IMG/VR virus record: IMGVR_UViG_3300035135_000182
Location: 1 to 28,870 of that record
Source: a virus
Taxonomy: Duplodnaviria > Caudoviricetes
Length of the DNA: 28,870 bases
Direction: 5' to 3' (one strand)
Of the stretch, positions 1-28,870 are shown one piece after another (the first letter of the stretch is position 1; each line of letters opens with the position of its first letter). The notes under the pieces were generated by a model. The model did no database searches. It was given only the letters and a program-made list of their open reading frames with translations, and was not told where the DNA came from. The translations under genes were made by a program, and so were the position numbers.

Positions 1-429
1 TTCAGTTGTTACAGTTCCAGAACCATTACCAGTTGCGCTAAAATTAATACCCTGCCCACTTGGAAGAGTAAGGCCAGCATCAGCAGTAAGAACCCCAGTA
101 ACATCTAATGTGCCAGCAATGTCTATATTTGTGTCTAGTTTTGCAGATGTAACAGAACCATCAGGCGGCACTACACTCTGCAAAGCTTTTCCCTGATAGA
201 TGACGTAAAAGGAATCTGATGACGCCACGTTGCCTGTCATGGTCAATGCAGTGCCTGACACTGTGTAGGCTACACCAGCTTCCTGACGCACGTTGTTTAC
301 AAACACCTCAATCTCTTGGGCGTTGGCTACAGCGTGTGTCAGTGTGTAGCTTGTACCACCGTTGCCAGTGATAGTTTGCTTGTCCATAGAGGAGTAGCTG
401 TTAGATGTTTGGTTGCCTATGTAGCCCAT
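1..429 (-). CDS. Tail fibre / tail-associated protein, N-terminal part (runs off the left edge)
   Basis: Not in ORF track; manual translation from ATG at 429: MGYIGNQTSNSYSSMDKQTITGNGGTSYTLTHAVANAQEIEVFVNNVRQEAGVAYTVSGTALTMTG..., open to position 1. MxYIG start and VxVNxVxQ motif are typical of marine phage fibre proteins; AGGTGAG upstream. Confidence 0.8.
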   Translation of the reverse strand, partial: MGYIGNQTSNSYSSMDKQTITGNGGTSYTLTHAVANAQEIEVFVNNVRQEAGVAYTVSGTALTMTGNVASSDSFYVIYQGKALQSVVPPDGSVTSAKLDTNIDIAGTLDVTGVLTADAGLTLPSGQGINFSATGNGSGTVTTE

Positions 430-436
430 AACTCAC

Positions 437-772
437 CTATGTACTGATTGCGTCCACAGCAGACACCCACACATCTGCGGATGATGCTGTGTCTGACTTC
501 ACATATAATCTGTCACCTGACTGCACTACGACTTTTGCACCACCATCAAGAACTTGCAGCGCACCACCAGCAGCAATAGGCGCATCCTTAATCAAATGGA
601 TGTCATTAGTGCCATCGTTAATGTAAACTTCAACAGTGATAGCATTAGCTGTGACGTTGGCTATATGAATACCAACCAGCGTATCATAACTGTCAAAGTT
701 ACTACCATCAGGTATGTCTGCGGCTGATGTGCCAACAGCGTTTAGTGTGTAACGTCTAAAGTTCTGTGCCAT
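437..772 (-). CDS. Small beta-rich tail-fibre-associated structural protein
   Basis: 111 aa between two fibre genes; AAGG RBS; resembles the small protein that commonly follows fibres ending in AIAMAIAL in marine phages. Confidence 0.65.
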   Translation of the reverse strand: MAQNFRRYTLNAVGTSAADIPDGSNFDSYDTLVGIHIANVTANAITVEVYINDGTNDIHLIKDAPIAAGGALQVLDGGAKVVVQSGDRLYVKSDTASSADVWVSAVDAIST

Positions 773-782
773 CCTTTACTCC

Positions 783-2087
783 TTACAGTGCGATAGCCAT
801 AGCAATGGCAAAGCCGTTCGTAGCAAAGCCAGTTGTGTCTACAACAGCGTCATTCCAAGCGGAGCCGCTGTAAACTCTCATAATATTTGATGTTGTGTTA
901 AAGTATAAATCGCCAGCAGTTAGCGCATCACCGTCATTGTCAACGGTTGGGTCCGATGACTTAGGGCCAAGATAAGTATCATCAAAGCTATCCGCACTAG
1001 CCGCTGCTTGCTCTGCCCAATACTTAGCTGAGTACAAGCTGCCTGATACAGCAGTGTTTGAATCAAAACTAGCGCCACCACCCAAAGCCCACTGTTTGGC
1101 AGAGCCGTTGGTGTTGCCAGCAGTTGAGCCAATCGCATATTCTTTTGCAGAATATTCTGTTCCATCTACACCATCAGCACTTTGATCAACCGCCCATTCT
1201 TTAGCTGCACCAGCACCAGAAGCATCAGTAACACCTGTGCCACCTACTGCCCATGCTTTAGATGAATAGTTGCCAGTATTAACGCCATTTTCTTGAACCT
1301 GAGCATTAACTTTTGTTGCGTAATCTTTTGCTTCTTGGGCATGTTCTTCAGCATTTTGAATATCTGTAATATTTGCAACAACAGTTGAAATATCACTACT
1401 TATACCAGCTACAGTGGTGACGTTACTTGAAATGCCAGCAACAGTAGTTACATTTGCCCTTACAGCATTTACATTAGATATTGCATCTGTAGCAACAGTG
1501 CCATCTTCAATATCAGCTAGTGTTGCTATATCTGCTGCCATGGCAGACACAGTTGTTACACCAGAAATAGTAGGCCCAGCTTCAACAACACCTGTTGTAG
1601 CATTAAAAGCGAGCGTCTTACCTTTTCTAGTGTCAACATTCGGGAGGGTTAATGCGACATCTACATCAGAATCAGTAAGACGCAATGAGCGGTCTATATC
1701 GTCTTTGAGGTCAGCTTGAATTGCAACTATTCTATCAAGTTCTGTATTTAATGAACCAATCTGAAAAGCACCAGATGCAGGAAAATCAGTTGTTCTTTGA
1801 AGCACGATGCTTCTTGTAAGAACTATTTTTTTATCTGCGCCACTTGCAGTTACAGCACTTGTAAAATGAACAAACCCATCAGTACCACTTGTATGACCAG
1901 CATTTGCATTAGTTTCAGAATCAGATATTTTATAATGAGTTGTTAGTGTTTGTTTAACATTATCAACGTAAACATTTAAATCTGCGTTATCAAAAATCTC
2001 AAAGTCCATCGTAAACACAGTCTGATTGTTACCGTCAGAAACAGTGTATTCATTACGTGGATCATTATCTGCTAAGTTAATAGTCAT
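783..2087 (-). CDS. Tail fibre protein with T7 gp17-like N-terminal anchor
   Basis: N-terminus YTVSDGNNQTVFTMDFEIF...LNVYVD...LNTELDRIVAIQADL; NVTTVAGISS repeats; AKxWA repeats; GDLYFNT motif; C-terminal FAIAMAIAL; follows the internal virion genes. Confidence 0.8.
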   Translation of the reverse strand: MTINLADNDPRNEYTVSDGNNQTVFTMDFEIFDNADLNVYVDNVKQTLTTHYKISDSETNANAGHTSGTDGFVHFTSAVTASGADKKIVLTRSIVLQRTTDFPASGAFQIGSLNTELDRIVAIQADLKDDIDRSLRLTDSDVDVALTLPNVDTRKGKTLAFNATTGVVEAGPTISGVTTVSAMAADIATLADIEDGTVATDAISNVNAVRANVTTVAGISSNVTTVAGISSDISTVVANITDIQNAEEHAQEAKDYATKVNAQVQENGVNTGNYSSKAWAVGGTGVTDASGAGAAKEWAVDQSADGVDGTEYSAKEYAIGSTAGNTNGSAKQWALGGGASFDSNTAVSGSLYSAKYWAEQAAASADSFDDTYLGPKSSDPTVDNDGDALTAGDLYFNTTSNIMRVYSGSAWNDAVVDTTGFATNGFAIAMAIAL

Positions 2088-2093
2088 GTTCGC

Positions 2094-2129
2094 ATCCTAA
2101 CTTAAATTAAAGACTACCTCAACGCACAA
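2094..2129 (-). promoter_or_regulatory. Putative late promoter of the tail-fibre unit (TTGTGCG-TTGAGG N17 TAGGAT)
   Basis: In the only intergenic gap of the tail region; carries the TTGTGCGTTG 10-mer also found upstream of the capsid gene. Confidence 0.5.
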
Positions 2130-5100
2130 TTAATATCTGCCCATTTGTGACAAATATCGAGTTCCTTCATTCATGTAATCTTTAAGAAACCACAATCTTG
2201 CAAATGGAAGATTCCTAATAATATTTTTTGAACCTTCGCCATAATTGCCAGTGACAAACTCATACATACCATACCGAACAATATCATGAGCAATGTTTGG
2301 CCCTGTACCAAGTGGGCCAACTATACCCTCAATGGTATCTTTCTTTACAGGATATTTAGGATTTACAATGCCACCAGTAATATTAGGCCCACCAAAAGCT
2401 AGTGAAGTTACCATAGAAGTATACATTGCATCTGAATAAAGAGCCGCCAATCCAGACATATCGAATGACCTAGCTATCCAATCTTCTGTACTCATTTTTT
2501 CACGAGCAAACTCTGGTGTCTTGATATATACAGACATAAATCCAAGACCCATAGCAGCAGATATTGCAACAGCTTTATTCTTAGCTTGGTCATGTGCATA
2601 TGCCGCAGTAATTTTATTAACTGCTGCAAACGAATACGACATAAATTGGAATGGCATACCAAGCAAAGGACTTTCAAGGCGAGCATATCCACGAACAACA
2701 GCGTCTTCAGTTAAAGGCAACCGTAATTTCTCTACCAGCCTCATAGGAATATGAAACACGCCATCAACAAGAACAGGTTTGTCTGCTGGCGTACCCATCA
2801 AAACTGTATTTTCTATACCGCTATTTAATGCCGCTCGAAATGTATCTCTTAGTTCCTCATCTTCTTTAGGCCACTTTCTAGTATTAGGCAGATATAATCC
2901 ATCAGCACTAACACGCTCGATAATTCCATCGTTAGCTAAACGTGTAATTTCTTTGGCTTTTGCTTTATCAAAGCCATATCGAGCCATATATGTTATTTCT
3001 TTTTCTGTTGCTGTACCATTTGTAATTTTAACAGAATAGTCAACAAGTGTATGGCAACGAGCCATAGAATCCATTTGTTTAAATATTCTTGTAAATGGGG
3101 CAAGAAGATTAAGTTTGTAAAATAAATTCTTAGCTGTATCTACACGCTGGGTATATACAGTATCAAATTTATTGTTTGAAAATGGGCTGTTAGATAATTC
3201 TTCTGTTAGGCGCATATGACTGCTACCTGTCAAAATTTCTAATATTTGACCAGCTATACGACCTTCTTCAGCACTCATCCGAACACGTTTATCACCAATG
3301 GCCCCTTTAAGCATTTGAATGATAACCTTGCCATCATGCTCCATTAATATTTTAGCAAAGTCAGGAAGCGTAGAAAAACCAGCAGAGCCAAGATAGTTAA
3401 GTTGCGCTGCATCACGCATTACTTGAGCAAGCCGCGCATCCCAAGAATGCGGTTCACGCAATGTTGAACCAACAACACGGTCATACAAAATAGCATAGTT
3501 TTTACGAACCTCATTTATTTCAGAGGTTGTGTTTCTATTCTGCCGCATATCATCTTCGATATCATCTAAGATGTCATCCAATGACCTGCCGTTATTTTGT
3601 TTGGCAAATTCATATCTTGGAGCAACACGAGCAGTATATGCTTTCATCACTGCTATTGGGTCATTAACAATAAAATCATAAACTAAAGAGTTAGGTATAT
3701 CTAAAGTTCTGTGTCTAAAATGTTTTGATTTACCGTGACCATAAAAAGAAGCCACTTCTGCGGTTGGGTCTACCTCTTCTAGTATTTCTCTTATTGTTAA
3801 CTCTGCACGTTCATCTATTGCTCTTGGGTCTGTATCAAACTCTTGCTTAATCCAAGCAGGTGGAGGTGTTCTCATCTGCTTATGTATTTCTTTCATGCGC
3901 TTTAATGCCTCATCATTAACACGCATTTCATATTCTATATCTTCTTCTCGATATGCTTTTTTAAATTTGCCATGAGATAATTCATGTAAAGTTACAAAGT
4001 CTTGAAAATCTGCAAAAGATTTAAAACTATCTGAATTATTCAACATAAACATATTGTGATGAAAAGCTGCGCTTGCATACAGGTCTTTATTTTTACCTGC
4101 TGCATTTCTCATATCTTGTATTGCTTTTTCTTTATTTTTTAAAGATTGTTTAAATTTTCTGTATTTAAGATAAACGCCATCTCTATCAAGATAGATAATT
4201 CCTTTCTCTTGATCGAAGTATTGATGCATGCCTAATGCACCTTTTGGGTGTTGTTTTTTAATTGCTTGTACTGCTTTTTTACCTGTAACAATTTTATTTA
4301 CATTAAACTCTTCACCGTAAAGTCTTATGATTTCAGCATCATCAAGCTCAAGTAAGTTTCTTTTTATTGGAGTGTCTTGAATATTTCTTACAAACTTGCT
4401 TGGATTGTTTGTAAAGTAATTTACAAGTATTGCTTTAAATTCTGCCCTGCGTTCTGCAATGGCTTGTTTATTCCAGTATCTTGAGAACATTGGTTCATTA
4501 GGGCTAAGACTGTCATCATCAATAGCCGTAAGATTTACATCTAATTCAGATATTTCATCTTCTAATCTAGCAATACGCAACTCAAGGGCATCAATATACT
4601 CTTGTTGATTTTTACTTAAAGAAACAGCAGTGCCGCTAAGACGTTTGTTTTCTGCTTCAAGTTTGTTAAGTTTTTCTATTTGTGCCTCTGTAAGACCGCG
4701 AGCTTCTTCTTCTTGTCTTAGGTTTTTTATAGCACGATTGTTTTCTCTTCTTGTTTGCCTCATACGAGCAAAAGACAAACCTTCTTTTGCTTCAAGGGTA
4801 TCAAGAGTTTCATACGCTTTACGCAATTTAAATTCTTTGTTTGACATCTGCTTGCTCATAAAATCTGCATTGCCAATCAAGCCGACATCACTTAATCTTT
4901 TGCCCCACTTCTCCCAAAAGTTAGCCATTAACTTTATTGATTCACGTTCTAAATCAGTTTCCCCTTCTATGCCCTTAATGTATTTAGCATTTATACTTTC
5001 TAGGTATTTGCTAAATGAGCCATCCATGTTTTGAAAATTGTGATCCATAAATGTAAAGTCGCCCTTACCAGACGCTTCACCAAAGTTTTTAATAAGCTGG

Positions 5101-6275
5101 TCATATATCTGAACCCACTCACCCTCACGAACTTTTGCACTGACATACACACCATCGCCATCTGTAATGCCGAGCTTGTGCATTGCAAGAGTAATGCCCT
5201 TGTCACCAGCAAGATTTACAAATGCTTTCTTAACAACAGTAGGAACTTTAGAACTTTGCAATGTGTCTTTCATTGGAGTTGGAATTAATTTGTTATAAAT
5301 CCAACTGTTTGTGAACCAGCTTTCTGCAATCTTGTATGGGTCTGTTAAACCTTGAACATTTCTTGTATCTTCAATTCTTCGGAATGAGCGTTCCATTTGA
5401 ACAGCAGCTAAATCATTTTCAGCATTCATCATTCCTGTTCTTAAGTTTCTTAATTCTTGTTCTTCAGCCTCTGTCTTTTTTGCCTTTGCCTCTAATGCTT
5501 CAATACTTTCTTGCATCTTTTTAATTTCATGAGGCTTTGCTTGATTAATTGCATCAAGCTCTTCAGTTGCAAGTTGACCAAACTCACGCTCTTCTCGTTT
5601 ACCTAATTTAGATATATCGTCTGTTGTTATCTCTTCTAAAGCTGCAATAGTCTCATTCATATCTTTGACTGTAGCTTTTTGAGCTTTTGCCTTGCGAGCC
5701 GCAGGTAAAGCAACAAGACCACCAAGAATGCCACCTGTTACTGCTGCTGCACCAATATTAAAAGCACTTTCTCCCAGTGTGCCTACAGGGTCAAATGGCG
5801 CACGAGCAATCTCTAATCCAGTTTGTATAGTTGCTGTACCTGCACCTACACGCAATGCAGATTGAGCAACGCTACGTCCAAGACCAGCACCACCAAAAGG
5901 CAAAGCAACAAGATTTATAGGGTCAAACAAACCAGCAGCAACATTAGCTAAGAAACCATGCTCATACATAATCTCTCGTCTTGCTTGGCTTTCTCTAATG
6001 TGTCGCTTCATATCTGCCATATGCTCTGCATTTTTGGCATTGATTAGTGTGGCACTAAACTCCTCAAACCCTTCCATATCTTGTGATGCATTGTATGCAG
6101 GGTCTTCTTCATCAGCATATTTAATTTCGTTATTTATATACTCATAGATTGGATCATATTGATAACCCATCTGTGCTTTTACAAGGTCGCTAAAGGTTGA
6201 TTTACCTCCTGCAACTTCTCGTTCTTTGTTGATGGTTACACCAACATTCATGCCATATGGGTTTACTTCATACAT
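2130..6275 (-). CDS. Large internal virion (ejection) protein, T7 gp16 position, with internal HExxH zincin-like segment
   Basis: 1381 aa; third of three core genes after tail tube B; DPINL motif, Gly/Ala hydrophobic stretch, C-terminal QFMSYSFAA and RNLPF motifs typical of such proteins; HELSH at 3972-3986. Confidence 0.7.
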   Translation of the reverse strand: MYEVNPYGMNVGVTINKEREVAGGKSTFSDLVKAQMGYQYDPIYEYINNEIKYADEEDPAYNASQDMEGFEEFSATLINAKNAEHMADMKRHIRESQARREIMYEHGFLANVAAGLFDPINLVALPFGGAGLGRSVAQSALRVGAGTATIQTGLEIARAPFDPVGTLGESAFNIGAAAVTGGILGGLVALPAARKAKAQKATVKDMNETIAALEEITTDDISKLGKREEREFGQLATEELDAINQAKPHEIKKMQESIEALEAKAKKTEAEEQELRNLRTGMMNAENDLAAVQMERSFRRIEDTRNVQGLTDPYKIAESWFTNSWIYNKLIPTPMKDTLQSSKVPTVVKKAFVNLAGDKGITLAMHKLGITDGDGVYVSAKVREGEWVQIYDQLIKNFGEASGKGDFTFMDHNFQNMDGSFSKYLESINAKYIKGIEGETDLERESIKLMANFWEKWGKRLSDVGLIGNADFMSKQMSNKEFKLRKAYETLDTLEAKEGLSFARMRQTRRENNRAIKNLRQEEEARGLTEAQIEKLNKLEAENKRLSGTAVSLSKNQQEYIDALELRIARLEDEISELDVNLTAIDDDSLSPNEPMFSRYWNKQAIAERRAEFKAILVNYFTNNPSKFVRNIQDTPIKRNLLELDDAEIIRLYGEEFNVNKIVTGKKAVQAIKKQHPKGALGMHQYFDQEKGIIYLDRDGVYLKYRKFKQSLKNKEKAIQDMRNAAGKNKDLYASAAFHHNMFMLNNSDSFKSFADFQDFVTLHELSHGKFKKAYREEDIEYEMRVNDEALKRMKEIHKQMRTPPPAWIKQEFDTDPRAIDERAELTIREILEEVDPTAEVASFYGHGKSKHFRHRTLDIPNSLVYDFIVNDPIAVMKAYTARVAPRYEFAKQNNGRSLDDILDDIEDDMRQNRNTTSEINEVRKNYAILYDRVVGSTLREPHSWDARLAQVMRDAAQLNYLGSAGFSTLPDFAKILMEHDGKVIIQMLKGAIGDKRVRMSAEEGRIAGQILEILTGSSHMRLTEELSNSPFSNNKFDTVYTQRVDTAKNLFYKLNLLAPFTRIFKQMDSMARCHTLVDYSVKITNGTATEKEITYMARYGFDKAKAKEITRLANDGIIERVSADGLYLPNTRKWPKEDEELRDTFRAALNSGIENTVLMGTPADKPVLVDGVFHIPMRLVEKLRLPLTEDAVVRGYARLESPLLGMPFQFMSYSFAAVNKITAAYAHDQAKNKAVAISAAMGLGFMSVYIKTPEFAREKMSTEDWIARSFDMSGLAALYSDAMYTSMVTSLAFGGPNITGGIVNPKYPVKKDTIEGIVGPLGTGPNIAHDIVRYGMYEFVTGNYGEGSKNIIRNLPFARLWFLKDYMNEGTRYLSQMGRY

Positions 6276-9200
6276 TAATTAGGCTCTCTTCTCGTGGGAG
6301 AAAAGGCAAGTATCTCACCATCGGGATTTGTAACAGGAGTAAGTTCATTATTAACATCTAAAGTCATAACCATATATGTCACTTGACTATCGCCAGAAAA
6401 TCTTTGTGGCATAAGATAGGCTTTTCTTTTTCCAGACATTGTTACTTTATGTAATCTATCTTTGTCTCTGTCGTATGGTTCTGCCATCCAATCAGCATAT
6501 CCATTGTAGGCTTGCATTAATGTACCAACCATACCAATACCAGTAAACCTAGAACCTTCCATGCCATCTTCATCAGCAGGTGACTGACCAGTGCCTGTGA
6601 GCGTAAAGTTAGGCGGCAAGCTAGCCTCAACAGAGCTAATAAATTCACTGCGAGCATCTGCATCAGGTATTGTTTTAGTTAAAGAATATCTTGAGCGACC
6701 AACATCTCTTACTCTATGGTCGATAACATAACCAAGCGTTTCTGGGTATTCCTTTTGATACAAATCTTTAATTCTATTTTTAATTTCACCTTCAGTCATT
6801 GTTCCATTTGCAACTAATGCTTTTGCATATGGATACAAATCTCTAAAGACAGAGCGACTACCGCCAACAGAATCTAAAAGCCATGATGATAGCCCATCCT
6901 CATTTTGAGAGTATTTTCTTGCTGATGATGTAGAAGATGTTTGGGGGTTTATAACATCACTAGCCATAAACTCTTCTAAATTCTTTTTAGCTTCAACACT
7001 ATTAAGAGAGCCGTTGTTAAAATCTGTAAGAACATTTGATAATTGGTCTGTGTTGTAAACATAATTAGGCTCTCCATTTTCACGAAGTCCATCAATAACA
7101 AACTCACCTCTAATGTCCATAAGAGAAAGAATAGAATCTAAATTTGCCATTGCTGTTTTGCTAAGTGTCGGTGTACCTTCAACAGTCCCTACAAATAAAT
7201 TAACCATTCTATTTGTACTTTTACTGTAATAAGACCTCATGCCTTTATATGTTTGCAACAAAGCTGGCGCACCTGCTATCATTCTGCCTTGAGATAAAGC
7301 AGTTAAATCTGAAATAATAATTTCTGGTATTCTTCCTTTTTCAGCCAGATTGACCATAGCAGCAGTTGCTGGATGTTGTTCATTAAGACTTTGAGCAGTT
7401 CTAAAAAAGTCTTCAGCTACTCCATTATTAGTAAATACAAATTCCCTTATAGCCTGTTTATGAAGTGCAGTGTTGCCTGTCCCTCTGTTTAATACTTCAA
7501 CTTGTGCAGTTTGTTGTTTTTGCAAAAGTTTAAAATCTTCTTCTTTTTGTTTTAATATATTCGATAAACGCCTTGCTTCAGTGGCAGCAGTTTTGAGTTG
7601 AGGTTCATTCATGCCCTTTGTTAAAGCATTTACTGCACTTCTTATTTCTTTAGGCAACTGACTTGAATCCCCTGTTTTATCAAGAGCGATTGCAACCTCA
7701 GTCATAAGATTTGATGACATACCTACAGAGACTTCGACAGTTTCATCACCGCCTCCACCGTCAGGCATTTCCATTGTAAATGTTTTGTCTAAGAGAGAGC
7801 TAACCCAGCTATTAGCAATAGAAGTGCTTACAGCGTTCTCTCTTGAGGCCGCTCTTGGAGCAGATAAAAATGCATTTTCTTGCCCAACTAATGCTCTATT
7901 CTCTTGTTCGTAAGTTTTTTGTTCAGCTAAAATTTGTGCAATTTCTTGTTCAGTAGTAGCACTCGCCATTCTTTCAGAAAGGTCAGATTGAACTGCATCC
8001 GATTTATCAAACCAATCATAAAGATCAAGACTGTTTGTTACTTCTCTTTTTTTAGCGTCATCTTTTTCTTGAGCAACTTGTCTTGCTGTCTGGTCTTGCT
8101 CTACACTATTTAGTGAACGTGCTAATCTTTGACCATCAAATGCTTGACGTTCTATTAATACATCAAGCACAGCTTTATAATTTTCGGGCAGTTTGCCAGT
8201 AGACTGACCTCTTGAATTTAAATAATCTTGAATAGCCATTACTTGTGGCTTGTCTAAATTATCTTTTATAATTCTACCAACAAGACCAGATTCTATTTCA
8301 GTTAGTGCTAGACTTCTATACCTTGCAACATCGGTATTATTAATTTTACCTTCTGCCGCAAAGCCACGATATTGTTTTGCGTTAGCCTCAATTTCATTTA
8401 TTGCTCTAGTAAGTTGATTTACATTTAAGGTAGATGTCGATTCATAAAGAAACGGAGAGTCTTCAGTAATTTGTTTTTCTATTCCTGCATTAAGAGCAGG
8501 ATATGCTTCTTTGTTTTGTTCAGTTTGAACCCTGTCTTTTTCAACTCTCATTGCGCTTCGAGTTGCGATAGACTGATTAACAATATCTAAAAGAACAGGC
8601 CCATCTTTAGAAAAATTAGAAGAGTCTAATATCTTTCGGATTGATTCTCTATATGCCTCTGGCACAGAGTTTAAGGTTTTGCCATTAGATGCTAGAGCAG
8701 ATTTAACATCAAGTAATTGTTCAACCGTAAGATTTTCATCAGCAGCAAGTAATCTTGTTAAACCTTCTGGTTTTATTCTTGAGATTAAACTTGTTAATTG
8801 TTCTTTAAGTTTTGGGTTATCAACAAATGCACCAGCAGCTTCAGCATTGTTAAGTTTATTAATAAGGCTTTCTATTGCAAAATCTACATCTTGTAGATTT
8901 GCGCCAGATGTAATCATTCCCAATATTATTGGATAGTCTTCTTGAACGTGTGTTGCCGCAGTTACGCCAGCATTTACTCGTTCTCTTTTTAACTGAGCCT
9001 GTTGTAGATTTAATTTTGTACTAGCAAGGTATGCAGAGCCAGTTACATTAATAAAGTTTTTGTATCGCCCTGTTGCATTTGCTTTCATTTCCTCGATATA
9101 GTTGCCGAAGTTTTTTTCATAAACGCCTACAGGATCATCAAAACTTTCTGCTGCCATTGCTTCCGAAGCAGCTTTTGCTTTTATCTCTTGTTCAATAGAA

Positions 9201-9511
9201 AGCCTGTATCTATCGTCAACAGTCTTCTCAAATGCTTCAGATGCTATCTTACCAAAGCTAGCTGGCTCAGAGTCAAAGGCTTCCGGCAATCCTGTCTTTG
9301 GATTTATTGTTCTAATATTTTGAGCATTAAGTGACTCTGCTAAGTCTACACCAGCTTCTTTGGCTTCTCTCTCCGCACCCTTAAAAGCCATGTTAATAAG
9401 TTTATCTGCATTGTTCATAGCAGATACAGCCGCACGTTCTGCGGCATCAGAAATCTTTACAACCCCTATGTTTCCTACTTGAAAATTTCTGCGTTCTTTT
9501 ATTACTGCCAT
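6275..9511 (-). CDS. Internal virion (ejection) protein, T7 gp15 position
   Basis: 1078 aa, helical-looking, TAATG-coupled to both neighbours; assignment by synteny. Confidence 0.6.
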   Translation of the reverse strand: MAVIKERRNFQVGNIGVVKISDAAERAAVSAMNNADKLINMAFKGAEREAKEAGVDLAESLNAQNIRTINPKTGLPEAFDSEPASFGKIASEAFEKTVDDRYRLSIEQEIKAKAASEAMAAESFDDPVGVYEKNFGNYIEEMKANATGRYKNFINVTGSAYLASTKLNLQQAQLKRERVNAGVTAATHVQEDYPIILGMITSGANLQDVDFAIESLINKLNNAEAAGAFVDNPKLKEQLTSLISRIKPEGLTRLLAADENLTVEQLLDVKSALASNGKTLNSVPEAYRESIRKILDSSNFSKDGPVLLDIVNQSIATRSAMRVEKDRVQTEQNKEAYPALNAGIEKQITEDSPFLYESTSTLNVNQLTRAINEIEANAKQYRGFAAEGKINNTDVARYRSLALTEIESGLVGRIIKDNLDKPQVMAIQDYLNSRGQSTGKLPENYKAVLDVLIERQAFDGQRLARSLNSVEQDQTARQVAQEKDDAKKREVTNSLDLYDWFDKSDAVQSDLSERMASATTEQEIAQILAEQKTYEQENRALVGQENAFLSAPRAASRENAVSTSIANSWVSSLLDKTFTMEMPDGGGGDETVEVSVGMSSNLMTEVAIALDKTGDSSQLPKEIRSAVNALTKGMNEPQLKTAATEARRLSNILKQKEEDFKLLQKQQTAQVEVLNRGTGNTALHKQAIREFVFTNNGVAEDFFRTAQSLNEQHPATAAMVNLAEKGRIPEIIISDLTALSQGRMIAGAPALLQTYKGMRSYYSKSTNRMVNLFVGTVEGTPTLSKTAMANLDSILSLMDIRGEFVIDGLRENGEPNYVYNTDQLSNVLTDFNNGSLNSVEAKKNLEEFMASDVINPQTSSTSSARKYSQNEDGLSSWLLDSVGGSRSVFRDLYPYAKALVANGTMTEGEIKNRIKDLYQKEYPETLGYVIDHRVRDVGRSRYSLTKTIPDADARSEFISSVEASLPPNFTLTGTGQSPADEDGMEGSRFTGIGMVGTLMQAYNGYADWMAEPYDRDKDRLHKVTMSGKRKAYLMPQRFSGDSQVTYMVMTLDVNNELTPVTNPDGEILAFSPTRREPN

Positions 9512-9969
9512 TATGTTCTCACTAAATCATATTGGTAAAGGCCAGTTGCTATAGATGTAAGAGCAGACATCTGATATTGTTTTGCTTTTATTTGTCCTTC
9601 TACTAAAGACTGTTGACCTTGAGCCAACATCTGTTGCTGTTGAGCAGTTGCAGTAAAATCAAGGGCTGCTCTATCATCACCTTTAATCTCTTCTTGTCTT
9701 TTTAAGAATGCGGCATAACTTCTATCACTGCCTAAATCTCTATTCATAAAAGCAAACATTGCTCTATTAGAGGCTTGCGCTGTTTCAAACTGACGCTCTC
9801 TCTGATTGGCTTTATCTCTAGCTTGTATTCTATTTTGCTCTATTTGTATTTGTTGTTGGCGCATTCTCATTGCAGCAGTTTGTTGCGCTGCTCTACCTGC
9901 ACTTAATGCAGAAGAGGCTTGCAATGCTGTGCCAGCTAACATAGCAGCTTGAAATAAAGTAATTGCCAT
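9511..9969 (-). CDS. Internal virion protein, T7 gp14 position
   Basis: 152 aa, hydrophobic Ala/Gly N-terminus followed by Gln/Ala-rich helix; directly after tail tube B. Confidence 0.65.
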   Translation of the reverse strand: MAITLFQAAMLAGTALQASSALSAGRAAQQTAAMRMRQQQIQIEQNRIQARDKANQRERQFETAQASNRAMFAFMNRDLGSDRSYAAFLKRQEEIKGDDRAALDFTATAQQQQMLAQGQQSLVEGQIKAKQYQMSALTSIATGLYQYDLVRT

Positions 9970-12245
9970 TAGAACGATACCTCTGCGATTAAACCATTTA
10001 TCTGTAATGACAATGGTGCTGATTGTGTAATTCTTACTGTTGGGTCTTTGCTATAACCTAACAACCTAAATTCTTCTTTGCCAGTAACGGCAATTCTTCC
10101 AGCCCCTAAGTCATCTGTTACCTGACGGATAATTAATCGTTTATCATTTACAGAAACAGATAATGTATTCACCAAATCAAGTATAACACGATTTACTCTT
10201 CTTGGGTTGCCTGTCAATGGCCCACCTTGTACCTGTGCGTCAATAGGTAATGTTTCTGCTTCAACATTAAAACTATAACCTATTTCTGCTGTTGTAATTG
10301 CCTCAACAGCAGTTACATCAACTTCACCACTTGATACAGTAAATTGGCCTAGATGATCATCTCCATTAACAACATCAACAACAGCACCATCTACAAAATG
10401 AGATGCAACATTAAAGACCCCAGCAGGATTAAATCCCTGAGCAAACGTATCAGAAAAATCTAACTGAAGGCTGGAATCAAATTCTGTTAAAATAAATTTA
10501 TTAGTATTATTGCCTTTATCATAACTACCAACAAGAAATACTCTGTCATCTACTGTAGCAATAGAATGAAACTTTCCGTTTGACGTAGTAAACTTTGCCC
10601 ACCCTGCTCTTTGCTCACCTCTATTTGAAGTAAAGATTGCAATAGTTCCATCTTGATTTAAGAAGAATGCATAGGATTCAGGTCTATTGATAGCACCTCT
10701 AAGTATACTCATTTGCACAGGATTATTAATTAAGTGTGCAGAAATTTGACTTATTGGATTGGCTACATATGCTGATTCAGTATCAGAAAATATAAACTCC
10801 CTTACTACAGAACCATTCTTCTGAACATACAATGTTGCGCCATCTAATGATTGAGGCTTTACAAATGAAGCACCAAACGGTGTCTGCCTTCTAATCTGTG
10901 CATTAGTTGGTGTTATTGGTTTGTCTGTAAATGCAGGAACATATAACTCTGAAGTGCTTGTAAAGATTTGTAAATCTCTATTTGAGACAATATGCCTAAT
11001 AGTATTTATCTCACCAATGCTTGCTGTCAAATCTAATGCATCATCATCTTCTGCATCGCCAACATCAAAATTAAAATAAAGACCAGTTCTGCTTGCCCAT
11101 ATTCCGTCAGGCTGTGATAGAGTTCCTCCAAACCATAACCTGTTTTCATGAAAAGCAACTGCTGCAGGAAATCCTCTTAGCGCACTATATGATTGCTCTT
11201 CCCATTGTGTTGTTGGGGCATGAGTTTCTATTTTAGGAGAACCGCCACCAATACTATTAGTATTTGCATTTGCGCCAGCAGTTACAATAAAAACATTTTC
11301 ATTTACTATTTCTTGGACAGTTCTTGTGCCGTTAATATTTGCGGCACTAATGCCACCAATTCCACCAGCATCTGATATAGTAATGCTATCATTGGTGCTT
11401 AAACCATGAAGGGCCATAGTAATTTGTATATCTGCTGTGCCATCTGTTGTTTCTATTGCATCTGTATCTAGATGCACCTTTAATGCATCTTTAACAGTCC
11501 CAGTAGCTTGAGTTTGAGATTGTACGGATGTAATAGTTATTTCTTGCCCATGATATCGGATTACAATTCCAATGTGCTTTGAGCTTGGATAATCGCCACC
11601 AGATTGAGTGCCAGTAATATCCCAATAGTTTGCAGATGTTGTGAGGGTTACACCTGAGCCACTAGTTGTAGAAGGGTCAAGAGTTACATCTTCTCCATGA
11701 AATGAATAGTATGGCTGATGGATATAATTATTATCTGAATCGCTTACAAATGAATAAGTATCCACTTCAAAGCTATTTAGCCCTGTCCTAACTAATCTTC
11801 TGATCATAAATGTTTGATGACACAAAAACATTATATCACCAGATTGGGCAAATGTTATTTCATCTAAAATAGAATCGGTTATTGGAAGAGCAGCAGAATC
11901 TACATCTTGAGTAATTGTTGTAACAAGAGTTACCGCACCTGTTGTTGGGTCAATCTTAAAACAACGTATTTTTAAATTTTCAAGAGAAATAATGTACCGT
12001 TCATCATCAGAAAAAATAAACGGTATAATCCTTACCTGTTGTCTTTTCGTAGTATCAACAGTTGTATCAAACTCATAAATTTTTCTTGTGCCAAATCTTT
12101 TAAGAAGACCGCCCTCATTTCTCAAAAAGAAGTTTTCAATCTTCTTTGCAGCGTTCTGATATATTTTAGTATCAGTCCTAGACACCATAGAAGGACTGAC
12201 TTCTCCAAACTGAAAATTAGATAGGGGAACTCTAATCCTTGCCAT
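9969..12245 (-). CDS. Tail tubular protein B / nozzle (T7 gp12, P22 gp10-like)
   Basis: 758 aa; NFQFGEVSP, GGLLKRFGT, FAQSGD, GFPAAVAFHENRLWFGG, IWASRTG motifs. Confidence 0.85.
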   Translation of the reverse strand: MARIRVPLSNFQFGEVSPSMVSRTDTKIYQNAAKKIENFFLRNEGGLLKRFGTRKIYEFDTTVDTTKRQQVRIIPFIFSDDERYIISLENLKIRCFKIDPTTGAVTLVTTITQDVDSAALPITDSILDEITFAQSGDIMFLCHQTFMIRRLVRTGLNSFEVDTYSFVSDSDNNYIHQPYYSFHGEDVTLDPSTTSGSGVTLTTSANYWDITGTQSGGDYPSSKHIGIVIRYHGQEITITSVQSQTQATGTVKDALKVHLDTDAIETTDGTADIQITMALHGLSTNDSITISDAGGIGGISAANINGTRTVQEIVNENVFIVTAGANANTNSIGGGSPKIETHAPTTQWEEQSYSALRGFPAAVAFHENRLWFGGTLSQPDGIWASRTGLYFNFDVGDAEDDDALDLTASIGEINTIRHIVSNRDLQIFTSTSELYVPAFTDKPITPTNAQIRRQTPFGASFVKPQSLDGATLYVQKNGSVVREFIFSDTESAYVANPISQISAHLINNPVQMSILRGAINRPESYAFFLNQDGTIAIFTSNRGEQRAGWAKFTTSNGKFHSIATVDDRVFLVGSYDKGNNTNKFILTEFDSSLQLDFSDTFAQGFNPAGVFNVASHFVDGAVVDVVNGDDHLGQFTVSSGEVDVTAVEAITTAEIGYSFNVEAETLPIDAQVQGGPLTGNPRRVNRVILDLVNTLSVSVNDKRLIIRQVTDDLGAGRIAVTGKEEFRLLGYSKDPTVRITQSAPLSLQINGLIAEVSF

Positions 12246-12838
12246 TAACTGCGCCTATTCGTAATAAACCTCGATGTAACCAACTTGCGTGTTGTTTGTT
12301 GTTGCGAGTCTAGGCTTCTAGCTTTAGCCATTGCATTTGTAGCTTGCTTTTCCATAAGGGCAGCTAAAGATGCATCTCTAGCAATGGATGTAGCAAATAC
12401 CATTGCAAGCGCATACTCAACAGCAATAGTAAAATATGAAGGGAACTCTAACTCATTTGCACGAAAAGTATAGTCAAGAATCACAGTATCAGAAGCAGAA
12501 GTATCTGCAAAAAGTTTGTCCCCATAAATTTGGTAATCAATTATATTATCTTCTACAGTTGCTGTATGCACCATTAAATATCCAGATGGTAATTGATAGG
12601 CTCTATCATACCTTCCTGTTGGGGCAGCAGTAAGCAGATTTAGAATTGCTTGGTTAGTTGCAAATCTCCATCTAGTATTAACTAGAGAAGTTCTAACAAC
12701 ATCCTCATACATATTTACCGAGACAAGAGCCTCGGTTGTTCCATCTTCAAATGAAGTAATCGGTTCAGCCCCAATAAGAATTAATGCTCTCGAGCATAAA
12801 TCCACAGGGGTATTTGCGTGTGTGCTAGTAACTGCCAT
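12245..12838 (-). CDS. Tail tubular protein A / adaptor (T7 gp11-like)
   Basis: 197 aa; LCSRALILIGAEPITSF, WRFA, YQLPS, FPSYF motifs; follows capsid genes. Confidence 0.85.
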   Translation of the reverse strand: MAVTSTHANTPVDLCSRALILIGAEPITSFEDGTTEALVSVNMYEDVVRTSLVNTRWRFATNQAILNLLTAAPTGRYDRAYQLPSGYLMVHTATVEDNIIDYQIYGDKLFADTSASDTVILDYTFRANELEFPSYFTIAVEYALAMVFATSIARDASLAALMEKQATNAMAKARSLDSQQQTTRKLVTSRFITNRRS

Positions 12839-12842
12839 GTGT

Positions 12843-12867
12843 GAATAAGGGAGGGTTGCCCCTCCCT
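12843..12867 (-). terminator. Intrinsic terminator after the capsid genes (T7 T-phi position)
   Basis: Minus strand AGGGAGGG-GCAA-CCCTCCCT then TATTC; perfect 8-bp stem, GNRA loop, weak U tract consistent with partial read-through. Confidence 0.75.
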
Positions 12868-12873
12868 AATCCT

Positions 12874-13134
12874 TTAGTCTGTCTCAGCAATAGCAGTACC
12901 CTGTGATGTATTCACAGTAGTACCGTCATTGGTAAGCACTGAGGCAATATGAGTTGTTGGTGTATTTGTATCAACACAAATAATAACATCTCGCGCATTC
13001 ATCATATTGACAGCTTCACCAGTAAAATAACCAGAGGCTTTTACAGTGGCAATAGCGTCAGCAGAGGTATAATGCCAAAGGTTTACACCAGATGCCCCAG
13101 ACAACCGAGTTAAATTTGCAATATCAAATGCCAT
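12874..13134 (-). CDS. Small capsid-associated (decoration-like) protein
   Basis: 86 aa between major capsid gene and terminator, AGGAG RBS, so co-expressed at capsid level. Confidence 0.55.
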   Translation of the reverse strand: MAFDIANLTRLSGASGVNLWHYTSADAIATVKASGYFTGEAVNMMNARDVIICVDTNTPTTHIASVLTNDGTTVNTSQGTAIAETD

Positions 13135-13146
13135 CTTTCACTCCTA

Positions 13147-13959
13147 TTAGTTGTTGTCAAGAACTTCGTAGATGCCGTTATTATCAATAACGACAGCACC
13201 CATTGACATCATTGATGTTGCAAGGTGCGCTACTTTTTCTGCGACATAGTTAATCTCTGTTGAGACATCAGAGTTGACGCCCAATCCAATAGAAGAAGTA
13301 TGATAAGCCATATTCTTACCTGCTGTAATCGCAGAAGTAGAGAATATCTTAAAGCCCATAAACTCTTTCATTGTCATGCCGCCAGCAAACGGAAGATTTT
13401 GCTCACCTACAAAGTCGCTTGAAGCAAACTCTGTAATGTTAAACAAATCAGCATAACCCTTTGGATGCATTGCCAAATAACGCTGACCGTCTTCTGGAAT
13501 ATTTGCAGATCCAAATGTCTCAAACAAAGTCAAAATATCTGCTTTGTCAATCGCAGCAGATGTTGAGTTAATTTGAGTTGAGTTAGCACCAGCATCCATT
13601 GCAGTGTAGATGATATCGTCAGTCTTGCGACCAAGAGCAGCAGCAGCAGATTGTGCTACAGCTTGACGCTCATTAATGTTAATCTTGAGTTCATCTAACT
13701 TGTCAATGTATTCTGCGGCATAGAAGTCAGCCATTGTTGCTTCCACAGTTGTATGTGCAAGTTCCATAGGGGTGACATTACCGTTTCTTGATTTAGTAGA
13801 GGCAGAACCTGTACCAATTTTTTGGAATCTCACAGTCGAACCTGTTACTTGGCTAGCCATACGCACAGTGTTCCGCAACTTAGAACCCATACGCTGATAA
13901 GCCATATGCACTTCAGACTCGAACTGTTTGATAAAAGCTACATCAATGGTATTAGCCAT
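13147..13959 (-). CDS. Major capsid protein (BPP-1/HTVC010P-type)
   Basis: AFIKQFESEVHMAYQRMGSKLRNTVR, EYIDKLDELK, AAALGRKTDDII, FMGFKIF motifs; AAGGA RBS. Confidence 0.9.
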   Translation of the reverse strand: MANTIDVAFIKQFESEVHMAYQRMGSKLRNTVRMASQVTGSTVRFQKIGTGSASTKSRNGNVTPMELAHTTVEATMADFYAAEYIDKLDELKININERQAVAQSAAAALGRKTDDIIYTAMDAGANSTQINSTSAAIDKADILTLFETFGSANIPEDGQRYLAMHPKGYADLFNITEFASSDFVGEQNLPFAGGMTMKEFMGFKIFSTSAITAGKNMAYHTSSIGLGVNSDVSTEINYVAEKVAHLATSMMSMGAVVIDNNGIYEVLDNN

Positions 13960-13992
13960 TTCATCAGTCCTTTTTTAAAGTTACACGATAGT

Positions 13993-14056
13993 CGGTTGTC
14001 TGCGTTTCATCCTCATTGCGATTATCCGTAAGGGTCGCTCAGTGCATTACAGGCCG
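13993..14056 (-). promoter_or_regulatory. Structured 5' leader of the major capsid gene with two C/AYAA internal loops
   Basis: Minus strand CGG-C-CTG...CAG-ACAA-CCG encloses GCGA-C-CC-TTAC-GG-ATAA-TCGC. Confidence 0.5.
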
Positions 14057-14560
14057 TTGTTGGAGATAGTAAACATTATTTTTACGATTTATGCAACGCA
14101 CAAATCTCATCATGGTATGCCCATTAATTTCATGCAGATGTTCATCAAACACAAAACCGCACCAACTTAACCACATAATTGTTTCATGATGATCCACAGG
14201 AACATAATTTTCAACTACCTTGTAATCACCTTGTAACAGCGCAATTACTTCTTTACAGCCTCTTAAAAAGGGTCGAAAGTTTGAGTTTATTGCGCCAGTA
14301 CCCAGCATCCAAACTCTACCTGTTTCATTGTCTACAGGTACAGTTCCGCACATGGCTATAGATTGATTGTCAAATTTTATTGTGTATGTTTTTGCACCAT
14401 CAATAGTAAGTGGCTCTGCAAGAGCTTCCAATGGCTCTAGGCCCATTATAAGACATTCACGTTTGTCTTGAAATCTAAGATATGGAGCGATTTCGTATGC
14501 GTCATCTGGGCGACTGTCTGTAAGAGAGAGCCGCCCAACTCGTTTAATTTCACCGACCAT
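14039..14560 (-). CDS. GNAT-fold protein, T7 gp13 / DUF2833-like
   Basis: IAPYLRFQDKREC, AMCG, GRVWMLGT, VENYV, IMWLSWCGF motifs; start at 14560 preferred over 14581. Confidence 0.7.
   Translation of the reverse strand: MVGEIKRVGRLSLTDSRPDDAYEIAPYLRFQDKRECLIMGLEPLEALAEPLTIDGAKTYTIKFDNQSIAMCGTVPVDNETGRVWMLGTGAINSNFRPFLRGCKEVIALLQGDYKVVENYVPVDHHETIMWLSWCGFVFDEHLHEINGHTMMRFVRCINRKNNVYYLQQRPVMH
14066..14103 (-). promoter_or_regulatory. Putative late promoter of the capsid gene (TTGTGCG-TTGCAT N19 TACTAT)
   Basis: Second exact TTGTGCGTTG copy, inside the 3' end of the upstream gene; spacer longer than canonical. Confidence 0.45.
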
Positions 14561-15266
14561 AAAGTTTTTTAAACCCTTCATCTACCTGACGAACAAAGTT
14601 AGCGTCACGTTTAGAGGGGTTATGATACCTATCATCAAGCATCATTTGCCTTAATTGGTCTTCATTCATTCTAGCCATACCAACTTGGTCAGTGCTAGGC
14701 CCACCATCTTTCATAGCTTCCATAATGGTTTCAAGTGCCATAACACCATCAGCAGTTTCGCACATACGCTCTATTGCGCTAAGTTGTTCTTCTGGAAAGA
14801 ATTGGTTTGCAAATAAAGAAACTGCTTCAGTTCTTGCTGTTGCATTATCACCTAGTCTTGCTAGCTCAGAATCATAGTCAGGCACATCTGCATTCAATGC
14901 GCCAAGATACATATTGATTCCTTCGCTAAACTCTTCTTGATTAAAGCCATTTTCAAATGCGTGATTAGCCCACCATGAAAGCAATTCATTATCTGAAGCT
15001 AATTCTTCATCAATACCTTCTGGCAATTCATAATCACCAACACTTGCTGGTCTATTTGCATAGGCTTCTTTTTCAATCTCTTCCATAAAGGAATTACGAT
15101 AGTCTTCTTCTTTCTGACCTAGTTTGCCCTCAAGAGAAGAGTATGCATTTGCCAAATCTTCTGCTGATTTAAATTTTTCTGGAAGCCACTCAGGACGCTC
15201 AACCGCAGTCTCAGTCTGGACTGCCTCTGTTGGTTCAGCACTGGCGGTAGATTCTACATCATTCAT
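14550..15266 (-). CDS. Capsid scaffolding protein
   Basis: Acidic 238 aa; ERPEWLPEKFKSAEDLANAYSSLEGKLG motif; C-terminal DDRYH...VDEGFKKLY; between portal and capsid. Confidence 0.85.
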   Translation of the reverse strand: MNDVESTASAEPTEAVQTETAVERPEWLPEKFKSAEDLANAYSSLEGKLGQKEEDYRNSFMEEIEKEAYANRPASVGDYELPEGIDEELASDNELLSWWANHAFENGFNQEEFSEGINMYLGALNADVPDYDSELARLGDNATARTEAVSLFANQFFPEEQLSAIERMCETADGVMALETIMEAMKDGGPSTDQVGMARMNEDQLRQMMLDDRYHNPSKRDANFVRQVDEGFKKLYGR

Positions 15267-15522
15267 TTTCTTTTACCTTATGTGCGTGTCTGATACGAGC
15301 TTCAATAATGCCAACAATATATCGTTGACCCTCCATGTGGCGCAACTCCGTATCAGTTACAGCCGCGCCATGCACAGATTCTATAGTTATTGAACGTAGG
15401 TATTGCAATACAGACTTCCCAACATCTGTATTAAACAAGGCAGCTACGTTTAAAGATATTTGTTTATCAATGTCTTGTGGTCGTTGATGTCCGTCAAGAC
15501 TGAGGTGGGCCTTCGTTGCCAA
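15259..15522 (-). CDS. Bbp19-like small protein
   Basis: LFNTDVGKSVLQYLRSIT...EGQRYIVGII motif, between portal and scaffold as in BPP-1-like phages. Confidence 0.7.
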   Translation of the reverse strand: MATKAHLSLDGHQRPQDIDKQISLNVAALFNTDVGKSVLQYLRSITIESVHGAAVTDTELRHMEGQRYIVGIIEARIRHAHKVKENE

Positions 15523-17092
15523 TAGTAACTCCCGCTGCTTGTTGTTGCATTTGCTGTTGTTGCATGGCGTATTGTTGCGCCATCTGCACCAACTGTTGAC
15601 GTTCGTTCAAATCTCTTATGAGATTGTCTGGAACGCCAAACTTCTTAGCAAGGTAAACAGCAGTTTCTTCTGAATTAATAAGAATGTTAGTTATCTCTGG
15701 GCCAAATCTTCCCTGCACCAACTCTAGGAATCTTGCAACTGAGGTAATGTCTTGGTTAGCTTGAGCCTGTGCCAGAGGTGAAACAGACCGTACCTTTACT
15801 TCTCTTCCATTAATTGTAGGCAGTTCTATTCTGCCCTGTTTCTTCAAAATATAAACTACACGTTGTAATACAGGCTGTACCAATTCAGCTTGGAGTCTTC
15901 CAAAAGCAGAACCAATACGACGCGACAAATCTGCCATACGCTCTGCAACTTCTGTGGCAGAAGCTGGGGTTCTGTCAGGATTGCCAAGCATATCATTGTA
16001 CAAAGCCCTTTTAATATTTAATCTCATATCTGAAAGAACAAGATTAGCTACATCAAAGCTACCTGCTGCACGAATAGGCTGCAAGCCCATAGACCCTGCC
16101 GCTTTAGGTATAACCGTCCCCGGCACCAAATTAATTGTATCTGGATTTACAACGCCATCATCATCCATTTGATATATGCCAGAGATTGCCATCTGTGCAT
16201 TTTCAAGGATAAGTTCTATTGTTAAGTTAGTGGTTTTGATTGCACTAAGTGCGTTTATAAGAGGGCCACGCCCATAAACTTCGCCAGCACATTTAGACCA
16301 GCGAAAACATATAAACGGATTAGAGCCAACGCCTGTATAACTTTCGTTAAAAATTGTTTCCCCAAGCATACATTCAATAACAAAAAACAAATGCGCTTCT
16401 TCGTTTTTCTTAGAGTAATCTCTACAAAGAACTTCTAACACTCTTGTTTTGTCATCTGGTGCGCGACTAATCTTGTCAGTCATTTTAGATGATAATGTTG
16501 CTTTTGGATACATAAGAGGGATGTCAGAGTTTCTAACCATACGCTCTCTAAACACATGATCAATACGGTCGTCTGGCCCTGTATCAAGAACAATGTGAGG
16601 CAATGGAATAGCTGAGAACATTATAGGATTAATTGCATCACCTTCAGATACAGACAGCACTCCTGTACCAACAGCTAAATCCATAAAGGATTCATGTACT
16701 TCCTGACCAAAGTTAGAGTTTTGTATTACTTCAAATACATATTCTGTTACTTCATCAAGTTCGTTATTAACTTCATCACGCGATTCTGTAGGCACTTCAC
16801 TCCCTGCTGTAAAGTCTGCCCAACGTGCAAAATTGGGAACAAGACCTTGCTGTAGCCTAGACGCAAACTCTTGTACGCCAACGACCGCAGTTTCATCAAA
16901 TATCTTGTCATCCCTTCTTTGACCTGCTGCTTCATAATAAAAAGACTCCCTTTGTGGCAGTGCATACTCATAACACTCTTCAAATAGGTCTACAAAATTT
17001 TGTCTGTGACTTTTGGCTTTTTCATATTTTTTGAGATACTGCTTTGCAATATCATCTGCGCCACTAGCCATAATGGGTGCATTGTATAACAT
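15494..17092 (-). CDS. Portal (head-tail connector) protein
   Basis: 532 aa; DLAVGTG, RWSKCAGEVYGRGP, ATEVAER, FGRLQAELVQP, SPLAQAQ motifs. Confidence 0.92.
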   Translation of the reverse strand: MLYNAPIMASGADDIAKQYLKKYEKAKSHRQNFVDLFEECYEYALPQRESFYYEAAGQRRDDKIFDETAVVGVQEFASRLQQGLVPNFARWADFTAGSEVPTESRDEVNNELDEVTEYVFEVIQNSNFGQEVHESFMDLAVGTGVLSVSEGDAINPIMFSAIPLPHIVLDTGPDDRIDHVFRERMVRNSDIPLMYPKATLSSKMTDKISRAPDDKTRVLEVLCRDYSKKNEEAHLFFVIECMLGETIFNESYTGVGSNPFICFRWSKCAGEVYGRGPLINALSAIKTTNLTIELILENAQMAISGIYQMDDDGVVNPDTINLVPGTVIPKAAGSMGLQPIRAAGSFDVANLVLSDMRLNIKRALYNDMLGNPDRTPASATEVAERMADLSRRIGSAFGRLQAELVQPVLQRVVYILKKQGRIELPTINGREVKVRSVSPLAQAQANQDITSVARFLELVQGRFGPEITNILINSEETAVYLAKKFGVPDNLIRDLNERQQLVQMAQQYAMQQQQMQQQAAGVTIGNEGPPQS

Positions 17093-17328
17093 CAGTCTAG
17101 GTACTCGTTAAAATATCCCATGCCGCCACGAGAACTTGTTAGTAATGAACGTCTGCCACGACCACCGCGACCTTTACCGCCTATTAAAGTTAATTTTTCT
17201 TTTAATCGGTCATCTCTTGTGCTTCTTGCATCTTCTGTTGCTCTATCAGCAGCAGCTTTTTGTTCTTCTGCTATTTTAGGGTCTGGCTGTATAACTGTTC
17301 TTTTTGGTCGAAATGGCCCTGCACACAT
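17092..17328 (-). CDS. Small basic virion/assembly protein preceding portal
   Basis: 78 aa, MC start, GRRSLLT motif, GAGG RBS; position equivalent to T7 gp7.3. Confidence 0.55.
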   Translation of the reverse strand: MCAGPFRPKRTVIQPDPKIAEEQKAAADRATEDARSTRDDRLKEKLTLIGGKGRGGRGRRSLLTSSRGGMGYFNEYLD

Positions 17329-17336
17329 ATTAACCT

Positions 17337-18875
17337 CTACATCCTAGCCCATAGTCCTTGACGATTTCTTTGCTTGGGCTTTCTTGCAAAGACATCATAC
17401 TCTTTTTTGGCATTAAAAGTTGTCAAAGGTTTTTGATTACTCATTAACTGCCTACCCTCACCAGCCCCCAACATTAAATACTGAAGTGCGTCATGGATAT
17501 GAGAATACATATTTTTATCTGGTTTGTCAGCATATCTCTCACCAGATACTTCCATCCTCTTATAATGATACCCACCTTCAAAACCTTTTATAAGGCTAGG
17601 ACACCTTCTGTCAATTAAGAAGCCAGAGCGTCCATCAACCATTTTATTTAATGACTGTGACACAGATTCGAGTCTCAAGTCTACTGAATTTGATGGGGCA
17701 GGTATTGCTCTAAGGCCAGCACCTCTAAGTATTTGAAAGGGAGTTGTCTCGTCTGTCTGTGCGCGAAAGTCACCAGCAGGGTCTCCAAATATATGCACCT
17801 CTTGATTGCCAAATCTTGTTGCTATCTCTTGCCTAAGTAACTCTGCAAACCTTACAATACCCATATCAATAGCAACAATCTCTGACTGTATTAGCCATCG
17901 TCCACGCACCTTTTGTCCAAAAACAGCAGCAGGTGTTAACCCAAAGTCAATGCCAATGTAAACAGGAACTCCATCTGCAATAGCTATTTCTTCTTTTGCT
18001 ATATGCATTTCTGGAGCAAACATTGGATATACAGGCTTGCCATCTTGTATACTTCCAAGTCTATTCATTACATAAACATCTATCCAACTTTTTGTCTTTC
18101 CTCTAATTAAGTTTGGATAATAGGACTCCAACATATGTTTGCTGTTCTCAGCATTCTTATTAGGGCTATAATCAATAACAATACCTTCTTTGTTGGTTTT
18201 TTCGCTCATACCAGATGGTTGTGTATAAAAATTCCAGTTGTCTGGTTTAACCAGCATCTTAGCTTGCTCTCTTGGAATGTGATCAGGAATTGGTACTTCA
18301 CCAGACATAATGGGCCACCAATGATCCTCTTCTGGCGCGTTGGTATCAGCAATAACTCCTGACCATGATGGCCCACCTTCACGCATGGATGGGAAGCGAC
18401 CCACACGCATAGTACACGCATCAATAATAGATTTTGGAACCTCCCTCGCCTCGTTTATCCAGATGCCTGTCAATTCTAGGGAGAGGAGTTTCTTGACATC
18501 TTCTGGTCTGTCGAGGGCGAGGAAGATAACTTCAAGGTCGATATCCGATTGTTTGATATGATGAGTATAAGGTACAGACCAATGAAACCTACCCCAATCG
18601 TTCTCAGGAAACCAATCAAGCCACGTTTTGATTGTCGTGGTTTTGAGTTGGGGGTTGGTGTTTCTAATAATCGCCCAACGACTACGCCTAATACCATCCT
18701 TATTCTTCTTCTGCATTAAGGCTCTACGAAAGACCTCAACACAACAACCTACCGATTTGCCAGAGCCAACAGGCCCACGAATGCCACGAAAGAATGTATC
18801 ATCCTTCATAAACTCTTTTAACACTTTGCCATCAGGCTTGTATTCAAAGTTGGTCAACTTGTTTGTCTTTCCCAA
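17337..18875 (-). CDS. terL: Terminase large subunit
   Basis: Walker A GPVGSGKS, Walker B GIWINE, nuclease GIDFG and HIHDALQY; exact TTG start uncertain (18875 or 18857). Confidence 0.93.
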   Translation of the reverse strand: MGKTNKLTNFEYKPDGKVLKEFMKDDTFFRGIRGPVGSGKSVGCCVEVFRRALMQKKNKDGIRRSRWAIIRNTNPQLKTTTIKTWLDWFPENDWGRFHWSVPYTHHIKQSDIDLEVIFLALDRPEDVKKLLSLELTGIWINEAREVPKSIIDACTMRVGRFPSMREGGPSWSGVIADTNAPEEDHWWPIMSGEVPIPDHIPREQAKMLVKPDNWNFYTQPSGMSEKTNKEGIVIDYSPNKNAENSKHMLESYYPNLIRGKTKSWIDVYVMNRLGSIQDGKPVYPMFAPEMHIAKEEIAIADGVPVYIGIDFGLTPAAVFGQKVRGRWLIQSEIVAIDMGIVRFAELLRQEIATRFGNQEVHIFGDPAGDFRAQTDETTPFQILRGAGLRAIPAPSNSVDLRLESVSQSLNKMVDGRSGFLIDRRCPSLIKGFEGGYHYKRMEVSGERYADKPDKNMYSHIHDALQYLMLGAGEGRQLMSNQKPLTTFNAKKEYDVFARKPKQRNRQGLWARM

Positions 18876-19038
18876 ACCTAATCATACGTTCAACAACTTC
18901 TGGCCCGATTACAGCTATAACTTTATCAGCCTCTCTATCAGTACAGTGTTCTTCTGGGTGGTGAGCAAGGTGTACTTTTTTCACCACTGTTCTTAATATA
19001 TTTCGTTCTTCTACATTAAGGGTGTGCAAAAAACTCAT
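18844..19038 (-). CDS. Hypothetical protein coupled to terL
   Basis: 64 aa, ATGA overlap with upstream gene, overlaps terL start. Confidence 0.6.
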   Translation of the reverse strand: MSFLHTLNVEERNILRTVVKKVHLAHHPEEHCTDREADKVIAVIGPEVVERMIRFGKDKQVDQL

Positions 19039-19289
19039 GTGCGATGTGCCTTTGTCTTCTTAGCAATTTTTTTAGGTTGCTTGCTGAATTGTTTGCCCTT
19101 GCGTAAGGCTGCTCTCTTGGCTCTGGTAGTACGAGCATACTCACTAGCCGATAAAGATTTTATAGCGGATTCTGGAAGGTAACGCTCACCAGTAGCCTTT
19201 GGGCCTTGTGTGCTAGGCTTGCCTGATTTAGTGCGCCACTTTTGCTTTGTCCAAGCGCGTAAGGATTTCTGTGAGGGTGCAAGTGCCAT
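19035..19289 (-). CDS. Basic protein, DUF5872-like C-terminal half
   Basis: QKSLRAWTKQKWRTKSGK...GERYLP...KGKQF motif; very Lys/Arg rich. Confidence 0.7.
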   Translation of the reverse strand: MALAPSQKSLRAWTKQKWRTKSGKPSTQGPKATGERYLPESAIKSLSASEYARTTRAKRAALRKGKQFSKQPKKIAKKTKAHRT

Positions 19290-19456
19290 TAGCTTGTATA
19301 CCCACCACCAGCTTTTTTATAGAGCAGAGCTAGTCTTTGCGCTTTTCTTGCTGACCACTGACCCGCTTTTCCGCCCTTTGCTTCTCGCTTTACTTTGTTG
19401 AACAGGCGTTTTCTCAGGGCTGGCTTCGTGTAGTTCCCTGCTGCGTTCACTGCCAT
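19289..19456 (-). CDS. Basic 55-aa protein, DUF5872-like N-terminal half (missing from ORF track)
   Basis: Manual translation MAVNAAGNYTKPALRKRLFNKVKREAKGGKAGQWSARKAQRLALLYKKAGGGYTS; GGAGG RBS; TAATG-coupled to next gene. Confidence 0.75.
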   Translation of the reverse strand: MAVNAAGNYTKPALRKRLFNKVKREAKGGKAGQWSARKAQRLALLYKKAGGGYTS

Positions 19457-19580
19457 TACTGACCTCCACTAATCTTTGTGAGTCTCTGGTGTATGTTTCA
19501 CCTGACATAACTCGTCCATCAGGTGTTGTGATTGTTGGGCCATCATAAGGTGTGCCATCCCTATATTGATATTTAGGCAT
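19317..19580 (-). CDS. Hypothetical protein
   Basis: 87 aa; N-terminal YRDGTPYDG...PDGRVMSGETYT looks protein-like; last 140 nt overlap the 55-aa gene in another frame. Confidence 0.55.
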   Translation of the reverse strand: MPKYQYRDGTPYDGPTITTPDGRVMSGETYTRDSQRLVEVSNGSERSRELHEASPEKTPVQQSKARSKGRKSGSVVSKKSAKTSSAL

Positions 19581-19722
19581 TAGCTTTACTCTTTAAAATT
19601 TTTTTCTGTAAAGCAGGTGGCAGTGTCTTTTGTTTTGCTGTAAGCAATGACTTACCTTTTTTCTTTGCTTTCTTGCTTGGACGACCAACTTGGTTTCCGT
19701 AAGTTCCTTTTCCCATAGGCAT
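19573..19722 (-). CDS. Lys-rich 49-aa protein (missing from ORF track)
   Basis: Manual translation MPMGKGTYGNQVGRPSKKAKKKGKSLLTAKQKTLPPALQKKILKSKANA; TAATG-coupled; fills the gap exactly; no acidic residue. Confidence 0.7.
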   Translation of the reverse strand: MPMGKGTYGNQVGRPSKKAKKKGKSLLTAKQKTLPPALQKKILKSKANA

Positions 19723-20060
19723 TATGCTTTTCCTTTCATTCTCTTATACCTAGCCAAAAGTCTGCGACCTTTAGCAACTGCGCTAGCCTTATCACCAGAG
19801 TGACCCCATGCAATAAGAGATAGCTTCAAACGAGTCGGTCTGCCCTTCTCGTCCTTCAATGGGCCTTTCGCTGAACCCATCCTTACTAGGAAACTTCCTT
19901 TCCGCCTGACCTGTTCTGGCGTCTTTGGCGCACCCTTCACTGGTGCTTTGAGGTTTCCCTTCTTTCCGCTTTTGGTTCTGTAAGAGGCGCGACCTTTGGC
20001 GTTGAGACCACCTTTGGGGTTCTGACCTGCTTTGCGAGTCCATGCTGGTGACTTTGCCAT
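19722..20060 (-). CDS. Basic protein (AWTRKxGxNPKGGLNAKGRASY family, DUF6321-like)
   Basis: 112 aa, strongly Lys/Arg rich; TAATG-coupled on both sides. Confidence 0.7.
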   Translation of the reverse strand: MAKSPAWTRKAGQNPKGGLNAKGRASYRTKSGKKGNLKAPVKGAPKTPEQVRRKGSFLVRMGSAKGPLKDEKGRPTRLKLSLIAWGHSGDKASAVAKGRRLLARYKRMKGKA

Positions 20061-20335
20061 TAGCCTATATTACTCATATCCATGCCACCGTAGTTATTCC
20101 CATAACTAACAGTGCTGCCACTAAACTTAGTTCCCTTGCCCCCAGAATTATTATCATCACTATCATTGAAGGCAACAAGTGATTTAGCTTTATTTCTTGC
20201 CGCAAGTATAGATGCATTCTTCTTTTGATTCTCTTCAGACAAAGCATACTTGCTTTTAATAAGCTCTTTGCTTGTATCTCTTGGGCCAGACATCATAGAA
20301 TCATCAACCTCTATCGAACTACCACCTACACACAT
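20060..20335 (-). CDS. Hypothetical protein (MCVGG start)
   Basis: ATG at 20335 has GGAGAAG RBS, preferred over GTG at 20350. Confidence 0.55.
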   Translation of the reverse strand: MCVGGSSIEVDDSMMSGPRDTSKELIKSKYALSEENQKKNASILAARNKAKSLVAFNDSDDNNSGGKGTKFSGSTVSYGNNYGGMDMSNIG

Positions 20336-20352
20336 GACGGACTTCTCCACAT

Positions 20353-20385
20353 AAAAAAAAATTACAGCCGTTTGTTCGACTGTAA
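20353..20385 (-). terminator. Intrinsic terminator downstream of terS
   Basis: Minus strand TTACAGTCG-AACAAA-CGGCTGTAA followed by T9; 9-bp stem with one G-U. Confidence 0.7.
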
Positions 20386-20466
20386 CCCATCGAGCCTTTT
20401 TTGGCTATAATGTTTGTGGTGGACCCCTATGGCAACACGATACCGCGTTTTTGACCCCCCTGTGTG

Positions 20467-20838
20467 TCAGCCTAGGTCTATACGCACAGTAATGTCCCCA
20501 GCAACCAAGTGCTGTGATCGTTCTACTGGCTTGAACCCTGCCCTGTCGAGTATATCTTTACTGGCTTCTAGCTGAACGTACTCAGACTTCGCACTCTGAG
20601 CAAGGCGCAACAGCTTGCTAGCGGCAAACGTAGCATTGAGTCCGAGCGTTTCCGTCACACTCTTCATCATGTACTGCTGAACGTGCGGAAGCCGTAATGC
20701 TTTACTGGCACTGACTCTCCCACTCTCTCCGTCAGCGTATCCAGCCTTGCTCGCGGCTTCCTTGATGCTACACCCCGTAGCTACGAGCGTATCCACAAGG
20801 CTAATCTGCTTCGATGTCAGTTTACTTACTTCTGTCAT
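20467..20838 (-). CDS. terS: Terminase small subunit
   Basis: LTSKQ...AASKAGY...ALRLPHVQQY HTH-type N-terminus, QLEASKDILDRAG, C-terminal beta strand; first gene of the late strand; AGGTGGA RBS. Confidence 0.8.
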   Translation of the reverse strand: MTEVSKLTSKQISLVDTLVATGCSIKEAASKAGYADGESGRVSASKALRLPHVQQYMMKSVTETLGLNATFAASKLLRLAQSAKSEYVQLEASKDILDRAGFKPVERSQHLVAGDITVRIDLG

Positions 20839-20875
20839 TCATCCACCTATCGAAACCCCCCTTGTGTTCCCCCCT

Positions 20876-20912
20876 TTTATGAACCAGCTGAGAACGCCTT
20901 GTCAACTCACAA
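20876..20912 (-). promoter_or_regulatory. Putative late promoter upstream of terS (TTGTGAG-TTGACA N18 CATAAA)
   Basis: Consensus -35 with weak -10, preceded by a one-mismatch copy of the TTGTGCGTTG motif. Confidence 0.5.
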
Positions 20913-20935
20913 TACGATATACTTACCTAGAAGGG

Positions 20936-21316
20936 GTCAGCCATATCATGCTCACCCTTTATGTCAGAGGTTGCCCGTTTTACTTGCTTAGTCAACTTCT
21001 CCGTAGATGTCAGTGACAGCCACCCCCTCTGCACGAAACTCCTAGCAGGTCAGCAACCCACTGCCAAAGTAAAGCAGCAGGCCGAACCCCGTAGATGTTG
21101 TGCCTAGCTGGTTTGCTTCCTTCAGCCGTGGCTGTGCTTTACTTTGGTGGCATCCTTGCCCCTCAAGGCAAGGAAGCCAGCGAAGCCAGTGGGCCGTGAC
21201 CTTGGGAGTTATCGGCAGAGGCGGTCTCTGCCACAGACAAAGGAGAAGTAAAAATGACTAAGCAAGTAAAAAACAACCTAGTAGCTGACATAAAGCGTGA
21301 TCATGTTATGACTGAC
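20936..21316. repeat. Long imperfect inverted repeat / fold-back element (~380 nt) with branched core
   Basis: Pairings read directly: 20936-20967/21285-21316 (28 of 32), 20968-20973/21274-21279, 20978-20994/21255-21271 (17 of 17), 20995-21002/21242-21249, 21008-21019/21228-21239 (10 of 12), 21026-21032/21215-21221, 21037-21044/21203-21210, 21047-21052/21197-21202, 21057-21063/21187-21193, 21064-21076/21135-21147, 21153-21160/21167-21174. Confidence 0.9.
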
Positions 21317-21637
21317 AGAGTTATAAACAACCAACTGAATTGGGAATTGAACAATGTAGTCAAGAATCTAGAATGGTCTATCAACAACAAGCAAGAAAAG
21401 ATTGAAGCGATAGACCAGATATTCTATGACTTTGAAGCTAGCAAAGACGGTGAAGGCGCACAGACCGAGCCTGATTGGGTTGACCTCGATAACAAGCGTC
21501 AGTGGCACTTGAAGCAACAGGAGGTAACTCGGGTCTTACGCGACTACTTCAAACAGTCCGTGGACCAACTGTTTCCAGAGGTGAAAGCACAAGCGGCAGA
21601 AGATGCAAAAGCAAGGTTCGCTAAGCGACTAGCATAA
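21254..21637 (+). CDS. First early-strand gene, hypothetical helical protein
   Basis: 127 aa, strong AAGGAG RBS, followed by a hairpin. Confidence 0.75.
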   Translation: MTKQVKNNLVADIKRDHVMTDRVINNQLNWELNNVVKNLEWSINNKQEKIEAIDQIFYDFEASKDGEGAQTEPDWVDLDNKRQWHLKQQEVTRVLRDYFKQSVDQLFPEVKAQAAEDAKARFAKRLA

Positions 21638-21645
21638 CACAAGCT

Positions 21646-21680
21646 GAGAGAGGTTCGGTGGAAACATCGAGCCTCTTTCT
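21646..21680 (+). terminator. 15-bp hairpin with GAAA loop, terminator or 3' stabiliser
   Basis: GAGAGAGGTTCGGTG-GAAA-CATCGAGCCTCTTTC; three G-U pairs indicate plus-strand RNA; U tract weak. Confidence 0.6.
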
Positions 21681-21816
21681 GTGTCTGGCGTAGAGACATC
21701 CAACCACACCCGCCCTCGGCTACGCCTCGGGGGTGGACATCCTCACAACTGTACTAGGCTTGGGCTTGTCATGGAATACCACATACCATTATATATATTA
21801 CTCATCATTTTTCTTA

Positions 21817-21845
21817 TTGCAATGAATGTATTTGTATCTTACTAT
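21817..21845 (+). promoter_or_regulatory. Sigma70-type early promoter TTGCAA N17 TACTAT
   Basis: Near-consensus hexamers, 17-nt spacer, AT-rich upstream, immediately before a GAGGAG RBS. Confidence 0.75.
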
Positions 21846-21863
21846 TTGTAGAGGAGAACACAC

Positions 21864-22031
21864 ATGAATAAATCATTTGAATATTTATTATTTGTTTTGC
21901 TTATGCTTTATGCATTAAGTTGGACAAGTATTCTCTGGGAAGTAACTGGAGATAAACGCCTAACTATGTGGTACTGGATAGCACATAGCGAGGTAAGTAA
22001 AGAATCATTCAACAAAGGAGAACAGCTATGA
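21864..22031 (+). CDS. Small membrane protein, 55 aa (missing from ORF track)
   Basis: MNKSFEYLLFVLLMLYALSWTSILWEVTGDKRLTMWYWIAHSEVSKESFNKGEQL; GAGGAG RBS; ATGA overlap with next gene; one hydrophobic helix. Confidence 0.65.
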   Translation: MNKSFEYLLFVLLMLYALSWTSILWEVTGDKRLTMWYWIAHSEVSKESFNKGEQL

Positions 22032-22891
22032 ATGATATGACAACAATCAATGAAGTGCAGACTGTGAATGAATGGTCGTTCCCAGTTGAAACTGTAAACT
22101 TATCTGCAATCAAAGAAGGTGACTGCAACATATATGATGTGCCACCAGCAATGGCTCGCGGTATTATGAGAACAGATACTAATCAAATGCTTGGTGTTCA
22201 TGGTTCTAAATACAAAGCAATCAAGCATGATGATGTAGTGAACAGTGTACTTGATGCAGTCAATAACTCTGGCATTAGCAAAGATTACCAACAAAAGATA
22301 GAAGTCTTTGACAATGGTGCAAAGCTAAGAGGTACACTTAACTTTCCTGACTTGGTTATTGAACCTTCTGTTGGTGACTACACACAGTTTCAGATTGTAT
22401 TCTTCAACAGCTATGATGGTAGTTGGGCATTTGGACAACAAGCACAAGGCTTACGCTTGTTTTGTTTGAATGGTTGCACAACACCAGACACAGTTGCAAA
22501 GACAACATCAAAACATACAGCCAACATAGATGTCAAAGCATCATCTGCCAAAATACAAATTGGTCTTGATGCATTCTTTAATTCAAAAGAACTGTATCAA
22601 GCATGGATGAAAGAAGACTTAACAGACTTGTCAGTTGAAAACTTCTTCAAAGGATCACTTGCATATGTAAATAGCAAGACATCTGAGAACAAATGGAATG
22701 ACAAGCAGCTACAAAAGCTGATGGGATTATGGTCAGACAATGCCAGATATCTTGGGAAGAACAAGTGGGGATTGTACAACACCATGACAGAGTGGGCTAC
22801 TCACACAAACGAATCGAATAGCCCAGCAAACACACGCAGACTAAGAGAGAATCAAGTAGCTAAATCCCTCAAGGAATTTGCTTACTTGTAA
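22028..22891 (+). CDS. DUF932 family protein
   Basis: RTDTNQMLGVHGSKY, NSYDGS, RLFCLNG, KHT, WGLYNTMTEWATH motifs. Confidence 0.8.
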   Translation: MNDMTTINEVQTVNEWSFPVETVNLSAIKEGDCNIYDVPPAMARGIMRTDTNQMLGVHGSKYKAIKHDDVVNSVLDAVNNSGISKDYQQKIEVFDNGAKLRGTLNFPDLVIEPSVGDYTQFQIVFFNSYDGSWAFGQQAQGLRLFCLNGCTTPDTVAKTTSKHTANIDVKASSAKIQIGLDAFFNSKELYQAWMKEDLTDLSVENFFKGSLAYVNSKTSENKWNDKQLQKLMGLWSDNARYLGKNKWGLYNTMTEWATHTNESNSPANTRRLRENQVAKSLKEFAYL

Positions 22892-22898
22892 GCAGTGC

Positions 22899-22939
22899 GG
22901 AACTGCCACCCCCTCGTTGGGTGAGGGGTGGCAGATTCC
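22899..22939 (+). other. GC-rich intergenic hairpin without U tract (possible RNase III site or stabiliser)
   Basis: GGAA-CTGCCACCCC(C)TC-gttgggt-GAGGGGTGGCAG(A)TTCC. Confidence 0.5.
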
Positions 22940-22965
22940 ACCCTGATACAAAATGGAGAACGACA

Positions 22966-23259
22966 ATGACAGACACAGAAACCAAATCAAACCAAGATGA
23001 CTTAGCAAAAGCAATGCTTGCTGGCTTGCAAGAGCTAATCAAAGCAACAGCCATTGAAACTCAAACAGCCACAAAAGATGGCACTGATAGCGAGTTTTCT
23101 TATGGGCAACGTGAAGAACTAAGCGACATGATTTATGAAAGAATACAGGAGCATATAGAAACTCAGTTAGATGACATTGTAAATGATAAAGTAATCGAAT
23201 GGTTAGACAACAACCTTGCGGAACGTATGAATGACCGCATCAGCATCCACTTTGACTAG
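22966..23259 (+). CDS. Acidic hypothetical protein
   Basis: ATG 22966 with GGAGAAC RBS preferred to GTG 22921; 97 aa, about 23 D/E versus 9 K/R by hand count. Confidence 0.7.
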   Translation: MTDTETKSNQDDLAKAMLAGLQELIKATAIETQTATKDGTDSEFSYGQREELSDMIYERIQEHIETQLDDIVNDKVIEWLDNNLAERMNDRISIHFD

Positions 23260-23268
23260 GAGAATAAA

Positions 23269-23478
23269 ATGAAATCAATGATCAAACAACTCACTGCAAT
23301 CAACAATCAACTACGCCCACTTGCTGAACAACTCAAAGAAGAAAACTCATCATTCAGATGGCGCATACAAAATGCACTGGATGTTCTAAGCAGAGTAGAA
23401 GAAGACTACCATGAGGTGCTTGAGCGTGATGCAAATGAAGACTCTAATTACACACCACCATTAAAGCGAGTAAAATAA
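23269..23478 (+). CDS. Hypothetical coiled-coil protein
   Basis: 69 aa, AGGAG RBS, TAATG-coupled to next gene. Confidence 0.7.
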   Translation: MKSMIKQLTAINNQLRPLAEQLKEENSSFRWRIQNALDVLSRVEEDYHEVLERDANEDSNYTPPLKRVK

Positions 23479-23702
23479 TGGAACAAAAAAACTACAAAGT
23501 ATCTAACAGACATCCACTACCAAAACATACTGGTCGTGGAAGACAGCCAATGTACAACTTTCCTGAGCTAGAAATAAAACAATCTATCTTTGTTGACAGT
23601 GACAACGAATGCAAAGCTGCTCGTAGTCAATTCAACAGAAGAAGACAGACTTTATGTATTCGCCCAGAGAATGATGGCTACCGTATATGGAGGGTAAAGT
23701 AA
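23478..23702 (+). CDS. Small putative DNA-binding protein (GRxxxYxF...GxRIWR family)
   Basis: 74 aa; motif pattern common in small phage early proteins; TAATG-coupled both sides. Confidence 0.65.
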   Translation: MEQKNYKVSNRHPLPKHTGRGRQPMYNFPELEIKQSIFVDSDNECKAARSQFNRRRQTLCIRPENDGYRIWRVK

Positions 23703-23908
23703 TGTCACTAATGCAACAGCGTCACTTTGAATATCTTGCTGACAAGGTTGCCCCACTATTGGGGTGGCCTAGCCAGATAGTTGAGATGGCAAACATACTG
23801 TGTGATACAAATCCAAGATTCAATAAGGAGAAGTTTCTCGAACGTGCTACGGCAGCGTGGGAGAAAGCTAATCCTATGGAGAACATCGATGACGAGATAC
23901 CGTACTAA
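23702..23908 (+). CDS. Hypothetical protein (NPRFxxxxF family) with SSB-like acidic tail
   Basis: ATG 23702 with GGAGG RBS; ends IDDEIPY. Confidence 0.65.
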   Translation: MSLMQQRHFEYLADKVAPLLGWPSQIVEMANILCDTNPRFNKEKFLERATAAWEKANPMENIDDEIPY

Positions 23909-24185
23909 CTTTGAAGGAAACAAACTGTATGATGAAGTATATGAATGCGAAGACTGTGGCAAACAATACGATTCATACAACCAACTTCACCACATCAGCG
24001 AAGACACTGGCGGTTTTTGCTGGTGTGGTTCTGAGAACATGAAAGTGCTTGTTCTTAAAACAATCTATCAAGAACTGTGGGTAGAACAATCTTTACCTAC
24101 AGAAGATGTGCTAGAAGTAGCAACTGATTTAGAAAGATGGGAACTTATCCCTTATGCAATACGTCTAAATGGAGAACAGACATGA
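23889..24185 (+). CDS. Zinc-ribbon protein
   Basis: ATG 23889 with GGAGAAC RBS preferred to 23781; YECEDCG...CWCGS. Confidence 0.65.
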   Translation: MTRYRTNFEGNKLYDEVYECEDCGKQYDSYNQLHHISEDTGGFCWCGSENMKVLVLKTIYQELWVEQSLPTEDVLEVATDLERWELIPYAIRLNGEQT

Positions 24186-24526
24186 ATGATTTATTTGACA
24201 CCCCAGCATACAAGTTGGTCAGACGCGATGACCCCTCAACAAGTCATGACGCGGCTGAACAACTTGACGTAGGCAAGATGGAAATGCTTGTCTATAAAAC
24301 AATACAATCTTTTGGCAAGACAGGTTGTATCTCAGATGATGTTCTAAAAATATTATCTCATCACAGATACAGCAGTGTCACAGCCAGATACAAACAACTC
24401 AAAGAGAAAGGTCTGGTTACTGTAGACCACCGCAAATCAAAAGCTGAAAGCGGAAGAATGCAACTTATCATGTGGGCAACAACACATTACGAGCCAGAAG
24501 AAAAAGATGGAGGTCAATATGAATGA
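24182..24526 (+). CDS. Winged-helix DNA-binding protein
   Basis: ATG 24182 with GGAGAAC RBS; RRDDPSTSHDAA, SSVTARYKQLKEKGLV, SGRMQLIMW motifs. Confidence 0.75.
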   Translation: MNDLFDTPAYKLVRRDDPSTSHDAAEQLDVGKMEMLVYKTIQSFGKTGCISDDVLKILSHHRYSSVTARYKQLKEKGLVTVDHRKSKAESGRMQLIMWATTHYEPEEKDGGQYE

Positions 24527-24656
24527 AGAGAACAATCCACTTTTATTGTGGCATGATTGTGATAGTGATTGTGATTATAGCCAAGTTAAAAATGGTGAGT
24601 GCGAATGCTATAATCGTGAGATGGATAAACGTGAGGAGCAAAAGAATATGTCATGA
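24519..24656 (+). CDS. Cys-rich acidic 45-aa protein (missing from ORF track)
   Basis: MNEENNPLLLWHDCDSDCDYSQVKNGECECYNREMDKREEQKNMS; GGAGG RBS; ATGA overlap with next gene; fills gap. Confidence 0.55.
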   Translation: MNEENNPLLLWHDCDSDCDYSQVKNGECECYNREMDKREEQKNMS

Positions 24657-24892
24657 TAAATGGCTATGAGATAATGGTCGACCAGCTGATCAAACGTCGG
24701 CATGAACTTGGTATGTCACAAGAACAATTATCATTTGAGATTGGATGTGCCAAATCTTTAATTCACAAATGGGAGCAGTACAAGCGTGTGCCATCTGGTT
24801 TTATGCTTGGCTGTTGGGTAGAAGCACTTGGCCTACAAATCAAAGTCACAGAGAAATGCGAGGAAAGCTCGCAACAAAATCAAGAAGTATGA
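24653..24892 (+). CDS. XRE/Cro-type HTH transcriptional regulator
   Basis: LIKRRHELGMSQEQLSFEIGCAKSLIHKWEQYKRVPS...ALGL. Confidence 0.85.
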   Translation: MINGYEIMVDQLIKRRHELGMSQEQLSFEIGCAKSLIHKWEQYKRVPSGFMLGCWVEALGLQIKVTEKCEESSQQNQEV

Positions 24893-25163
24893 ACGTGACG
24901 GCAAAGCTGTTACTTGTGAATACTGTAAAGTACAAACACATTGGTTTGTGGTATTAGCTAGTGGCTCTATCTATTGTGATAACTGCATGGAGAAATACGG
25001 ATGGCAACATCTCAGCGCAGAAAAGGAAGCTATCATGAAAACAAAATCCTTGAATGGCTCCAAGAAATCGGCTTCAAAGCAAAGAAACAGCCCCTCTCGG
25101 GACAGTTGGGAGGCGAGTATCGAGGCGACATCCTCATCGACATCGGACAAGACCAACTGGTAG
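24828..25163 (+). CDS. Putative C4 zinc-finger protein
   Basis: CEYC-x16-CDNC lies in the non-overlapping gap; TTG start uncertain; overlaps both neighbours. Confidence 0.5.
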   Translation: MAYKSKSQRNARKARNKIKKYERDGKAVTCEYCKVQTHWFVVLASGSIYCDNCMEKYGWQHLSAEKEAIMKTKSLNGSKKSASKQRNSPSRDSWEASIEATSSSTSDKTNW

Positions 25164-25651
25164 TTGAAGTAAAGTATAGAGATAAAGGCTCATTCCCCAG
25201 CCCGTTTTCTGTACTTGAAGACAGGGACTTAGCTATCTACAGACGCAAGACAGGTACACCAAAGTCTGTAATAATTATAGATACAGAAGTTTTTGAGGAA
25301 CATTTCGTGCCGTTGTTGCTCGCCGGCGGTGGGAGGCAGCGGCAAGCAAAACGGCAGAAAGTTCCTGTATATTGGATACCGACAGAAGAACTAATGTTAT
25401 CAATAAATCAAACACTAAAGGAGGAAATAAATCATGACGATGAAACAGCTAGGTTCTGTAACTACCATGTCGGTAAAGGATCAACCTTTAGCGACATCAG
25501 TCTTGCCTACAGAAAATGGTGCGCTAACTCCGTTAAGTTCAGAAAAGAAAACGAAAGCAGTCGCAAGGTTGCTAAAGGTAAACGACCCACATCAAGTGGA
25601 CAAGAGTCTAGTTTCTTCTCTGGAATCGTTGACGGGCTATCCCGTGATTGA
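25001..25651 (+). CDS. Hjc-type PD-(D/E)xK Holliday junction resolvase fused to a DnaT-like domain
   Basis: RRKGSYHE...PLSG...GDI...VEVKYR nuclease core (aa 1-105); aa ~117-180 WIP...ARFCNYHVGKG...AYRKWCAN resembles the C-terminal domain of phage replication initiators; GGAG RBS. Confidence 0.7.
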   Translation: MATSQRRKGSYHENKILEWLQEIGFKAKKQPLSGQLGGEYRGDILIDIGQDQLVVEVKYRDKGSFPSPFSVLEDRDLAIYRRKTGTPKSVIIIDTEVFEEHFVPLLLAGGGRQRQAKRQKVPVYWIPTEELMLSINQTLKEEINHDDETARFCNYHVGKGSTFSDISLAYRKWCANSVKFRKENESSRKVAKGKRPTSSGQESSFFSGIVDGLSRD

Positions 25652-26069
25652 AAACAGCAGAGTGCTATACAAATCACATGGCGCAGATATCGATATACGA
25701 GGATACTCAATCAAAGTAGATAACGAAGCTATTTGTGATAAAGCAATCGAAGCAGTGCAGTCATCACTTGTGCCTATGCCTGTTGACGATATCAAGAAAC
25801 AACTTGTTATCTTATCTACATTAGTAGTCAAACCATCAGGCGAATCTGCTGGTGACATGAGTGTTCGCATCAATGCAATATCGAATCAGCTAATGGAATA
25901 TCCTGCTGATATTGTAAACAAAGCAATACAAAATGTATCAAAAGAAACTACATTCTGGCCCGCATATGCAGAATTTTACAAGCATATTGGCTGGAAACTA
26001 AAGAAAAGAATCAAACTATTGGAGGCTTTGACTGCAAAAAAACTTGCATTTCTACAACAAAAACAGTAG
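25434..26069 (+). CDS. Putative helicase loader / replisome organiser partner
   Basis: AAGGAGG RBS; LMEYPADIVNKAI...FWPAYAEF C-terminal motif typical of genes following phage initiators. Confidence 0.55.
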   Translation: MTMKQLGSVTTMSVKDQPLATSVLPTENGALTPLSSEKKTKAVARLLKVNDPHQVDKSLVSSLESLTGYPVIENSRVLYKSHGADIDIRGYSIKVDNEAICDKAIEAVQSSLVPMPVDDIKKQLVILSTLVVKPSGESAGDMSVRINAISNQLMEYPADIVNKAIQNVSKETTFWPAYAEFYKHIGWKLKKRIKLLEALTAKKLAFLQQKQ

Positions 26070-26072
26070 TCT
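26044..26072 (+). promoter_or_regulatory. Sigma70-type promoter TTGCAT N17 TAGTCT for the recombination genes
   Basis: Same architecture as the 21817 promoter, directly before the AAGGAG RBS. Confidence 0.6.
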
Positions 26073-26090
26073 ATATGAAGGAGAACAGCT

Positions 26091-26936
26091 ATGGACAGAC
26101 TTGGATTTATTGGCGGCAGCGATGCTCGTCGTATTATGGATGGAGACTGGCATACTCTTTGGTTAGAGAAGACAGGCCAGCAAGAACCAGCAGACTTATC
26201 AGATAATCTTGCAGTTCAGATTGGTATTCGCACTGAAAAGTTAAACTATGAATGGTTTAACAAACAATATAAATCAGAAAATTTAGAAGTGCATCGTGTA
26301 CTTGAGCCGTGGGATAAAGAAACAGGTACTCACGGTAGTCTTACACAAGAACTTGAATGGAACGGTGTGCCATTGAAAGGCACGATTGACGGGTGGGTTT
26401 GTAAAAATTCTAGCTACAATCAACAGATTATTGAATGCAAGCATACATATGAACGCAACACAATGGAGGCTTGTCTTAAACAATATATGCCACAGTTGCA
26501 GTTTTATATGTTCACGCACAAGAACGCACAGTCCTGTTTTTTATCTGTAATCTTTGGTAATCGCAGATGGGAGTGTGTTGAGGTGTCTCGTAACAACGAG
26601 TACATACAACGTATGCTTGTCCACATCAAAGAATTTTGGGACTTGGTTACATCAAACACACCACCTGCATCTGGCAAACAAACTGAATCTTTATCTACAG
26701 ACCACATACCTGTGGATCAAATGGTCAGGCGTGATGCAACATCAGATAATGAATTTATCAGCAGATGCCATGACTACATTGAACAAGAGGCAAATGCCAA
26801 ATCATTCGAGTCAGCCAAAGCCGACCTTAAAGCTATGGTTGCCGATAACGAGCGAGAAGTATATTGCGACTTGCTCACCATTAAGCGTGACAAACGTGGC
26901 GCATTACGCATTGCAATAAAGGAGAACAAGCAATGA
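26091..26936 (+). CDS. YqaJ / lambda-exonuclease-like recombination nuclease
   Basis: RLGFIGGSD, WLEKTG, GTIDG, IIECK, QLQFYM motifs. Confidence 0.88.
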   Translation: MDRLGFIGGSDARRIMDGDWHTLWLEKTGQQEPADLSDNLAVQIGIRTEKLNYEWFNKQYKSENLEVHRVLEPWDKETGTHGSLTQELEWNGVPLKGTIDGWVCKNSSYNQQIIECKHTYERNTMEACLKQYMPQLQFYMFTHKNAQSCFLSVIFGNRRWECVEVSRNNEYIQRMLVHIKEFWDLVTSNTPPASGKQTESLSTDHIPVDQMVRRDATSDNEFISRCHDYIEQEANAKSFESAKADLKAMVADNEREVYCDLLTIKRDKRGALRIAIKENKQ

Positions 26937-27388
26937 AAAATATTACACAAGCATTAATCAAGTTCCATGAAACAGGAGCGGCTGCAAAGAAGAGTGAAGA
27001 AAACCCATTCTTCAAATCAAACTACGCCTCTCTCGATGAAGTGATTGACACTGTACGAGCCGAAGCTGGCAAGTTTGGTCTTACATTTACACAGTTAGTA
27101 GACTTTGAAAATGCAAACATACAAAAGGCGGATGTTACAATATACGTCAAGACTATAGTGCTGCATGACTCAGGCGAGTCTTTTGAAAGCCGGACACCTG
27201 TACTTACTAAAGACAATACTGATCCACAGAAGATGGGGTCAGGCATCACATATGCGAAACGCTACGGACTGCAAGCCGCATTCGGTCTGCCATCTGAAGA
27301 TGACGATGGCAACTCAGCTAGCCAAGAGCCAATTAAAACAAAAGGCCACAAGAAAACAGAAGCTAAAGACGAAGGAGAATCATGGTAA
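26933..27388 (+). CDS. erf: ERF family single-strand annealing protein
   Basis: NPFFKSNYASL, PQKMGSGITYAKRYGLQAAFGL, EDDDGN motifs. Confidence 0.9.
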   Translation: MKNITQALIKFHETGAAAKKSEENPFFKSNYASLDEVIDTVRAEAGKFGLTFTQLVDFENANIQKADVTIYVKTIVLHDSGESFESRTPVLTKDNTDPQKMGSGITYAKRYGLQAAFGLPSEDDDGNSASQEPIKTKGHKKTEAKDEGESW

Positions 27389-27789
27389 TGGAATACGATA
27401 ACACAAACAGAGGCGCAGTCTTCACACCATTTGAAGACCAGAAGTTTATTTTGCAAGGCAAGCTAGACATACAGGGCAAAGAATATCCTGTAGTTGTTAT
27501 GCAGATGACATCAAGAAATGGTGGCAAACGTCTGGAAATATATCAGAAAATGGGGACAATGTTTGACTACAAAAAGAATGAAGGCTCTGAGAATCAACCA
27601 GATTACGATGGGCCTCTTGACCTTATTGACGGTAATCTAAAGATTGCTGGATGGAGACAGCAAGCAGATGGCAAACCTTATTTGTCTTTACAAGTAAGCG
27701 AGCGTCTTGCTAAAACAGAAGAAACACCACCACAAGAACTCAAGCCAGCGACGACTGAAGTGATTGTGGATGATGACATACCTTTCTAA
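27382..27789 (+). CDS. Phage single-stranded DNA-binding protein
   Basis: YDNTNRGAVF, QPDYDG, IAGW, YLSLQV motifs; DDDIPF tail; follows ERF; start may be 27388. Confidence 0.75.
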   Translation: MVMEYDNTNRGAVFTPFEDQKFILQGKLDIQGKEYPVVVMQMTSRNGGKRLEIYQKMGTMFDYKKNEGSENQPDYDGPLDLIDGNLKIAGWRQQADGKPYLSLQVSERLAKTEETPPQELKPATTEVIVDDDIPF

Positions 27790-27792
27790 TTG

Positions 27793-27863
27793 AGCAAAGG
27801 TCTGTTCTCCAACTCTGTCCCTTTGCTAGGACACCCCAGATTCCCTCCGAGTCTGGGGTGTTC
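27793..27863 (+). ncRNA. Candidate two-hairpin small RNA with anti-Shine-Dalgarno loops
   Basis: Hairpin 1 AGCAAAGG/CCTTTGCT with loop TCTGTTCTCCAACTCTGTC; hairpin 2 15-bp stem (two G-U) with loop CCTCC. Hairpins are certain, sRNA status is inferred. Confidence 0.5.
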
Positions 27864-27881
27864 GCTTTATAGGAGATAACA

Positions 27882-28100
27882 ATGGCAATAACACCACCAA
27901 CAAATCGATTCAGAGGCAAGTGGGATTTTATTCCTAGCCTCGATTGGGATACACCTATTCTTACAGAAACAGAAAGAGATTGTGACTGTGCTAGACGAGC
28001 AATGATATGGTACGGTTTCAGAACAATGCAAACAAAAACCAGACAAGGCTGGTATATATGGAAGCTACCCAATGAAGATAGTATCAGCAACACTGCATAA
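27882..28100 (+). CDS. Small protein, apparent paralogue of 23478-23702
   Basis: AGGAG RBS; RGKWDF...CARR...GWYIWKL pattern. Confidence 0.65.
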   Translation: MAITPPTNRFRGKWDFIPSLDWDTPILTETERDCDCARRAMIWYGFRTMQTKTRQGWYIWKLPNEDSISNTA

Positions 28101-28284
28101 AGCAGACACATACGATGTATATGTAGAGACAGTTGTTGAAAGAAGAATAACTGTAAGGGCTATATCTGAAGAAGAAGCTATGGATTTAGCTTATAGAAGA
28201 GCAACAGAACGCACCAAAACATTTACAAACAGACACTACAAGGTGCTAGAACATGAAGTTATACAGGCAATAGTTAGGCGATAA
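28072..28284 (+). CDS. Hypothetical protein
   Basis: 70 aa, YDVYVETVVERRITVRAISEEEAM motif; last early-strand gene, stop overlaps the endolysin stop convergently. Confidence 0.6.
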   Translation: MKIVSATLHKADTYDVYVETVVERRITVRAISEEEAMDLAYRRATERTKTFTNRHYKVLEHEVIQAIVRR

Positions 28285-28723
28285 GACCCTTGCGGTATTT
28301 ATTTTTGCGGTCATAAGTTAGAACTTCCTTGCGATTGCCGTCAACTTTATAACTGCAATGTATCCAGCCAGTATTGCCACCTTCATAATGCTCAAGAATA
28401 AGCTGGTCAAACTCAAGATTGCCAGCAATCCAGCCAGCAACTTCTAAATTAGAAACGCTTGGCACTTCAAAGTCTGCTGCTTCACCCTTTGCGTGTTGAG
28501 AATTTACTGTACTACCAATGGCAACGCATAGTTCTGGGCTGCGATAGCCACTGCTGGGGCTAAAAGGTATGCTGTATTGCGTTCTTACTGGTTCTAGTAC
28601 ATTCATGCACAAAGCTCGCAATGCCTCTGTATGGGCTTCTGTGGGCGAATTAGGGATACCCTTGCGAGTAGCCGTTTGACTCTTGCTTAATTCTTCTAAG
28701 CTAAAATGTGGAGATAGTTTCAT
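28274..28723 (-). CDS. Endolysin, peptidase M15A family
   Basis: LSPHFSLEEL, SGYRS, SQHAKGEAADF, WIHCS zinc-peptidase motifs. Confidence 0.9.
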   Translation of the reverse strand: MKLSPHFSLEELSKSQTATRKGIPNSPTEAHTEALRALCMNVLEPVRTQYSIPFSPSSGYRSPELCVAIGSTVNSQHAKGEAADFEVPSVSNLEVAGWIAGNLEFDQLILEHYEGGNTGWIHCSYKVDGNRKEVLTYDRKNKYRKGLIA

Positions 28724-28869
28724 TACTTCTTCCTAAATTTATCAAGACCTTTCAACCCTAGCCCTGCTAAAATTGTTACATACAAAATATTCTGATACCA
28801 ATCAGGCAACTCAGCAATAACATCAAAGCCACGTTTGGCAAGGTCTGGATCAATCCATGCCATTACGCA
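28723..28869 (-). CDS. Holin-like membrane protein, C-terminal part (runs off the right edge)
   Basis: Manual translation ...CVMAWIDPDLAKRGFDVIAELPDWYQNILYVTILAGLGLKGLDKFRKK; hydrophobic helix plus basic tail; TAATG-coupled to endolysin. Confidence 0.7.
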   Translation of the reverse strand, partial: CVMAWIDPDLAKRGFDVIAELPDWYQNILYVTILAGLGLKGLDKFRKK

Positions 28870-28870
28870 T

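Follow-up and report, generated by a model that had tools for sequence, protein, structure and literature searches.

Long fold-back structures beside genes have been described in several settings. In type I toxin mRNAs such as tisB, hok, and aapA, long-range pairing extends over the ribosome binding site (RBS) and the first codons, and the M hairpin of the podovirus T7 is a fold-back palindrome for terminal-repeat processing near the packaging genes. Conjugative plasmids, single-stranded phages, and N4 have single-stranded DNA promoters and hairpins for priming; in the literature searched, none was found for ordinary podoviruses that depend on the host polymerase. Frpo is inactive in duplex DNA and active on single-stranded DNA, and it also primes (PMC12672017, PMC11541004). 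In the leading regions of F, ColIb-P9, and pESBL, Frpo/ssi elements are large imperfect stem-loops directly upstream of a gene, predicted on one strand (PMC11541004, PMC12672017). The GC-GNA-GC motif of the G4/St-1 origins, RSF1010 ssiA, and the N4 promoters is an extra-stable DNA mini-hairpin, whose RNA counterpart is much weaker (PMC13037366). Covarying viral structures of 29-151 nt, some of them near terminase genes, have also been mined from IMG/VR (Fremin et al. 2023; PMC10690425).

Here we analyze a fold-back element of 381 nt (20936-21316) in a podovirus genome that consists of a single 28,870-nt contig, the whole of which is referred to as the window. The late genes lie on the minus strand, beginning with terS (20467-20838) and continuing with terL, portal, capsid, tail, and internal virion proteins; the plus strand encodes DUF932, HTH, resolvase-like, YqaJ/RecE, Erf, and SSB proteins. 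The features of the junction between the two gene sets are as follows.

20467-20838, minus strand: terS, the first late gene (PHROG 2538, E 2e-13; Pfam Terminase_2 above cut-off).
20856-20874, minus strand: G6-N7-G6, a conserved motif seen in many relatives, which separates terS from the late promoter.
20876-20905, minus strand: predicted late promoter, TTGACA (20905-20900), 18-nt spacer, CATAAA (20881-20876).
20936-21059, minus strand: left arm, a non-coding mirror of the leader, RBS, and codons 1-21 (arm alignment, DNA fold).
21039-21067, minus strand: best promoter-like match on the folded left arm, TTGGCA-17-TAGGAG, 8/12, a candidate that does not score above controls.
21060-21190, minus strand: branched apex domain, modular and shared in differing combinations among lineages.
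21191-21316, minus strand: right arm, the template strand of the leader, RBS, bulged A5, and codons 1-21 (arm alignment, folds).
21254-21637, plus strand: stand-alone 127-aa gene, whose product is a predicted helical hairpin (structure model), with no upstream sigma-70-like promoter.
21648-21679, plus strand: terminator-like RNA hairpin after the gene, with a GAAA loop and G.U pairs on the plus strand (folding).
21766-21795, plus strand: predicted early promoter, TTGTCA-18-TATATA, before the DUF932/RecE/Erf/SSB operon (promoter scan).

As in Frpo, a large stem-loop stands immediately before a gene and is favored on the template strand. Unlike Frpo, the element belongs to a tailed double-stranded DNA phage (terminase, portal, capsid) with no known single-stranded stage, it does not lie in a region transferred as single-stranded DNA, and its gene family had no match in 72,556 plasmids. 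The phage stem, moreover, often runs into or through the gene, and -35/-10 boxes are not evident in the window copy, the comparison being one of architecture rather than sequence. By context, the element is not a member of the Frpo family. The candidates of Fremin et al. 2023 are shorter, and the available text of that paper describes no such element (PMC10690425). The initial annotation had recognized no described element of this kind in podoviruses, and we likewise found none in the literature, most of it openly accessible.

The arms were where the initial annotation had placed them. The 32-nt arms (20936-20967/21285-21316) are 88% complementary, their four mismatches (20941, 20946, 20951, and 20956) falling on every fifth base, and the 17-nt helix 20978-20994/21255-21271 pairs at 100%. 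The RBS (21242-21248) and codons 1-21 are indeed paired; the five-A spacer at 21250-21254, which includes the A of the ATG, is bulged. Pairing continues inward as proposed, and when both strands were folded as RNA and as DNA, 20920-21330 formed a single branched rod. The RNA folds reached -198.3 kcal/mol on the plus strand and -218.4 on the minus strand (both z -13.8), and the DNA folds -111 (z -13.8) and -125.5 (z -15.3), respectively; in each of the four, 0 of 100 shuffles folded equally well. The minus strand of the rod is thus the stabler one both as RNA and as DNA. In a marine DNA run sequenced independently by another study (X3), one contig spans 19295-22350 with 13 differences, none of them in the rod, so the element is not an assembly inversion. 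Against Rfam, the region 19000-23500 matched no family at the gathering threshold (best E 1.2). The short sequence ACATCTA occurs twice on the minus strand of the window rod, and in L002 and L005 it forms short tandem repeats in the stretch that separates the left arm from the -35 box.

The nearest named isolate is Pelagibacter phage EXVC031P Hodr (terS 59.5%, capsid 52.6% identity), whereas capsids of the HTVC010P type are ~30% identical to that of the window. Hodr (OQ414635) is a cultured member of the clade and carries the fold-back element, at OQ414635.1 12036-12374 (L089), running into WDQ27543. No paper pairing Hodr with the term pelagiphage was found, and the available text of PMC10504331 makes no mention of Hodr. 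Searches of named phages returned no match to the window DNA or to the 127-aa protein, and at the matching junction of HTVC010P and of Vibrio phage 1.254.O there is no such rod. The clade comprises at least 598 terS relatives in IMG/VR. From terS searches there, 160 loci were taken, being the best 80 of at least 598 matches and the best 80 of at least 595; 119 had sufficient upstream DNA and were non-duplicate, giving 121 with the window and Hodr. The first divergent open reading frame was detected automatically in 115 of the 121, a few picks being probably the wrong gene. In GTDB, terS matched five short contigs in bins labelled Gammaproteobacteria, Rhodobiaceae, and archaea, which we read as binned phage DNA.

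We then examined conservation of the structure. Searching with the 127-aa protein led to seven loci, all of which retain the rod; an eighth match (L008) was spurious. Across 97 long-range pairs in eight aligned sequences, 418 cells were unchanged and 98 were double Watson-Crick changes, the others being 38 A.C, 13 G.T, 79 other, and 33 gapped; compensatory changes are therefore present, with double Watson-Crick changes at 34 of the 97 pairs. Synonymous differences numbered 40/406 in the stem versus 320/1422 outside it, and the rate was lower under the stem in all 17 non-overlapping pairs. In the long-stem Hodr group, where the stem reaches from the start of terS to about codon 55 with the whole late promoter inside, codons 23-48 were constrained (0.149 vs 0.254), while at short-stem loci codons 26-48 were not (0.350 vs 0.346). 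Synonymous constraint thus tracks stem length. The proposal that this is a selected structure rather than a decayed duplication is supported by both the covariation and the synonymous constraint. In one class with long spacers (L016, L039, L044, and L063), an extra folded domain of 200-300 nt lies between the late promoter and the rod.

These data bear on one alternative, that the element is a quasipalindrome without function, a mirror copy that template switching keeps matched to the gene. Such switching could plausibly have given rise to the element, and the mirror varies in length from about ATG+50 to ATG+580. Seven of ten long candidates mirror the whole gene, with broken reading frames and ends that lie 23-56 nt past the stop, at or just beyond a terminator-like hairpin. 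Neutral copy-correction should, we reason, leave the substitution rate unchanged, so the constraint on synonymous sites exactly under the stem makes a neutral mirror insufficient. Mismatches containing C are, in addition, purged on one strand only, and the folded apex persists at loci without any gene mirror. As a whole explanation, the neutral mirror is largely refuted, and we consider it very improbable. Two other accounts of the mismatch pattern were rejected: the five-base period is not a family motif, at least three consecutive 4-bp helices occurring in only 2 of the 52 dereplicated loci described below, and codon-position drift is not their source (46, 42, and 40 mismatches over the three positions). 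Together, these results establish the fold-back as a real, clade-wide, selected structure in Hodr-like marine podoviruses.

RBS coverage was defined over an 81-nt stretch centered on the start, of which at least 40 nt had to pair with an upstream arm; 70 of 115 loci qualified, or 52 after dereplication. In 27 dereplicated loci, the start region was mostly free (at most 22 nt paired), and in 22 of these the 280 nt that precede the start still form a strong branched fold (z at most -4; 15 shuffles each). A promoter match for the gene was present in 3 of the 27. Coverage of the RBS is thus optional.

The gene itself gives few hints. First-gene proteins diverge to ~10% identity, 82 of 115 forming one blastp cluster that includes the Hodr protein. 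No Pfam, PHROG, or Atlas assignment was obtained for the 127-aa protein, Foldseek with its model gave no match at E <0.001, and the best VIA-align result (Z 10.3, rmsd 2.1, 78 aligned residues) is ordinary for a helical hairpin; profile matches in PDB sequences were generic coiled coils. A likeness to plasmid leading-region proteins was considered and rejected, with no match in the 72,556 plasmids and one marginal match in 401 genomes.

The transcriptional context was analyzed with a scan for promoters of sigma-70 types only, so that it could overlook a duplex promoter in the right arm that depends on an activator. A late-promoter match lies at the corresponding place in 42 of 52 loci, and since it points away from the rod, the terS mRNA would exclude the rod. 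In the terS region, the scan found no conserved plus-strand promoter, and only 3 of 52 loci had a sigma-70-like match in the 260 nt before the gene; nor was there a conserved minus-strand promoter to the right of the stem, including in the Hodr group with its canonical promoters. The TATACT at 20918-20923, suggested as the start of a transcript entering the left arm, is present, but as a -10 box its spacing to TTGTCA is 13 nt, and the seven closest relatives do not conserve it; we rejected it. Downstream of the gene, all 45 loci have a hairpin, 23 of them with a U-tract, and 24 of the 45 have a promoter match. The gene had been described as the first early gene; with no visible promoter before it and a terminator-like hairpin and the early promoter after it, it is instead a stand-alone, apparently promoterless unit rather than the head of the early operon. 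It seems that no transcript covers both arms. In the RNA-library run X17, a depth-3 contig over 21066-21300 was one of 28 scattered pieces, without strand or ends; runs X19 and X20 contained 3 and 2 pieces, respectively, none listed on the rod.

Several further observations concern the late side of the junction. Most of the Hodr group has the late promoter TTGACA-17-TATACT, whereas the window's subgroup has TTGACA-18-NA.. without T at the last -10 position, which may reflect different hosts. In many relatives, the G6-N7-G6 motif follows the late -35 box at an almost constant distance, and in the Hodr group it is absent; it could be a start-site run or region, or a terminase/packaging site. Directly after terS, a terminator-like hairpin stands on the minus strand (20359-20388), so that expression of the other late genes may depend on read-through or on a further promoter. 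Within the 127-aa gene, 21341-21374 is a partial mirror of the late -35 region and holds a plus-strand TTGAAC-16-TAGAAT match, and in the window, L009, and L011 the local arm alignment reaches as far as the -35 box.

Since an inverted repeat can fold on either strand, its mismatches tell which fold was selected. We scored isolated mismatches in the 52 dereplicated loci, using pairs common to the folds of both strands computed without G.U pairs. Written in template (minus) strand letters, G.T exceeded A.C by 103 to 12, G.A exceeded C.T by 59 to 29, and G.G exceeded C.C by 20 to 0, with 33 T.T versus 23 A.A; the background keto bias of the minus strand at four-fold sites is only 0.54-0.56. On the mRNA strand, the coding part had a single G.U among 128 mismatches. 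None of the window's own eight isolated mismatches places a C on the minus strand. Mismatch ranks correlated with ViennaRNA DNA energies (rho -0.74, p 0.037) and less so with RNA energies (rho -0.52, p 0.18), although once the G.T/A.C class was removed (DNA rho -0.6, p 0.21) neither correlation was significant. G.U, G.A, and G.G are tolerated in RNA too. The minus strand was the stabler DNA fold in 51 of 52 loci, and as RNA it also folded better than the plus strand in most.

The hairpin loops point the same way. The element has ten c(GNA)g loops on the minus strand versus none on the plus strand, and RNA tetraloops number one and two, respectively; in controls, the early sense strand has 14 GNRA and 12 cUNCGg loops and the late sense strand 10 GNRA (Fisher p 0.001 and 0.0002), the early control also having c(GNA)g loops, 14 on the minus and 9 on the plus strand. 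In the apex bin (ATG-200 to -100) of the 52 loci, GC-GNA-GC occurs 16 times on the minus strand, some of them homologous, and never on the plus strand; in 122 kb of late DNA, the counts are 26 and 24. These mini-hairpins, of the type of the N4 early hairpin promoters, G4/St-1 origins, and RSF1010 ssiA (PMC13037366), lie in the apex domain of relatives and are absent from the window copy, whose rod has no c(GNA)g loop. The N4, G4, and ssiA hairpins are short and read by a virion polymerase or a primase, whereas here the mini-hairpins tip a stem of 150 to >500 bp; no virion RNA polymerase was detected here, the two large internal virion proteins (1381 and 1078 aa) having no polymerase match in PHROGs or PDB sequences. 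A second hairpin (21705-21735) follows the terminator, with a GC-GTA-GC loop on the minus strand (21718-21726), and similar hairpins follow the gene in several relatives. From the mismatches and the loops together, we infer that the element probably folds in the cell as single-stranded DNA of the template strand. Of the two possibilities raised by the initial annotation, these data favor the second, a single-stranded DNA structure of the Frpo or sso kind.

The first had been a self-repressing 5' leader on the plus strand, which would lock the RBS until processed, as in tisB or hok, with C-containing mismatches serving to avoid RNase III. The plus-strand RNA fold of -198 kcal/mol over the RBS, pairing of the RBS region in 70 of 115 loci, and the depletion of perfect runs of 11-20 bp (27 vs 73.5 expected) are what such a lock would look like. 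G.U pairs are nearly excluded from the mRNA strand, however, even though the neighboring terminator, an internal control for the look of a plus-strand RNA hairpin here, contains both G.U pairs and a GAAA loop. The scan found no conserved promoter upstream of the left arm, a strong hairpin is kept in most of the loci with a mostly free RBS, and whole-gene mirrors far exceed the needs of a lock. The product, moreover, is predicted to be a polar protein of 127 aa rather than a small hydrophobic membrane toxin. Differing from type I toxin leaders in strand polarity, leader promoter, product, and the optional coverage of the RBS, the element is unlikely to be a tisB-like 5' leader.

A non-coding RNA on the minus strand, antisense to the gene and terminating ahead of the late promoter in a U-rich tail, would also form the rod. 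The G.U-rich polarity fits such an RNA, which would fold better than its plus-strand counterpart in most loci, and a T-rich stretch follows the rod on the minus strand in the eight aligned close relatives. Against it, no conserved promoter directed leftward was found to the right of the stem, the Hodr group included; beside its ten c(GNA)g loops, that strand has a single GNRA loop and no UUCG loop, and Rfam gave no match. We regard an antisense RNA as improbable.

We tentatively favor, as the most likely function, an Frpo-like promoter or priming site for the 127-aa gene. Once freed, the minus strand would fold back imperfectly as single-stranded DNA, and host RNA polymerase would start in the folded stem, for which the left arm would supply the non-template partner, and transcribe the otherwise promoterless gene; the folded stem could also prime plus-strand synthesis. 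Activity would be confined to times when the minus strand is single-stranded. The single strand might arise by end resection after entry or a packaging cut, or by rolling-circle strand displacement, and 5' resection that begins at an end close to terS would free the minus strand, as would strand displacement. If the left arm acts as the non-template strand, this would account for its variable length, which in some loci falls short of the RBS and in others takes in the whole gene, ending at the terminator, and would make coverage of the RBS a by-product.

Promoter boxes in the folded stem were scored against controls. Of the short-hairpin loci, 20 had a stem that could be scored, and in seven of them the non-template arm reached at least 9/12, compared to one and two in the controls, an excess that is marginal (p 0.044 versus one control; at a threshold of 8/12, p 0.0003 and 0.054 versus the two controls) among loci that are related. 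In L132 and L138, TTGATA-16-TATGAT appears only after a side hairpin loops out. In contrast, the 52 RBS-covering loci, including the window, showed no excess of folded-stem boxes of at least 9/12 (six vs seven, two, and two in controls), and the window itself scored 8 vs 8 and 8. The late promoter was rejected as the folded promoter: it lies in the stem in 12 of 12 Hodr-group folds, with the -35 box partly or wholly unpaired in 8 of 12, and in the window it lies outside the main stem.

The same strand-polarity and loop evidence applies to a close rival of the Frpo-like promoter, namely that the minus-strand DNA fold serves replication or end processing alone, its overlap with the gene being incidental. 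As a snap-back hairpin or a primase/terminase signal beside the packaging site, it would cap or re-prime a resected end or duplicate a terminal repeat. The element adjoins terS and the G6-N7-G6 motif. Among the proteins of this phage are a YqaJ/RecE exonuclease, Erf, SSB, and a resolvase-like protein, and fold-back extension would also make mirrors of variable length. Of 68 contig ends upstream of terS, 13 lie no more than 120 nt from its start (p 2e-5), but they do not share a single position, and the hairpin could have caused drop-out from the libraries; the clustering fits a terminus and drop-out equally. A short paired 3' end suffices for priming, which does not call for constraint as far as 50 codons into a gene, and the gene's missing promoter is left unexplained. 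Unlike the T7 M hairpin, the element is tied to a separate gene. We consider a role in end processing or replication alone somewhat unlikely.

The resolvase-like domain of the protein encoded at 25001-25651 is fused to a second domain, which by motif we take to be DnaT-like, and its gene overlaps by 218 nt a 211-aa open reading frame (25434-26069) whose nearest named Atlas clusters are lambda P and G39P loaders (score 0.83-0.85, a lead only). This resolvase-plus-extra-domain protein was rejected as a junction-binding initiator: it is full length in only 16 close relatives among 84 matches, and is therefore not family-wide.

Returning to the Frpo-like promoter, one possible, rather speculative extension is that the gene is silent on duplex DNA and read only from the folded strand, the element being a sensor of DNA state that would turn the gene on upon resection of the genome end or strand displacement. 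As part of this, the decayed whole-gene mirror of some lineages might, just as speculatively, be a built-in non-template strand. Covariation alone can make a DNA structure resemble an RNA motif, and the polarity of mismatches and loops can separate the two. Since Hodr is cultured, termini, start sites, and strand state are directly testable. If the fold is indeed one of DNA, these marine phages have an undescribed single-stranded stage at the junction of early and late genes, and possibly a form of gene control by DNA state.
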